Assembly: GCA_964398885.1 (NCBI GenBank)
Contig: CAYNOU010000002.1
Span: 22,762-86,761 of the forward strand
Source of the DNA: an uncultured Candidatus Cloacimonadota bacterium
GTDB taxonomy: Bacteria > Cloacimonadota > Cloacimonadia > JGIOTU-2
Reading direction: 5' to 3'
Length of the DNA stretch: 64,000 nt
In this document: in pieces, positions 1 to 64,000 of the stretch
Position numbering within the stretch: position 1 is the first letter of the stretch
Layout: each line of letters opens with the position of its first letter
Program-made: the position numbers and the translations under genes
Notes under the pieces: model-generated
Seen by the model: only the letters and a program-made list of their open reading frames with translations
Database searches by the model: none
What the model was told of the DNA's origin: nothing

Positions 1-312
1 ATTTGCATAGTGACCTGTTCCACATCCAACATCAAGTAAAGAAACCTCCTGAAGGTCAATTCCTTCACGATTGCATAATTCAAGCATTAATCGACTGCCT
101 TCGTTGAGAATGCGTTGATTCTCTTCTTGTGATTTAATGCAACTTCCAACTCCACGCAAGTCAAAACCGTATTTTTTGTGGGTGTTTTTCCAAAAATATT
201 CTGCTTTATAATCATAATGTTTAGAATACCTAAACCATTTCAAAAAGACATAAATTCTATTAATCACTACGCGTATTGGATGTTTAAATAATTTAATAAG
301 CTTTTTATTCAT
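1..312 (-). CDS. Class I SAM-dependent methyltransferase, partial. The N-terminal part is present and the gene continues past the window start.
   Basis: Reverse-strand translation from the ATG at 310-312 gives MNKKLIKLFKHP...LLDVGCGTGHYAN, a SAM-binding motif I (GxGxG). The frame stays open to position 1. Confidence 0.55.
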   Translation of the reverse strand, partial: MNKKLIKLFKHPIRVVINRIYVFLKWFRYSKHYDYKAEYFWKNTHKKYGFDLRGVGSCIKSQEENQRILNEGSRLMLELCNREGIDLQEVSLLDVGCGTGHYAN

Positions 313-425
313 AGATTTCCTTTATAGTAATTTCTTTTAAATATCAATTTTATTCAAGTAAAAAAAATGTTTATTTCTGCGAGGTTGCGAAGTGCAACTT
401 TGAGTTAGGAAACCTTGATATACTT

Positions 426-2273
426 TTATTTAAAATCCGCTTCATAATATTTTTCAATACTACTTTTACCACACTCAAATTCTTCAATAATTGAAGTAAT
501 AGTAAATAATACATCAAGTTCTTGTTTACCATGCTTACTACAATTATCAGTTATATTTTTCAACTCTGAATATGATAAATACTCAAGGATCGATTTACAA
601 TCAATTGTCTGCTTTTGGATGCACCTAATTAAATTTGAGTTATGTTTATATGCACTTTTATATTCGACTTTCTTTCTAATTTTCAACATAATTTTCGGAT
701 AATTAGAAATAATCTTGGATAAGCAGCTTATTAAATATCGTTTAATCCTATATCTAATGGATGATATTGGTAAAGCTAAATTTGCCTCTATAATCCTAGA
801 CATTTTGGGAGATAACTTAATTAACATTTCACGGTATAAACGATTATTAATTTTTTGCTTTTCCGGGCAATTTATAGCATAAATAAAAAAGGGTGTTGAC
901 TCAAGAGGTGTTCTAACCCAGAAAAAAAATCTATTGCGGTCTATTCCTTCATAATGCCAATTAAAACATCTACTATAAATAACAAAGTGCTCATATTTCC
1001 CTTGTAGACTTTTTTCAGGGTATGATAAGAGATTTCTTTTTATCTCACCTTCAATTTCTTCTTTAGTAATCCGAGTTAAATTTTCAACTTCATTTATACT
1101 AATCATCGAATGCTTAGATATAATAAACTCAATAAGATGATTTATGTCTTTAATTCTTTTCGGCAAATTATGAGATCTTAGACAAAGACCTGTATCACCA
1201 GTAAAGTACGTGACTTTATTTCCAAAGTCTTTTTTTATTTGTCTGAAAAAAGGTAGAATAAAACTCATAAATAAATAGTTCATACCCCTTTTAATATCAA
1301 GTAATTTTATAAAATCCTTACCTTTGGGTGAACTAAGGGGAAATAAATGCCAATCAATATTCAATGAACTTGCCACTTTCTCTGCAATTTCTGTATCAAG
1401 TTTAAAAACTTTATCGAAATCAAGGTATGTAACGCCTGAAAATGGAATTGAGCATTTTCTTAATGCGGCAGCAACAATTCTTGAATCTAATCCTCCACTT
1501 AAAGATAATACATTAACAAAATTATCTTCAGTATTACTTTTATTGCCGCAAGTTGCATTGAGTAATGATATTAAATTTGTAACATTTTTATTAATTGTAT
1601 TTCTACAATGTGTTTTGCAATCAAAATTTAATTGATAAATATTCTTAATTTCAAAATGTGATTCTAAAGAGTTAATCTTTATTAAAGAAGAAGGTTCTAA
1701 ACGAAAAATGTTGTTAAATAATGTTTCTTTCCCTAATGTATAACTAAATAACAAATAATTCGCTAATGATATTTTATTAAAATTTTCCTTTTTGATAAAA
1801 TTTGCAATAAATTTTATTTCTCTTGAGATATATATTTCTGATTTGTTTTTATAATAATATAAAGGCAAATGACCTAAGGCATCATTTAAAAATGCAACTT
1901 CATATGATTTTTTATCTAAAATAAATATAATAAATTCACCATCAGTATTTAACAACCAATCTGAAATTTGCTTATTTGTATTAGTCTGATTCTGAAAAAT
2001 TAGTTCCGATAATTCATTTAACTCTGATTTTATAGTCTGATAGTCTTTCCCATATATTTTACCTTCAAGATAAATACAATATTTATTGGTTTCAAAAGAA
2101 ATAATTGGATATTCTTTATATTTTGTATAGCCTAAAAAATAGAACTTTTTTTTTAAAAGAATCTTTCGTTTATATTCCTCAAAATGAATCAGTGAATCTA
2201 ATGATTGTAAAATTATAGATTCTTTCTTTGAAATATCTTCTGTAAAATCATAGATAAAACTTAATCCTGGCAT
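426..2273 (-). CDS. Asparagine synthetase (AsnB)-family amidotransferase-like protein with a PP-loop ATP pyrophosphatase domain. It has no N-terminal catalytic Cys.
   Basis: 615 aa ORF with the SLSGGLDSRIVAAAL motif (SGGxDS PP-loop). The N-terminus is MPGLSF, not the MCG of a class II glutamine amidotransferase. It sits in polysaccharide-locus context. Confidence 0.65.
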   Translation of the reverse strand: MPGLSFIYDFTEDISKKESIILQSLDSLIHFEEYKRKILLKKKFYFLGYTKYKEYPIISFETNKYCIYLEGKIYGKDYQTIKSELNELSELIFQNQTNTNKQISDWLLNTDGEFIIFILDKKSYEVAFLNDALGHLPLYYYKNKSEIYISREIKFIANFIKKENFNKISLANYLLFSYTLGKETLFNNIFRLEPSSLIKINSLESHFEIKNIYQLNFDCKTHCRNTINKNVTNLISLLNATCGNKSNTEDNFVNVLSLSGGLDSRIVAAALRKCSIPFSGVTYLDFDKVFKLDTEIAEKVASSLNIDWHLFPLSSPKGKDFIKLLDIKRGMNYLFMSFILPFFRQIKKDFGNKVTYFTGDTGLCLRSHNLPKRIKDINHLIEFIISKHSMISINEVENLTRITKEEIEGEIKRNLLSYPEKSLQGKYEHFVIYSRCFNWHYEGIDRNRFFFWVRTPLESTPFFIYAINCPEKQKINNRLYREMLIKLSPKMSRIIEANLALPISSIRYRIKRYLISCLSKIISNYPKIMLKIRKKVEYKSAYKHNSNLIRCIQKQTIDCKSILEYLSYSELKNITDNCSKHGKQELDVLFTITSIIEEFECGKSSIEKYYEADFK

Positions 2274-2357
2274 CTTCTTAATATGTTAAACTTTTGTTTG
2301 TAATAGATAAAATAATTATAGTTGATAATAAAAATTCAAAAATTTGAATATTTCTAT

Positions 2358-4256
2358 TCATGTATTGAATAATATTTTTACTATCTTATTAGCAATAGAT
2401 TCAGGGTCTAATCCCTGCACTTTATATACTTCTTCATTTTTTCCAGAGACTCCATATCGTGTAACACCAAATTTTACTAATTTGCATTGAATTCCATATT
2501 CAACTAATTTTTCAGAAACAATGCTTCCCAAACCGGTATTCACATTATGGTCTTCATAAGTAAAGATATAACCTGTGGAAGCTGCACTTTCTAAATCTTC
2601 TTTGCAAATATCAGAAACGCATGATAGATTCCAAACTGAGATATTAATTCTTTTACTTTTTAAGATTTCATATACTTTTAATGCTTTTTCAACCATCCCC
2701 CCGGTAGAAATTATCGTTGCATCATTTCCAGACCTAAGTCGGTCTGCTTTACCATAACAAAATTGATAATTGTTACTGTAAAAAACTTCATTATTTTCAT
2801 CTAAAATAATTTCAGTTTTGGAACGTCCAAGTGGTACGAAAAAGTTACCATTTTCAGATGCAATATATCTTATAATCTTATCAGTTTGGTTCGCATCTGC
2901 AGGAATAATTATTTTAAATCCAAAGAGATTACGCATCACACCAATATAATCAATGCATTGATGAGTTTTGCCATCCTCACCTACATCTAAACCAACATGA
3001 GTAGTAATCAATTTCAGATTGGTATGATTAATATCATTCAATCTCTGCTGGTTATAAGTCTCGTCTACACCAAAGACACCAAAATCAGAGTAAAAAGTTA
3101 TAATGCCTTCTTTAGACATAGCACCTGCAATTACTGCTGTGTTATGCTCTTGAATTCCACCTTGATAAAAGTTGTCGGGATTCTCTTTTGCAAATTTATT
3201 AGTTTTGACGGAGCCAGCAAGATCACAATCAAAAACTGCGAAATCAACTATATCTTTGTTTACTCGGACTAAATCAGCTAAAGCATTTCCATAAGCATCA
3301 CGATTTGCAACCTTTTTATCCTTATCATATATTTTTGGCTTGCCTTTTTGAACATTTTGTTTGCTTTTTTCTTCGGGATTGTTTGGGGGAATAATAAAAC
3401 TTTCCCTTAAATTTTTATATTTATCCAAATCATTTTTTACATTCAATTCATTCAAGGCTTTTTCACATTGAGACTCATTTAAAGCTTTTCCGTGGAACTG
3501 TGCATCATTTTCCATAAAAGAAACTCCTTTACCCATAACAGTATGTGCTAATATTGCAACAGGAGAATCTTTATAGGAATTCGCTCTTTCTAACGCAGAA
3601 AAAATTTGGCGAAAATCATGACCATCAATTTCAACCACTTCCCAGCCATCTGAGAGATAATTCTCCTTGATATTTTGGGGCATTACATTGCAAATTTTTC
3701 CACTTATCTGAAGTTTGTTATAATCAATTAGCACAGTGATGTTATTAAGACCGTATTTTCTTACAAATCTTCGTGCTTCTGATATTTGACCTTTTTGCTG
3801 TTCACCGTCCCCCATAGCCACAAAAACATTGTATTGAAGTCCTCGTTGCTTTCCTGCTAAAGCAAATCCGCATCCTGCAGAAAGTCCCTGTCCTAAATTG
3901 CCGGTTGCCCATTCAATACCGGGCACACTTGGCTCAACATGTCCTTCAAATATGCTTCCCGCTTTCCTGAAATAAGCAATAGCGTCATCAATATTAAAAA
4001 ATCCGAATCGTCCTAAAACAGAGTAAATTCCAGGAGCAGTATGCCCATGACTGATAACAATCCTATCACGATGTATATCTTTGAGATTATTGGGAGATAT
4101 GTTTGCAAAAGAATATAATGCAAGATATAAATCTAAAGAAGACACTGAGCCACCTGGATGGCCACTCTGAGCTAATGTAGTCATTTTCAGTATATCACCT
4201 TTACAAATGTGACTTAATTCATTTAATTCAGCTAAATCGAGTTTATTTTTTTTCAT
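2358..4256 (-). CDS. tkt: Transketolase.
   Basis: HPGGSVSSLDLYLALY, GHTAPGIYSVLG and MGDGEQQKGQISEA motifs are typical of TPP-dependent transketolase. The start is set at the internal ATG (MKKNKLDLAELN) at 4254-4256. The stop is TGA at 2358-2360. Confidence 0.85.
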   Translation of the reverse strand: MKKNKLDLAELNELSHICKGDILKMTTLAQSGHPGGSVSSLDLYLALYSFANISPNNLKDIHRDRIVISHGHTAPGIYSVLGRFGFFNIDDAIAYFRKAGSIFEGHVEPSVPGIEWATGNLGQGLSAGCGFALAGKQRGLQYNVFVAMGDGEQQKGQISEARRFVRKYGLNNITVLIDYNKLQISGKICNVMPQNIKENYLSDGWEVVEIDGHDFRQIFSALERANSYKDSPVAILAHTVMGKGVSFMENDAQFHGKALNESQCEKALNELNVKNDLDKYKNLRESFIIPPNNPEEKSKQNVQKGKPKIYDKDKKVANRDAYGNALADLVRVNKDIVDFAVFDCDLAGSVKTNKFAKENPDNFYQGGIQEHNTAVIAGAMSKEGIITFYSDFGVFGVDETYNQQRLNDINHTNLKLITTHVGLDVGEDGKTHQCIDYIGVMRNLFGFKIIIPADANQTDKIIRYIASENGNFFVPLGRSKTEIILDENNEVFYSNNYQFCYGKADRLRSGNDATIISTGGMVEKALKVYEILKSKRINISVWNLSCVSDICKEDLESAASTGYIFTYEDHNVNTGLGSIVSEKLVEYGIQCKLVKFGVTRYGVSGKNEEVYKVQGLDPESIANKIVKILFNT

Positions 4257-4378
4257 ATGAAAATCCTTTCTAACCACAAAGACACGAAGGTACAAAGATA
4301 AATGTAAAATTACGAATTACAAGTACATTGCGCTGATTCTAACACCATTTTTAATGGTGTTTTAATAAACAGTCCGCT

Positions 4379-4437
4379 CATGCCAGAGGCAGATCCTTCG
4401 GACAGCTGGCGGAGAACTTTTCGCTTGTATTGGCATG
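4379..4437. repeat. GC-rich palindromic repeat element, family A (CATGCCAGAGGCAGATCC...GGCGGAG), lying in the structured rph-tkt intergenic region.
   Basis: The 18-nt block catgccagaggcagatcc is identical to 39638-39655 and related to the perfect palindrome at 9594-9621. It is flanked by the inverted repeat catgcca/tggcatg. Confidence 0.6.
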
Positions 4438-4488
4438 CTGAAAGTTCACACCGAATAAAATTCGGCATTCGTTTCAGCACTCCTTTTT

Positions 4489-5235
4489 TCATTTTGAACT
4501 AATATCCTCAAGAAGTAATTTCTTTTCTAATTCAATAATCTCTTTTATTCCCTTATCAGCTAATTTCAACATTTCCAATAATTGAGATTCTGAAAAAGTC
4601 TTATGCTCGCTTGCTCCTTGAATTTCAATATAATTGCCATCGTCATCTTTAACGATATTCATATCAACTTCAGCAATCAAATCTTCATCATAAGCTAGAT
4701 CAAGCATTATTTCACCATTAATAAGACCAACGCTAATTGCTCCCAAAAACTTATTTAATGGGAATTCACTTATCTTTTTTTCTTTTTTCATCTTTGTAAA
4801 AGCATCGTAAAGAGCGACAAAACATCCGTTTATTGCAGCAGTTCTCGTGCCTCCATCTGCTTGAATAACATCGCAATCAAGATATATAGTTCTATCTGGA
4901 AATAATGTAAGGTCAGTAACAGCACGAAGAGACCTACTAATCAATCGTTGTATTTCCTGACTTCTCCCTTTTATCCTTCCTTTGTATCTATCACGAATTA
5001 TCCTTTTTTTAGCGCTTCTGGGAAGCATATCATATTCAGCAGTTATCCAGCCTTGATTCTTGCCTTCTTCTCGTAAAAAATGTGGAAGTTTATATTCAAC
5101 AGATGCTGTACAAATAACCTTTGTATTACCCATTTCAATAAAAACAGAACCCTCTGGGTCCTGTAAATAGTTTCTTAAAATTTTGATGTTGCGAAGCTCA
5201 TCTGTCTTTCTTCCATCACTTCTCTGGTAACTCAT
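4489..5235 (-). CDS. rph: Ribonuclease PH.
   Basis: MSYQRSDGRKTDELRNIKILRNY...GNTKVICTAS...DCDVIQADGGTRTAAINGC aligns with RNase PH. The start is placed at the internal Met (M15 of the track ORF). Confidence 0.85.
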   Translation of the reverse strand: MSYQRSDGRKTDELRNIKILRNYLQDPEGSVFIEMGNTKVICTASVEYKLPHFLREEGKNQGWITAEYDMLPRSAKKRIIRDRYKGRIKGRSQEIQRLISRSLRAVTDLTLFPDRTIYLDCDVIQADGGTRTAAINGCFVALYDAFTKMKKEKKISEFPLNKFLGAISVGLINGEIMLDLAYDEDLIAEVDMNIVKDDDGNYIEIQGASEHKTFSESQLLEMLKLADKGIKEIIELEKKLLLEDISSK

Positions 5236-6238
5236 TATCTTCTTCCTTATTTTTATTGTCAGTCTCTCTGAAATCAATTAGTTTCTCTACTAACTTTAAC
5301 AGGTTTGCTTTATTAATATTTGCCTCTGAAAATTGTAGGCTTTTCAGTTCTTTTGAAATTTTATCATTTATTCCTTGTTCAATGGTTAATTTAAAAGTAA
5401 CTTTGTTTTTATGTTCTTTACCACTCTCTTTTATTGGTTTAAATCCTGAATAATATGAAACTATTTCCATACCAAAAAGGATAGCTACCCAGTTGAAATA
5501 CAGCCATATCATAAAAATTGGGAAAGACCCAAGTGTGCCATATACAGAACGGACATTTGTAAAAGTGGCAATATACCAATCAAAACCGAATTTTAGAACA
5601 ATCCATATTATACTTGTAAATGCTGCTCCAATAAGTGCGTGTATTGTTTTGGGATGTACAGATGTAACAAATTTATAAATTACAAATAGCAATAAATAAA
5701 TACCAAAATATGGTGTAATTTTTATAAAGACTGCCAAATTAGCAACCTTACTAATCACTGGAGCAGAAGTCGTGAAAAGCAGCGCAGCAACTATAACTAA
5801 TCCACCAATTATTGCAGCTACGAATCTTTCAAAATCTCTTAACAAAGAACCGTTTCTTTTATGATAAACTTTTAATATTTTATCAAAAGTATTTGAAATA
5901 GATTTAAAAAGAAAAAAAGAAGTGATTAAAAGCAAAATTAAACCAATGACATCAAGTCCAACTCTTCTTTCTAAAAGCTGATTGAATACTGTTCTCATAG
6001 TCTCTGCAGAGCTGGGCATAAAAGTTTTAAAGATAAACTCAATTATAGCTTCTCTGATTTTTACTACAGTAATATCAGGGGTAAACAAAAAAATTACCAT
6101 CAAAAATGGAATGAATCCAAGAAAAGTAATATATGCGAGAGACGATGCTCTAAGAAAGCATTGGTCAGAAACAAAACTTGAATATATTAGCTTCAGGCTT
6201 TTATAAAACCTTTTTAAAGCGTTTCCCAATTTATTCAT
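5216..6238 (-). CDS. YihY/BrkB family inner membrane protein.
   Basis: N-terminal ...CFLRASSLAYITFLGFIPFLMVIF followed by multiple TM helices is typical of YihY/BrkB (virulence factor BrkB family). It has a charged C-terminal tail. Confidence 0.55.
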   Translation of the reverse strand: MNKLGNALKRFYKSLKLIYSSFVSDQCFLRASSLAYITFLGFIPFLMVIFLFTPDITVVKIREAIIEFIFKTFMPSSAETMRTVFNQLLERRVGLDVIGLILLLITSFFLFKSISNTFDKILKVYHKRNGSLLRDFERFVAAIIGGLVIVAALLFTTSAPVISKVANLAVFIKITPYFGIYLLLFVIYKFVTSVHPKTIHALIGAAFTSIIWIVLKFGFDWYIATFTNVRSVYGTLGSFPIFMIWLYFNWVAILFGMEIVSYYSGFKPIKESGKEHKNKVTFKLTIEQGINDKISKELKSLQFSEANINKANLLKLVEKLIDFRETDNKNKEEDNELPEK

Positions 6239-7454
6239 ATCTTAATATCTTAATTGGGTCAGAACGGCTTGCATTGATTGCCGGGAAAATACCAGCTATT
6301 AAACCAATACCAATTGATAAAACTAAAGCAATAATAATCATTTGAAGATTCGCAGCTGTCGGTGATTGCAAAAAATTTCCTAATGTATTTAATAGCAATA
6401 AGCCTATAATTATTCCGATTAATCCGCCAATTAAACTAACCATAATAGTCTGAACTAAAAACTGAACTAATATATCTTTTCTTTTTGCTCCAACTGCCAT
6501 TCTAACTCCTATTTCCCTCAATCTCTCTTTCACAGATGCTAATATCACATTAGTGATAACAATTCCACCGACAATTAATGAAATTCCTCCAATCAATAGA
6601 AAAATTAACTGTGATTGACTTGATTGTTTTTCAATATCTGCAAGACGGTCACTATTAGCTCTTACTTCAAATATTTCCTCCTCATTGCGAAGAGCTAATA
6701 AGAACTTAGATAACCTTTCCTGTGTTGGTTTTACTAATTCTGATGAGGTTACTTGAAAATCTATTGAATTTAAAGGTTCTTCTCCATACAGTTTCTTAAC
6801 AACAGTATTAAGTGGAACAAAAGCCTGCCGATTCATCCACTCAAATGCATTATGAGCCCAACCACCCATAAACATCTCTTTGTTTTCCATTATTCCTACA
6901 ACAGTAAAATTTGTATTCCCTATAGTGATACTCTTTCCCAATGCGGGTTCATTCAAGAATAAAGCCTCTTTTGCTTTTGTGCCTAATACAACAACTTTAT
7001 TTGCTTCCTCAATATCAAATTCTGAAATAAATCGTCCTTTCTCAACAAAAAAATTTTCTGCATTTTGATATTCAGGATATACCCCGCTTAATCTACAATT
7101 GAACACATTGTCTTTATATTTCAATCTTAACCGTTTAGTAATTATTGGGCTGAAGTATTGCAAATCAGGAAAATATTGTCTTATTAATCTCATATCTTTA
7201 AGAGTTAATTTTTTTTGAGCAACTTCGTCTCGTTTCTCCAAATCAAAGGTCCATTTGGGATGGATAGATAGTTTAAGAACTCCACCTCTCTCTTCTAACC
7301 ATTTCAATGATTGTTCCCTACCTCCATTTACTATTGCTAAAACTGCAATAACTGACATTGTACCCAGAATAATTCCAAGCATAGTAATTAATGTTCTGCC
7401 AATGTTGTGGAGCATATCAACGATGCCCAATCTGACATTATAAAAGATACTCAT
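6231..7454 (-). CDS. ABC transporter permease, FtsX-like (MacB/LolCE type) with a periplasmic core domain.
   Basis: 407 aa with an N-terminal TM, a large periplasmic domain, and a C-terminal FtsX-like 3-TM bundle (...SVKERLREIGVRMAVGAKRKDIL...). It is adjacent to an ABC ATPase. Confidence 0.7.
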   Translation of the reverse strand: MSIFYNVRLGIVDMLHNIGRTLITMLGIILGTMSVIAVLAIVNGGREQSLKWLEERGGVLKLSIHPKWTFDLEKRDEVAQKKLTLKDMRLIRQYFPDLQYFSPIITKRLRLKYKDNVFNCRLSGVYPEYQNAENFFVEKGRFISEFDIEEANKVVVLGTKAKEALFLNEPALGKSITIGNTNFTVVGIMENKEMFMGGWAHNAFEWMNRQAFVPLNTVVKKLYGEEPLNSIDFQVTSSELVKPTQERLSKFLLALRNEEEIFEVRANSDRLADIEKQSSQSQLIFLLIGGISLIVGGIVITNVILASVKERLREIGVRMAVGAKRKDILVQFLVQTIMVSLIGGLIGIIIGLLLLNTLGNFLQSPTAANLQMIIIALVLSIGIGLIAGIFPAINASRSDPIKILRYE

Positions 7455-8119
7455 TATCCAACAATATTCCCATCAGTTAGTTCAATCACATTATTAGCCA
7501 TTTTGGCAATATTACTGTCGTGAGTTACAACAATAACAGTATTTCCATTTTTATACAAATAGTTAAATATATTCATAATACTGCTTCCAGAGGCGCTATC
7601 TAAGTTACCTGTAGGTTCATCTGCTAAAATAATTGATGGGTTATTTACTAAAGCCCTTGCGATTGCCGTTCTTTGCCGCTCTCCTCCAGACAATTCTGCA
7701 GGTTTGTGTTTAAGTCGTTTAAGTAAACCAACTTCATCAAGAACTTTTTCAGCCCTTTTTTTTCTTACTTTTTTGCTCATTCCAGCATAAAGTAAAGGCA
7801 GACATACATTTTCTAAAACATTCATATTAGGTAAGAGATTGAAAGTCTGAAATACAAAGCCTATCTTTTTGTTACGAATTTCTGCTAATTTATTATAACT
7901 TAATCCACTTACCTCTTTCTCATCCAAAAAATATTTCCCTCGGGTTGGTGTATCCAGGCAACCCAGGATATGCAATAAAGTAGATTTTCCGGAGCCGGAT
8001 GGCCCCATTATAGCAGTATAACTATTTTTTTCAATCTCAACAGATATACTATCTAAAGCAGTAACTTTTACTTTTCCCATTTGATATATTTTCTGCAAAT
8101 TTTCAATCTTGATAAGCAT
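7454..8119 (-). CDS. ABC transporter ATP-binding protein (MacB/LolD-like).
   Basis: Walker A GPSGSGKST, ABC signature LSGGERQR and Walker B ILADEP. Confidence 0.9.
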   Translation of the reverse strand: MLIKIENLQKIYQMGKVKVTALDSISVEIEKNSYTAIMGPSGSGKSTLLHILGCLDTPTRGKYFLDEKEVSGLSYNKLAEIRNKKIGFVFQTFNLLPNMNVLENVCLPLLYAGMSKKVRKKRAEKVLDEVGLLKRLKHKPAELSGGERQRTAIARALVNNPSIILADEPTGNLDSASGSSIMNIFNYLYKNGNTVIVVTHDSNIAKMANNVIELTDGNIVG

Positions 8120-8122
8120 AAA

Positions 8123-8998
8123 TTACTTCTTCCTCAAACTTAAAGTTCCACTCGGATAAACTTTCAGATAATAGCTGCATTTTAAGTCAATGTTTTTATG
8201 AAGCTTAGCCATCAAAGTGTAATGACGAATCTGTTTTTTATATTGTTTTATTTCTTCTTCAAAAAGAAACCATATATTTGCTGTACTTTCTATTGCACGA
8301 GAAATACAATCTTCAGTCAAATAGATAGATGTTTCCCATCTATCAGGTTTTACTTTACCTGGAGAAAGGAAATAACTATCAACTAATTTATCATAATATT
8401 TATTAGATTTATATATTTGACTATAAAAATATTCATCAATCCCCGTCCCCGCGGTCCCCGATCCAATCGGGGAGGGGATAGTCGGTGATTTAATTCTATA
8501 TCTCCGTTTTCCAATATTCAGATGGAGAGCCCCAAAATTTTTTCTCACATCAGCTTCATAAACTTTATGTGGAACTTCTTCATATTCAAAGCGATATTTC
8601 CCATCTGTATGAAATGGTTGATGAAGGTCTGCAACATAATGGGAAATAACTCCTAATTCAAATACAATTATTTTCAAAGGATTATCTATAATCTTCTTTA
8701 AATAACCAGCACATTTTGGGTGATAGATAAGTGAATTTTTATTGGATAAAATTTCATGAATTAATATTGTTTCTTTTTGAATTTTTTTTACTACTGAACC
8801 GTAATGATAACCTTTTTCGTTTGGTGTGCAATTATAGTAATGATTTGTTGTATCACAAAATATTTTGTCAGGACAGATGATACCAAGTTCAAAATACTCG
8901 GGATAAACATCTATTAGCAGATTAAATTGCCGAGACATCTTTCTTAATGCCAATCGGCATATTTTAATATGAGTTGATGGATTCCAGGTCCAAATCAT
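8123..8998 (-). CDS. S1/P1 nuclease or zinc-dependent phospholipase C family-like protein.
   Basis: N-terminal MIWTWNPSTH (Trp/His zinc ligands) and HYVADLHQPFH resemble the H-x-x-D-x-H-Q-P-x-H motif of P1 nuclease/PLC. It contains an in-frame GC-rich palindrome insertion at 8439-8480. Confidence 0.4.
   Translation of the reverse strand: MIWTWNPSTHIKICRLALRKMSRQFNLLIDVYPEYFELGIICPDKIFCDTTNHYYNCTPNEKGYHYGSVVKKIQKETILIHEILSNKNSLIYHPKCAGYLKKIIDNPLKIIVFELGVISHYVADLHQPFHTDGKYRFEYEEVPHKVYEADVRKNFGALHLNIGKRRYRIKSPTIPSPIGSGTAGTGIDEYFYSQIYKSNKYYDKLVDSYFLSPGKVKPDRWETSIYLTEDCISRAIESTANIWFLFEEEIKQYKKQIRHYTLMAKLHKNIDLKCSYYLKVYPSGTLSLRKK
8439..8480. repeat. Nested GC-rich palindrome (tccccgatccaatcgggga core) embedded in-frame inside CDS 8123..8998.
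   Basis: atccccgtccccgcggtccccgatccaatcggggaggggat. It is related to the TCCCCAAT..ATTGGGGA intergenic hairpins at 39844 and 63669. It encodes the Gly/Ser/Thr-rich peptide PSPIGSGTAGTGID. Confidence 0.55.
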
Positions 8999-9066
8999 AA
9001 TAAAAATTTATAAAAATTTGTAAAAATTCATAAAGACTTTTAAAGATTCATAAAGATTTATTATTC

Positions 9067-9519
9067 TCAATCTTTCAATCTTTTTAATCTTTCAATTTTT
9101 TTCATTTCTCTTTGAACATCTTTTTCTCTAATTTTTTCTCGTTTTTCATACATCTTTTTCCCTTTTGCTAATCCCAATTCAATCTTTGCTAAACCCTTTT
9201 TGTTAATATATAATCTAATTGGTATTAAAGTAAACCCTCTTTCTTGAACACTTTTTTCAAGTCTACTTATTTCATGTTTATTAAGGAGTAATTTTCTTGT
9301 CCGAGTTGGGCTATAATGCTGATAACTTCCTTTATTATATAGGCTAACATGCATATTATACAACCACACTTCACTATTTCTAATTGAAGCATAACTATCT
9401 TTGAAATTAACTTTTCCTGCACGAATTGATTTTATTTCATTTCCTGTAAGAACAATTCCAACTTCTAATGTCTTTAATATTTGATAGTCTCTTTTGGCTT
9501 TGCGGTTTCTAATTTCCAT
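9067..9519 (-). CDS. smpB: SsrA-binding protein SmpB.
   Basis: MEIRNRKAKRDYQILKTLEVGIVLTGNEIKSIRAGKVNFKDSYA... The length (150 aa) and conserved N-terminus match SmpB. Confidence 0.9.
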   Translation of the reverse strand: MEIRNRKAKRDYQILKTLEVGIVLTGNEIKSIRAGKVNFKDSYASIRNSEVWLYNMHVSLYNKGSYQHYSPTRTRKLLLNKHEISRLEKSVQERGFTLIPIRLYINKKGLAKIELGLAKGKKMYEKREKIREKDVQREMKKIERLKRLKD

Positions 9520-9591
9520 TGAATTAGTTGAATTGGTTGAATTTGTTGAATTGGTTGAATCAGTTAAATTAGTTCAACCAGTTTAACCAGT
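9520..9591. repeat. Eight tandem copies of a 9-bp unit (TGAATTNGT / TYAACCAGT) immediately upstream of the smpB start codon.
   Basis: tgaattagt tgaattggt tgaatttgt tgaattggt tgaatcagt taaattagt tcaaccagt ttaaccagt. The periodicity is seen directly. Confidence 0.7.
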
Positions 9592-9593
9592 TT

Positions 9594-9621
9594 CCGCCAG
9601 AGGCGGATCCGCCTCTGGCGG
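9594..9621. repeat. Perfect 28-bp palindrome ccgccagaggcggatccgcctctggcgg (repeat family A).
   Basis: It is a perfect inverted repeat. It shares GCCAGAGGCRGATCCGCC with the elements at 4379 and 39638. Confidence 0.7.
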
Positions 9622-9729
9622 ACAACCACTAGAATCTAATTTACTTTTTATAATATTTAATCATATCTGTGTTTATCTGTCCACCCTCCGTAGCATTGCT
9701 ATTGCGGAAGACGGGTGTAAATCTGTGGC

Positions 9730-10689
9730 TTATTTTTTGTAATATTCTATAATCTCTTTTAGGATATTATCCAGAGGAACTTTTGGTTCAAATCCTATAT
9801 CTTTTTTGGCTTTTGATATGTCAGGAACACGACGCCTCATATCTTCAAATCCCTCTTCATAAGCTTCATTATAAGGGATGAGCTTTATTACGGATAAACT
9901 ATTTGTTAGCTTTTTAATCTTTTTAGCAAGGTCCATAATAGTTATCTCTTTGTCTGAGCCTATATTATAGACTTCTCCAATGCATTTCTCTTCATTCATC
10001 AATTTAACTAACGCATTTACAATATCTCCAACATAGGTAAAGCAGCGAGATTGTTTGCCATCACCATAAACTGTTATAGGATGACCAAGCAGAGCCTGTT
10101 GAACAAACCTGGGGACGACCATTCCATATTGTCCTGTTTGACGAGGCCCGATGGTATTAAATAATCTTCCAATAACAACCGGAAGCTTCTTTTCGTGCCA
10201 ATATGCTAATGCCAAAAACTCATCAATTGCCTTTGCCTCTGCATAAGACCATCTGCGAATATTTGTAGAACCGTAAATTCTATCAGTGCCTTCCTTAAAT
10301 GGTAAAGAATTGGCTTTCCCGTATACCTCTGATGTGGATGCAATAAAAATCTTCTTTTTATACTGATTAGCTAACTGAATCATTATCTCGGTTCCGGCAA
10401 CATTCGTTTCAATGGTTTGAACGGGGTTATCCACAATAAAGCGAACCCCAACCGCAGCTGCTAAATGATAAACCTGCTCGCAATTTTTTATCAAGCTGTC
10501 CATCAGTTTTTTGTTGAAAATTGTATCAATATGGATTTCCAAATTTTCATTTCTATAAATTTGTCTGATGTTTGCCAATCTGCCTGTTGAAAGATTGTCA
10601 ACAATAGTAACCTGATGACCATTCTTAAGCAAATATTCAGCTAAATATGAACCTATAAACCCTGAGCCGCCTGTGATTAAAATTTTCAT
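9730..10689 (-). CDS. NAD-dependent epimerase/dehydratase (SDR family; UDP-sugar 4-epimerase or UDP-glucuronate decarboxylase-like).
   Basis: N-terminal Rossmann fold MKILITGGSGFIGSYLAEYL and the catalytic YAEAK (YxxxK). Confidence 0.75.
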   Translation of the reverse strand: MKILITGGSGFIGSYLAEYLLKNGHQVTIVDNLSTGRLANIRQIYRNENLEIHIDTIFNKKLMDSLIKNCEQVYHLAAAVGVRFIVDNPVQTIETNVAGTEIMIQLANQYKKKIFIASTSEVYGKANSLPFKEGTDRIYGSTNIRRWSYAEAKAIDEFLALAYWHEKKLPVVIGRLFNTIGPRQTGQYGMVVPRFVQQALLGHPITVYGDGKQSRCFTYVGDIVNALVKLMNEEKCIGEVYNIGSDKEITIMDLAKKIKKLTNSLSVIKLIPYNEAYEEGFEDMRRRVPDISKAKKDIGFEPKVPLDNILKEIIEYYKK

Positions 10690-10786
10690 ACCATCTCTCC
10701 TAACTTAATATCATCTCAAAACTTTACTCAAATTTACTGCATAAGATGAGAATAAATTTTTTAGGCAAGTTTTTCAGAAGGAAAGA

Positions 10787-11809
10787 TTAAAATGTGTAAT
10801 AAATTGAGTGAATGTTATAAAAAAGATATTTATTTTTTTTCTTAAGATTCTTCAAATACCATTTACAGGTTTTTCTTATTTCATCTTCAATTGTATGTTT
10901 TTGAACATATCCCATTTCGCGAATTTTTTCAGAATAGTATTCTGTTGATGTATCAAATTTTTTCATTCTGTCACTATTTATTGGTAAATCTTTTTTTGTA
11001 ATAAAAGCTAATATATCGAAAATTTTGCCGCCGAAAACAGCAAAAAATAATGGAATTCTAATAATTGGTAAACGGAATCCATCATTTAATGCAATAATTT
11101 CCATTAATCTTTTTACTGAAATATATGGTTTATCTAATGTATTGAAAATCTGCAAACCTGGCTTCATCCTTGATATTATAAAATCAGTCATCTCCACAAG
11201 ATTTTCCAATGAAATCATTGATTTAATATGTTTTCCATTTCCAATTGTTATCCAGGGTTTACGATGCATCATATTAATTAAATTATACATATTTGCGTAA
11301 TTATATGGACCATAAATTATTGATGGTCTTAAAAAGATAACTTGCCTTTTACTATCTTGCTTTAACCATTTTTCAATAACCTTTTCTCCAGCAAGTTTAC
11401 TTGCACCATATTCATTATCAGGTTGGAGCTTACCTGTTTCATCACAGGGAACAGATTTATGACCATATACAGAAACGGTACTGTAGTAAATGACTTTATT
11501 AATTTTTTGTTCAGAAGCGTATTCCATTAAAACTTTTGTGCCATATTCATTATTACTATAGTAGCTTTCTTTTGTGATTCCCCAATCGTGTTTCGCCGCC
11601 GCACAATGAATTATCAAATTAAAATGTTTATCATTAAATTTTCGTAAATCTTTTATATTCCGTATGTCCCCAATTATTGTATGTGGATGTTTTTCTCGTA
11701 AACAAATATCACTGTTATCTATCCCCCAAATCTCATGCCCTTTTTCCTCAAGGAACCACATCAATCTGGAACCGACAAATCCGTTTGAACCTGTGATAAA
11801 TATGTTCAT
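10787..11809 (-). CDS. NAD-dependent epimerase/dehydratase (SDR family).
   Basis: MNIFITGSNGFVGSRLMWFLEEKGHEIWGIDNS is a Rossmann GxxGxxG motif, and the size is SDR-like. Confidence 0.65.
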   Translation of the reverse strand: MNIFITGSNGFVGSRLMWFLEEKGHEIWGIDNSDICLREKHPHTIIGDIRNIKDLRKFNDKHFNLIIHCAAAKHDWGITKESYYSNNEYGTKVLMEYASEQKINKVIYYSTVSVYGHKSVPCDETGKLQPDNEYGASKLAGEKVIEKWLKQDSKRQVIFLRPSIIYGPYNYANMYNLINMMHRKPWITIGNGKHIKSMISLENLVEMTDFIISRMKPGLQIFNTLDKPYISVKRLMEIIALNDGFRLPIIRIPLFFAVFGGKIFDILAFITKKDLPINSDRMKKFDTSTEYYSEKIREMGYVQKHTIEDEIRKTCKWYLKNLKKKNKYLFYNIHSIYYTF

Positions 11810-11816
11810 TTTCCTC

Positions 11817-13043
11817 TTAATCTGCTTTCAATTCTAATAGAATTCTTTCAATTTTTTCTGCTAACTTTCTTCTATCATAAAATCTCTCAACGAACTTTCT
11901 GCCATTTTTACCCATCTGAGTTCTTATATTAGGATGATTTTTTAGCCAAAGGATTTGCTTTGACAGCTCATAATAATTCTCAGGCTCGTAAAAAAGACCG
12001 CCTCTACTTTCTTCCAAAATCTCTCTTGCTTCTCCAGCTACGCCTAATAAAACAGGAAGTTCACAAGCCATATAATCAAACAATTTAGAAGGAACGGTGC
12101 CAGAAAAAACTTTAGATTTTTTAAGAGGAACAACTCCACAGTGAGCAATTGATAGATATTTAGAAATTTCTTCTTTGGGCACTTCATCAAAAAACATAAC
12201 ATTTCTCAAATTTCGTGTTTCAGTAATAGTTTTCAATCTATCGTTTTCTAGCCCATCACCGATTAATAAAAAAAGTATATCTTCCTCATTCTTTAATTCG
12301 TTTGCAGAATATAGAAGTGTTTCCAATCCCTGAGCAAGTCCTAAGTTGCCAGCATATAGTACAACAAACTTGTTATTTAATCCTAATCGGTCACTAATAT
12401 TTTCATCATTAACTTTAATCCAATTGCTGACATCAGTACCGTTTCTGACAACTACGATTTTCTCTTTATTAATTCTCTTTTTGATAATTTCCTGCTTAAA
12501 GAAATTAGTAGCAGTAATAATTTTATCAGATATTATATAACACGCTCGTTCCAGTCGTCTGCTAAGTTTTATGAAGATTTTATTTTTTAACTCATTTAAT
12601 GCAATTGCTGCATCTGGCCAAAGGTCACGCACCTCAAATATAAATTTTGTTTTAGGAAAAATATGCTTTAATGCTATTCCAATTGCACCAACAAATAAAG
12701 GTGGAGAAGTTACATAAACAGTATCATATTGCTTCCAATTTATCATTGCATATATAAATCCCAAAATCATAAAACTGATATAAAATAGCAACCTTGTAAT
12801 AAAATTTTTATTAGGTGTAGCATAAACCCAAACCCGTAATACATCAAACCCATCCATTTTTTCATGACAAAAGATTTTTCTTCTGTATGCATCAAAGATT
12901 ACTCCTTTAGGATGATTGGGCATTTCAGTAAGAATAACGACTTTATGTCCTTTCTGCGATAAATATTTTGCATTAGCATAAGCTCTATTTGGCGGAGCAC
13001 AAGCTTCAGGTATAAAATATTGGGTAATATAAAGGATTCTCAC
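11817..13043 (-). CDS. Glycosyltransferase family 4 (WbuB-like).
   Basis: MRILYITQYFIPEACAPPNRAYANAKYLSQKGHKVVILT is typical of WbuB-type GT4. It has a C-terminal GT-B domain. Confidence 0.7.
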   Translation of the reverse strand: MRILYITQYFIPEACAPPNRAYANAKYLSQKGHKVVILTEMPNHPKGVIFDAYRRKIFCHEKMDGFDVLRVWVYATPNKNFITRLLFYISFMILGFIYAMINWKQYDTVYVTSPPLFVGAIGIALKHIFPKTKFIFEVRDLWPDAAIALNELKNKIFIKLSRRLERACYIISDKIITATNFFKQEIIKKRINKEKIVVVRNGTDVSNWIKVNDENISDRLGLNNKFVVLYAGNLGLAQGLETLLYSANELKNEEDILFLLIGDGLENDRLKTITETRNLRNVMFFDEVPKEEISKYLSIAHCGVVPLKKSKVFSGTVPSKLFDYMACELPVLLGVAGEAREILEESRGGLFYEPENYYELSKQILWLKNHPNIRTQMGKNGRKFVERFYDRRKLAEKIERILLELKAD

Positions 13044-14617
13044 TGATTCTTTCTAATAGTCGTAATTAATGTTTTTTTGTTTTCAAATGTTCCATAAATT
13101 TTAACTGTTTGTTTACTATCTTTCTGATACATTTTAGGGAAATAAGGTGTTGTAACTATTGAAAATTCATCGTCCGGAAATTCAAATACTATCTCATCAT
13201 TTATTATTAATTCATTTTTATTCCTTTTTAAAACAAGCATTTGAGTAAAATGAAAGTATAACTCAAAACTGTGATAATTTTTTCCGAACAAACGATCTTG
13301 TATCAAGAATCCATTATCTTTCTTCTTTATAATCCGTTGATGAATAATAGCCTTGTCCTTATAACAATTATATGAACATTGGAGGAAATCTTTACTAATT
13401 TTTTTATTAAAAAGTTTACCTCTTTTCCCAATTCTAAACACTTTCCAAAGTTCACATTGATTCTTTCCATCAATTACGATTGTATTGTGTGCAGATGTAG
13501 AACGGGCATACATCCTTTCTGCACTTTCTTCATAATCATAATTGCCTGTATCAATTAAAATGGGTTTGCCATTATCCCATAATAATATTGATAACATATC
13601 AGCATGTGAATGAGCAGGATTATACGCTGGATTTATTGGAGCACAATATAACATAATTTTTAAATCATTATTTTCAAGTATTGGATAATATTTTGAGATT
13701 TTATCATTAATAGACTTATCTTCTTCAATTTCTAGATTTGAAGCATATTCTTTTAATTGAGAAGGCAAAGGACATCCTTCATAGTTAACATCATTTATTT
13801 GCAAATATTTTTTATCTTCACTAAAATAATCTAACCAATGTAAACCTTTCTGAATTTTTTCAGATAATGCTTCTAAAAAATCCTCATATAATCCTTTAGC
13901 ATTGTTTTTAATAAGATTGTAAATATCTAATAAATCTTTTGTAAAAAGAGCGTGATATGTTGGAGAAAATTCAAAATGACAACCCTCATCATTTATCTGT
14001 TCATCAATTTGCTTTTTTAATTCATTCAATGCCCAATTTTCCCATTTCTTTACATTAAATAGAAATCCCAAATAAAGCAAAGCAACTATATTTTTAAAAA
14101 GATGATTTGTCAATAAACGATATTCTCTTTGATAGAAAAGCCAATACCCTTGAAGTAATAATGAATCAAAAATCTTTTTATCATAAATTGAATATTTAAT
14201 TATGAATTTTATCCAATTTACAACCCTTAACGATATAGGATAAGGTTCCCATCCCGATGATGATAAACTTGGGGGAGTTGATTCTATCCATTGATAAATT
14301 ATCTTTATTCCTTTTTCTTTATCAAAATTTTCAAGAAAATCAAAATAATGTAGTTGATAAATCCATAATTTGGGAATAGAGCTTTCTGCCCATTTTACTT
14401 CGTCAATTTTTATTTTCTTATTAAAAATTGTTATAGAATTTTTTATTTTTCTATTCAGAATTTTTAATTTCGGAATATCTTGAACATCATAACTCTTCTT
14501 GAATTTTTTATATCTCAAGCATAATTTATTTATTTTAATAACAAATGTCCAATAAATTTGAATTGGTTTCAAATATTTAATAGTTGATATGGAGCGAGAA
14601 ATTCTTTTTATGAACAT
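13040..14617 (-). CDS. Heparinase II/III-like family protein.
   Basis: 525 aa. The assignment is by weak resemblance of the Trp-rich N-terminal half to heparinase II/III-like proteins and by its conserved position between a GT4 and a bi-domain oxidoreductase, as recalled from capsule loci. Confidence 0.45.
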   Translation of the reverse strand: MFIKRISRSISTIKYLKPIQIYWTFVIKINKLCLRYKKFKKSYDVQDIPKLKILNRKIKNSITIFNKKIKIDEVKWAESSIPKLWIYQLHYFDFLENFDKEKGIKIIYQWIESTPPSLSSSGWEPYPISLRVVNWIKFIIKYSIYDKKIFDSLLLQGYWLFYQREYRLLTNHLFKNIVALLYLGFLFNVKKWENWALNELKKQIDEQINDEGCHFEFSPTYHALFTKDLLDIYNLIKNNAKGLYEDFLEALSEKIQKGLHWLDYFSEDKKYLQINDVNYEGCPLPSQLKEYASNLEIEEDKSINDKISKYYPILENNDLKIMLYCAPINPAYNPAHSHADMLSILLWDNGKPILIDTGNYDYEESAERMYARSTSAHNTIVIDGKNQCELWKVFRIGKRGKLFNKKISKDFLQCSYNCYKDKAIIHQRIIKKKDNGFLIQDRLFGKNYHSFELYFHFTQMLVLKRNKNELIINDEIVFEFPDDEFSIVTTPYFPKMYQKDSKQTVKIYGTFENKKTLITTIRKNQ

Positions 14618-14619
14618 TA

Positions 14620-16758
14620 CTAAATTGACAATGCTAATCCAGTTTTAATTGATTCAATTATTCTGAATGTTGAAAGGGTTGTTAAATAGAGCGATTTGAA
14701 CGATATAGGTGAAGGATTGTTGGTGATTATTGAATCAAAGAATTGCTGATATTCTTGTGCAAATCCCTTGTCTTGCCCTTTTGAGTGGTATTTTGATTTA
14801 TGTCCGTTTTTGTAAAATTCAGTAATATAGAAATTATACATCTTAACAGTTTTATTATCCGCACTTACTTCAAAGAATTCTTTGGGGAGAGATTTATCTC
14901 CTACTGCATGATATGTAATGTTTCCAATAGAACCATCTTCATAACTTATACATATATGAACAGAATCGTCATTTTCAAATTTCTTATTATCAGTTTTTAA
15001 TGAGATAGCAAAAACACGATTGGGTTTGCTATTAGAAATAAACTGCAGAAAATCAAGAAAATGACATACTTCGCCAATGATTCTTCCGCCACCTACCTCA
15101 GGATTTTGCACCCAATGTTCTGAAGGAATATCACCAGCATTTACAACATAATTCATAACTAATGGAGTAAATTTTTTATAAAAGAATTCTTTTATTTTTT
15201 TTGCATGTGATGAAAATCTTCTGTTAAAGCCAACCATTAAATGTTTAGGAAATTTTTCATACACTTTTTTAATCGCTTCCAAATCCTCTTCCTTGATAGC
15301 TAAAGGCTTTTCAACAAATACATTCTTATTAGATTTCAAGCATTCCATAACTAATTTTGAATGACTGTTATGAGGAGTAGTAATCATTACAGTATTAATT
15401 TTTTCATCTTTCAGAATATCTTCTAATGAGGAGGATATTTTATTAAATTGATATTTCTTCCCAATATGTGAAGATATAGTGCTATTGTAATCAACTAATG
15501 AATTAAGATTTACCTTCAGATTTTTTAAAGTAGGCAAAGCGATTGATTGTGAAAAATTACCTGCACCAACTAAAGCTAATTCAATTTTTGATACCATTTT
15601 TTTATTAGAAATTTTGATTATTGTTTCCTTTTTTATATCTTCGTCATAATTAAGGATTATACCCAAATAGGGTTCTTTTGTTTCACCGGTTAATAATTTA
15701 TAAGCATCAATAGCATCATTGAATTTAAATCTATGAGTAATAAGTTTATCAGGTGTAATTTTTCTTTGTTCAATTAATCTGATAATTGTTTTTAGGTTCC
15801 TTTGTTCTGTCCATCTAACATAAGAAATAGGATAATCAATTCCTTGTTCTTCATATATTGGGTCATATCTACCAGGACCGTAAGACATAGAAAGTTTACA
15901 CTCTAACTCCTTTTTATAATAAATATCCCTTGGTATCTCAATGGGAAACATGCCAACAATTATTATTCTTCCCTTAACTCTGCAGATTTCTCCGGCATTA
16001 TGCATAATTCGTTTTGACTTGGTTGAAGCAGTTAGAATTACACCATCAACTCCAATACCATTTGTAAAATCTTCTATAATGAAGAACATATCACTATAAA
16101 GTGCGGTTTTATCAGCCCCCATCTCCATGGCTAATGCTAATTTACTCTTGTCAATATCAACAGCAATCACATCACATCCATTAGCTTTGAGCAATTGAAT
16201 TGTTATTTGCCCAATCAAACCAGAACCAATAACAGCAATTTTTTCTCCGATTGTCGGATTTAATTGTCTTACGCCTTGCAAGGCAATGGCACCGACTGTA
16301 GCAAAAGATGCATTTTCAAATGAGACAGAATCTGGAATTTTTGTAAACAGATTTTTCGGAATGAAATTAATTTCTGAATGACTTGCATAACCAGCACCAG
16401 CACATGCAACTCTATCACCTTTTGAAACGCCCATAATATTCTTACCTGACATAATTACCTCACCAGCACAAGAATAGCCTAATGGAACAGGAGAATCTAA
16501 TTTTGTAAATACCTTTTTTATCGTTGGTCGCAATCCATCTCTTTTTACTTTCTCCAAAACTTGTTTAACTAAATCTGGTCTTGATTTTGCTTTTCCTAAT
16601 AATGACTTTTTAGCTAAATCAATCATCAATTTCTCTGTACCTGCAGAAACTAAAGACGATTTTGTTTGAATTAAAATTCCATCGTTTCCACACCCTGGTA
16701 TTGGCACTTCTGTCAAAATCATCTTTCCTGTTTTGTAGGATTGGATTATTTGTTTCAT
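14620..16758 (-). CDS. Bi-domain oxidoreductase. The N-terminal domain is a zinc-binding alcohol dehydrogenase (MDR) and the C-terminal domain is a Gfo/Idh/MocA NAD-binding oxidoreductase.
   Basis: The N-terminus has LVSAGTEKL...GxGxxG (IAVIGSGLIGQ). The C-terminal half has LVGAGNFSQS...TPHNSHSKLVMECLKSNKNVFVEKPLA (Gfo/Idh/MocA). Confidence 0.7.
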   Translation of the reverse strand: MKQIIQSYKTGKMILTEVPIPGCGNDGILIQTKSSLVSAGTEKLMIDLAKKSLLGKAKSRPDLVKQVLEKVKRDGLRPTIKKVFTKLDSPVPLGYSCAGEVIMSGKNIMGVSKGDRVACAGAGYASHSEINFIPKNLFTKIPDSVSFENASFATVGAIALQGVRQLNPTIGEKIAVIGSGLIGQITIQLLKANGCDVIAVDIDKSKLALAMEMGADKTALYSDMFFIIEDFTNGIGVDGVILTASTKSKRIMHNAGEICRVKGRIIIVGMFPIEIPRDIYYKKELECKLSMSYGPGRYDPIYEEQGIDYPISYVRWTEQRNLKTIIRLIEQRKITPDKLITHRFKFNDAIDAYKLLTGETKEPYLGIILNYDEDIKKETIIKISNKKMVSKIELALVGAGNFSQSIALPTLKNLKVNLNSLVDYNSTISSHIGKKYQFNKISSSLEDILKDEKINTVMITTPHNSHSKLVMECLKSNKNVFVEKPLAIKEEDLEAIKKVYEKFPKHLMVGFNRRFSSHAKKIKEFFYKKFTPLVMNYVVNAGDIPSEHWVQNPEVGGGRIIGEVCHFLDFLQFISNSKPNRVFAISLKTDNKKFENDDSVHICISYEDGSIGNITYHAVGDKSLPKEFFEVSADNKTVKMYNFYITEFYKNGHKSKYHSKGQDKGFAQEYQQFFDSIITNNPSPISFKSLYLTTLSTFRIIESIKTGLALSI

Positions 16759-16997
16759 ATATTTTACTCCAGTAAAATTTTTATTAAAAGAATATTTATT
16801 CTTTATCTACGCTCCAATAATTTTCATCAGTAATTGTTTTTCTTTTGCTATCAAATTTGCTGTAGAAATTTAATCATACGCTATGGAATCTAATTTACCA
16901 TTTTTTACCATAACAACTTCTTTACTCATAGTTGCAGGCTTTTTGAGTATCTGAAGTTTCCAAAAATTTGGATGCCCTGATTTTTATTCATAAATTT

Positions 16998-19519
16998 CTA
17001 TCTTATTATAATCATCTTCTTTATTTCATTGTAACTCTCAGTTTTCAGTTGATAAAAGTAAATACCATTAGAAAGTGGACTACCATTTTCATCTTTTCCA
17101 TCCCAGATGATATTAGTCATTTGACATTGATTATTAGTCATTTGGTAAAGAGTTCTCACCAACTGACCTTTTATATTATAGATTTTTATATTTGATAATC
17201 TATGTAAACCTGGGGCTAAAAAGGAAATAGTAGTGGAAGTGCTAAAAGGATTAGGATAATTCTGATATAATAATATATCTGATGAAGATGTATAGAAATC
17301 ATCAATACCTTCCCCTTGCCATTCATAACAACCCATATCAACAATACTATTATATATTCTTGGATTTCCATCCAAATCAAATGGTGGTAGATTAAGACCT
17401 GTTGTATCAGGATTACCAGCATCAATACAGGGAGAATCATAATATAAATGATAATTGCTATTTAGTGTATCTACAAACTGCGGGTCAACAAACAAGTTAT
17501 AATAGATGTCGCATGAATCCTCATTTGCATTGACCGTAACAATTACTCCGAAATATGGGGGCACTCCAAAACCATTTATATCATTTTGCCAAAATAGATT
17601 ATATTCCAAAGTAGTAAGGATAGAATCCGCATAAATCCCATAACCATAATCTTCTCCATTATTACTAAAAACTATATTGTTTAAAATATTAGGAGAAGAT
17701 GAATTGGTTCTAATTCCATATCCATAACCATAACCATAACCACTATTACTAGAATGATACATACTCCCACCATCACCTTTCCCTGCATTATCACCTATCG
17801 TGTTATTATTTATAATTGGAGAAGAATTATTACAATTTATACCAAAGCCATATCCCTTACCCCCAGAACAATATCCCTCACCAATTCCACCATCTCCGCC
17901 ATTATCACTTATAATATTATCGTTAATACTTGGATAGGATGAATTAACACAGTATATTCCTGAACCATAACCATCTTCTGCAGGCCAACTTAAAGACTTA
18001 CCGGCATTACCACCATTTTTAATAATTGTATTATTACTAATATTCGGAGATGAATTATCACAATAGATTCCATATCCATTACCAGAACCACTTGATGGTG
18101 TCCTACTTTCACTACCATTACCATTATTATTGCTTATAATATTGAAACCATATCCTTTACTACCTAAAAACTGATAATAATAATCTCCACCTTCACCGCC
18201 ATTATTACCTATAATATTATTGTTAATATCTGGACAAGATGAATTTACACAGTATATTCCTGAGCCATAACCATCTCCAGGAGGATTTCCATCACCACCA
18301 TCACGACCATTATTAATTATTGTGTTATTGCTAATACTTGGAGAAGATGCATCACAATAAATCCCATAAGTTGCATATTCAACTTTAGAGTATGAGATTA
18401 AACTATTGGAAGAAGAATTCCCTTCAAATTTAATATGATTCCAATCGTTATGACGAGGTTCCTGTTCTCCTGAAGTAAAAAGAATAGAATCTGTTTCTGT
18501 TCCTTCCGCAAATAAGGTGCCATAAATAGTAAAAGAATAAAAACCCATAAACTTAATAGTAACACCATGTTCAATTATTAAAGTATCACTGAAATTAACA
18601 GAAATATCACCAACTACATTGTATGTTTCACCTGTTGACCAAATACCACTTTGTGAGCCTATTACTTCAAGGCTGAGTGTTACATTAGCAAGCGTTGTAT
18701 CTTCAACAAATTCAATTTCCTCAGGAATAGTATAAGGTTCCCAACCTTCATGAGAATAATGAACAGTATAAATTCCTGCTGAAAGCATAATAGCAAATGA
18801 GCCATCTTCATTTGTAAAGGTGCTGTCTGTTGTTGCTGAAGGATTTACACCAGAAAATAGAACTTTTGTTCCTAAATGATTGCTCATTCCTGCTAAATAG
18901 CAGAAGCCATCAACAGTAATACAATCATGATTTAGTGTAATTCCCGTTAATGTTGTATCTTCAAGAAGTTCAATTTCACCAGGAATAGTATAAGATTCCC
19001 AATACTTATGAGAATATTGCACAGTATAAGTTCCCGAAGAAATCTCTATAGCAAATGAGCCATCTTCATTTGTAAAGGTGCTGTCTGTAAAAGCAGGTGG
19101 AGATACTGCATTGAACAATACCTTTGTTCCTGAATGGTCACTCATTCCTGCTAAATAGCAGAAGCCATCAATGGTAACATCAACACTATAGAGGGTAATG
19201 TCTGGCAAAGTAGTATCTTCAAAAAATGCAATTTGACCAGGTATAGTATAGGATCCCCAACCTTCATGGGAATAATGTACAGTATAAATTCCTTCTGAAA
19301 GCACTATAGCAAATGAGCCATCTTCATTTGTAAAGGTGCTATCTGTAACAGCGGAAGGACTAACAGCATATAAAAGAGAACCTTGGTTCCCGAATGGTCG
19401 CTCATTCCTGCTAAATAGCAGAAGCCATCAACAGTAACTGACCGTGTTTGTGCCATTGCATTATTACCAATAATTAAAGGTAATAATAGCAAGAATGTTA
19501 GAATTACAATTTTTTTCAT
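16998..19519 (-). pseudogene. T9SS-sorted secreted protein with three CarboxypepD_reg-like repeats and beta-helix repeats. It is disrupted by a frameshift near 19370-19385, which separates the signal peptide.
   Basis: The 71-aa ORF (19304..19519) carries the signal peptide plus the first GFCYLAGMSDHSGTKVLF repeat. The 768-aa ORF continues in another frame with the same repeat twice more, NNxI beta-helix repeats, and a C-terminal NYPNPF...KKMIIIR sorting domain. The three repeats are near-identical at DNA level, so an assembly artifact is possible. Confidence 0.55.
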
Positions 19520-19609
19520 TGTATCCTCCTTCTTTTAATAATTCTAAAATTCAGTATTTTCATTCCGAAATAATAATTACTAATTTTTTTTAATTATATT
19601 TAAAAATTC

Positions 19610-20986
19610 TCACTTTTCACAATTTACACAACCAGAACTAATTACATAATCACGAGTAGTAGTTGGTTCGCAAATAACTATTGGAGCTATCTTATTACCT
19701 TCAAGAAAATTTGTTCCAATATGATTATGGCAATTATTTTTCGTAATATAAACTCCATAATCCTGGGTTTTATTTTCATCAACTCTATCATCATAACATC
19801 TATTACCAACTATGTAATTATAAGTAGAATAAACAGGTGGTACTCCATAATTATGCACAAATATTCCAACTCTTTTATATCCTATGGGAAGTCCCTCAGC
19901 ATATAAACAATTATTGTATACAATGTTGTTCGCTATTAGGCAATTATCTGATGCATATACTGCTATTCCTTTAGTATTATTGCAGCTTACAATATTTTCT
20001 GTGACAATAACTCTTTTTGATCTCCAAAGGCAGATTCCTATATCTCCTCCACCTGAAACATGGTTTCCGCGGACAAAACTATTCTTACAATCATACATTG
20101 CTATCATATCAGCGTTACCATCAGTTGAATCTGCATCAAAATATGTAAAGTTTCCAAATATGTTATTATCGAAAACTCTTATATTATCATTCTTTACCAT
20201 ATTACCATTAGTTGTGAAAAAAATTGGGTAGCCACTATAACCTATTCCACCTAATTCTGATAAAGTATTTCTTTTAACGGTTATCTTCCTGCAATAATCA
20301 CCCTGAGTACATCCAACATATATTCCTCCACTTTTAATACCATAAAAATGGTTATTAATGATGTCTATTAATTCTGCCTTTCTAGTAATTACAATACCTC
20401 TAAAAAAATGTTGTAATTTACAATCTTCAATTATTATATATTGGCAATTACTAAAAACTGCTCCTCCACGAATCCATATTGCCATATCACCGCTTACTAA
20501 GTTACCCAATTTTCGTATATAACATTTTTTTACTTTTATCTCTGATGTCCTGATAGTATCATTGTCAGAACGGATCTCCAGGGCAGTGATTCGTTTTGTT
20601 AAATTATCACAAATAACATCTAAGTTTTCAATGATAATATTGCTTTGATCTATTATAAGGATACATGCATCGGAACCTGGCACACTCATAAATTTCAATG
20701 TTGCGCCCATGCCAATCGAGAATAATCTGGTATTTTGGGGCATACAAACAGGCTTATTTAATAACAATGTCATATTTTCAGAAATATAGACAGAACCACC
20801 GCCTGCTGAATCAGCAGTAGATATAGCTTTCAATAAAGCAGCAGTATCAACATTTTTATCACCCGTTCCTACATTTTCACCAAAATCTCTCACATCAAAA
20901 ATATCATCATCAATTCCAGCAAAAATGAAATTAGTAAAGGAGACTAAAATTAAAACAAGTAATAGCTTTTTCATTTTTTCTTCCAA
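19610..20986 (-). CDS. Secreted right-handed parallel beta-helix repeat protein (pectate-lyase fold), possibly a polysaccharide-modifying enzyme.
   Basis: Signal peptide MKKLLLVLILVSFTNFIFA. Repeated NNxxxG/NNIVYNN/RGNHVSG beta-helix turn motifs. Confidence 0.5.
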   Translation of the reverse strand: MEEKMKKLLLVLILVSFTNFIFAGIDDDIFDVRDFGENVGTGDKNVDTAALLKAISTADSAGGGSVYISENMTLLLNKPVCMPQNTRLFSIGMGATLKFMSVPGSDACILIIDQSNIIIENLDVICDNLTKRITALEIRSDNDTIRTSEIKVKKCYIRKLGNLVSGDMAIWIRGGAVFSNCQYIIIEDCKLQHFFRGIVITRKAELIDIINNHFYGIKSGGIYVGCTQGDYCRKITVKRNTLSELGGIGYSGYPIFFTTNGNMVKNDNIRVFDNNIFGNFTYFDADSTDGNADMIAMYDCKNSFVRGNHVSGGGDIGICLWRSKRVIVTENIVSCNNTKGIAVYASDNCLIANNIVYNNCLYAEGLPIGYKRVGIFVHNYGVPPVYSTYNYIVGNRCYDDRVDENKTQDYGVYITKNNCHNHIGTNFLEGNKIAPIVICEPTTTRDYVISSGCVNCEK

Positions 20987-21025
20987 TAATTTTTTATTTG
21001 TAACATTATAAAATTTATACCTTCT

Positions 21026-21850
21026 CTAATATTCAATTGATGTATATTTCTCCAAGATCCTTCCTAATTCATCTTTGGATAAACTTTTCCTAGCTACCCA
21101 GCCAGGTTTCTTCTTCGCAACAAGCAACCAGGAATCTCTCCAACCTGTAAAAATTTTTGTTAATGCAAGATAAAATGGCTTAACAAAAGTAGAAATCTTT
21201 CTTAGCATGTGATGACAACTCCTCAGTTCAAGTATTTCTAGGTTGAGATACTTTGCAAGCTTAACCAAATCGTCTTTTGTATATTCACGAATATGTCCTC
21301 TCCAATGTCCAGGAAACCAGTAATATGATTCAAATGAAGGGAGGTTGGTTTTTCCAAAGAATACATCGATTCGTTTTCTAACATTAACAAGGTTTGGAAC
21401 AATTACGAAGAGAAGACCTTCTGGTTTGAGTAACTCAAGTAAATCATTTAGAAGATCACGAGGAGAATCATGAAGATGTTCTAGTACACTATGCATCATA
21501 ATCATATCAAAATAATTCTTTTCAAAAGGTAAAGTTTCATCAATTGCAAGTTTAAAATCAATTCCAATATCCTTTGTGAAAGCGAGAATTTTCTCCCTAT
21601 TTCCTTTTATCTTGTGCCAGTAATCTTGTAAATCATCATAAGCAGAACACTTAAAACCAAGTAGTTGCAAAACTGCTGTCTTATCACATGGTCCGCAACC
21701 GAAATCAAGAATCTTGCTCCCAGGCTGTAAATAACGCAAAACTGTCTTTTCAATGTCAAGGAATACATCTTTTGCAGCTAAAATATATCCTTCAAACGGA
21801 AACCGTTCACGAACCAACTGTATTGCTTTTTCTGTTGTCATTTTCATCAC
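21026..21850 (-). CDS. Class I SAM-dependent methyltransferase.
   Basis: ILDFGCGPCDKTAVL is motif I, followed by an acidic residue and motif II-like segments. Confidence 0.7.
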   Translation of the reverse strand: MMKMTTEKAIQLVRERFPFEGYILAAKDVFLDIEKTVLRYLQPGSKILDFGCGPCDKTAVLQLLGFKCSAYDDLQDYWHKIKGNREKILAFTKDIGIDFKLAIDETLPFEKNYFDMIMMHSVLEHLHDSPRDLLNDLLELLKPEGLLFVIVPNLVNVRKRIDVFFGKTNLPSFESYYWFPGHWRGHIREYTKDDLVKLAKYLNLEILELRSCHHMLRKISTFVKPFYLALTKIFTGWRDSWLLVAKKKPGWVARKSLSKDELGRILEKYTSIEY

Positions 21851-21983
21851 TTTTTATAAACTATATTTGCTCATAATGATTATCAAGTCCATAAAGGAGA
21901 AATCATAGTATTAATTATCTCCATTTAATACTAATCATAATTTCAATTTCTATTATTTTTGAACCAATATAAAATAAGTAAAA

Positions 21984-23114
21984 TCATCCTAATTTCTCAA
22001 ATATTTGAATTAGTTTTTTAACATGATTTTCCCATTTGTAGATTTTTGCTCTGCTTTTACCTATCGCACTCAATTTATTCTTTAAGTCTTGGTTACCATT
22101 TAATAATAATATTTTTTCTGCTAATTCATTTGAATCAAAAGGTGAGAAATAGAGAGCAGCTTCAGCACAAATTTCATGATTTATTGGCGTATCAGCCGCA
22201 ATTATGGGTAGTCCAGCACTCATAGCTTCAATAATAGGATGTCCAAATGACTCCATAAATGAAGGAAAAATAAATATGTCAGCATTTTGGTATAAGCTTT
22301 GTATTTTTTCATAATTCTCTGAACCTAATATGATATTATCTTTTATTTCAACATTAAATAATGCTTCATAATCATCCTTCCAAGTTACATACCTTTTTGC
22401 ATGATCTGATTCCATATCCATAGATATTCTTGCAAGTACTTTATAGCCTCTATCTTTAATAATTTTAATAGCCTTTGCCATTATACCTGGATTTTTATGA
22501 GCATAATAAACGGAAACATAAAGTAATTTAATGATAGTTTCATTTATATTCTTTTTTTTATAAACATTATTAAACTTGCTCTCTAAGGTTCCATAATAAT
22601 TTACATAACATTTAGGTAAAAATTTAGGATAAAACCGAAGAAAATCCTCTTTCATAGAATTGGAAGGGAAAACAATAATATTGCTGTATTTTGCTGAAAT
22701 TCTGATTAATATTCTCCTTATTTTATTTTCTATTTGCTGTATCTTTGATAAATGTGGCCATATTATTTCATAATACATTCTGTTAAATGATATTAGGCGG
22801 CGTATCAATAATACTTGGTTTAGACTCTTGCCAAAAATTCCGAAGTTAGCTGAAGAAAAAAGCACATTTGCTTTAATATGATGAATTTCCTTTTTTAATA
22901 TAAACTGTTCATAAAAAAATCTTCTTATAAAATTATAATCTGATGCTTTTACTTTATGCAAAATCACATTACCATTTCCTCTAAAATCACCGTTGTAAGA
23001 TACCCAGAAATGAAAAATATGTTCTTTATAATTGGCAAATGAATTTATAAGATTTCTCGTATATGTAAGAATACCACCAGATTTTGCCGAAATAGCATTA
23101 ATTGCCACAATCAT
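21984..23114 (-). CDS. Glycosyltransferase family 4 (GT-B).
   Basis: C-terminal FIFPSFMESFGHPIIEAMSAGLPIIAA is an EX7E-type GT4 motif. Confidence 0.75.
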   Translation of the reverse strand: MIVAINAISAKSGGILTYTRNLINSFANYKEHIFHFWVSYNGDFRGNGNVILHKVKASDYNFIRRFFYEQFILKKEIHHIKANVLFSSANFGIFGKSLNQVLLIRRLISFNRMYYEIIWPHLSKIQQIENKIRRILIRISAKYSNIIVFPSNSMKEDFLRFYPKFLPKCYVNYYGTLESKFNNVYKKKNINETIIKLLYVSVYYAHKNPGIMAKAIKIIKDRGYKVLARISMDMESDHAKRYVTWKDDYEALFNVEIKDNIILGSENYEKIQSLYQNADIFIFPSFMESFGHPIIEAMSAGLPIIAADTPINHEICAEAALYFSPFDSNELAEKILLLNGNQDLKNKLSAIGKSRAKIYKWENHVKKLIQIFEKLG

Positions 23115-24616
23115 TTAAACTTCCTTATCATCTGTAAATCAAATAATTTCTTCTTTGATAATGTAAGAAGAAAGAAAAATATTAATAATAGAGAAACTAA
23201 TAATGACAGAATATTATTAACCTGAATTCTAATAAAATAAAATTTTAATATTAATGAAATAATAAAAAATAGAAATCCAAAGAATAAAATTTTTTTATTT
23301 AATAAAGCAGAATATTCTAAAAATATCTTACATTTCAGGATATAAAATAAATAGATAACCACTGCCACCGAATATGCCCAATATGCTATGGGTAAGATAT
23401 AACTCTTCAAGGAATTAGTAAATAAAATAATCGCTATTAAATATGATACCAACCCCAAAATATTAGCAGCAACAAGCTGATTTACTTGTTGAATAGCAAA
23501 AAATAATTTAAGTAAAATTGTATAAAAGAATAAAGTGCAAATAGCAAACGAATACATAACGAGATAAGTAGATATATTGCTAAGTTCATTTTTAGAAATA
23601 CCTGTAAGTCCATACACTAAGCTTGTAAGTAAGCTTCCATTAAATAGGACTACAACAAGAAATGGGAATAGTATAACAGTTACAAATTTAAGGGATTTTT
23701 TTGTTATATCAAATATTCTACTAAAATTATCCTTCCCAAATTGTTTAGAAAGTTTTGGCAATAACAAAATACTTAAAGGAGTAATCAAAATAATTGAAAA
23801 GATAAGTACTAATCTAAAAGCAAGATTTAGTTCGCTTATTGTTCCCTCTGTAAAACGAGAAGCAACTATTTTTTCAATTACAAGAGTAACATTAGAAAGA
23901 AATATTATTGCTATAGCTGGGATTGAAAATTTAATTAGCTTTACCAAATAATTATCAAAAAAACGAATCATATTTCCAATGCTTAAATATTTTATAGTAA
24001 AAGGTAAATGGATTAGGAACCATAAGAAGAAGCCCAAACTTGTTCCCACTGCAGCTGACAAAATACCCCATTTATTGTAAAAAAGAAATGTTATGACAAT
24101 TGTAGTACTATTTGCAATAAACAATCCCAAAGAAGGGGCAAGGAAGTCTTCTAAGACATGCATTGCTCCCCTTAAAACTGCAGCGAATCCAATAAATATA
24201 ACTCCTGGGGCAAGAATCTTGAAAATTTTGGATAGTAGAACATATTGAATTTCTGTGAATCCAGGTGCTATAATTACACCAATTTTATATGAAAATATAT
24301 ATAAAGCTATTGCGATTAAAAATAATACACCCCCTATTACTAAGAATGAAGAACTTACAAATTCTGAGAATTTTCTATTCCCATATTTAACTAAAATCTC
24401 ACTTAAAATCGGAATTAATGCACCGGATAACAATCCTGCTATAAGTATATTAATTGTCATCTCAGATATTGTATTAGCTATAAAAAAAGCGTCTGTTTGG
24501 TAATTAAGTCCAAATAATTTAACAATAGTAAAATGCTTGAAAAAGCCAGCAAATTTACCCAAAATTAAGCCTATTGTAATATAGCTAATAGATTTTAAAT
24601 TTTTGTTAATTTCCAT
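23111..24616 (-). CDS. wzx: Polysaccharide flippase (Wzx/MOP superfamily).
   Basis: 501 aa with about 12-14 predicted TM helices. It lies in a GT/Wzy/Wzz context. Confidence 0.6.
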   Translation of the reverse strand: MEINKNLKSISYITIGLILGKFAGFFKHFTIVKLFGLNYQTDAFFIANTISEMTINILIAGLLSGALIPILSEILVKYGNRKFSEFVSSSFLVIGGVLFLIAIALYIFSYKIGVIIAPGFTEIQYVLLSKIFKILAPGVIFIGFAAVLRGAMHVLEDFLAPSLGLFIANSTTIVITFLFYNKWGILSAAVGTSLGFFLWFLIHLPFTIKYLSIGNMIRFFDNYLVKLIKFSIPAIAIIFLSNVTLVIEKIVASRFTEGTISELNLAFRLVLIFSIILITPLSILLLPKLSKQFGKDNFSRIFDITKKSLKFVTVILFPFLVVVLFNGSLLTSLVYGLTGISKNELSNISTYLVMYSFAICTLFFYTILLKLFFAIQQVNQLVAANILGLVSYLIAIILFTNSLKSYILPIAYWAYSVAVVIYLFYILKCKIFLEYSALLNKKILFFGFLFFIISLILKFYFIRIQVNNILSLLVSLLLIFFFLLTLSKKKLFDLQMIRKFK

Positions 24617-24676
24617 TACAAAATTAATATAATAATATAGTTTACTTGTGGCTGCAGAGGTCCAGTAGAATAGCCG

Positions 24677-26335
24677 TCAAATGAAGCGTTTGGGTAGGCA
24701 TTCTTTACTCTGTAAACAAGCAGAGTGCTCTAATTGACTAAGCCAAAGATTTGTAAACACAGCTACCCAAATGAAATTGTAAGTCTGAGATGGTAACGGT
24801 GCTTCATCTACAATAATCTTTCGCAATTGATTCATTTTAACTAAGTCAAGGACATCTGTTAAAACGGATTTGGAATTCAGAAGTTGATCAAATGCTTTGA
24901 GAAATTCTAACTGTGAAAACTTTTGCCTGATTGGGGCGATAAAGGCACTCTTAGACCGATAAACCATATCCTGTGGCACATGAGAAGCAAGAATGGATTT
25001 GAGTACCCACTTAGGTTGCTTGCTACCAGGCCAGTAACAGGCTCTTTGAAGTGCTAATTCAACCATGCGATGATCAAGGAATGGATAAATGATTTGTCGA
25101 GAGTGAGCATCAAAAATGGATTTGTTTTTTTGTGCAAATATCTCACTACATACTAATGCTAGATCAATTGCACTCAATCGGACTTTATCATTATCTGAAG
25201 GGATAGTAGATTTCATCCATCGTTCTATTAGATCTAAAACATTAAAATAAATGGAGTCTTGAACATGATAAGTAATCCCTAATAGAGGATTTTGGGCAAT
25301 ACTTGCTTGTAACATAGGCATCTGAACTGAACGCCGACATAGTCGAAGAAAGTATTCAATACGAGATACATTTTTCCAGTACCCTTTTGCTTTGTAAAGA
25401 TATCCCATTACTTTACGGAATGTTCTTGGAATACTATATAGTTTTCGAAAATCTGAAGTCTTACCGAATAATCCAAAAGCTCCATCAGCCCCTGTTCCAT
25501 CTATGATTACTCTTGATTTGGAAAAATTCTCCAATACTGCAAAAGAAAGGTTATAGGTCGGTAATGAAGAATGATCACCAAATGGACACCTAAATGTATT
25601 TGCAATTCTATTAAGCATTTCAAAAGAATTATAGTCCCTGTCATTGATTCGCAAGAAACTTAGCCCTAAGTGTTTTGCCATATTTTCAGCTAGAAAAGAT
25701 TCTTTGTCATCATTACCCATGCAATAGTTTATCAACTTAGTCTTCTTCCATCCCATAGCTGATGTGCGAGCAGCTAGCACCCCTGAGTCAACGCCTCCGC
25801 TAAATAGAATTATAGGATCTTTATAAGGACAGGACTCTATTAGAATTTTGTCTATCAGTTTTATTAGCATCTCTTGTTGCAAGTTGGCATTCAAAAAATA
25901 ATCTACCTTTTTAGTAGTTGGCCAAGTAATAGCAGCTTTTTGCTCGATAACATTCAAAGTATTAATGTCAATTATAAATCGTTTTCCAGGAGTAAATCGT
26001 TTCACATCGGTCCAAATACTTAAGGGTGGTACAATGGCACCGAATTGTAAGAGGGAATACAACCCACGAATATCAATTTCCATACCATTTCTGAATAGGC
26101 TTCGGGGATCGTTACTAATGGAGAGTTTTTGAAGATCACGACTAAAATAGAGTTGATCTGGTGAAGCAAGTGGTATCTCTACCTTCAATAGACTTTTTGT
26201 CTTTACTAAAAAGATCTGTGCTTGTCCAACAGTAAATTCAACCTTTGATTGGTCGTTTTGAGTAATAAAAAACTCTGCTTCTTGATTTATTACTGGTCTC
26301 TCTCCAAGCTTGATAGTTAAATTAAATGAATGCAT
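24677..26335 (-). CDS. Asparagine synthetase (AsnB)-family protein lacking the N-terminal nucleophile Cys.
   Basis: DPIILFSGGVDSGVLAA is an SGGxDS PP-loop. The N-terminus MHSFNL has no Cys2. Confidence 0.65.
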   Translation of the reverse strand: MHSFNLTIKLGERPVINQEAEFFITQNDQSKVEFTVGQAQIFLVKTKSLLKVEIPLASPDQLYFSRDLQKLSISNDPRSLFRNGMEIDIRGLYSLLQFGAIVPPLSIWTDVKRFTPGKRFIIDINTLNVIEQKAAITWPTTKKVDYFLNANLQQEMLIKLIDKILIESCPYKDPIILFSGGVDSGVLAARTSAMGWKKTKLINYCMGNDDKESFLAENMAKHLGLSFLRINDRDYNSFEMLNRIANTFRCPFGDHSSLPTYNLSFAVLENFSKSRVIIDGTGADGAFGLFGKTSDFRKLYSIPRTFRKVMGYLYKAKGYWKNVSRIEYFLRLCRRSVQMPMLQASIAQNPLLGITYHVQDSIYFNVLDLIERWMKSTIPSDNDKVRLSAIDLALVCSEIFAQKNKSIFDAHSRQIIYPFLDHRMVELALQRACYWPGSKQPKWVLKSILASHVPQDMVYRSKSAFIAPIRQKFSQLEFLKAFDQLLNSKSVLTDVLDLVKMNQLRKIIVDEAPLPSQTYNFIWVAVFTNLWLSQLEHSACLQSKECLPKRFI

Positions 26336-26386
26336 GATATTTATTGTTTTTTATCTGACCAACTCTTTATGATCATAGTTAGAAGC

Positions 26387-27853
26387 TTATAATTTAAATA
26401 TCGCGGGGATCTTAAATATAAAAATCACAAAAGATAGCACAAAGGCAACGGTATAAGCTAAGGATGACATCAAATCTCCTCTTAACATAAAAAAGAAAAA
26501 TCCTAACAAAAATGGATATAATACCTTATAAATAGTCAACCTTGTAGAATCCTTTACTGAAACATAATATAAACAATCTAATGCTGCTATTATTTTCCCA
26601 AATATAAAAGCAAAAACTAAGATGCCAAAGATTCCAAAATTTATATATCCTTCGGATAGAAGAGGATTAGATATATTTGCATAAGTTAGCCCATAGTTAT
26701 TTTGTAGGTATTTTCCTATTACAAATCCCGAACCTTTTGGTTTATTTTGCCATATTTGTCTTGGTATAAAAAATAATAATGAACCGATTAATTGTCTACC
26801 GTATGTAATACCATCAATCTTAGATAACTCTATAGTATGACAGGTATTTTCATAAGCATCAAAGGTTCCACTTGTCAATAAATCTTTAGGTGTAATCGTT
26901 TTGAGCTCCAAAGTTTGATAGCCCCATGATTTACTAATAAAAAGCCGTCTTCCAACATCTAAAGCAGGAAAAACAAAAAGTAAACCAATTAGCATTAATA
27001 ACAAGAAAACAGCACCATTTTTACATTTTCTTAAAATAATTAAACAAAAATACCCTAAATAAATTGCAGCAACCCAGTTCCTTGCAGCGCCTAATGGATT
27101 TGTTACTATAATAGTTAATATAATCAGTATTGCTATTAACGGATACCATATTATTTTCTTGTTTAGCTTCTTCTTAATGGGAAACAGTAATAAAGCACCA
27201 ATTGTAATTGCAGGAAATGATCTTAGAAATTGCCGGCTCATTAATAATAATGGCTTACTCTGAATCTTTTGTTGAGCAATTTCTCCAAACAATCCTCTTG
27301 TAAGAAATGCTCTTATGCCCATCCAAACTACTAAGATAATTGATACAGCAATTGAAATTATTATAGCTGTTTTTATATTACGCTCATTTATCTTTTTCAA
27401 ACTTAATCGCTTAATAGCTTTATGAAATAAGGACTTTTTCCCATCAAATGTGTGATAAACTATCATAAAAATAAACGACCATAACAAAATAAGGATGTTG
27501 GTTAATAGTAACAAATGGGGAGCAGTTAAATTACTAAATGTGCCTTTAGTAAGAGGATAAGTATTCGTTAAATAGCTAGTTAAAGGTGACAAAAAAAAGA
27601 AAGTTAAATTGAATAACCAAAATATGGCATTTAAAGAGAAAGGTCTCCATTCAAGCTCTTGTAATAAGTTTATAATTGATATAAATCCAATCAATAAATA
27701 GGTTGCAACTATAGGAAAAACCAATTCTCTGCTAAGGAGATTTGGAGGTAGCTTAATAAAAAAAAAGAAGTATAAAAAAAGTAACAAAAAGAATAAACTA
27801 ACAGTTAAGGGGAATAACAAAACTTTCTGTTTCATAAAGTTACTATTTATCAA
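26387..27853 (-). CDS. Wzy-like oligosaccharide repeat-unit polymerase / O-antigen ligase family membrane protein.
   Basis: 488 aa polytopic membrane protein with a large loop near the C-terminal third. It lies between wzx and wzz. Confidence 0.5.
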   Translation of the reverse strand: MINSNFMKQKVLLFPLTVSLFFLLLFLYFFFFIKLPPNLLSRELVFPIVATYLLIGFISIINLLQELEWRPFSLNAIFWLFNLTFFFLSPLTSYLTNTYPLTKGTFSNLTAPHLLLLTNILILLWSFIFMIVYHTFDGKKSLFHKAIKRLSLKKINERNIKTAIIISIAVSIILVVWMGIRAFLTRGLFGEIAQQKIQSKPLLLMSRQFLRSFPAITIGALLLFPIKKKLNKKIIWYPLIAILIILTIIVTNPLGAARNWVAAIYLGYFCLIILRKCKNGAVFLLLMLIGLLFVFPALDVGRRLFISKSWGYQTLELKTITPKDLLTSGTFDAYENTCHTIELSKIDGITYGRQLIGSLLFFIPRQIWQNKPKGSGFVIGKYLQNNYGLTYANISNPLLSEGYINFGIFGILVFAFIFGKIIAALDCLYYVSVKDSTRLTIYKVLYPFLLGFFFFMLRGDLMSSLAYTVAFVLSFVIFIFKIPAIFKL

Positions 27854-27870
27854 AAAATAAAGAAGATTAA

Positions 27871-28977
27871 CTAATCTATTTTATTCCTTCTGATATTGTC
27901 ACCAGCAATAATAGTCGTAATCTCTAAAAAGAGTGTTATAAAGAGAGCGAAGAAGACTATCATCTTTCTTTTTGGTTTATTTTTCTTCTCTGGTCTTACA
28001 GCTTTATCCAAAACCTGCACCGTAGGAACATCTTTAGCTTCTTCGATTTTTGCCTGCTCATATTGGGGACCTAAATATTCTAAAAGTTTAGCATAATATT
28101 CTGCTTTTCTTTTAAGTTGTAAATATTCCTTCTGCATATCTGGAATTTTATCAAAATTGAGAAAGAGTTTCTCTGACGAAGCTTCTGAATAAAATTCATT
28201 AAACTTTTTCCGTAAAATCACCAACTCGCTCTCTAATGATCCTACTTCAGGACTTTTTATACTAAGCACTCTTTTTTTAACTTCCAATTCAACCTCTTTT
28301 GCCATAATTCCAGCTTTCATATCTGCTGCTTTTTCTACAGCTGTTTTCATCTGGTCAGAAATGCTTATTATACCTTTTTTCTGCATAAACATACTAATTT
28401 CATTTTCCAATTTATTTAGACTATCCCTTACAATTTCTATTCTATTCTCAATAAATTCTCTGCTGCTTTTTGCTTTGCTGGCTGTTAATGTTATATTTAA
28501 ATTGTCTAAACAATAAACAATATAATTTGCCATATCAGCCACTATATCCTGGTCTTTATCCAATATTGAAACAACAATCTGCTCTTCTTCTTCAACCTTT
28601 ATATTTATTTTTCCCCGCAATGCTTTTATAGTACTTTCCAAGTTTTTTGTTTTGTATCGTTTCTGTAAATCAAATTTCTTATTCATTGCTTCTAATAAAG
28701 TTCTACTCTTCAAAATTGCTAAGAATCTCATCTGGCTTTCGCTTCCACCAAACATACCACCCAATCCAAATGCACCCAGATTAGCACTTATTCCAGCCAA
28801 TTTGCTTTCCTCTGTCTCGGGGGGCATAATAACAGCAGTTGCTTTATACCATTTGGGCAGAAGCAGGCTAATAATCACAGATAATACCGTAACAATGGTA
28901 ACAGTAATGATAATAAATTTTCTCTTTTTCCAGATTATATTCCAATAATCAATTAAGTTAATTTCTTTTTCTTGCAT
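27871..28977 (-). CDS. wzz: Polysaccharide chain-length determinant protein (Wzz/PCP family, no kinase domain).
   Basis: N-terminal ...LIDYWNIIWKKRKFII + TM + coiled-coil region + C-terminal TM (MIVFFALFITLFLEITTII). Confidence 0.65.
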   Translation of the reverse strand: MQEKEINLIDYWNIIWKKRKFIIITVTIVTVLSVIISLLLPKWYKATAVIMPPETEESKLAGISANLGAFGLGGMFGGSESQMRFLAILKSRTLLEAMNKKFDLQKRYKTKNLESTIKALRGKINIKVEEEEQIVVSILDKDQDIVADMANYIVYCLDNLNITLTASKAKSSREFIENRIEIVRDSLNKLENEISMFMQKKGIISISDQMKTAVEKAADMKAGIMAKEVELEVKKRVLSIKSPEVGSLESELVILRKKFNEFYSEASSEKLFLNFDKIPDMQKEYLQLKRKAEYYAKLLEYLGPQYEQAKIEEAKDVPTVQVLDKAVRPEKKNKPKRKMIVFFALFITLFLEITTIIAGDNIRRNKID

Positions 28978-28991
28978 ATTACCTCTTTATT

Positions 28992-29020
28992 TTGCCACAG
29001 AGACACAAAGACACAGAGAA
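28992..29020. repeat. Repeat family B, TTGCCACAGAGACAC...ACAGAGA, upstream of the wzz start.
   Basis: ttgccacagagacacaaagacacagagaa. The same module recurs at 34378-34411 and 39619-39683, and in a TTGCCACGAA variant at 39376 and 59052. Confidence 0.6.
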
Positions 29021-29246
29021 AAAATTATTTAAAATAACTTTGCGATTTCTGCGACTTTGCGGTGAGAGAGTTCACCCTATCGTCTTTCATACAAGACGAT
29101 ATCCTGTCATTATCGTCTTATATACTTGCCAATAGAGAAGGGAACAATATTAAAATCGCAAACATAATTTCTTTTTCTTCCATAAATTCCTCACTTTTCT
29201 CATTCCCAAACTCAATTTGGAAATGAGAAATCTATATAGTTATCAT

Positions 29247-30854
29247 TTACCATTTCACATTTTGAATTACAATAAGAACGGTTGCAATATCAGCGGCAAC
29301 TCTCATCACATCCTTTGCAATCTGCCAATAATCATACTCTTTCTTCTCAGGAATAAAAATCATATCACCAACCTCAATTTTAGTATTCTTATCTGGCTTT
29401 AACCATTCACCAGTTACAGCCTTAATTAACCTTATTTTACTCTTGCGGGCTCGCCAGGCAAAACCACCAGCTTTATTGATATAATATAGATAGTTTCTAC
29501 CTTGAATAAATGTAATAAGTCCAGGACTTTTTACTTGACCCGAGACAGTTATAGTAATGGTTTTGTCTGGAATATAGATGAAATCACCGCTTTTCAATAA
29601 AATGTCTGCACCTTTATCCTTATCAAGCAAAAGTTTCCCAAAATCAATAGGGACCATTCCTTTTAATTCTCGGGACTTGGTTTTAAAATATTCATACTCC
29701 ATATCAGTCATATCTTCAACCAACATCAATTTTAATCTTTCAAATTCCGGGTCAACTATATCTACACTTCTTCTTCGCTGGAGATAGGCATTTTTCAAGT
29801 CAGCCTTATCAGTTGGTCTGCCGCATTTTTCAAGAATTTCAGCAAGGTATGTTTTGCCCTCTTCTATTGAGTATGCACCCGGGAATCTAACCTCTCCTGA
29901 AACGGTTACACCTTTCTTTTCATGAAATTCAGGAATTGAGCGAATGAAAATTCTGTCATCATTTTTTAATAATATGTTGTCTTCGCATTCAGGCTTATCT
30001 ATTATTTTCTTCAAATTTACTGTTAGAATTTCAGTATCAATATGGTTCTCTTTGAACCTAACAACCTCAGCTTTTTCTAAATATGCATCATCTCGTAAAC
30101 CGCCAGAAACTGCTATTGCGTCAGATAATCTATATCCTTCGGTTAAGTTATATTCATCAGGATTTTTTACTGCACCAGATACAGTAACTTTTAACTCTTC
30201 TCTTTTGTGATATTCAGGAATTGCTTTAATAAAAATCCTATCGTCATTTTTAAGCAAAACATTATCAGTAGATGCGGGATTATCTATCACATTTTGCAAA
30301 TTAATGGTTAATATTTCTGTATCAATATGATTATCTTTAAATCTAACAACCTCAGCTTTTTCTAAATATGCATCATCTCGGAGTCCCATTGCAAGTTCAA
30401 TTATATCACTGATTTTATCACCTTTTACCAATTCATAGGTGCCGACTCTGTTTACAGCTCCATAGATGGATATAGTCTTATCCCTAACCGGAACGAAGAT
30501 AACATCTCCGTCCTGCAGATATGGATTATCTTCTTCAGAGCCCAGAATAAGAAATCTTGCTAAGTCCAGTTTAATTTCAGAGTTATCCCTTCTTAATAAT
30601 ACCTTTCTTTTAGAGGCATTAGACAAAAAGCCAGTCCTTATGGTATCTGAGAAAGAAGCATATTTTATTGCTGTAAGGACTCTATCAGAGGATGGTAACT
30701 TATATACACCAGGATTTTGAACTGCACCTACCACTGAGACGCTATAATAGACTTCAACTCTTTGAGGCATAGTTTGTGCAGTCAAAATGCCATTTGCTAT
30801 AATGAAACACAATAGGTAAATTAAGACTGCATTTTTTTTGTAGTGTTTAGTCAT
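29247..30854 (-). CDS. Polysaccharide export protein (Wza-like) with multiple SLBB domains.
   Basis: Signal peptide. Repeated GDVIFVP/DRIFI motifs. Two near-identical internal ~80-aa repeats (GLRDDAYLEKAEVVRFK[DE]NHIDTEILT...). Confidence 0.7.
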   Translation of the reverse strand: MTKHYKKNAVLIYLLCFIIANGILTAQTMPQRVEVYYSVSVVGAVQNPGVYKLPSSDRVLTAIKYASFSDTIRTGFLSNASKRKVLLRRDNSEIKLDLARFLILGSEEDNPYLQDGDVIFVPVRDKTISIYGAVNRVGTYELVKGDKISDIIELAMGLRDDAYLEKAEVVRFKDNHIDTEILTINLQNVIDNPASTDNVLLKNDDRIFIKAIPEYHKREELKVTVSGAVKNPDEYNLTEGYRLSDAIAVSGGLRDDAYLEKAEVVRFKENHIDTEILTVNLKKIIDKPECEDNILLKNDDRIFIRSIPEFHEKKGVTVSGEVRFPGAYSIEEGKTYLAEILEKCGRPTDKADLKNAYLQRRRSVDIVDPEFERLKLMLVEDMTDMEYEYFKTKSRELKGMVPIDFGKLLLDKDKGADILLKSGDFIYIPDKTITITVSGQVKSPGLITFIQGRNYLYYINKAGGFAWRARKSKIRLIKAVTGEWLKPDKNTKIEVGDMIFIPEKKEYDYWQIAKDVMRVAADIATVLIVIQNVKW

Positions 30855-30990
30855 CTTTCTACCTCAGTAATTATTTAATTTCACTCAAAATTTTAGTTAG
30901 TTATTTTTCGCACACTAACAGCTTTTTATTACTTTTTCCATTTGGACTGAAAATATTAAGATAATTTGTATTCTTAAAATTTTCACCATA

Positions 30991-31671
30991 CTATTTTTCG
31001 GACTCAAGTTCATTGATAAGTTCTTCTGCCTTTTTAAGAAAAAATTCTTTTAATTCTTTAATAGTAACTTTTTTAATCATTCTGGGCAGTTTTTCTATTT
31101 TTCTAATTTCAAATAAAGATTGAGCTAACCAATGCTTTTCAATTCCGATATGCTTCTTTCTGGCATTTTCATAAATCTTATCAAATGATAAATATTCTTT
31201 ATCAATGAAATATATATCTACAAAATCCTTTGCATCATGTCTATCGAAAAGAGCAGAAAATTTATTACAAGCAATATCCAATAAGTTATCTACATAAATA
31301 CTAAACTCGTCGTTCATTTGAATAGGAGCTAAGCGATATGGAGAGTCAACAGCAAAGTCCATTTTCACTATTTCTTTCAGCTTTTCTTTATTTATTGCCC
31401 AACATTCAATAAATGTAGAGTATTCCCGCCGAAATTCAGCTTTTGCCCCAACTTTATCCAAAATATCAGGAAGTTGTGCTTTTGCAACCAGAATTGCCTT
31501 TGAATCGGTTGTAAAAAAATCAAGGTCTTCTGAAAAGCGATGTTTTAAGTAAAAGGCAGATAATGCACTACCGCCTGTGAAAAAGAAAAGTTTTCCAACC
31601 TCACTCTTACCTAATCCTTTAAGTATCTTCTTTTGAAAATTAGTGAGAATTCCCATATTTTTTTCTAACAT
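30991..31671 (-). CDS. Pol-beta superfamily nucleotidyltransferase, AbiEii/DUF1814-like (putative toxin), copy 1.
   Basis: FTGGSALSAFYLKHRFSEDLDFF has the hG[GS] motif and the [DE]h[DE]h motif. It is a paralog of 31914..32579. Confidence 0.55.
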   Translation of the reverse strand: MLEKNMGILTNFQKKILKGLGKSEVGKLFFFTGGSALSAFYLKHRFSEDLDFFTTDSKAILVAKAQLPDILDKVGAKAEFRREYSTFIECWAINKEKLKEIVKMDFAVDSPYRLAPIQMNDEFSIYVDNLLDIACNKFSALFDRHDAKDFVDIYFIDKEYLSFDKIYENARKKHIGIEKHWLAQSLFEIRKIEKLPRMIKKVTIKELKEFFLKKAEELINELESEK

Positions 31672-31921
31672 CTGGTAATGAAAAATACCATTCCCAGAAC
31701 TCTCTATGTGAACAACTAAGATTTAATTCTTTTAAATACTTAAATATATTTTTTGTACCAATTTCCTGTAAATCCTTGTCAGTTCCTCGTTCTAATACTC
31801 TTACGATATACCATTTTAGAAACATTTCCGATTTGAGTTCTTTCTCGGAAAAATCGTAATCCCAGATAAGCTTCTTGTTTATTTTCATTTTTTGCGAAAA
31901 ATTACCAAAATTTTTACTCAT
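31640..31921 (-). CDS. Small (93 aa) partner protein of the nucleotidyltransferase (putative antitoxin/regulator), copy 1.
   Basis: Overlaps the downstream NTase by 32 nt. Shares the IWDYD...W..W pattern with 32572..32856. Confidence 0.4.
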   Translation of the reverse strand: MSKNFGNFSQKMKINKKLIWDYDFSEKELKSEMFLKWYIVRVLERGTDKDLQEIGTKNIFKYLKELNLSCSHREFWEWYFSLPDVRKKYGNSH

Positions 31922-32579
31922 TTATTTCAATCAATTTATCTGCAATATTTTCTATGTCTTGAATCAAGGTACCGAAATCAGGCATTTCTATCCATTTTAT
32001 TATAGAAAAATTCTGTCTCTCTGCTAAGTATAAAATCCGAGCCACATCAAGAGGAAATATTCCAGCAGCTTTACTACCAGCATTTTTTATTGCTTTAGAT
32101 AATGATAGACCCATTTTAGTACAGAATGCCCAAATATCAACAATATCCTTTGGCTCGTTTCTATCAACAAGTGCTGTAACTTTATTAGCCAATATATTCT
32201 CGGGACTATCAATTCTGCCAAGAATCGGATGATTTCTTATAAGTCCGATATGAGATGGCACATCATTTACAAATTCTATCTTCAGTTCAATTTCTTTATC
32301 CACAATTACACATCTGGCAAAACGGTCTTCTCGTAACAAAATATCTAACTTCCATTCTTTGTTTTTTGTTATTGCATTGAAAATTCTATCAACCCACAGA
32401 CTAAATTCAGGTTTATCGTTCACAAAGAAATCAAGGTCATCAGAAAAACGATGATGTAAAAAAACTCTTGATGCAACTGTTCCATCTGTCAGATAAAATT
32501 TTTGATCTATTTTTTGTATAACCGAAAGAAAACTATCTTGCAAAGGATACAGTTTGTTGAAATAAAAATTCTTATCCAT
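31914..32579 (-). CDS. Pol-beta superfamily nucleotidyltransferase, AbiEii/DUF1814-like (putative toxin), copy 2.
   Basis: LTDGTVASRVFLHHRFSDDLDFFV. The downstream part is similar to copy 1 (KDFVDIY / KDIVDIW). Confidence 0.55.
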   Translation of the reverse strand: MDKNFYFNKLYPLQDSFLSVIQKIDQKFYLTDGTVASRVFLHHRFSDDLDFFVNDKPEFSLWVDRIFNAITKNKEWKLDILLREDRFARCVIVDKEIELKIEFVNDVPSHIGLIRNHPILGRIDSPENILANKVTALVDRNEPKDIVDIWAFCTKMGLSLSKAIKNAGSKAAGIFPLDVARILYLAERQNFSIIKWIEMPDFGTLIQDIENIADKLIEINE

Positions 32580-32856
32580 TGAGCTTCTCTGGATGTAGCT
32601 CTGTTAGCCATTTTAGTAAAAAGTCATACCCTCGTCGTCGGCTATTAGACCTAATTCTGTTTCTTACCTGCGGCCATCTCTTTACAAATTCAGGAAAACC
32701 TAATAATTTTATAACATCTTGATAATAAGCATATTCTAATAATCTTTGTGTTGCCCAAAGATAGTCTAAATTACCAATATGCATTTTATGATTTAAAATA
32801 TCAATAAATGTTCTTTCATCTATGTCATAATCCCATATCCAGTAAATACTTTTCAC
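32572..32856 (-). CDS. Small (94 aa) partner protein of the nucleotidyltransferase, copy 2.
   Basis: MKSIYWIWDYDIDERTF... Overlaps the NTase by 8 nt. It is a paralog of 31640..31921. Confidence 0.4.
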   Translation of the reverse strand: MKSIYWIWDYDIDERTFIDILNHKMHIGNLDYLWATQRLLEYAYYQDVIKLLGFPEFVKRWPQVRNRIRSNSRRRGYDFLLKWLTELHPEKLNG

Positions 32857-33109
32857 TAAAGTTCTCCTTAGGCTTACACTTGAATGAATTCTGCAAAAAT
32901 ATGGAAAATTCCCCTAACTTGCCGTTCTCGTGATCCCCGCATCCGCGAGGAGGGAATCCAGTAGAAATACTTGTCCTCACGAAAGTGGGGAAAGGACTGT
33001 GGATTTCCAATAGATTCCCAATCAAGTTGGGAATGACAATGTTGGGAATGACATGCGTATGCCATTTTGCAGATCTCATTTACAATTTAAAACAGTGCAA
33101 AAAAACCTT

Positions 33110-34366
33110 TTAATGAGAGTTGTTAAATACAACTCTTCCCTTTTTGATAAGCATCTCCACACAATTACTTCCAAGATGGTAAGGAAGATATTTATATGAA
33201 GGCATATCCATAATTAAAATATCTGCTTGTTTACCCACTTCAATTGAACCAATTTTATCACCTAATTCTAAGGAATAAGCAGCATTAATCGTAGATGCAG
33301 TAATGGCTTCAGAAGGCAGTAAACCCATTTCTATGCAAGCTAAACTAATTACGGTTTGCATAGAATCACAATGACAGGAGCCAGGATTAAAATCAGTAGC
33401 AAGAGCAATTGGCAATCCAGAGTCAGTCATTTTTCTGGCTGGAGCATATCTTTTCAGCCCTAAACTGAAAGTCGTGGCCGGAAGCAAAATTGGAATTACA
33501 TCTGCTTCTTTCAGCTTTTGAATTCCATTATCTAAAACAGCGACAAGGTGGTCAGCAGTAACTGCACCGATTTCTGCGGCAAGTTCTGCACCTCCGATTG
33601 GCTCTAATTCATCAGCATGCATACGAATCTTAAAGCCTAATTTTTTCGCTTCTGACAGAATTCTTCTGGATTGCTCAACATTAAAAACATGTTTCTCACA
33701 AAAAATATCACAATATTCGGCAAGATTTCGCTTTTTAACTTCCGGTAGCATTTCATCAATTAAAATCCTTATGTATTCTTCTTGATTGTTTTTATATTCT
33801 TCAGGAAATTCGTGTGCACCTAAAAAAGTGGGAATTATGTCCATTTCTGAGATTTTATCTATTTTCTGGATAGCTTCCAGCATTTTTATTTCTGACTCTA
33901 CGGAAAGTCCATATCCGCTTTTTGCTTCTATAGTGGTTGTTCCCATTTCAAGCATTTTAGTTATTCTCTTCAGACCGAGTTCTACCAGTTCTGCTTTTGA
34001 AGCTTTTCTGACATCATTTATACTTGAACGAATGCCACCACCGGATTGGGAAATTTCCTGGTAAGATTTTCCAAGAATGCGTATCTCAAACTCATTTTCA
34101 CGGGTTTTAACAAATATTGGATGAGTATGAGGGTCTACAAAACCAGGCATTACTACTTTTCCTGAAGCATCAATAACATTTTCGGAAATAAAATTTTCTG
34201 TAATTTCTTTTATAGTGCCAACCCCTGCTATTTTTTCACCAAGAACAGCAACAGCCCCATCTTGAATGATACCAAGATTTTGCATTTCAATACCAGTTTT
34301 GGGACTATCTGACTTAAGTGTCAATAGTTGATTTGCATTCTTGATTATTAAATCTGCTTTTTTCAT
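33110..34366 (-). CDS. hutI: Imidazolonepropionase.
   Basis: Amidohydrolase motifs VVMPGFVDPHTHPIF and IRMHADELEPIGGAELAAEIGAVTADHL. The start is placed at ATG 34364-34366 (MKKADLIIKN), because the upstream GTG lies inside the family-B repeat. Confidence 0.8.
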   Translation of the reverse strand: MKKADLIIKNANQLLTLKSDSPKTGIEMQNLGIIQDGAVAVLGEKIAGVGTIKEITENFISENVIDASGKVVMPGFVDPHTHPIFVKTRENEFEIRILGKSYQEISQSGGGIRSSINDVRKASKAELVELGLKRITKMLEMGTTTIEAKSGYGLSVESEIKMLEAIQKIDKISEMDIIPTFLGAHEFPEEYKNNQEEYIRILIDEMLPEVKKRNLAEYCDIFCEKHVFNVEQSRRILSEAKKLGFKIRMHADELEPIGGAELAAEIGAVTADHLVAVLDNGIQKLKEADVIPILLPATTFSLGLKRYAPARKMTDSGLPIALATDFNPGSCHCDSMQTVISLACIEMGLLPSEAITASTINAAYSLELGDKIGSIEVGKQADILIMDMPSYKYLPYHLGSNCVEMLIKKGRVVFNNSH

Positions 34367-34377
34367 ATTAAAAATTC

Positions 34378-34411
34378 TTTGCCACAGAGACACGGAGAAC
34401 ACAGAGATAAT
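34378..34411. repeat. Repeat family B copy upstream of hutI.
   Basis: tttgccacagagacacggagaacacagagataat. Confidence 0.6.
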
Positions 34412-34413
34412 TT

Positions 34414-34890
34414 TTACAACTCTTCAATAATCAAAGCCACAGCATAAACCTTTACACCTTCACCTTTTCCTACAAATCCCAATCCTTCCTCTCTTGTGGC
34501 TTTGATGGAGATTTGGGTTATTTCAATGTCAAGTTTATCAGCAATGTTGTATTTCATTTCTGGAATATAAATCTGTAACTTAGGTTTTTCAAGAACAATT
34601 GTTGAATCAATATTAATTATATGAAATTTTTTGTTAGCCAAAATCTTACCTGTTTCTTGTAATAAAATCAAACTGGATATATCTTTGTATTTTGAATTAG
34701 TATCTGGAAAATAGGAGCCAATATCACCAAGCGATGCTGCACCCAAAAGTGCATCAATAATGGCATGTATTAATGCATCACCATCAGAATGTCCTAAAAG
34801 TCCTTTTTCAAATGGAATTTCAACTCCACCTAAGATAAGTTTTCTATCCTTTGTTAAAGGATGAACATCGTAACCAAATCCTATTTTCAT
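34414..34890 (-). CDS. ispF: 2-C-methyl-D-erythritol 2,4-cyclodiphosphate synthase.
   Basis: [12 protein letters not shown]...[26 protein letters not shown] is the IspF signature. Confidence 0.9.
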
Positions 34891-35082
34891 TTTTTTATTT
34901 TAATTCGACGTAGAAAAACGCTGAATATGCTGAAAAACGCTGATGAAGACATATCTTTTTTCAATGATAATCAGTGGCTTTAGGCAGAGTTCTTCTGCCC
35001 GCTATTAAACGCAAACCATTGCGAAGGTCTGACGACCATTCGCAAGGTTTTGAAATCAGCGTTATCCTGCGTGCTATTATAT

Positions 35083-37866
35083 CTAATCCACAGTAATTGA
35101 TTTTGAAACATTTTTTGGTACATCGGGATGGACGCCATGTCTGGGCACATGGAGTTTATTAAGATATTTCATCTTTTTTATACTCATTCTCAAAGCTAAA
35201 AGTTGTAATACAACAATGCTTGAGAAAACTGTTAGAAGAGTATCACCGGTTTTTGGAAGTTCAATATAACCCCATTTATAGTCTGGATGTGCAGATGGAA
35301 TTGAACTAATGTTCTGGAGTAAGTCATCATTTTCTTCGGCAATAAGAAAGCTATTGGCACCCCGAATTTTATGTGTATTAATTTGCGAAATTGTTAATCT
35401 AACATCTCGCTCTTCAGGGCCAGTGATATAGATTAAAGGATAGTTTCTATATAGAGATGCAAAGAAATCAAATTCTTTAACTGCCTGTTCAAAGAGTTTC
35501 AAGGAATGAGGTAATAAATTAAAAGGTCTAACCCTATCAAAAATATAATCACCAAGCGCGGTTATCACTTTTGGAATATCTTCCTCAGTTATCACATCAT
35601 CGCTTTGGGTTTCAGAGTAGATAAATTCAATTGCTTTATTATACTTTTTCATCAAAGATTCTATATTCCATATTCCAAAAACTGTATTTTCTCCCAGTAT
35701 TGTATTTGGTCCGTGTTTAAATTCCGCTCCTTCTCTTCCTTCTGTATGATTCAAAACTGTTTCACGGATTTTTAAAGCGCCTTCTTGTGCAACGGGGCTT
35801 AACTTTGTTGCCAAAATATGTATGCTGGGCTCAAGAAAAATTTGTTCGGCGACATTTTCAATCTGAGCCTGGGTTGTATTAATCGTTTCGCTTATAATGT
35901 TTGGAATATAATCAAGTGTCTCAAAACGCTGAGTAATCTGTTGCTCTAATTGCTCTATTTCCTTCTTATCATACGAATTAGCCTTCATATGTTTAAGTCT
36001 AACTTCAGCGGTTCGTATTGCTAAATAATATAAAAGAGTAATTTGATTGATGTAACTTTTTGTTGCAGGCACTGCCATTTCTGGACCACATCTAATAGGC
36101 AGACAGAGTTGTGATTTCTCCTGTCCAAGAGTGGAATTTACATTATTTACAATGGCAATTCTATAAATATCTTTGCCCAATTTTTCTACATCGCTAAAAA
36201 TATCTATTAAATCTTTTGTTTCGCCACTTTGACTTATGCCAATGATTATGTCCTTATCTCGCAATGACTTTGAATATTGGCCGCGGAAATCACCTGGTAT
36301 AATAGGTATTATCTCAACTCCGGCGATTTCGTTAAAAAACAGGGCAGCGGTTTTGCTAGCATGATAGGAAGTACCGCAAGATGCAGCGTAAATATTACAA
36401 TGTTTATCCCAGGTATTAGTTATCATTTCAAGAAAACGATCTATTTTTTTCTGAAAATTTAAAGTTTCACTCTGCTCATCAATGGCGTCCATTATTTTAG
36501 CTAATAAAAGATAGTCTTCAGAAATTTCATTCCCAATTATATCTAAAAAAACAGTTGAATTTTCGGAATAGAATTCATCTTTGGTAAAATCTGGGTCAGT
36601 AAATTTATCAAACAATTCTGGAATCTCTTTCTTGCATTCTCTTTTTATCTCTATAAAGGATTTATCAGAAAGGAAATTTTGGAAAATTTTTGTCGGTTTT
36701 TCAAAGTCAGATGTTTCGGTGATACTTTTGCAAATTGTTTGATAGTTCTTTAACACCTTACTATCTTTTAAAATGCTACAAATTTTTTTGCTGTCTTCAC
36801 TTCCATTCTTTATAAATTGAATAAGCTTCCTACTACTTTCTACCTCAGCGTAAATTTCTTGTTCCATAAAATATTTAAATGGAGGTGAAAGCTTAATATC
36901 TTCAGCTCTTAACTTACTACGCTTCGGTTTAACATTTATCTTCTCACCTTCTTTGTAATGTTTATAAGTTCCATCCGCCAGACCCGATTCTATCCCCGAT
37001 ACATTCCCGATATATCGGGAGAGCTGGCGGATTGTTAAATCTTTTAATGCATATATTTGATATCTGTCGTGAGAAAATTCAATAAACTCATTTTCATATA
37101 TTTTGATTAATACTTTTGTATAATGTAAAATTGCAGTTAAGTCAGAGGATGCAAGAATAAATCTGTTACCTTCATATTCTCCGACACCCATATAAAGACT
37201 GCTTCCAGCCTTAATTGCGTAAACAATTTCTGTAACAGGGTCAACTATTACAGCAGCATAAGAACCTTCTAACTTTTTGTTTGCCTCAATTATTGCCTTT
37301 CGCATAGAATCCTTGCGAATCTGTGGTTCTAAATGTCTTTTATCTGGAAATTTCTCAATATACATATCAAAATATTGCTCAACAGTATGAACCAGTATTT
37401 CTCCATCATTATTACTTATAACATCATGTCCTTCATCAATAAGAAACTGTTTTAATGCGCAGGTATTGGTAATATTTCCATTATGAGCCCCGTAGATATG
37501 CTTTTTGCACTTTACTTCATGAGGTTGAGAATTTTCCTTGTTAACTGAACCGAAAGTTGCCCATCTAACCTGCCCACAGAATATTTTTCCTGATAGTTTT
37601 TCTATTCCCAAAGTTTTAACAAGTTCAGAAGGTGCACCTACATCTTTCCTGACTACAATTTTTCCTTTATCATCCTGAACAATAGCACCAGTTGAGTCAT
37701 AACCACGATATTCAAGACTTTTTAAAAGTTGGGCTGCTATCTTTCCCATTTTAATGGTCTGTTTGGCAAAGACTAAGCCAAGAACTCCACAACCAATTCC
37801 AATAACTGGGATTCTGATTTGAAAATCTTTTAATTTACTTAATATCTTTATTAATAATTTTTTCAT
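35083..37866 (-). CDS. glmS: Glutamine--fructose-6-phosphate aminotransferase (isomerizing), long form with insertions and a 25-aa N-terminal extension.
   Basis: CGVLGLV (Ntn Cys), LEYRGYDSTG, RWATFG and AHNGNITN match the GlmS glutaminase domain. SIS domains (ASCGTSYHAS...). The C-terminal ...KHGP...PKNVSKSITVD matches the GlmS C-terminus. 927 aa versus about 610 aa typical. Confidence 0.65.
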   Translation of the reverse strand: MKKLLIKILSKLKDFQIRIPVIGIGCGVLGLVFAKQTIKMGKIAAQLLKSLEYRGYDSTGAIVQDDKGKIVVRKDVGAPSELVKTLGIEKLSGKIFCGQVRWATFGSVNKENSQPHEVKCKKHIYGAHNGNITNTCALKQFLIDEGHDVISNNDGEILVHTVEQYFDMYIEKFPDKRHLEPQIRKDSMRKAIIEANKKLEGSYAAVIVDPVTEIVYAIKAGSSLYMGVGEYEGNRFILASSDLTAILHYTKVLIKIYENEFIEFSHDRYQIYALKDLTIRQLSRYIGNVSGIESGLADGTYKHYKEGEKINVKPKRSKLRAEDIKLSPPFKYFMEQEIYAEVESSRKLIQFIKNGSEDSKKICSILKDSKVLKNYQTICKSITETSDFEKPTKIFQNFLSDKSFIEIKRECKKEIPELFDKFTDPDFTKDEFYSENSTVFLDIIGNEISEDYLLLAKIMDAIDEQSETLNFQKKIDRFLEMITNTWDKHCNIYAASCGTSYHASKTAALFFNEIAGVEIIPIIPGDFRGQYSKSLRDKDIIIGISQSGETKDLIDIFSDVEKLGKDIYRIAIVNNVNSTLGQEKSQLCLPIRCGPEMAVPATKSYINQITLLYYLAIRTAEVRLKHMKANSYDKKEIEQLEQQITQRFETLDYIPNIISETINTTQAQIENVAEQIFLEPSIHILATKLSPVAQEGALKIRETVLNHTEGREGAEFKHGPNTILGENTVFGIWNIESLMKKYNKAIEFIYSETQSDDVITEEDIPKVITALGDYIFDRVRPFNLLPHSLKLFEQAVKEFDFFASLYRNYPLIYITGPEERDVRLTISQINTHKIRGANSFLIAEENDDLLQNISSIPSAHPDYKWGYIELPKTGDTLLTVFSSIVVLQLLALRMSIKKMKYLNKLHVPRHGVHPDVPKNVSKSITVD

Positions 37867-37904
37867 ATTCCTTAATTTCCATTAAAGCTTGAGTGACTTT
37901 AAAA

Positions 37905-38306
37905 TTAATCCTTTTCTTCAATCATTTTCATCATCGTTTTTTCTGCTTGATTAATAAATCTTTCTGCATTTTTAATTTGATGTTCTGCGTCTTCTTTACT
38001 TATTTCTACAAAATCTCTATAATCCGCATCTTCTCTAATATTTTTGGCTGTTGGCAACAATTTACTCAATTCCTTAGGAAAAAATCCTTCTTTAACAATA
38101 TACCTATTAAACAAGGAAATAACGCCTGAGTGTTTACTTGAATCCAACTCCTTCAATGCGAGTAATGCCTTTGTTGCGGAAAACATTGCATAATAACTTC
38201 TATTTGTAGACAATTTATAATGCCCATGTTGTAAACTATCTTTTGATTCAATAAGAATTTCCTTCGCTCGTTCCATCCTATATTTTGCTAATTCTATTCT
38301 ACTCAT
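37905..38306 (-). CDS. HEPN domain protein (HepT-like toxin of a MNT-HEPN module).
   Basis: 133 aa all-helical with ...NIREDADYRDF... (R-x-x-x-x-Y, HEPN-like). Overlaps the upstream MNT gene by 4 nt. Confidence 0.55.
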   Translation of the reverse strand: MSRIELAKYRMERAKEILIESKDSLQHGHYKLSTNRSYYAMFSATKALLALKELDSSKHSGVISLFNRYIVKEGFFPKELSKLLPTAKNIREDADYRDFVEISKEDAEHQIKNAERFINQAEKTMMKMIEEKD

Positions 38307-38644
38307 AAAGTTACTCCTTCTTTTTCTACTTTTTCAAGGAAAAATGACTTTAACTCCTTATTTTTCTTATATTCAAAAACACTGGATACAACAGGAGATA
38401 TTGGAATATCAGTTTCATAAAAATATTCAGCCGAAATGTCACTTATCTTATCTCTTACACCTTTTTTCCTTTTAACTAAAATAAAGATATCAATATCAGA
38501 ATCTTTGTTAAAGTCACCTCTAACTTTAGAGCCAAAAAGTTTGATAAAAACTATCTCATTCCCTAATTTTTCTCTTAACTCTTTAACAAAAGATGATACT
38601 ACCCTTGCCTCTTTTTTTGTTAAATATTTATATTTTTTTTGCAT
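38303..38644 (-). CDS. Minimal nucleotidyltransferase (MntA-like antitoxin of a MNT-HEPN module).
   Basis: LFGSKVRGDFNKDSDIDIFILV shows the GS...DxD pol-beta NTase motifs. 113 aa. Confidence 0.65.
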   Translation of the reverse strand: MQKKYKYLTKKEARVVSSFVKELREKLGNEIVFIKLFGSKVRGDFNKDSDIDIFILVKRKKGVRDKISDISAEYFYETDIPISPVVSSVFEYKKNKELKSFFLEKVEKEGVTL

Positions 38645-38669
38645 TTCAAAACCATATATTTATTCTTTC

Positions 38670-39362
38670 CTAATTATTCCTTAATATAGCTTCAGCAATT
38701 TTCAAATCAAACTTATCAGTTATCTTAATATTTTGGGGGGAACCCTGCAAAACAAATACATCTTCTCCAAGAATTTCCACTAATTCTGCATCATCATTTA
38801 CTTTGAGTTTTTTGCTTTCCGCATTTTTATGTGCTTTATAAATTAAGTCATAATAGAATGCTTGAGGTGTAAAAATTTCCCATAACTGTTTTCTATCTAA
38901 AGTGGATATGACTCTATTCTGCTTAATTCTCTTAATGGTATTTTTTGCTGGTATGCCGAGTGTAACTGCTCTTTTTTCTTCAGTCAGTTTAACAATTTCC
39001 TGAATTTCTTTAACCTTTACGAGAGGTCTAACCCCATCGTGAATTACAACATAATCAGTTGCTTCGGGGCACATTTTTAATGCATTAAATACGGATTGTT
39101 GTCTTGTTACGCCTCCATCAACAATGATAAATTTCTTTTTAGGAAGATTATATTCAGAAAAGAGTATTTTTTCAGCAAGTTTTCTATCTTCTGAACTGAT
39201 TGTGATAATTACTTTATCAAAAATTTCCGCTTTTAAAAATTTCTCTACTGTATGGACTATAATTGGTTTACCCGCAAGTGGCATAAACTGCTTTTTTATA
39301 GGTGGGTTCATCCTTTCACCTTTTCCTGCGGCTGTAATGATGGCTGATATTTTGTTTTTCAT
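38670..39362 (-). CDS. ispD: 2-C-methyl-D-erythritol 4-phosphate cytidylyltransferase.
   Basis: MKNKISAIITAAGKGERMN...KQF is the IspD N-terminal signature. 230 aa. Confidence 0.85.
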   Translation of the reverse strand: MKNKISAIITAAGKGERMNPPIKKQFMPLAGKPIIVHTVEKFLKAEIFDKVIITISSEDRKLAEKILFSEYNLPKKKFIIVDGGVTRQQSVFNALKMCPEATDYVVIHDGVRPLVKVKEIQEIVKLTEEKRAVTLGIPAKNTIKRIKQNRVISTLDRKQLWEIFTPQAFYYDLIYKAHKNAESKKLKVNDDAELVEILGEDVFVLQGSPQNIKITDKFDLKIAEAILRNN

Positions 39363-39555
39363 CTGAAAATAGCTTTTTTGCCACGAACCACACGAACTAA
39401 TCGGTCTCGGCCAGTCTTGGCTAGGCCAAGCCTAGACAGGCGCCCAGACGGACACGAACAATATTTTGTTCATAAAATTAAATCCGTTTAAAATTGTTTA
39501 CCCTGTGGAATAAAATCAAAGATTTTAATGCAAAGCATTATTCCACAGGGTGAAT

Positions 39556-39616
39556 AATTTTCATAATCCTTTGTGTCCGATTTGTTTTCGGGACATGTAT
39601 GTTTCATATGAAAATA
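39556..39616. repeat. About 60-bp direct repeat, copy 1, containing the hairpin gtccgatttgttttcgggac.
   Basis: aattttcataatcctttgtgtccgatttgttttcgggacatgtatgtttcatatgaaaat. A second copy lies at 39728-39785. Confidence 0.7.
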
Positions 39617-39618
39617 CC

Positions 39619-39683
39619 TTGCCACAGAGACACATCATGCCAGAGGCAGATCCGCCTTAGGCGGAGAGAACACAGAGATAATT
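39619..39683. repeat. Composite repeat: a family-B element (ttgccacagagacac ... agaacacagagataat) interrupted by a family-A palindrome (catgccagaggcagatccgccttaggcggag).
   Basis: Direct comparison with 28992-29020, 34378-34411, 4379-4396 and 9594-9621. Confidence 0.65.
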
Positions 39684-39727
39684 TCTATTTCTTTTTTGAT
39701 TATCCTCTGTTTCAAGCCTCTGTGTAT

Positions 39728-39785
39728 AATTTTCATACTCCTTTGTGTCCCGATTTATCGGGACATGTATGTTTCATATGAAAAT
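39728..39785. repeat. About 60-bp direct repeat, copy 2, containing the hairpin gtcccgatttatcgggac.
   Basis: aattttcatactcctttgtgtcccgatttatcgggacatgtatgtttcatatgaaaat. The hairpin also occurs at 59112-59129. Confidence 0.7.
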
Positions 39786-39975
39786 CACCTTTTTATTATT
39801 TCAATTCGGGATAAACCCGAATCTACCCACCAGTTGTCGGGTATCCCCAATTTAATTGGGGACAGGTTTATCCTGTTGCTGCAATAAAACAAGAAACTCA
39901 TCTTTAATCTTGATTCATCTTTTTAGGCCCTTGTAGTTATCACTTTTTTTCACAAATTCTTTGGTGAAAAATCTT

Positions 39976-40212
39976 TTATAGGTCACCAAAGACCTCATCT
40001 TCAGTTTCTATATTTCCGACCTCAAAATCCTTAAAACCTTTTCTAATTGAGTTCATAAGTTCCGCATTAAGATTTATATCAATTGTTTCTATTAGCTTTA
40101 TAAAATCATCAATATTGATTAATACAGACTTAATCTCATTATTTGAATAAATATATTCTACTTTAGGAATATTATACTGTCTTGTAATCTTCATAAGTTC
40201 ACTTGGTAACAT
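39976..40212 (-). CDS. Small protein, possibly a Phd/YefM-type antitoxin, orphan.
   Basis: 78 aa. ...ITRQ...EIKSVLINIDDFIKLIETIDINLNAELMNSIRKG... resembles the Phd/YefM fold pattern. No partner toxin ORF lies downstream, only the repeat hotspot. Confidence 0.3.
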   Translation of the reverse strand: MLPSELMKITRQYNIPKVEYIYSNNEIKSVLINIDDFIKLIETIDINLNAELMNSIRKGFKDFEVGNIETEDEVFGDL

Positions 40213-40270
40213 TGTTGTTCCTTTCTCTCCGATTGGAGTAATTTTTATAAAAAATCTAAAATTCTAGAAA

Positions 40271-41209
40271 TTAAGTCAAGTTTCTAATATCAATTATACA
40301 TCTTGCAATGCTTTCATCTAACTTTATTTGCTCAATAAGTTCTTCTTTATCTGCGAATTTTTTTTCATCACGAATTCTTCTTATAAAAAAGAGTTCTATC
40401 TCTTGCGAATAAACCTCTTTATCAAAATCAAAAATATAAGTTTCAATAAATTTTTTTCTATTATTCTTTTTTATAGTTGGTTTTTTGCCAATATTTGTTA
40501 GTCCCCACCCTTTTTTTCCTTTCAATTTAATTTTTGTAAGATACACCCCACATTGTGGAAGTAGCTTTCTTGGTTCTAATGGCTCAAGGTTCGTGGTTGG
40601 AAATCCTAATTGCCTGCCAATTTTATCGCCTGGAACGACCTTACCTAAAATAGAATAATTTCTACCTAACATTTTTTGAGCAGACTCTATTTTCCCATCT
40701 CTAATATATTCCCGAATTTTAGTGCTGGATACAATTTTCTTTCCCCTCCTTACTTCTTTTACAATATCCGTTTTATAACTATATGACTTTTCATACTTTT
40801 TCAATAGATGATAATCACCTGTTCTGTCCTTCCCAAAATGCCAATCATAACCAACTATGATTTCTTTAGCTACTAACTTATCAACAAAATACGCTTTAAT
40901 AAAATCTTCAGGTGAAAGATTTGCTAACTTTGTATCAAAGTCAAGCCAGAGCACATAATCAATGCCCATATTTTTGAGAAATTCTTCTTTTTTTACCTTT
41001 TCTGTAAGGAGATATGGAAAATGCCTATTATTTAGAATTTCCAATGGGTGTGGATGATAGGTCATAACGACTGATACTCCACCAATTGCTTTTGCTCTTT
41101 TCACAAGAGTTTGCATAATCTTCTGATGTCCAAGATGCACTCCATCAAAAGTGCCAACAGTAACAACAGGATTTTTCAATTTATGCTTCATTTTGTGTAT
41201 GCTTTTCAT
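40271..41209 (-). CDS. ribF: Bifunctional riboflavin kinase / FMN adenylyltransferase.
   Basis: VVTVGTFDGVHLGHQKIMQTLVKRA...VMTYHPHP is the RibF N-terminal FAD synthetase signature. Confidence 0.85.
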   Translation of the reverse strand: MKSIHKMKHKLKNPVVTVGTFDGVHLGHQKIMQTLVKRAKAIGGVSVVMTYHPHPLEILNNRHFPYLLTEKVKKEEFLKNMGIDYVLWLDFDTKLANLSPEDFIKAYFVDKLVAKEIIVGYDWHFGKDRTGDYHLLKKYEKSYSYKTDIVKEVRRGKKIVSSTKIREYIRDGKIESAQKMLGRNYSILGKVVPGDKIGRQLGFPTTNLEPLEPRKLLPQCGVYLTKIKLKGKKGWGLTNIGKKPTIKKNNRKKFIETYIFDFDKEVYSQEIELFFIRRIRDEKKFADKEELIEQIKLDESIARCIIDIRNLT

Positions 41210-41249
41210 AATATCTTTTTAATTTGATGGAAACGAGTCCCAAACTTTG

Positions 41250-41280
41250 TTGCGTTCCCAAGCTGGGCTTGGGAACGAGA
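41250..41280. repeat. Palindromic repeat family D: TTGCGTTCCCAA-[hairpin]-TTGGGAACGAGA.
   Basis: ttgcgttcccaagctgggcttgggaacgaga. The same outer arms enclose a different inner hairpin at 63657-63704. Confidence 0.65.
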
Positions 41281-41365
41281 GGGGAATTGCGGCGAAAAGA
41301 AATATAATAATAAAAAGAAATTTGAATAATTTCATATAAATTATTTATTTATATTTGATACAGGA

Positions 41366-42064
41366 TTAACCTGTATCTACCCAATTTGTTATTGGTATTA
41401 TCAAATTTCCTATATTTTCCTTATTCAATTCCATCAATTTCAAAGCATCTTTTATGCGGAAATTACCAATTCGCATTCTTCTTAATTCTACTAAGTGCCC
41501 AACTGTGCCAAGTTTTTCCGCAATATCTTCTGCTAATGCTCTGATATAGGTTCCTTTAGAAACAACTGAAGAAAATTTCAAGAACGGTTTATTATACTCT
41601 AATAATTCCAATTCTTTGATTTCAACTCTCCGTGGCTCTCTTTCAATAGTTTTTCCCTTTCGCGCAAGTTTATAGAGACGAATTCCATCTTTTTTTATCG
41701 CTGAATACATTGGAGGAATTTGTCGAATTTTGCCAATAAAATTTTGGAAAACTGATTCTATTTGTGAGATTGATAACTCTGGAATAGATTTCTCCTCAAT
41801 GACTTTGCCTGTTAAATCTGCCGTATCAGTTTTTTCGCTAAGTTTGATTTTTGCATAATATTCTTTTTCTAAACCAGTAAATTCAGAAATCTGTTTAGTC
41901 GCTTCTCTTCCCACAAAAACCAGTAGAACTCCAGTTGCAAATGGGTCAAGCGTGCCTGAATGACCAACTTTCTTTACTCCTGTAAGATAACGGATTTTTC
42001 TAACCACATCAAAAGATGTAATGCCTGCTGGCTTATCTATGTTCAGGATACCATTCATACACAA
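41366..42064 (-). CDS. truB: tRNA pseudouridine(55) synthase.
   Basis: LNIDKPAGITSFDVVRKIRYLTGVKKVGHSGTLDPFATGVLLV is the TruB catalytic motif. Confidence 0.9.
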   Translation of the reverse strand: MCMNGILNIDKPAGITSFDVVRKIRYLTGVKKVGHSGTLDPFATGVLLVFVGREATKQISEFTGLEKEYYAKIKLSEKTDTADLTGKVIEEKSIPELSISQIESVFQNFIGKIRQIPPMYSAIKKDGIRLYKLARKGKTIEREPRRVEIKELELLEYNKPFLKFSSVVSKGTYIRALAEDIAEKLGTVGHLVELRRMRIGNFRIKDALKLMELNKENIGNLIIPITNWVDTG

Positions 42065-42164
42065 AATCCTAAATCCGAATTTCTAAATCCTAAATAAATT
42101 CAAAATTCAAATTCCAAATTAAAATGTGTGCCAAAAGCCTCATTTGGCATTTGACATTTGTAAT

Positions 42165-43184
42165 TTATTTGTAATTTGATATTTGAAATTTGTCATTTTT
42201 TTTGTGGTTGATCAATTCCACAAGTTTCTCCTTTAACTTCTTTAATTCCATTTCTGTCTCAAAACCAGCTGCAAGTTTATGTCCACCGCCGCCAAATTTT
42301 TCTGCAATTTTCTGGACATTCAAATCTTTTGACCTAAGGGAAACCCGATAATGGTCAGTATTTAATTCACGAAAATAAATAACAACATCTCGTTCATTAG
42401 AAGGCTTAACCTCTTTTGAGAAACCGTCTGTCAATTCCATATCTGCATTACAACCTTTTAGCATCTTCTGGGTCGTAATGTAAAAAGCAATGCTTACATT
42501 TCGTCCTATTTTGTGGAATTCCAATGTTGACAAAGTCTTACCCAGGAGTTTCAACTCATCTGTGCTTCTATTTTCAAAGATATTAAGAGAGCAGAGATTA
42601 TTATCTGCACCTATGGCAAGCAGTTCGCTCGCTACTGTAAATGTCTGGGGAGACACATTCTTATTTGCAAAATTATTGGTATCATAAATTAAGCCTGTAT
42701 AAAGACAATTAGCAAATTTTCTTTTCCAATAGGATGAAAAACCTTGAATTTCTTCTTGTAAGAGCAAATAGATAATCTCGCATACTGAAGAAGCATTTGT
42801 ATCAATGTAAAAAATGGTATTTGGTATCTCCTCTAATTTGTAATGATGGTCTATACATATCAACTGCTTACAGTTTTCAAATAAATTTTGAATTTTTTGT
42901 CCTGCTCTCTTTCTTTCATTATAGTCAAGCATAAAGACTATTTGATTGGTAGCGTTGGAGATTTGGGTTTCAACTTTATCTGATAAACCGAGAAAGTCAT
43001 ATTTATTTGAAGGAAGGTCTTGATTTATGATTCTAATACTTTTGCCATGTCCTTTTAGGAATAGATAAATGGCAAATTGTGCACCAATAGCGTCACCATC
43101 TGGATTCTCATGTGTTGTTATAACAAAATTTTGATTAGTATAAATAAGGTTTTTTAATTCAATCTTAAATTCATCTAATGTCAT
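42165..43184 (-). CDS. nrnA: Bifunctional oligoribonuclease / pAp phosphatase NrnA (DHH-DHHA1).
   Basis: DGDAIGA (DHH motif I) and GGGHKLAAGF (DHHA1). Confidence 0.8.
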   Translation of the reverse strand: MTLDEFKIELKNLIYTNQNFVITTHENPDGDAIGAQFAIYLFLKGHGKSIRIINQDLPSNKYDFLGLSDKVETQISNATNQIVFMLDYNERKRAGQKIQNLFENCKQLICIDHHYKLEEIPNTIFYIDTNASSVCEIIYLLLQEEIQGFSSYWKRKFANCLYTGLIYDTNNFANKNVSPQTFTVASELLAIGADNNLCSLNIFENRSTDELKLLGKTLSTLEFHKIGRNVSIAFYITTQKMLKGCNADMELTDGFSKEVKPSNERDVVIYFRELNTDHYRVSLRSKDLNVQKIAEKFGGGGHKLAAGFETEMELKKLKEKLVELINHKKNDKFQISNYK

Positions 43185-43527
43185 ATTTTTTTCGTTCTTC
43201 TTCTATGAGCCTTTCTATGGAGCGAGCATTTTGAGATATTGTATCATAAACAAAATTCAATTCTGGAGTATATTTTAGGTTAAGGGATTTAGCCAATCTC
43301 ATTCTGATATATTTCTTAGCTCTATCTAAACCTTTTTGAGCCAACTTTTTTCCCATATCACCATTTAAGATTGAAAAATATATTGTTGCATAATGCAAAT
43401 CTGCTGAGACTTTTACATCTTTAATTACAACACCTTTTACTCTTTTATCGCGTAAATCAAACCGAACTATTTTTGCAACGGTTTGCTTAATAAGAGAACT
43501 CAATCTATTCTGACGGAATTGTGCCAT
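43171..43527 (-). CDS. rbfA: Ribosome-binding factor A.
   Basis: 118 aa. The conserved ...VVIKDVKVSADLHYATIYFS... and its position after infB match RbfA. Confidence 0.85.
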   Translation of the reverse strand: MAQFRQNRLSSLIKQTVAKIVRFDLRDKRVKGVVIKDVKVSADLHYATIYFSILNGDMGKKLAQKGLDRAKKYIRMRLAKSLNLKYTPELNFVYDTISQNARSIERLIEEERKKYDIR

Positions 43528-43808
43528 TAATAATAATCCTCAATTTTAGTTATCTCAACATCCATATAAGTATCTTCAATAAAATGAATAACATCGGATA
43601 ATTTTCTTTCAATATATAACATTTCATTAGCAATTATAGAAATACCGATTGTAGCATTTTTCCATTTCTCATTATTATTAATCTCAGCAATTGAAACATT
43701 ATATTTATTATGGATTCTCTGTGTCATGCTTTTTACAATACTTCTTTTATTTTTTAAAGATTTTGATAAGGGCAGGTAAAGTTCAAGGATTATACTTTTT
43801 ACAGGCAT
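43527..43808 (-). CDS. DUF503 (YlxP-like) protein.
   Basis: Small protein between infB and rbfA, as in the Bacillus ylxP position. The start is placed at the internal Met (MPVKSIILELY). Confidence 0.55.
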   Translation of the reverse strand: MPVKSIILELYLPLSKSLKNKRSIVKSMTQRIHNKYNVSIAEINNNEKWKNATIGISIIANEMLYIERKLSDVIHFIEDTYMDVEITKIEDYY

Positions 43809-43973
43809 TAATGACTTTGTTGATTTAATGATTTGGAGATTTGGTGATTTTAATTTTAAGCTCCATAAATCGCCATACAAGCTCAAACTCCACTTGGAGG
43901 ATACATACAAGACTTCCGAAATTCAGTAAATTCTTGAAAAAATTGAATTAATCAACAGACTCATTAATTTAGG

Positions 43974-46298
43974 TTATTCTATTTTTTTTCTTTCTTCTGT
44001 TTTTACATAAGCATCTATGATATCATCAACCTTGATGTCATTAAAGTTTTCAATAACAATTCCACATTCCTGACCTTCGTGAACTTCTTTTACTTCATTC
44101 TGAAATCTTTTAAGAGAGGCTATTCTCCCCTCGTAAATTTTGATTTCTTCACGGAAAAGTCTTACAAAGGCATCATTAATAATTTTCCCCTCCATTACAT
44201 AGCATCCGGCGACAACGCCAACTTTAGATATTCTGAAGATTTGCTTAACCTTTGCTGTCCCAATAATTTCTTCGTGAATGACAGGTGCCAGTAAACCTTC
44301 AAGGGATTTTTTCACATCATCAATTGCTTCAAAAATAACATCATATAATCGTATTTCAACCTTATTGAGTTCAGCAGATTTTCTTGCTTCAGCATTTGGA
44401 CGGACATGAAAGCCGATAACTATTGCATTTGAAGCTGCTGCGAGGTCTGCATCAGCCTCAACGATTCCGCCAACTGCTTTGTGAACGATATTGACTTTTA
44501 TCTCTTTAGATTGTATTTTTTGAAGAGCATCGCAAATCGCTTCAACAGAACCATCAGTGTCTGCTTTTACGATAATATTAAGGACATTCAACTCACTTTG
44601 CTGAATTCGGTCAAAGAGATTATCCAAAGTTACACCTTTGCCACTTGCTATCTGTCGTTGTCTAATAATGTATTGTCTTTTAGATGTTATATCTCTTGCA
44701 ATTTTTTCATCAAGCACAACATTTAAAGTATCACCTGCTTGTGGAATTCCATTTAAACCTAAAATCTGAACAACTCCAGATGGATAGCAAATAGGCACAG
44801 GTTGCATTCGTTCATCAAGCAGTAACCGAATTTTTCCAAATTGAGCACCGCATATTACGATATCACCAGTTTTTAAAACACCATTTTGCACCAATATTGT
44901 AGCTACTGGTCCCTTGCCTTTGTCCAATTTTGCCTCAACAATAACCCCTTCTGCATTACCTGAATACTTTGCTGATAATTCTTCAACCTCAGCAACTAAT
45001 AAAATTGTTTCTAACAAATTATCAATTCCTTCTCCGGTTTTCGCAGAACATTCAACATACTCTACAGACCCACCCCAACCTTGCAATCTAATATTTTGCT
45101 TTACGAGTTGAACCTTCACTTTCTCTGGGTCTGCGTTAGGCAAATCAATTTTATTAATTGCTATAATTAAAGGTATATCCGCGGCTTTTGCATGGTCAAT
45201 CGCTTCAATTGTTTGAGGCATAACCCCATCGTCAGCAGCTATTACAATTATAGCAATATCAGTAATATCTGCACCTCTGGCTCTCATAGCAGTGAAAGCT
45301 TCGTGGCCTGGTGTATCAATAAAAGTAATTTTTTTATTCTTAAATTCTACTTGATATGCTCCTATATGCTGAGTTATTCCACCAGACTCACCAGCAATAA
45401 TATTACTTTTCCTTATGCAATCAAGTATTGATGTTTTCCCGTGGTCAACATGTCCCATAACAGCAACTACTGGTGGTCGTATTTTTATCTTTTCTTTCTT
45501 TGTCTCTTTTCGTTCTAAAGACAAAATATCCTTTCCGTATTGCTCAGCAAATTCAACTTCAAAATTAAATTCATCACAGATCATTATTAATGAATCTTTA
45601 TCCAACCTTTGATTGATCGTAATCATTTTCCCAAGTTCCATAAATTTGGCAACAATTTCAATTGAATTTTTACCCATAATTTTCGCTAATTCAGAAGCTG
45701 AAGTAAATTCGTTAACAACAATTTTTTGTGTTTTCTGTTCTCCTGCTATTTTTCCTTTCTTACGCTTTTTTATTTTTACATCCTTTGTAAGCGTTGCTTT
45801 AATATTTCCTTTTATCTGTTGCTGGTCAAAAAATTTTCTTTCTCGTTCTTCACGAAGTCTTGCTTTCTTGTCTTTGTATCTAACTTTTTCTTTTTTCTTC
45901 TCTTTTACAAACTCTGATGGATACGGCTTCTTTTTTGATATGGACGGTGCTTCCTTTACCTTTGTTATTTTAGGAGATGGTTTTGTGGTCTCTGTCTTTT
46001 TTGATGGTTCTCTTGGGATTTTAGTTTCAGTACCAGCAACCTTTGCTCTTTCATATTTTTTAGACTCTTGAAATCTTTTAGAACGCAACTGCTCCTGATA
46101 GCTTTTTCTTTGCTTTTGTCTTGCGCTTGCGGCTTTCATTTGCTCAGAAAACATTTTCCGAATCTTTTCAACAGACTTTTCATCAATGTAGCTCATATGG
46201 CTTTTTACAACCACTTTCATATCTTTTAGGATTGACATCAATGCTTGTGGGGAAATTTTTAATTCTCGCGCAAACTCATAAACTCTTATTTGATCCAT
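43974..46298 (-). CDS. infB: Translation initiation factor IF-2.
   Basis: G-domain [17 protein letters not shown]...DTPGHEAF...NKID. 774 aa. It follows nusA. Confidence 0.95.
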
Positions 46299-46307
46299 TT
46301 ATTTCCT

Positions 46308-46619
46308 TTAACTATCTAAAATTATCTTAAAACCTTTGGTAAAATCTTTGTTAATAATAGCTACTAATGTCAACTTTTGTCTGCCAAAAATCTTACTTAA
46401 TTCTTCATCTGGAAAAATGTAGGAAATTTGAATACCTTTTTGCTTATATATCTCACAGTTTCGTCTTAGAAAATTACTATTCTTTTTCCCGGAAAATATC
46501 AACCTGGTGTTACTGCCGGCAATACTCTTTTTCACTGCTATCCTGCCGAAAGCAACTGCTTTAGCCTTTCTTGCCAGTCTTAATAAGTTAGTTATTTTTT
46601 CTTTCTTTTTTTCATCCAT
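46308..46619 (-). CDS. L7Ae/L30e-family RNA-binding protein (YlxQ-like).
   Basis: 103 aa between ylxR and infB, which is the conserved position. KAKAVAFGRIAVKK is an L7Ae-like motif. Confidence 0.55.
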   Translation of the reverse strand: MDEKKKEKITNLLRLARKAKAVAFGRIAVKKSIAGSNTRLIFSGKKNSNFLRRNCEIYKQKGIQISYIFPDEELSKIFGRQKLTLVAIINKDFTKGFKIILDS

Positions 46620-46813
46620 TTTTCAAGTTTGTTCATACAATTTACATCTGAACAACAATAATATCCTCTGCCAGGCATTCTTTGTTTGTAATCGAAAACA
46701 ATAGAATCATTTTTTATTATAAATCTTACTAAATTTGATTTCTCTCTTTTTCTTTTGCAGATAACGCAAGTCCGCTTTGGAATATGTCCTGCATTACTTG
46801 CTTTATTCACCAT
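46592..46813 (-). CDS. YlxR/DUF448 family protein.
   Basis: IPKRTCVICKRKREKSNLVRF is the RTCxxC motif characteristic of YlxR. It lies immediately after nusA. Confidence 0.7.
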   Translation of the reverse strand: MVNKASNAGHIPKRTCVICKRKREKSNLVRFIIKNDSIVFDYKQRMPGRGYYCCSDVNCMNKLEKWMKKRKKK

Positions 46814-48049
46814 TTAAAAATACCTGGCAGATTCTTTAATTTTTTCAGCTATTTTTACACCAATACCTTCAATTCGGCAAAGTTCTTGCATAGAAGCAAG
46901 ATGGATATCTTGAACAGAGGTATAACCCGCATTATGTAATATCATTCCAATGTTTTCAGTAACACCTTCAAGTTCAAAGACTGTGCTTGTAATTCTGCGT
47001 TCATCAGCTGAGATTTCTTCATATTCATCTTCTAATAAAACATCCAATTTATAATTAGTAAGTTTTGCAGCTAATTTGATATTTTTACCACCTTTGCCAA
47101 TTGCAATATTTTTGTTTTTTTCATCAGTAATTATTTGAGCGAATTTTCCTTTATCAGCTAAATAGACCCTTTTTACCAACTCACTTCCAATACTATTCTT
47201 AATGAGTTGCTCATGATTTTCACTCCAAACAATTATATCAACCTGTTCTCCATGAAGTTCCTTTTTTATCTCTTCTATTCTCATACCTTTTGGTCCAACA
47301 CAACTTCCAAATGCATCAATATTTTTGTTAGTACTATAAACAGCAACTTTGGTTCTATATCCTGGCTCTCTTACGATTTTCTTAATCACAACATCCCCGT
47401 CCAAAATTTCTGGAATCTCACTTTCAAATAATTTTATTATAAACTCTGGCCTCCTTCTTGAAAGTATTACCCTTACTCTTCCTTTTTGATGTCTAATATT
47501 AGCAATATATGCTTTAATATAATCACCGGTTTTATAAAATTCAGTCTCAACTTGCTCTTCAGTTGGGAGTAGTCCTTCTGTGAAACCTATATCAACGATA
47601 TAACCATTATATTCCACTTTTTTTACAATACCGGATACAATTTGTCCTTTCTGTTTTTCATAATCAACTTTGATTTTTTTAGTTTCTGACTCCCTTATTT
47701 TGGTAATAATAGCCTGTCTTGCTGATTGAATTGTTTTCCTGCCAAATTCAGTAATAGGAATTTCAAATGGAATATAATCATCAATCTGGGCTGTTGGAAT
47801 AATCTTTTGAGCATCTTTAAGATTGATTTCATCAAAATTTTTCTTAACTTCTTCAACTACCTTTGCAGATAATCTGGCAACTACTTTGTTCTCCTCAAAA
47901 TCAATTTCAACAGATAGTTCACAATCTGGATTTAATTTCTTTAATAATGTTGCTTTTAAACTATCTTTAATAATATCTGCAATAACTTCTCTTTTTATCT
48001 GTTTAAGCCTTGCAAATTCATCAATAATTGCAATCAAATTAAATCCCAT
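46814..48049 (-). CDS. nusA: Transcription termination/antitermination factor NusA.
   Basis: N-terminal domain + S1 (GQIVSGIVKKVEYNGYIVDIG) + KH domains. 411 aa. It follows rimP. Confidence 0.9.
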   Translation of the reverse strand: MGFNLIAIIDEFARLKQIKREVIADIIKDSLKATLLKKLNPDCELSVEIDFEENKVVARLSAKVVEEVKKNFDEINLKDAQKIIPTAQIDDYIPFEIPITEFGRKTIQSARQAIITKIRESETKKIKVDYEKQKGQIVSGIVKKVEYNGYIVDIGFTEGLLPTEEQVETEFYKTGDYIKAYIANIRHQKGRVRVILSRRRPEFIIKLFESEIPEILDGDVVIKKIVREPGYRTKVAVYSTNKNIDAFGSCVGPKGMRIEEIKKELHGEQVDIIVWSENHEQLIKNSIGSELVKRVYLADKGKFAQIITDEKNKNIAIGKGGKNIKLAAKLTNYKLDVLLEDEYEEISADERRITSTVFELEGVTENIGMILHNAGYTSVQDIHLASMQELCRIEGIGVKIAEKIKESARYF

Positions 48050-48057
48050 CTTGCTCC

Positions 48058-48549
48058 CTAATTCTTTTTACTTTCTTTTTTAGAGAATTCAGAGGTCCAG
48101 TTAAAAACTGTTCTTGCGTTTTTTACCTGTTCATAAAATATATTAATATTTTTTTTCTCATCTAATTTAATAGAGATAGAGTATTCATCAGCCGATGCAA
48201 GAATGCCTTTTACTGTCTCTATTTCATCCTTATTATTCAGATATTTAAGCTTAACCAGTTCATCTACAGCGTCAATAAAATGCTGAGGAGTTCTTAAATT
48301 TCTACTAAGACCAGGAGATGAAACTTCCAAAACATATCTTGAATCAAATATGTCTCTCATATCCAATTCATCTCCAATCTCCTGGCTAACTGCTTGGCAA
48401 TCAACTAAAGTAATACCATTTTTCCGGGTTATATAGACGACCAGAGACTGATTATTACGAATTCCTCTTAATTTCCAATCATAGAGTTGCACATTCATTT
48501 TATTGCATACTTTTTTAATAATATCTTCTAAAATTTCATTATTTTTCAT
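48058..48549 (-). CDS. rimP: Ribosome maturation factor RimP.
   Basis: 163 aa, first gene of the nusA operon. The central ...VSSPGLSR... motif is conserved. Confidence 0.8.
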   Translation of the reverse strand: MKNNEILEDIIKKVCNKMNVQLYDWKLRGIRNNQSLVVYITRKNGITLVDCQAVSQEIGDELDMRDIFDSRYVLEVSSPGLSRNLRTPQHFIDAVDELVKLKYLNNKDEIETVKGILASADEYSISIKLDEKKNINIFYEQVKNARTVFNWTSEFSKKESKKN

Positions 48550-48565
48550 ACTGTATTTTTCTCAT

Positions 48566-48592
48566 ACAAAAAATGCTCCGATTAATCGGAGC
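48566..48592 (-). terminator. Intrinsic terminator-like hairpin plus a U-run in the rimP-nusA leader, about 25 nt upstream of the rimP ATG. Putative attenuator.
   Basis: The minus strand reads gctccgattaatcggagc followed by attttttg. It lies between the divergent promoter region and the rimP start. Confidence 0.45.
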
Positions 48593-49232
48593 TAACTCGC
48601 TCTGCTTTTTGTTAATTTTGTTAGTTTATAATTTATTTGTCAAATATTATAGGATTTTTCATAGGTTCCACTGTCGCTTATTGGGAAGTAGCCCTACATA
48701 AAAAAAGACAGAATAAAAAAAATATTCTGCCTTTTTAATCTTATACTTGTCCGAAAATTAGTCAATTACCAAATTTATTATTTCAATAACATCATCTTTT
48801 TAATTTTATATTATTATCCAGGTTTATAATTTACCCATTCGATAGCTATAATCATAAGATGATTAGAAAAAGGTTGATATTTTTTGAATACGATATTATT
48901 TATTTAAAAAATATTTGTTACACAAAAGAAACTTCATTTAGCATACAGTTTTCAACGAACATTTAACATATAACAACTTCTTTTCAAATTGAATATCATT
49001 ATGTTCATCATTTAGATGATTTTGTATGATATTTTTTAAGAAGAATTGATTAAAAAAAATTTAAAACTTGACACGAAAGTTAATCAGTTCTTCTAAAAAC
49101 ACCAAAATAAAAAATTAGAAATTTAAAAATAGTAAAAAGGAAATAATATTTTTATATTATTTTTTGTTGTTCTTTTAAGATGAAAATGATTCTATAAAAA
49201 GTTTTATGAAAAATTATTAATCGGAGGTATTT

Positions 49233-52175
49233 ATGAAAAAGGTATTTTTGTTAGTTTTTATACTATTCTTGTTTATTTTACCATTAACATTATTTTCAAT
49301 TGAAACTGGAAATATTGCAGGAAAAGTTTATATTCAAAAAACAGAAAAACCTCTTTTTCAGGCAAATGTTTATGTGGAAGATTTAAAAACAGGAATGCTA
49401 ACAAAGGAAGATGGTAGTTTCATAATGAAGAATATCCCAGTTGGTATTCATACTGTAACAGTAAGTTTTATGGGATATGAAAAGTTATCTGAAGAGGTTG
49501 AAGTAAAACCTAATTTGACGACAACTGTAATATTTTCATTAAGAATGAAACCTATAGGTATCGCAGGTATTACAGTTACTGCTACCCGTGCAATAAAAAG
49601 AGAAACTCCTATTGCCTTTACTGATATTGAGATGGCAGAGATTTCTGACAAATATACAACACAGGATATGCCGCAACTACTGGAAGATGTTCCGGGATTG
49701 TTCTCAAGTACAACAGGTATTGGAGATGCACAGATAACAATGCGTGGTTTTGAAGCTGATAAAATCCAGGTTCTCATAAATGGTATTCCAGTAAATGACC
49801 CAGAAAGTCAAAATGTATATTGGTCAAACTGGACAGGTCTTTCATCTAATGTAAAATCCGTTCAGGTGCAAAAAGGCTCAGGGTCTTCACTTTATGGTTC
49901 CGGAGCTTTCGGTGGTTCCTTAAATATAGAAACAATTGGATCTATCCCGAATAGAGAATTCACTTTTAGATCATCCTTTGGTGGATATTCCACAGAAGGT
50001 GATGTCGCTGATGGTAAAGGAGAGATTACAGATTATAATCCCATAAATTATAACGCACTTTTTCGATATAATTCCGGTAATCTTTATGGTGGAAAATTCA
50101 ATTATAATGTAATGTTGGAAAGAAAAGCTGGCGATTACTACCTTGCTGGCACAGACTATAATGGTTATTCTTTCGGATTAGAAACTCAAAACATAATTGG
50201 TCCGCATAAGATCAATCTTAGCTTCATTGGAGCCCCTCAATATCATAACCAGGTTTATTTCAAATCAGACAGAAATTTAATGGAAACTCTGGGTCGTGAG
50301 TATAACAGAAACAATCATGAATACCAGGAAAATTACTATTTCAAACCCCAGCTTTCACTCAGAGATGAATGGAAAATTTCTGATAAACAACTTCTGATGA
50401 CAAATGTTTTTGTAACAAAAGGAAATGGTGGAGGAAAATATCTCAGCCAGGATAATTTTGATGTGGAAACTGGAGATATCAGTTTCAAGGAAATTCATTC
50501 AGCAAACGAAGAAAACATTACTTTCGGCAGACATGCTCGGTATATTTATCAAATTACTGATTCAACTATTATATTTGATGGTTACAATCCTTCTGATTCG
50601 AATTATTATGGTTACCCAACTTATAACGGTAAGATAATCACCTCCGGGGCAGACTTTTTTTCATCACCGGATAGATACGATTACAGTTGGAGAAATAATA
50701 GCATAAGTGATCATTCCCAATTGGGATTGAACACATATTATCAACATGATATAAACCCTATGTTGAAACTGGTTGTTGGTGGAGAACTGCGAAGATGGGT
50801 TGCTGATCATTACAGAAAAACAGAGAACTTCAGACATTTTAATCCTGAATTTCCAGATAGTGTGGAAACTTATGATGAAATCCAAAGACAATATGATGAA
50901 ACATCTACTGTTACTAATCTATCAGGTTTTGCCCGTTTTAGCATAAAACCTATTAAAAACATAAATATCATGATTGATGGACAACTGGCAAGCTATAACT
51001 CAAAAGTAGAAGAAAATCCCATTGAAATTTATGATTTGGGAACTGGAGAACCTACCGGATATTATTTCTATTCAACCAAAGAAATTAAAGATGATGATGG
51101 AAATTTAAAATTTACGAAAGATGATTATAAGAAAACATATAACTTTTTCTCTCCGAAATTTGGTATAAACTATAATATTTCAAAATACTTTAATATAATG
51201 ACAAATTATTCAATTTCCTATAAAGAACCCAGAACAATGGAATGGTACAGTGGTTATGACGGACCCGATGGAAATCAGAGGTACACACAGAATCTCGTAG
51301 GTGAAGATGCTTCTGGTTATTATGAATATTCAGAAGAAACGTTTTATGGTGAACTGAAACCGGAGAAGATCAATACAATGGAATTTGGTGTTGGTTATGA
51401 TGGTATTATTTTTGATGTGAATGCTAATTATTATATTAGCGATTATATAGATAAGATTGAATATGTTGAAATTCCAATAACTAATTACTACTATGATGAG
51501 CAAAATGATTCAATATATACTGTCCAAAGGGATGAAAACCTTACATTAAATGCAGGTAAAGCACAGCACCAGGGTTTGGAATTAAGCACTTCAGTAAATT
51601 ATGCTGATTTCGATTTCTCTTCTTCATTAACATTGGCAAGGTTTCGTTGGACAAAGATGAATATAGAAGAGATTTTTGGCATCAGTGCAGAAGAAATGGA
51701 AGGAAAAGTTGTTCCTTTCTCTCCTGAGAAAATGGCAAATGGTTCTATTGGATATACCTTACAAGGGTTACCAATGGATGGAAGATTGCGTATTGGTTTC
51801 ACAGCTAAGTACTGGGATGACTATTATGCCAACTACACAAATGAATATGACTGCATTGAAGATTTAGATGGTGATTTTATTGCAGACACAACTTCAGTAA
51901 AAAGCACCAAGCTACCCCATTTCCTGGAATTTGGCAGCAACATCAAATATGCATTTAAGATTGGAAATAAAGATGCATTTATACGCCTGGATCTAAATAA
52001 TATTACTAATCGAAAGGATAACTATTCCTCAGCAAATGTAAATAAAGACTACAATCGTGGTTATTATAATGAAGAAGGTGAATTTGTAGATGATTACCTG
52101 ACTGATAACGATTATATGTATGTTACACCTGCCCCTTTGTTTAATATTTTTTTAACATTTGAAATTAAATTTTAA
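49233..52175 (+). CDS. TonB-dependent outer-membrane receptor with an N-terminal carboxypeptidase-regulatory-like domain.
   Basis: Signal peptide. CarboxypepD_reg-like segment (GKVYIQKTEKPL...NIPVGIHTVTVSFMGYE). Plug (ITVTATRAIKRETPIAFTDI). A 22-strand-size barrel ending with ...TFEIKF, an aromatic C-terminus. Confidence 0.8.
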   Translation: MKKVFLLVFILFLFILPLTLFSIETGNIAGKVYIQKTEKPLFQANVYVEDLKTGMLTKEDGSFIMKNIPVGIHTVTVSFMGYEKLSEEVEVKPNLTTTVIFSLRMKPIGIAGITVTATRAIKRETPIAFTDIEMAEISDKYTTQDMPQLLEDVPGLFSSTTGIGDAQITMRGFEADKIQVLINGIPVNDPESQNVYWSNWTGLSSNVKSVQVQKGSGSSLYGSGAFGGSLNIETIGSIPNREFTFRSSFGGYSTEGDVADGKGEITDYNPINYNALFRYNSGNLYGGKFNYNVMLERKAGDYYLAGTDYNGYSFGLETQNIIGPHKINLSFIGAPQYHNQVYFKSDRNLMETLGREYNRNNHEYQENYYFKPQLSLRDEWKISDKQLLMTNVFVTKGNGGGKYLSQDNFDVETGDISFKEIHSANEENITFGRHARYIYQITDSTIIFDGYNPSDSNYYGYPTYNGKIITSGADFFSSPDRYDYSWRNNSISDHSQLGLNTYYQHDINPMLKLVVGGELRRWVADHYRKTENFRHFNPEFPDSVETYDEIQRQYDETSTVTNLSGFARFSIKPIKNINIMIDGQLASYNSKVEENPIEIYDLGTGEPTGYYFYSTKEIKDDDGNLKFTKDDYKKTYNFFSPKFGINYNISKYFNIMTNYSISYKEPRTMEWYSGYDGPDGNQRYTQNLVGEDASGYYEYSEETFYGELKPEKINTMEFGVGYDGIIFDVNANYYISDYIDKIEYVEIPITNYYYDEQNDSIYTVQRDENLTLNAGKAQHQGLELSTSVNYADFDFSSSLTLARFRWTKMNIEEIFGISAEEMEGKVVPFSPEKMANGSIGYTLQGLPMDGRLRIGFTAKYWDDYYANYTNEYDCIEDLDGDFIADTTSVKSTKLPHFLEFGSNIKYAFKIGNKDAFIRLDLNNITNRKDNYSSANVNKDYNRGYYNEEGEFVDDYLTDNDYMYVTPAPLFNIFLTFEIKF

Positions 52176-52267
52176 GTAAAATGGGTGTGTATTAAATTTA
52201 AATAAAAATCTTTAAAAGTTCCTTATGACCACCCCATAGATTAAGAAATTAAGTAATACTTCCTTAA

Positions 52268-52300
52268 AACAAAAAAGCCCCGAGATAGTTCGGGGCTAAT
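52268..52300. terminator. Bidirectional intrinsic terminator between convergent genes.
   Basis: aaaaaagccccgagatagttcggggct. It is an 8-bp GC stem with an A-run on plus and a T-run on minus (agccccgaactatctcggggcttttttg). Confidence 0.65.
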
Positions 52301-52312
52301 TAAGTTATATAA

Positions 52313-53302
52313 CTACTTCATTAAAATCATTTTCTTGGCAGAATGATATTGTCCTGTGTTAATTAGGTAGTAATAAATGCCACTTGAAACAGAGTTTCCA
52401 TTCTCATCAGAGCCATCCCAAATAACAGTATATTCTTTTGCACTACAATTTCTATCTAAAAGTGTCCTGATTTTTTGACCACTTACATTATAAACAGCAA
52501 TAGTAACATGAGATGGTTTTTTTAGAGTGAAAGCAATTTTTGTTTCTGAATAGAATGGATTCGGAAAGTTTGCTTGAAATACCGTATTAGCATTAATAGC
52601 ATTATCATCAACTGAACCAGGTTCTATTAAGTCATCTGGAGTTCTGGGATTCAATCCATATTCATCATAGCTATAATCAACACAACCTCTTATTATTTCC
52701 CATACCATACCCACAGTAATTACAATAGGTGGAACAACCTCGTCTAAATAAAAGAATCCATCATCAATTTGAGCAATTCCAGTACCATCATGAACTAACC
52801 ATTGTCCATATAAGTCTGGTTCTTGGATAACAGTTACATCATTCAACTCAACCAAAACACCTTCATAGGGTTCTCCAACACCCTCTGGGGCAAGGTCAGC
52901 ACAAGTGATAGAAGTTGCATCAGGAATAGGATTACCTGAACTCAATAAGGTTATAGTAATGGGGTCACTATAACCAGAAATTTCAGTCATTCCATAATAT
53001 TCATCTACAGTTCCTGTTACTTCTATTTCATCACCAGGAACGAGTGTTGTATCACCTGCCATATAAACAAGGATACCTTTCCAAGCACCACCTTCTGGCA
53101 TTGAAATAAAAAAGTTATCCTTATAATGTGCCCATTCTATAGCAGTAACAATTCCTGAAACTGTAACTACCAGTCCATCATAAGTTGAAGGATATGTATT
53201 ATCACTACCAGGTTCAGTTGTGTATTGAACCTTATAAATCGTTAAGGCAGAAAGACTTCCGACAAATAAGAATAAAACCAAAGCCATAACACACTTTTTC
53301 AT
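52313..53302 (-). CDS. Secreted protein with a T9SS (Por) C-terminal sorting domain.
   Basis: Signal peptide MKKCVMALVLFLFVGSLSA. The C-terminus FPNPFYSETKIAF...GIYYYLINTGQYHSAKKMILMK matches the T9SS C-terminal sorting-domain consensus. Confidence 0.6.
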   Translation of the reverse strand: MKKCVMALVLFLFVGSLSALTIYKVQYTTEPGSDNTYPSTYDGLVVTVSGIVTAIEWAHYKDNFFISMPEGGAWKGILVYMAGDTTLVPGDEIEVTGTVDEYYGMTEISGYSDPITITLLSSGNPIPDATSITCADLAPEGVGEPYEGVLVELNDVTVIQEPDLYGQWLVHDGTGIAQIDDGFFYLDEVVPPIVITVGMVWEIIRGCVDYSYDEYGLNPRTPDDLIEPGSVDDNAINANTVFQANFPNPFYSETKIAFTLKKPSHVTIAVYNVSGQKIRTLLDRNCSAKEYTVIWDGSDENGNSVSSGIYYYLINTGQYHSAKKMILMK

Positions 53303-53424
53303 AAATACCTCCGTTTTTTATTTAATTCAATTTACATTTTTTGTAAAAGAGATGTCAAGCACTTTCTGTTATATACATATTTTTTCTTGGTGAAATGCAC
53401 CCACCAATAAATATAAAAATTAAC

Positions 53425-53467
53425 CAAAACCTACCTCCCTTGAATTTGGTTAAGGGAGGTTTTTATA
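53425..53467. terminator. Intrinsic terminator hairpin downstream of the minus-strand gene 53545..54597.
   Basis: acctcccttgaatttggttaagggaggt followed by tttttat. On the minus strand the same stem is followed by aggttttgg. Confidence 0.5.
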
Positions 53468-53544
53468 TTAACGAAATATTATTAATTATATTGTTGAATA
53501 AATTTTATATTATTACTAAATATATAATTTCAATTTTGGTGAGC

Positions 53545-54597
53545 TTATCTCATAATCACCATTTTCTTAACTTGAGAATTTTCTACACCACCGAGTTTAT
53601 AAAAATAAATTCCATTCTGAACTGGTATTCCATTATCATCCAGTCCATTCCAACCAACTGAACCAGAGTCGTTTTCTATCAGTAAGTTGCTGAATCCTTT
53701 AACCTTTTGTCCTTTAACATTATAAATTACAATATCTGCTTTTTGGGCCTGTTTTCTATTTAATCTATAGGAAATCACTGTAGTTGAATTAAATGGGTTT
53801 GGATAGTTTTGAATTAGTTTATATTCAGTTGAACTGATTGAGGTTTCATCAACATCTACAAAGGGTTGAGTAAGATATGAAAGATAAGAAGACATCAGAG
53901 TTGCTTTTGTATTGGGTCTGGCACCATCAATCATTGCTCCCAGAAGTGATGATGTAAAAATTGTATGATATTGACCTTCTCCGTCATAACAAACTCCACG
54001 ACCTTTTTCGTCCTGAGAAATGAAAAAGAGTGTACCTTTATCAGCCCCAATCTCATCAACTGAATAATCGGAGTCAGAACCATATTGATAATTAAACTCG
54101 TAGTCTTCTGCAAATGTTCCATCTACCCCAAACAAACTCTGAACATTATAAGCATAACCATCACCATCGTAATTACAACCGAAATAGCTAAAAAGGTCAG
54201 TAAAATAATGATCAGAAGCAAAGTCTACGCCCTCAACATAAACAGCTTTACCAGAATTCAAAAAATCAACAAGCCTTTGTTGCTCGACCGAGCCAATTAC
54301 TCCAGGAGGAGTAGAACCTCACCCCAAACACCAATGACCAAGTGTAACAAATATCAGGTCGTAATTTGATAGGTCTGAAGGTAAGTAAGAAAAAGTGGCA
54401 TAACTTTCACCATTAGTCATCAAAGCCTGTTGTAAAGCATATTGACAACCAACATATCCTGCTCCTTCTGGATCATTTATATAAGAACCATTATCGTTAT
54501 CCCAAATTAAAATTTCTAGTCCTATGACAATTTGAGGTATAATAAATAACATTATTACGAAACACAAAATTATTGAATATTGTTTAATAATTTTCAT
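53545..54597 (-). pseudogene. T9SS-sorted secreted protein interrupted by a single in-frame TGA (54319-54321). It is either a pseudogene or sequencing error, or a selenocysteine codon in a CLG-U context.
   Basis: The 92-aa ORF has a signal peptide and the 238-aa ORF has the T9SS C-terminal sorting domain. They are in the same frame and separated only by TGA: ...GHWCLG*GSTPPGVIG... It is adjacent to the sel operon. Confidence 0.5.
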
Positions 54598-54857
54598 GAT
54601 ACACCTCTTTTTGATTTTAATATCAAAATAAAAAACAAATTAATAAAATAATTGTCAAGAAAAATCTAACGATAAGCTTTCTAATAAAAAAATTTAACCC
54701 CAAATTTCGCGGAGTAGACACAAATTCACCCTGTTAGATGTTTACTATCTAACGGGGGAACCACAAAGATAATAAGTAACTCAGTGAATTCTGTCACGCA
54801 ATGTAGGGATTCTCTATGGTTAATTTCGGTTTATAGCTCTATAAATTTACTATCACT

Positions 54858-57056
54858 TTATTTAACAAAAATTTTTCCAGTGCCTTTGGAAATTACTTTT
54901 CCAATTTTTGAAAATCCTTGAATTCCCTTTTTCTGAAATTTGTCTATTAATTCTATACATTCATCTTCTGGAATAGAAACTAACAAACCACCAGAAGTTT
55001 GTGCATCGGATAAAAGAACTTTCTGAACATAAGAAATGGAAGAACTCCATTCTACAATTGGCTCAACAAATTTCAAATTGGATAAAGTCCCTCCAGGAAT
55101 GACATTTCCAGCTGCAAATTCAACTGCGCCATTAAGGAGTTTTACCTTGTCAGCAAATACTTCAACATTCACATCACTCGCTTTAGTCATTTCAGATAAA
55201 TGCCCCAATAAACCAAAACCCGTCACATCTGTGCATCCATGAACTGTAAAATCATTTAATATTTGAGATGTGTAATTATTCAAAGTTTCCATTGTCTCAA
55301 CTAATTCTGTTTTTTGACTTTCAGAAAGTAATCCTCTTTTTAAAGCAGTTGATAATATTCCTGTTCCAATTGGTTTTGTAAGAAGAATTACATCACCAAG
55401 TAGCATACCTACATTTTTCCAAATTTTTTCTGGATGAACAAGACCAACTACAACCATACCATATTTCGGTTCTGTATCTTCAATAGAATGTCCACCAATA
55501 ACAGTTATTCCCGCCTCTTTAGCTTTCTCATTTGCACCTTGTAAAATCTTCTCTAACACACTCATAGGTAACCGATTCGTAGGAAATCCAACTATATTCA
55601 ATCCAAATAATGGTTTTGCACCCATTGCATAAATGTCACTTAAGGCATTTGCTGTAGCTATCATTCCAAAATCAAAAGGATTATCTACAATAGGAGTAAA
55701 GAAATCCACAGTAACAACAACCGCAGTATTATCATCAATTTTATAAACAGCAGCATCATCAGCAGTATTTGTACTTACTAAAATATTAGTATCAACTGGA
55801 ATCGGCAATTTTTGTAATATTGTTTCCAATATCTGTGGTTCAATCTTACAAGCACATCCCATTCCGTGAGTAAAATGAGTTAATTTGATTTCTTCTCTCA
55901 TATCAATTATAATATGATCTTTCTTTGCTTGAAATTTTTGCACAGTTTTAATAATAATTTCTGCTGCTTGCTCAATTTCTTCTTCAGTTGTAAATTTACC
56001 CGTAGAAAATCGAATAGTTCCCATTGAATAATCGATAGGCACATTCATAGCTTGCAAAACAGCCGAAACATCTATCCTGTCAGAATGGCACGCAGCACCA
56101 GCAGAAGCTGCAACTCCACTCATTTCAGAAAGAATAGTGTTCGCTTCGATTTTATAAAATCCTAAACTTAAAGTATTAGGCAAACCTTTTTCTGGATGCC
56201 CATTCAAACGAAAATCAAGATTTGATTCAGTGAGCTTTTCATGTAACAGGTCCCTCATCTTCTTCATATGTTTACAATTTTTATCCAGATCATTACCTGC
56301 AATTTCGCATGCTTTACCTAAGCCAACAATTTCCAATACATTTTCTGTCCCGGGACGCAAATTCTGCTCCTGATTTGCTCCATGTATTAGTTTCTGCAAT
56401 CTTGTTCCTCTTTTTATATAAAGAGCACCAACACCTTTGGGTGCATATAATTTATGACCTGCAATTGAAAGGAGATCTACTCCTAATTCTTTTACATCCA
56501 CTTTAATTTTGCCCATAGATTGAGCTGCATCTGTATGGAAGTAAACATTGTATTTTTTTGCAACTTTTGATATGTCTTCAATTGGCTGAATCGTTCCAAC
56601 CTCATTATTTGCATGCATAATTGTAATCAAAATAGTTTGAGGAGTAATAGCTTTTTCAACATCATCTGGGTTAACCAAACCATATTCATCTACAGGTAGA
56701 TATGAAATATTGAGTCCCTGTGATTCTAAATATTCACAAACTTCTATTACTGAAGGATGCTCAATTGAAGAGGTTATAATATGATTTCCCCTATCTTTAT
56801 GAGACAATGCAATCCCTTTGATTGCAAAATTATTGGATTCAGAACCACCACTTGTAAAGATAATCTCATCAGAATGAGCATTAATCATATTTGCAACTTG
56901 TTTGCGTGCATTTTCAACAGCTTTTTTTGTTTGAATTCCATACCAGTGCATACTTGAAGGATTACCAAAATGATTATCTAAAAAAGGTCTCATAGCTTGT
57001 GCTACTTCAGGTGCAATTGGAGTTGTTGCATTATAATCTAAATATATTGGTTTCAT
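54858..57056 (-). CDS. selD: Fusion protein: NifS-like cysteine desulfurase / selenocysteine lyase (N-terminal) fused to selenide, water dikinase SelD (C-terminal).
   Basis: N-terminal half: LDYNATTP...SSMHWYG...FTSGGSESNN, a class V aminotransferase. C-terminal half: THGMGCACKIEP (the SelD GCxCK motif, Cys-type), then a PurM-like fold. 732 aa. Confidence 0.8.
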   Translation of the reverse strand: MKPIYLDYNATTPIAPEVAQAMRPFLDNHFGNPSSMHWYGIQTKKAVENARKQVANMINAHSDEIIFTSGGSESNNFAIKGIALSHKDRGNHIITSSIEHPSVIEVCEYLESQGLNISYLPVDEYGLVNPDDVEKAITPQTILITIMHANNEVGTIQPIEDISKVAKKYNVYFHTDAAQSMGKIKVDVKELGVDLLSIAGHKLYAPKGVGALYIKRGTRLQKLIHGANQEQNLRPGTENVLEIVGLGKACEIAGNDLDKNCKHMKKMRDLLHEKLTESNLDFRLNGHPEKGLPNTLSLGFYKIEANTILSEMSGVAASAGAACHSDRIDVSAVLQAMNVPIDYSMGTIRFSTGKFTTEEEIEQAAEIIIKTVQKFQAKKDHIIIDMREEIKLTHFTHGMGCACKIEPQILETILQKLPIPVDTNILVSTNTADDAAVYKIDDNTAVVVTVDFFTPIVDNPFDFGMIATANALSDIYAMGAKPLFGLNIVGFPTNRLPMSVLEKILQGANEKAKEAGITVIGGHSIEDTEPKYGMVVVGLVHPEKIWKNVGMLLGDVILLTKPIGTGILSTALKRGLLSESQKTELVETMETLNNYTSQILNDFTVHGCTDVTGFGLLGHLSEMTKASDVNVEVFADKVKLLNGAVEFAAGNVIPGGTLSNLKFVEPIVEWSSSISYVQKVLLSDAQTSGGLLVSIPEDECIELIDKFQKKGIQGFSKIGKVISKGTGKIFVK

Positions 57057-57058
57057 AA

Positions 57059-59002
57059 CTATCTTCCAATTTCTTTATACCCTTTTTCAGTAATAACTCT
57101 ATAATCCCCTTTTCGGATGGTAATACCTTCGCTATCAAATTGGGTAAGCATCAAAAGACATATTTTACGATTCCCTTCAATCAAATCGCGGAACTCAGAA
57201 ATTTTTATACCCTGAGGATTATCATTAAGATATTTTAATAGTTTTTCTCTTGCGCCATTAATAACAGAGGAATGAATAAAATTCCCATCAATATTACACA
57301 ACTTCCCTTTATTTATTAGCAATCCAATAATTTGTTTTATCTTCTTATCATTATAACCTTTTTTCTCAGCAATGGAGCATAAATCAGATAAGAGTGGGGT
57401 TTTCATCCCTGAATTTTTAAAGTAATTTTCCACAAATGCTATTTGCTTCTCATCATCTTTAGATATATTTAATTTATGGGTTTTCAAAGCCCATGTATTT
57501 TGGATTTGTTTTATTTTTCCTTCATCTTCAAGCTTTTTCATAATAATTTGAATCCATTTGTCATTTGATGAATCGTTTTTCATTCCAAACAAACCGACTA
57601 ATTCCTTAAAAGTTTTTCCCGTTTCTAAAAACGGATTTTTTTTATGATATTCTTTCAGATTTTCAAGAATCCTTTTTTCAGTTCTGCTTTTCTCTTCTTT
57701 TTTAAAAAGAAATATATTCTTATCTGATGATAGAATAGAAATATCTTCAGGTATAGACTTAAAAATTATCTCTCTAATTTTTTCTTCTGGTAAATTCAGT
57801 TTTTTTGCAATATATTCATAATTTAACGGATACAAACTTTTTCTAACTTCTGTAGCAATTAATTCAGATATATCACCAGAAGCAATTTTATAGAGCTTGT
57901 TAATTACATTTTCATTTCTTCTACGATGATGAAGTGGATGTGCATCAAGCACAATTCCCCCACCAAGAGTTAATTCGGACGAGGTATTTCGTAGAACAAA
58001 TTTATCACCGTAAAAAGCAATACAAGGAGAATCAAGATGTATCTGAACAATACCACTTTGTCTCGGTTTCAAAATTTCTTTATCAATAAGATGTATTTTT
58101 GCTTGTGCCTGCAATGTACCCAAAAGAAATATTGCTTGTGACCATCTGCCAAAACTGCTATTGTGATTAAACAAAGTAATTTTTGCATCAATCATATCTG
58201 TTGTCTGTAAAGGCATATTAGAGATAAGCATTCCTCTTGAAAAATTTTCTTTATTCAATCCTATCAGATTCAAAGAAGCTCTATCTCCAGCAGTTATTTC
58301 CTCAACCTGGGTTCCATGACGCTCCATTCTACGAATTCTCAACTTTTTTGCATTAGGCAGAAGATAAACTTTTTCATTATCTCTTAACTTACCACTAATA
58401 ACAGAGCCGTTTACAACGGTTCCAAAGCCTTTTACTGTAAATATCCTATCAATATACATTCTAAAAACATCACCAGTTGGTCGTTGTGGAATTTCTTCAC
58501 TAATTTTTACTAAAAGCTGCTTTAATTCCTCAATACCATATCCTGTTTTTGATGAAACTTTTATAATTGGAAATTCTTCAAGAAAAGTTCCTTTTATAAA
58601 ATCAGCAACTTCTTGTTCTACAATTTTGAGAAGCTCTTCATCTACAAGGTCAATCTTTGTTAAAGCTACAAATCCTTTTTTTATCCCAAGAATCTTCATA
58701 ACATTAAGATGCTCAACTGTTTGTGGCATAATTCCACTATCTGCAGCAATAACGAGCATAACAAAATCAATTCCGCTTGCTCCTGCAACCATAGTATTCA
58801 CAAAATCTTTATGACCAGGAACATCTATTATTCCAATACTCTGTCCATTTGGTAGCTCAATATGTGCGAAACCAAGATTAATGGTTATTCCTCTAATCTT
58901 TTCTTCTTTGTGAGTATCACATTCAATATTTGTTAAAGCTTTTATTAAAGCAGTTTTCCCATGGTCAATATGGCCTGCTGTTCCCATTATTAAATGTTTC
59001 AT
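57059..59002 (-). CDS. selB: Selenocysteine-specific translation elongation factor SelB.
   Basis: N-terminal G-domain MGTAGHIDHGKTALIKALT...DVPGHKDF...TKIDL. 647 aa with a C-terminal winged-helix extension. It lies between selA and selD. Confidence 0.85.
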   Translation of the reverse strand: MKHLIMGTAGHIDHGKTALIKALTNIECDTHKEEKIRGITINLGFAHIELPNGQSIGIIDVPGHKDFVNTMVAGASGIDFVMLVIAADSGIMPQTVEHLNVMKILGIKKGFVALTKIDLVDEELLKIVEQEVADFIKGTFLEEFPIIKVSSKTGYGIEELKQLLVKISEEIPQRPTGDVFRMYIDRIFTVKGFGTVVNGSVISGKLRDNEKVYLLPNAKKLRIRRMERHGTQVEEITAGDRASLNLIGLNKENFSRGMLISNMPLQTTDMIDAKITLFNHNSSFGRWSQAIFLLGTLQAQAKIHLIDKEILKPRQSGIVQIHLDSPCIAFYGDKFVLRNTSSELTLGGGIVLDAHPLHHRRRNENVINKLYKIASGDISELIATEVRKSLYPLNYEYIAKKLNLPEEKIREIIFKSIPEDISILSSDKNIFLFKKEEKSRTEKRILENLKEYHKKNPFLETGKTFKELVGLFGMKNDSSNDKWIQIIMKKLEDEGKIKQIQNTWALKTHKLNISKDDEKQIAFVENYFKNSGMKTPLLSDLCSIAEKKGYNDKKIKQIIGLLINKGKLCNIDGNFIHSSVINGAREKLLKYLNDNPQGIKISEFRDLIEGNRKICLLMLTQFDSEGITIRKGDYRVITEKGYKEIGR

Positions 59003-59188
59003 AATTTTTTACCGCGAATGTACGCTAATTTAAGCGAATATTTTTTCTTTGCCACGAATTTACCCCATGAAATCCTTCAAAGAAGGAATCCCAACACACC
59101 CGTTCTCCGTAGTCCCGATAAATCGGGACGAAGGATGAATCGGGATTATTTCACAGGGCAAGCACGAACTGGCACGAACATTTATGTA

Positions 59189-60577
59189 TCAATGTAAAAG
59201 GCATTTTTGTATTTCTTGTGATACATAATCTATATCTTCTTCATTAATTGTTAAAACATCAAAATGGATATTTCCTTCTCTGAGAATTCCAAGTATTGGC
59301 CTTTCTAAATGCAACAATTGTTTAAACAACTTTTCTGCAAAATTTTTCGTATTATCCTTGTTAATCAGCATTACTGAATAGCTATCTAATTTTAGACGAG
59401 GAAGGGTTCCTCCGCCACAATGTGCAATACTCTCTACTATTTCAGATTGTATATGAAATTTTGCTAACTCATTTTGTAATTTTTTTGCAATATTATAAAG
59501 CTCGGATTTACTTTTTTTTAGCATCCTATAAACAGGTATTTTTGTAAAAACATCTTCATCTTTAATATAATATCGCAACACTGTGGATAAAGCGGCAATA
59601 GTCATTTTACCCACTCGGAGTGCTCGCATAAGTGGAGCTTTTGAAAGTTTAGATATTAATTCCTTTTTACCTGCGATTATCCCTGCTTGAGGACCACCAA
59701 GTATTTTATCACAACTAAAAGTAACTAAATCTGTTCCGTAGTTTAGACTGGAAACAGCATCAGGTTCATTCCCAAAATGTAAATCTTTTTGTTTTCTTAT
59801 AAGTCCGGAGCCCAAATCATACATTAAAATCAGATTATATTTTCTTGCAAGCTTTGATAATTCTTTTAGTTCTACCTCTTCTGTAAAGCCTTCTATATAG
59901 TAATTTGATTTATGAACTTTTAAAATGATTCTTGTATCACCAGTAATTGCATTTTCATAATCTGATATTCTGGTTCTGTTTGTTGTGCCAACTTCAACCA
60001 TTTTTGCACCGCTTGCCTTCATTATATCAGGAATCCTGAAAGAACCACCAATTTCTATCAATTCTCCACGAGATATAATTGCTTCTTTATTTTCAGCAAA
60101 AGTTTTTAAACAGAGCAGGACTCCAGCGGCATTATTATTAACCACAACTGCATCTTCTGCTTTTGTAACAAATTTAATTAATTCTGAAATGTGTTTATTT
60201 CTCTGCCCTCTTTTACCTTTATCTAAATCAAATTCTAAATTAGAATATCCAAGTATGATTGGTTCTAATTCTTTTAGAACATCTTTACCAAGTGGAGCTC
60301 TTCCAAGATTTGTATGAAGTATAATTCCAGTTGCATTGACCATTGGTTTAAGTGATTTTTTGGTTATAGATTGGATAATAACTTTAATATCCTCAATAAT
60401 TTGGTTTAAGTTTTTTGCAGGCTTTGCTTTTAAAACATTTTTTCTATACTCATCCAAAATTTGTCTAATTGAATATGTAATCAAATCATTTCCAAATTTG
60501 TTTTTCAATTTCATTATTTCAGGATGATTTAATAATTTATCCACGCCGGGAATCTTTTTAAGTTCTTCTTTACACAT
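59189..60577 (-). CDS. selA: L-seryl-tRNA(Sec) selenium transferase (selenocysteine synthase).
   Basis: MCKEELKKIPGVDKLL...NATGIILHTNLGRAPL...NNNAAGVLL...RGELIEIGGSFRIPDIM...VGTTNRT are SelA hallmarks. The start is placed at ATG 60575-60577, because the track GTG lies inside a repeat. Confidence 0.85.
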   Translation of the reverse strand: MCKEELKKIPGVDKLLNHPEIMKLKNKFGNDLITYSIRQILDEYRKNVLKAKPAKNLNQIIEDIKVIIQSITKKSLKPMVNATGIILHTNLGRAPLGKDVLKELEPIILGYSNLEFDLDKGKRGQRNKHISELIKFVTKAEDAVVVNNNAAGVLLCLKTFAENKEAIISRGELIEIGGSFRIPDIMKASGAKMVEVGTTNRTRISDYENAITGDTRIILKVHKSNYYIEGFTEEVELKELSKLARKYNLILMYDLGSGLIRKQKDLHFGNEPDAVSSLNYGTDLVTFSCDKILGGPQAGIIAGKKELISKLSKAPLMRALRVGKMTIAALSTVLRYYIKDEDVFTKIPVYRMLKKSKSELYNIAKKLQNELAKFHIQSEIVESIAHCGGGTLPRLKLDSYSVMLINKDNTKNFAEKLFKQLLHLERPILGILREGNIHFDVLTINEEDIDYVSQEIQKCLLH

Positions 60578-60587
60578 AGTTAATCCT

Positions 60588-60648
60588 AAAAAATTTGCCA
60601 CAGATTTAGACCAATCAAAAAAATGATTACCTTTATTTCTGTGGCAAA
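60588..60648 (-). terminator. Hairpin (11-bp stem TTTGCCACAGA/TCTGTGGCAAA, about 32-nt loop) plus a U6 run between tRNA-Sec and the selA RBS. Terminator-like or a processing element.
   Basis: The minus strand reads tttgccacagaaataaaggtaatcatttttttgattggtctaaatctgtggcaaatttttt aggattaact ATG. It uses the family-B TTGCCACAGA motif as an inverted repeat. Confidence 0.4.
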
Positions 60649-60662
60649 CAATAAAATTATAA

Positions 60663-60757
60663 AGCCGAGAGGGCAGGAATCGAACCTGCCACAGACGGTT
60701 TTATCCGCCCACTACTGATTTTGAAGACCAGTTGGAACACCAGTTCCATCCTCTCAA
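60663..60757 (-). tRNA. selC: tRNA-Sec (selC), anticodon UCA.
   Basis: Minus-strand fold: 8-bp acceptor (TTGAGAGG/CCTCTCGG), 6-bp D-stem TGGAAC/GTTCCA with the 4-nt loop TGGT, 6-bp anticodon stem with loop CTTCAAA (UCA at 34-36), a long variable arm, and a 5-bp T-stem GCAGG/CCTGC with loop TTCGATT. About 94-95 nt. CCA is not encoded. Confidence 0.75.
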
Positions 60758-60795
60758 ATAAATTTTATGATATTATTTTATGATTCTTTGTGAGC

Positions 60796-62730
60796 TTATC
60801 GCATTATCACCATTTTTCTTACCTGAGATTTTTCAGAATTAGAAATTTTATAGAAATATACACCATTGCTAACTGCATTTCCATTTGTATCTGTTCCATC
60901 CCAGACAATCTCACCATAATTTCCTTCAAAAGGAAGGTTATTAAATTCTTTTACAATATCACCTTTAATATTATAAATAATGATTTTTGATTTTCTACTC
61001 GGCTTTATGTTATAAGAAATATTTGTCTCGGAGTTAAATGGATTTGGAAAATTCTGCAGCAAGCCTGAATTGTTATTTATCGCAGAATCAACACTATGTG
61101 GTTGATCAAAATATAAAGCACCCATATCTGCAACAGTTCCATCAGGGTCTGGTGGAGAAGCTGGATCTCCTGCGTCAATACACGGAGAACCTTCTAATAA
61201 ACTCCAGGATGCTTCAAGACCATTGTAACTCGTTCCACTTCCTGCTGTTGGATTCTCAAACATTGGGTCTTCATTGATATTTCCAGTTCCACTATAACCA
61301 CCTGATATACAAGTATAGGTTACATAAACAGTACTACCAAATAGATTGAATACATCTAAGTCGTCAATTAGGATACAATTGTTAACTGTTGCAGAAGAAG
61401 ATGCAAACCACATTGCTCCATAACCATAGGTAGATTCATTATTTGCTATTGTGTTGTTAATCATAGTCGGGTTTGATGAGTTTTTTAAACTAATTGCACC
61501 AGCGAAACCTGCAGTATTATTAACGATTATATTATGAGAAATCAGAGGATTTGCATTATCACAAACAATTCCTGCACAAAGAATTGAACTTGTATTATTG
61601 GCTATTAGGTTTTTATAAATATACACACTATCTAAACCAATTACATTAATTGCTGCGCCTTTCTGGGTTGTAGTTAAATTCTCATAAATAGTGTTTTCAA
61701 TAATATCAACTTTTGAATTTTCAATATCTACTGCACAATAAGTGGCATTAGTTATTTCACAATTCTGAATAAGATTGTCTTCCATAGTATTAAAGAATTG
61801 AATACCTTTCCAACTATCATTTGATGTGAAAATTATAGGACCTTTTCCAGAAGCATCAGCAACTATTTTTCCTTCAACTTTTATCTTGCTATTATTATTT
61901 GTAATTATTTGAACATCAGGTTCAATAGTAAGTTCACAGCCATCTGGAATTGATACATCATCAGTGATAGTATAAGGGCTAAAAGCTGTATTCCAGACAC
62001 CAGCAACAGTTCCCGAAATATTATTACTATTAGTAACAGTGATGTAGTCCTCTTGAGTAATACTTGCACTATCAGCACCACTCCAAACAGTTAGAGATAC
62101 ATCATAAGATCCAACATCAGTATAAAGGAAAAATGGATTTTCTTCGTTACTGTCAATTAAGCCATCACCATCAAGATCCCAAGCCCATGTATCTGCACTA
62201 CCCGCTGTACTATGGAATTGAACTCCTAATGAAGGAGGTCCTGTTTGTATACTTGCATCAAATCCTGCCATTAATCCTAAAGATGCAATCGCATCATCTA
62301 AATATGTTGAGAAATTTACATTATTCTCACCATAATATAGTTGATATTCACCACCAATAACTGCAAAGAATGGTACATAGCCATTACCATAATCCCAATA
62401 TAAAGAGCTAATATCAGAAGAATGATAAAATGTACAATTATAAGGTGGAATACTCCAATCATTTTCAGATAGGAAGTAAACATGTCCACCGGGGTTATAT
62501 GTTTGCCACATAGCTTCTAATTGCGGCGCCGCCGCAACACAGCCACCTCAACTATAACCTCCCCAGAAAAAGACTACCGCTTTTTCTGCGTTGATCAATT
62601 CATATATTGAATGCGGTGCTCCAGTATTATCAGTCCAACTAAAATCATCTACAACATCGCCTACTTGGTATACTGCAAACAATGAACTTGCAAATACCAA
62701 AAATGCGAAAAGGGTAATTGCTTTTTTCAT
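60796..62730 (-). CDS. Candidate selenoprotein. Order of domains: signal peptide, thioredoxin/TlpA-like redoxin domain with a U-x-x-C motif (Sec at the in-frame TGA 62548-62550), PKD-like domain, beta-helix repeats, T9SS C-terminal sorting domain.
   Basis: The signal-peptide ORF and the 571-aa ORF are in the same frame and separated only by TGA: ...EKAVVFFWGGYS-U-GGCVAAAPQLEAMWQTY..., a redoxin pattern with FW..xCxxC. A SECIS-like hairpin starts 10 nt downstream. sel genes lie immediately downstream. The C-terminus FPNPFNSE...KMVIMR is a T9SS sorting domain. Confidence 0.6.
62521..62537 (-). promoter_or_regulatory. Putative bacterial SECIS element: GC-rich hairpin 10 nt 3' of the in-frame UGA.
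   Basis: Plus strand ttgcggcgccgccgcaa (8-bp inverted repeat). The mRNA reads UGA GGUGGCUGUG UUGCGGCGGCGCCGCAA. It is a conspicuous 100% GC core in a roughly 30% GC genome. Confidence 0.45.
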
Positions 62731-62876
62731 CTTATACTCCTTTAATTTTATTTAATTCCATAAAATGAATTTTACACATCTTATGAAATCATTTTTTACT
62801 ATATTAGTCTTTTAAATAAAATTTTGTCAAAAAATATTATAATTTTTTTAAATTTATTTATGATTGATTTTGCAAT

Positions 62877-63617
62877 TTATCTCAAAAGTAGCATTTTTTT
62901 TGTTTCTTGATAACTCCCAACTTTTAATGAATAGAAATATATTCCGTTTGCAAGTTTTCTACCATTTGCATTTGTGCCATCCCATACAACTTCTTTAATT
63001 TTTTCCCGAGTATAATTGGGATTAATTTTTAATTCTTTTATTAGTTGCCCTTTCAGGTTGAATATTTCAACAATTGGGTCTTTATGTGTGGGTTTATCAA
63101 GATAAAATGAAATAGTTGTTGAAAAAGAAAAAGGATTGGGATAATTTTGTGATAAATTGCAAGTTAAGGGAATATTGACATCATCTATACTATTTTCTGT
63201 TGCATATGAAAAATTTATTGTATCTGGCTCACTAATTGAAGGGGACTCAAAGATGAACTGAAAGGTAAAACTTCCAGTAGAACTAACTGTTATGGTAAAA
63301 TCAAGATTAAGTGTATCACCACTTACAAATTCAAATTGCCATGGCCATCCGAGCATATGGCATACTCCTGAACCATGAAGTTCATGACACCAGATCATAG
63401 ACCAATCTGATGGTATATTTTGAGCTTCAACATTTACTGTGAATGTATCTGTTTGACCATTATTGATAACATAAAAAAAATCTGATGTAAAAATATAAGT
63501 GCTATCTGTATAAGGAGGTCCCACAACATTTGGATTGAATGGAATGTTAACTTCTAAGTCAGCAATGAGCAGATTTGCACAAAATAAGATTATTGATAAT
63601 GTTAATATTTTTTTCAT
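62877..63617 (-). CDS. Secreted protein with a T9SS C-terminal sorting domain.
   Basis: Signal peptide MKKILTLSIILFCANLLIA. C-terminus NYPNPFSFSTTISF...GIYFYSLKVGSYQETKKMLLLR. Confidence 0.6.
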   Translation of the reverse strand: MKKILTLSIILFCANLLIADLEVNIPFNPNVVGPPYTDSTYIFTSDFFYVINNGQTDTFTVNVEAQNIPSDWSMIWCHELHGSGVCHMLGWPWQFEFVSGDTLNLDFTITVSSTGSFTFQFIFESPSISEPDTINFSYATENSIDDVNIPLTCNLSQNYPNPFSFSTTISFYLDKPTHKDPIVEIFNLKGQLIKELKINPNYTREKIKEVVWDGTNANGRKLANGIYFYSLKVGSYQETKKMLLLR

Positions 63618-63656
63618 TATTCTCCTTTCATTTTTTTCTTAAAGAAATGCTGATTA

Positions 63657-63704
63657 TTGCGTTCCCAATCCCCAATTCAATTGGGGAGGGCTTTGGGAAC
63701 GAGA
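63657..63704. repeat. Palindromic repeat family D with a nested inner hairpin (tccccaattcaattgggga).
   Basis: ttgcgttcccaatccccaattcaattggggagggctttgggaacgaga. The outer arms are identical to 41250-41280. The inner hairpin recurs at 39844-39862. Confidence 0.65.
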
Positions 63705-63726
63705 AATCGCTTGGTTTACTATTACT

Positions 63727-64000
63727 AGAAAGAAGTTGTTAATTCCAATCTAAGCCCTTTGAATCTTAATTGATATCTGCAAATTCCATTCCTGCAAACT
63801 TTCCCGCTTTTTTCTTTTCCAGCAAAAAGAATCAAATCAGTATTTTCAAATATTGGTACTTTCACTTCAGCTCCAATCCATAAAGGGTTATCCCATAATT
63901 CGTCAAGGTTTTTATAACTATATTCAGCAATAATAGAGAAGGATATATCTTTGTATACACAATCACATTGTAATAAAGGTTCATAATGAGATTCGCTTAT
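63727..64000 (-). CDS. Hypothetical protein, partial (C-terminal part). The N-terminus lies beyond the window end.
   Basis: Open minus-strand frame from the window end to the stop near 63727. The C-terminus ...RFKGLRLELTTSF ends in an aromatic residue, which is OMP-like. Confidence 0.3.

What the first reader, a model, noticed from the sequence alone, without database searches (positions are those of the whole stretch)
62521..62550. GC-only hairpin exactly 10 nt downstream of the in-frame UGA (SECIS-like)
The mRNA reads UGA-GGUGGCUGUG-UUGCGGCGGCGCCGCAA. The last segment is an 8-bp perfect inverted repeat (ttgcggcgccgccgcaa on plus). It would give a 6-7 bp G/C stem with a 3-5 nt loop. Bacterial SECIS elements are stem-loops that begin about 11 nt 3' of the Sec UGA. 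A 17-nt, 88% GC palindrome in a roughly 30% GC coding region is very unlikely by chance. It also forces the codons AAAP on the protein, and Ala and Pro are GC-rich codons.
Basis: seen in the sequence. Interest (0 to 1): 0.6.

Follow-up and report, generated by a model that had tools for sequence, protein, structure and literature searches.

The report
Selenocysteine-insertion hairpin in a redoxin gene
The GC-rich hairpin is almost certainly the RNA signal (a bacterial SECIS) that makes the ribosome read the UGA just upstream as selenocysteine in a secreted thiol-disulfide oxidoreductase; it is a well-supported but ordinary example of a known mechanism.

Summary
The in-frame UGA is at 62548-62550, followed by a 10-nt spacer and the 17-nt palindrome at 62521-62537. 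The palindrome folds into 7 Watson-Crick pairs plus a flanking G.U pair, capped by a GGC triloop.

The interpretation as a bacterial SECIS is supported:
- All 26 UGA-bearing homologues keep a hairpin with a GGC loop at the same distance. They are mostly Cloacimonadota and share 31-73% aa identity with the query.
- Compensatory changes occur in the stem (L027, L030).
- The four synonymous sites inside the element are G in 79 of 80 cases. GCG and CCG are only 6-8% of Ala and Pro codons here.
- Cys-bearing homologues lack the hairpin or show it decaying.
- The hairpin meets all four criteria of the published bacterial SECIS consensus.
- tRNA-Sec, selA, selB and a nifS-selD fusion lie immediately downstream.

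The host gene (60796-62730, minus strand) encodes a signal peptide, a ResA-like UxxC domain, PKD and beta-helix domains and a type IX secretion (T9SS) sorting tail. Public gene calls split it at the UGA.

It is a new member of a known kind. It lacks the E. coli-specific bulged U and loop U. SelB binding and Sec insertion remain untested. Interest is modest.

The parts
62548..62550 (-). In-frame UGA read as selenocysteine. It is the first position of a UxxC redox motif (FFWGGYS-U-GGC).
   Evidence: Searches show frame continuity. UGA is conserved in 26 homologues, and Cys occupies the same column in L005-L007, L028, L029 and L031-L036. It aligns with the first Cys of ResA's CxxC.
62538..62547 (-). 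10-nt spacer GGUGGCUGUG (codons Gly-Gly-Cys plus the first base of Val) between the UGA and the palindrome.
   Evidence: The length is invariant in all homologues.
62520..62538 (-). Upper stem-loop of the SECIS: G.U plus 7 Watson-Crick pairs around the triloop. The palindrome proper is 62521-62537.
   Evidence: Pair statistics: 81.6% paired vs 73.0% in shuffles, 0 of 500 shuffles as high, and 6 of 8 pairs with changes on both sides.
62528..62530 (-). Apical loop GGC. Its first G is the wobble base of an Ala codon. With its closing pair it reads C-GGC-G.
   Evidence: GGC is invariant in all 26 UGA forms, including L030 at 31% aa identity. It is AGC in the Cys form L006/L007.
62510..62515 (-). 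3' half of a possible lower helix that would pair with 62541-62546. Support is weak.
   Evidence: It is part of the minimum-free-energy fold of the window sequence. Across homologues only 74% of positions are paired and covariation is slight.
60796..62730 (-). Selenoprotein gene (644 residues, of which one is Sec). It encodes a signal peptide, a ResA/redoxin-like UxxC domain, PKD and parallel beta-helix domains, and a T9SS C-terminal sorting domain.
   Evidence: Orthologues are 554-655 aa with the same tail. Public gene calls split it into 60-aa and 571-aa ORFs.
60664..60757 (-). tRNA-Sec (anticodon UCA), 38 nt downstream of the selenoprotein gene.
   Evidence: ARAGORN. Rfam RF01852 at 58.3 bits, above the gathering score of 47. 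The same arrangement is seen in L002.
59189..60601 (-). SelA (selenocysteine synthase).
   Evidence: Pfam PF03841, E = 3.4e-134.
57059..59002 (-). SelB, the Sec-specific elongation factor that binds SECIS hairpins. It includes the C-terminal winged-helix region.
   Evidence: TIGR00475 at 362 bits, cutoff 242. PF09107 SelB-wing_3. Full-length match to E. coli SelB 5lzb_z, residues 5-637.
54858..57056 (-). NifS-like cysteine desulfurase fused to SelD (selenophosphate synthetase).
   Evidence: TIGR00476 at 375 bits, cutoff 125.

Best explanation
The hairpin is the upper stem-loop of a bacterial SECIS element, embedded in the coding sequence of a selenoprotein mRNA.

Proposed mechanism:
1. The ribosome brings the UGA (62548-62550) into the A site. 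The first ~10 nt downstream then sit in the mRNA channel.
2. The hairpin that starts right after them (62538..62520) stands at the channel entrance.
3. Its apical GGC loop on a G/C-rich stem is bound by the C-terminal winged-helix domain of the SelB encoded 3.5 kb downstream.
4. This tethers the SelB-GTP-Sec-tRNA(Sec) complex, so that it outcompetes RF2. Selenocysteine is inserted as the attacking residue of a UxxC redox motif.

Shown here:
- the structure and its fixed spacing;
- its conservation and covariation;
- selection on synonymous sites;
- the Sec/Cys pairing with homologues;
- the presence of the complete Sec machinery.

Inferred from established knowledge of E. coli and Moorella SelB-SECIS:
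- physical binding by SelB;
- actual Sec insertion.
For: 1. In-frame UGA with coding conservation on both sides in 26 homologues. Cys sits at the same column in 11 others.

2. Hairpin conservation:
- CGGC-GGC-GCCG is present once, at the same offset, in 23 of 41 fetched loci and never elsewhere in them.
- The two divergent Sec forms keep the structure through double changes. L027 has GAG...CCU, which turns C-G into A-U. L030 has a stem GUUCGGA/UCCGAAU with the loop still GGC.
- 81.6% of positions are paired, against 28-58% in the slid controls. No shuffle of 500 reached the observed value.

3. Selection at the RNA level:
- The third positions of codons +5 to +8 are G in 79 of 80 cases. The sole exception is the compensating CCU of L027.
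- Codon +5 is GCG, UCG, ACG or GAG whatever the amino acid.
- GCG is 5.8% of Ala codons, CCG 8.0% of Pro and UCG 2.7% of Ser in this window. Neighbouring synonymous sites vary and prefer A/U.
- In the synonymous-recoding null, only 0.06% of recodings are as stable.

4. Natural loss-of-function control. The Cys paralogue L006 lies on the same contig as the Sec form L011. It reads AUG GCA GCG CCG, so the loop G has become A and the stem is reduced.

5. The consensus criteria (PMC13188914) are all met:
- loop of 3 nt, within 3-9;
- stem of 7-8 bp, within 4-16;
- G in loop positions 1 and 2, matching the N1-G-[G|U]-N-N2 pattern as C-GGC-G;
- 17 nt from the UGA to the loop, within 16-37;
- MFE of -11.5 kcal/mol, at or below -7.5.

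6. tRNA-Sec, SelA, full-length SelB and SelD are directly downstream.

7. G.U pairs in the outer stem (9 cells) fit an RNA on the sense strand. They do not fit a DNA palindrome.
Against: - There is no experimental evidence for SelB binding or Sec insertion.
- The dinucleotide-shuffle z-score of the 71-nt region is +0.48.
- RNAalifold on the alignment prefers an alternative hairpin (columns 8-12 with 19-23, GCUGU/GCGGC). It competes with the SECIS stem and is within ~2 kcal/mol in about half of the homologues. It shows no covariation, is broken in L003 and L030, and would lie inside the ribosome when the UGA is in the A site.
- The four core pairs are almost invariant, so most covariation evidence rests on two divergent sequences and on the outer pairs. 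Of those outer pairs, 26-58% of cells are unpaired.
- In 4 of 19 homologues the isolated hairpin is weaker than -7.5 kcal/mol (-4.5 to -5.0).
- The E. coli-type bulged U and loop U are absent.
- No Rfam family matches.
Confidence: 0.9

Rival explanations
1. The hairpin is a by-product of a protein-level requirement for the peptide A-A-A-P after the redox motif. It has no RNA function.
For: The Pro aligns with the conserved Pro of ResA's CxxC-x-x-E-x-P. A-A-P is also kept in the Cys form L006/L007. Ala and Pro codons are intrinsically G/C-rich at positions 1-2.
Against: Amino-acid constraint cannot explain G at 79 of 80 synonymous third positions in a genome where GCG and CCG are 6-8% of their codon families. 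It also cannot explain the compensating synonymous CCG-to-CCU change in L027. Only 0.06% of synonymous recodings reach the native stability. The synonymous GCG-to-GCA change appears only in the Cys form.
Confidence: 0.03
2. The functional RNA structure is the alternative hairpin GCUGU(N6)GCGGC predicted by RNAalifold, or a switch between the two folds, rather than the palindrome.
For: It is the RNAalifold consensus. Its energies are comparable to or better than the SECIS fold in about half of the homologues.
Against: It shows no compensatory change. It has two G.U pairs and is broken in L003 (A.G) and L030 (G.A). Its 5' arm consists of the protein-constrained Gly-Cys codons. Its loop would start only 9 nt after the UGA, outside the 16-37 nt range, and inside the mRNA channel during decoding. 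It does not explain the conserved G at columns 24 and 27.
Confidence: 0.03
3. The element acts at the DNA level. The palindrome (it contains GGCGCC) would be a protein-binding, restriction/modification or recombination site.
For: It is a perfect 8+1+8 DNA palindrome. Other GC-rich palindromes exist in the window.
Against: It is tied to UGA-bearing alleles and sits at a fixed reading-frame offset. The outer stem is kept partly by G.U pairs, which are C/A mismatches on the other strand. L030 keeps the RNA fold but not the DNA sequence. The element is unique in the window.
Confidence: 0.02
4. The UGA is a true stop codon. A 60-aa peptide ends there and the hairpin serves termination, attenuation or re-initiation at the AUG 36 nt downstream (62511).
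For: Public gene callers annotate exactly this: a 60-aa ORF plus a 571-aa ORF. An in-frame AUG follows at 62511.
Against: No U-tract follows and the scan finds no terminator. The thioredoxin-fold domain and its CxxC motif span the UGA. Cys homologues are continuous. The downstream ORF alone would lack the signal peptide that a T9SS cargo needs (inference). The frame is conserved across the UGA in 26 homologues.
Confidence: 0.02

Closest known systems
Bacterial SECIS consensus model (bSECISearch; Zhang and Gladyshev, as summarised in PMC13188914)
   Same: A coding-region stem-loop just 3' of the Sec UGA. It has a small apical loop with G followed by G in its first positions, a 4-16 bp upper stem and 16-37 nt of spacing (17 nt here), with MFE at or below -7.5 kcal/mol. 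All four criteria were tested and met.
   Different: It is a very compact version with a nearly sequence-invariant core (CGGC-GGC-GCCG). Each of the four wobble bases of four consecutive codons has a structural role. In several homologues the stem is only 4-5 bp.
E. coli fdhF SECIS (a minimal 17-nt upper stem-loop 11 nt from the UGA; U17, G23 and U24 essential; PMC8659212)
   Same: A 17-nt element starts 10-11 nt after the UGA. The loop GG lies at positions 21-22 counted from the U of UGA. In fdhF the loop GG is at 22-23; that sequence is recalled from memory. The hairpin is presumably bound by the SelB C-terminal domain. A weak lower helix may include the region next to the UGA.
   Different: There is no bulged U in the 5' arm. 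The loop is a GGC triloop rather than GGUC and contains no U. The stem is perfect.
Moorella thermoacetica fdhA SECIS bound to SelB winged-helix domains 3/4 (crystal structures; from memory, not checked here)
   Same: A G/C-rich hairpin with a G-containing apical loop, recognised by SelB WH4. The window's SelB carries the matching SelB-wing_3 domain.
   Different: The loop sequence and size differ. No structural or binding data exist for this lineage.
Prx-like thiol:disulfide oxidoreductase and Redoxin-family selenoproteins with UxxC (PF00578 / PF08534; listed in PMC13188914)
   Same: Thioredoxin-fold domain with Sec at the first position of the CxxC-type motif. Nearest solved relative by profile is ResA, at E = 7.9e-10. 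Cys homologues exist.
   Different: The domain is here the N-terminal module of a ~640-aa protein that also has PKD, beta-helix and T9SS sorting domains. Pfam scores fall below the gathering cutoffs (23.0 vs 26). No NCBIfam selenoprotein model hits it.

Membership tests
Bacterial SECIS (consensus model, PMC13188914 Fig. 2A) | [quoted passage not shown] | tested here: met
   UGA at 62548-62550. The ORF continues for 583 codons. The hairpin starts 10 nt after the UGA.
Bacterial SECIS (consensus model, PMC13188914 Fig. 2A) | Apical loop of 3-9 nt on an upper stem of 4-16 bp. | tested here: met
   The loop is 3 nt. The stem is 7 Watson-Crick pairs plus 1 G.U pair in the window. Homologues have 4-8 bp.
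Bacterial SECIS (consensus model, PMC13188914 Fig. 2A) | At least one G in the first two loop positions, following the pattern N1-G-[G|U]-N-N2. | tested here: met
   The loop is GGC in all 26 UGA forms. The closing pair is C-G, or A-U in L030.
Bacterial SECIS (consensus model, PMC13188914 Fig. 2A) | 16-37 nt between the UGA and the apical loop. | tested here: met
   17 nt, invariant across the homologues.
Bacterial SECIS (consensus model, PMC13188914 Fig. 2A) | MFE at or below -7.5 kcal/mol. | tested here: met
   -11.5 kcal/mol for the local 25 nt and -19.9 for 48 nt in the window. 4 of 19 homologues have isolated hairpins of -4.5 to -5.0 kcal/mol and reach -8 to -10 only with flanking pairs.
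Bacterial SECIS (functional definition) | Bound by SelB and required for Sec insertion at the UGA. | not testable with these tools
   Only indirect evidence exists. A full-length SelB with the winged-helix domain is encoded nearby. The hairpin co-occurs with UGA and decays in the Cys form.
E. coli fdhF-type SECIS | A ~17-nt upper stem-loop placed 11 nt from the UGA. | tested here: met
   The 17-nt palindrome follows a 10-nt spacer, or 9 nt if the G.U pair is counted. The criterion is from PMC8659212.
E. coli fdhF-type SECIS | Bulged U (U17) in the 5' arm. | tested here: not met
   The stem is perfect in the window. Only L004 and L020 fold with bulges, and these are not equivalent.
E. coli fdhF-type SECIS | G23-U24 in the apical loop. 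| tested here: not met
   The loop is GGC. G is present but no U, in any homologue.
Rfam RNA families | A match to a curated covariance model. | tested here: not met
   Only tRNA-Sec reaches gathering score in the window. The local E-value scan gives only chance hits. No curated Rfam model matched, so this does not argue against a bacterial SECIS.
Selenoprotein gene (Sec/Cys-pair criterion) | Homologues carry Cys where this gene has UGA, with conservation on both sides. | tested here: met
   Eleven loci (L005-L007, L028, L029, L031-L036) have Cys at that column. 26 have UGA.
Selenoprotein gene | The Sec machinery is present in the genome. | tested here: met
   tRNA-Sec, SelA, SelB and SelD all lie within 8 kb on the same strand.
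Prx-like / ResA-like thiol:disulfide oxidoreductase (UxxC selenoproteins) | Thioredoxin-fold homology with Sec on the first Cys of CxxC. | tested here: met
   The profile of six homologues hits ResA 4nmu_A at E = 7.9e-10, with U and C aligned to the C and C of CKPC. The Cys homologue P0003 carries PF08534 and PF00578.
Pfam AhpC-TSA / Redoxin | A score above the gathering threshold. | tested here: not met
   23.0 bits against 26, and 18.8 against 26.6, for the window protein with U replaced by C.

The most novel reading that the evidence does not exclude
The hairpin would mark an undescribed family of type IX-secreted, probably cell-surface, selenoproteins in Cloacimonadota.

- The family combines a ResA-like UxxC domain with PKD, beta-helix and T9SS tail modules, and has several paralogues per genome.
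- Its gene heads the Sec-machinery cluster (tRNA-Sec, selA, selB, nifS-selD). A second, unrelated T9SS-sorted CxxU selenoprotein lies at the other end of the cluster (53545-54597).
- Its minimal, sequence-invariant CGGC-GGC-GCCG hairpin would then define a lineage-specific SelB recognition mode: a GGC triloop with no U and no bulge.

No paper in the held library links T9SS cargo with selenocysteine. That is absence in one library, not proof of novelty.
Probability: 0.3. Interest if true: 0.5.

Novelty: new member of a known kind. Interest (0 to 1): 0.3.

Why it matters
- It rescues a mis-annotated gene. Public calls split the gene at the UGA into 60-aa and 571-aa ORFs. A second gene nearby is split the same way.
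- It adds a secreted, multi-domain redoxin to the selenoproteome of an uncultured phylum.
- It is an unusually clean natural example of an RNA signal written into four consecutive wobble positions, with a Cys paralogue as a built-in control.
- If the T9SS tail is functional, selenocysteine chemistry would be displayed outside the cell. That would be of interest for extracellular redox and selenium ecology.
- It does not change the understanding of Sec decoding.

Tried and rejected
- Rfam at gathering thresholds and at permissive E-values gave nothing but tRNA-Sec.
- The plain MFE z-score against dinucleotide shuffles was uninformative. I replaced it with a synonymous-recoding null.
- RNAalifold returned a competing hairpin rather than the palindrome. 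I tested it and set it aside: it shows no covariation, is broken in two sequences and has the wrong spacing.
- The lower helix resembling the E. coli extended SECIS was counted and found only weakly supported.
- The terminator scan found no terminator at the hairpin.
- Exact look-ups of SelA and SelB to identify the source record failed. The 571-aa ORF was found in JGI Ga0315541_1001824.
- For the second candidate selenoprotein I looked for a shared SECIS to derive a lineage consensus. No single hairpin was conserved across its homologues.
- NCBIfam has no selenoprotein model matching the N-terminal domain.
- I did not run structure prediction. The profile match to ResA already places Sec on the catalytic Cys.
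Full report
**1. What is in the sequence**

The feature lies on the minus strand. The mRNA reads ...UUU UUC UGG GGA GGU UAU AGU UGA GGU GGC UGU GUU GCG GCG GCG CCG CAA UUA GAA GCU AUG....

- The UGA is at 62548-62550.
- Ten nucleotides follow (62538-62547).
- Then comes the 17-nt palindrome UUGCGGCGGCGCCGCAA (62521-62537). Its arms are 8 nt each, 100% complementary, around one central base.

As RNA it folds into 7 Watson-Crick pairs (5 G-C and 2 U-A) plus an outer G.U pair, with a GGC triloop. The local 25 nt fold at -11.5 kcal/mol. Two small corrections apply: the stem is not purely G/C, and the loop is 3 nt (or 5 nt if the closing C-G pair opens).

**2. Is it more than chance?**

The window is 31.8% GC and the gene 34.4% GC.

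- Perfect hairpins of at least 7 bp with at least 5 G-C pairs occur at 8 loci. Shuffled sequence gives 0.17.
- By position, six of the eight sit in intergenic gaps. This one is inside an ORF.
- CGGCGGCGCCG is unique in the window.
- GCG is 5.8% of Ala codons and CCG 8.0% of Pro codons in the window's genes. P(GCG GCG GCG CCG | AAAP) is therefore 1.6e-5.
- When the 16 codons after the UGA were recoded synonymously 5000 times with the window's codon usage, only 0.06% gave a local hairpin as stable. The mean was -4.3 and the sd 2.0 kcal/mol.
- The standard dinucleotide-shuffle z-score for the 71-nt stretch is +0.48, which is not significant. Shuffled G/C runs still self-pair, so that null is not useful here.

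**3. The gene and its neighbourhood**

Read through the UGA, 60796-62730 (minus strand) encodes 644 residues. The modules are:

- a signal-peptide-like N-terminus;
- a thioredoxin-fold domain carrying FFWGGYS-U-GGC;
- a PKD domain;
- parallel beta-helix repeats;
- a type IX secretion C-terminal sorting domain.

A profile of six homologues matches the thiol-disulfide oxidoreductase ResA (4nmu_A) at E = 7.9e-10. The UGA column falls on the first Cys of CKPC. The Pro of 'AAAP' falls on the Pro of ResA's E-x-P. Pfam AhpC-TSA and Redoxin score just below their cutoffs.

Immediately downstream on the same strand lie:

- tRNA-Sec at 60664-60757;
- SelA at 59189-60601;
- SelB at 57059-59002. It scores 362 bits on TIGR00475, has the SelB-wing_3 domain, and matches ribosome-bound E. 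coli SelB over its full length;
- a NifS-like/SelD fusion at 54858-57056.

The machinery that would read a SECIS is thus encoded next to it. In L002 the tRNA-Sec again directly follows the orthologous gene.

**4. Comparative evidence**

One genome scan and one metagenome scan gave 36 related loci. The closest named relatives are Cloacimonadota metagenome-assembled genomes (MAGs).

- 26 loci (21 distinct sequences; 31-73% aa identity) have UGA at the same column. 11 have Cys there. This is the classical Sec/Cys-pair signature.
- Every UGA form has a hairpin whose GGC loop starts 18 nt after the UGA, with no indel in between.
- The core CGGC-GGC-GCCG is identical in 23 loci. In each it occurs once only, at that position.

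The two divergent Sec forms are the informative ones:

- L027 reads GAG GCG GCG CCU. The C-G pair has become A-U through a non-synonymous change on the 5' side and a synonymous change on the 3' side.
- L030 (31% identity) has a different stem, GUUCGGA/UCCGAAU. That gives two compensated pairs, and the GGC loop and its position are kept.

For the 8-pair helix across 19 distinct sequences:

- 81.6% of cells are paired, against 73.0% in column shuffles and 28-58% with slid partners.
- 6 of 8 pairs show changes on both sides.
- 0 of 500 shuffles reach the observed values.

The core four pairs are almost invariant. The outer pairs are kept in only 42-74% of sequences. The conserved unit is therefore a 4-6 bp G/C clamp with a GGC loop, and the window carries an unusually long version.

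**5. Synonymous sites**

Codons +5 to +8 after the UGA are [GCG/UCG/ACG/GAG] GCG GCG CC[G/U].

- Their third positions are G in 79 of 80 cases. The single exception is L027's compensating U.
- Each wobble G has a role. Three of them pair with the C17, C20 and C26 columns. The fourth is the first loop G.
- Flanking synonymous sites vary and favour A/U.
- The close Cys paralogue L006/L007 is 66-73% identical, and L006 is on the same contig as the Sec form L011. It reads AUG GCA GCG CCG. The loop G is lost by a synonymous change and the stem shrinks to 3 G-C pairs plus a G.U pair.
- This single natural control fits relaxation of the RNA constraint once UGA became UGC.
- It also shows that 'AAP' has some protein-level conservation.

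**6. Fit to known SECIS elements**

The published bacterial consensus (PMC13188914) sets four criteria. The window meets all of them.

| Criterion | Required | Observed |
|---|---|---|
| Apical loop | 3-9 nt | 3 nt |
| Upper stem | 4-16 bp | 7-8 bp |
| UGA-to-loop spacing | 16-37 nt | 17 nt |
| MFE | at or below -7.5 kcal/mol | -11.5 kcal/mol |

The E. coli fdhF element is a 17-nt stem-loop 11 nt from the UGA, with U17, G23 and U24 essential (PMC8659212). Size and placement agree here. The bulged U and the loop U are absent. This is therefore a member of the general bacterial class, not of the E. coli subtype. Rfam returned no match to the element.

**7. Alternatives considered**

- RNAalifold proposed a competing hairpin, GCUGU...GCGGC, with energies close to the SECIS fold in half of the homologues. 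It shows no covariation and is broken in L003 and L030. It would place a loop 9 nt from the UGA. It would also be unwound in the mRNA channel when the UGA is decoded; that last point is an inference from ribosome footprint knowledge.
- A possible lower helix (62541-62546 with 62510-62515) is only weakly supported.
- A terminator or re-initiation reading is contradicted by the absence of a U-tract. The domain also spans the UGA, and the downstream ORF alone lacks a signal peptide.
- A DNA-level role is contradicted by the G.U pairs and by L030.

**8. Verdict**

Binding by SelB and actual Sec insertion are inferred, not shown. It is a new member of a known kind. The host protein falls within the known class of Prx-like/redoxin UxxC selenoproteins (PMC13188914).

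Its T9SS-cargo architecture and its position at the head of the Sec-machinery cluster were not found described in the held library.

Noticed in passing
window 53545-54597 (minus strand); UGA at 54319-54321: A second likely selenoprotein gene sits just downstream of the nifS-selD fusion. It has a signal peptide, the motif GHWCLG-U-GSTPPG (CxxU) and a T9SS sorting tail. The UGA and the reading frame are conserved in L038-L041, and gene callers split it into ~92-aa and 238-aa ORFs. No single downstream hairpin is conserved. The window and L038 have GCUC-GGUC-GAGC with the loop at +30. L040 has GGAGCC-GUU-GGCUCU with the loop at +22. No Cys homologue was found.
   Followed up: partly
L042 3782-5716 (JGI Ga0315541_1001824), equivalent to window 60796-62730: The public annotation splits the selenoprotein gene at the UGA into a 60-aa ORF and a 571-aa ORF. 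The same contig carries a 200-aa AhpC-TSA/Redoxin/Thioredoxin gene and a DUF6029 gene further upstream, beyond the window's end.
   Followed up: partly
window 62564-62572 / 62580-62588 (minus-strand mRNA): A perfect 9-bp A/U-rich hairpin (CAGAAAAAG / CUUUUUCUG, 7-nt loop) ends 13 nt upstream of the UGA. It recurs in many homologues, including the Cys form L006. It is probably a by-product of the conserved E/G-K...F-F-W codons rather than part of the recoding signal.
   Followed up: partly
window 41253-41277 and 63660-63701: Two intergenic hairpins share the same arms, CGTTCCCAA...TTGGGAACG, with different loops. None is expected by chance. They may be a recurring terminator or a small repeat element.
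   Followed up: partly
window 9593-9622, 39746-39765, 48575-48592, 52276-52297, 59112-59129: GC-rich perfect hairpins (7-13 bp) lie in gaps between ORFs in this 32% GC sequence. They look like terminators. The one at 59112-59129 lies between selA and selB.
   Followed up: no
window 54858-57056 (minus strand): SelD is fused to an N-terminal NifS/IscS-like cysteine desulfurase (a possible selenocysteine lyase). The same 732-aa fusion precedes the second selenoprotein gene in L037 and L038.
   Followed up: no
L006 and L011 (same contig, Ga0265595_1000497); L008 and L014 (same contig, Ga0222696_1000045): The family is paralogous within genomes. One contig carries a Cys form and a Sec form about 20 kb apart. 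Another carries two Sec forms about 13 kb apart.
   Followed up: no
L001 3001-3700: The orthologue in the Ca. Celaenobacter antarcticus MAG ends after 232 codons, against ~640 in the other orthologues. This may be a frameshift, an assembly error or a pseudogene.
   Followed up: no
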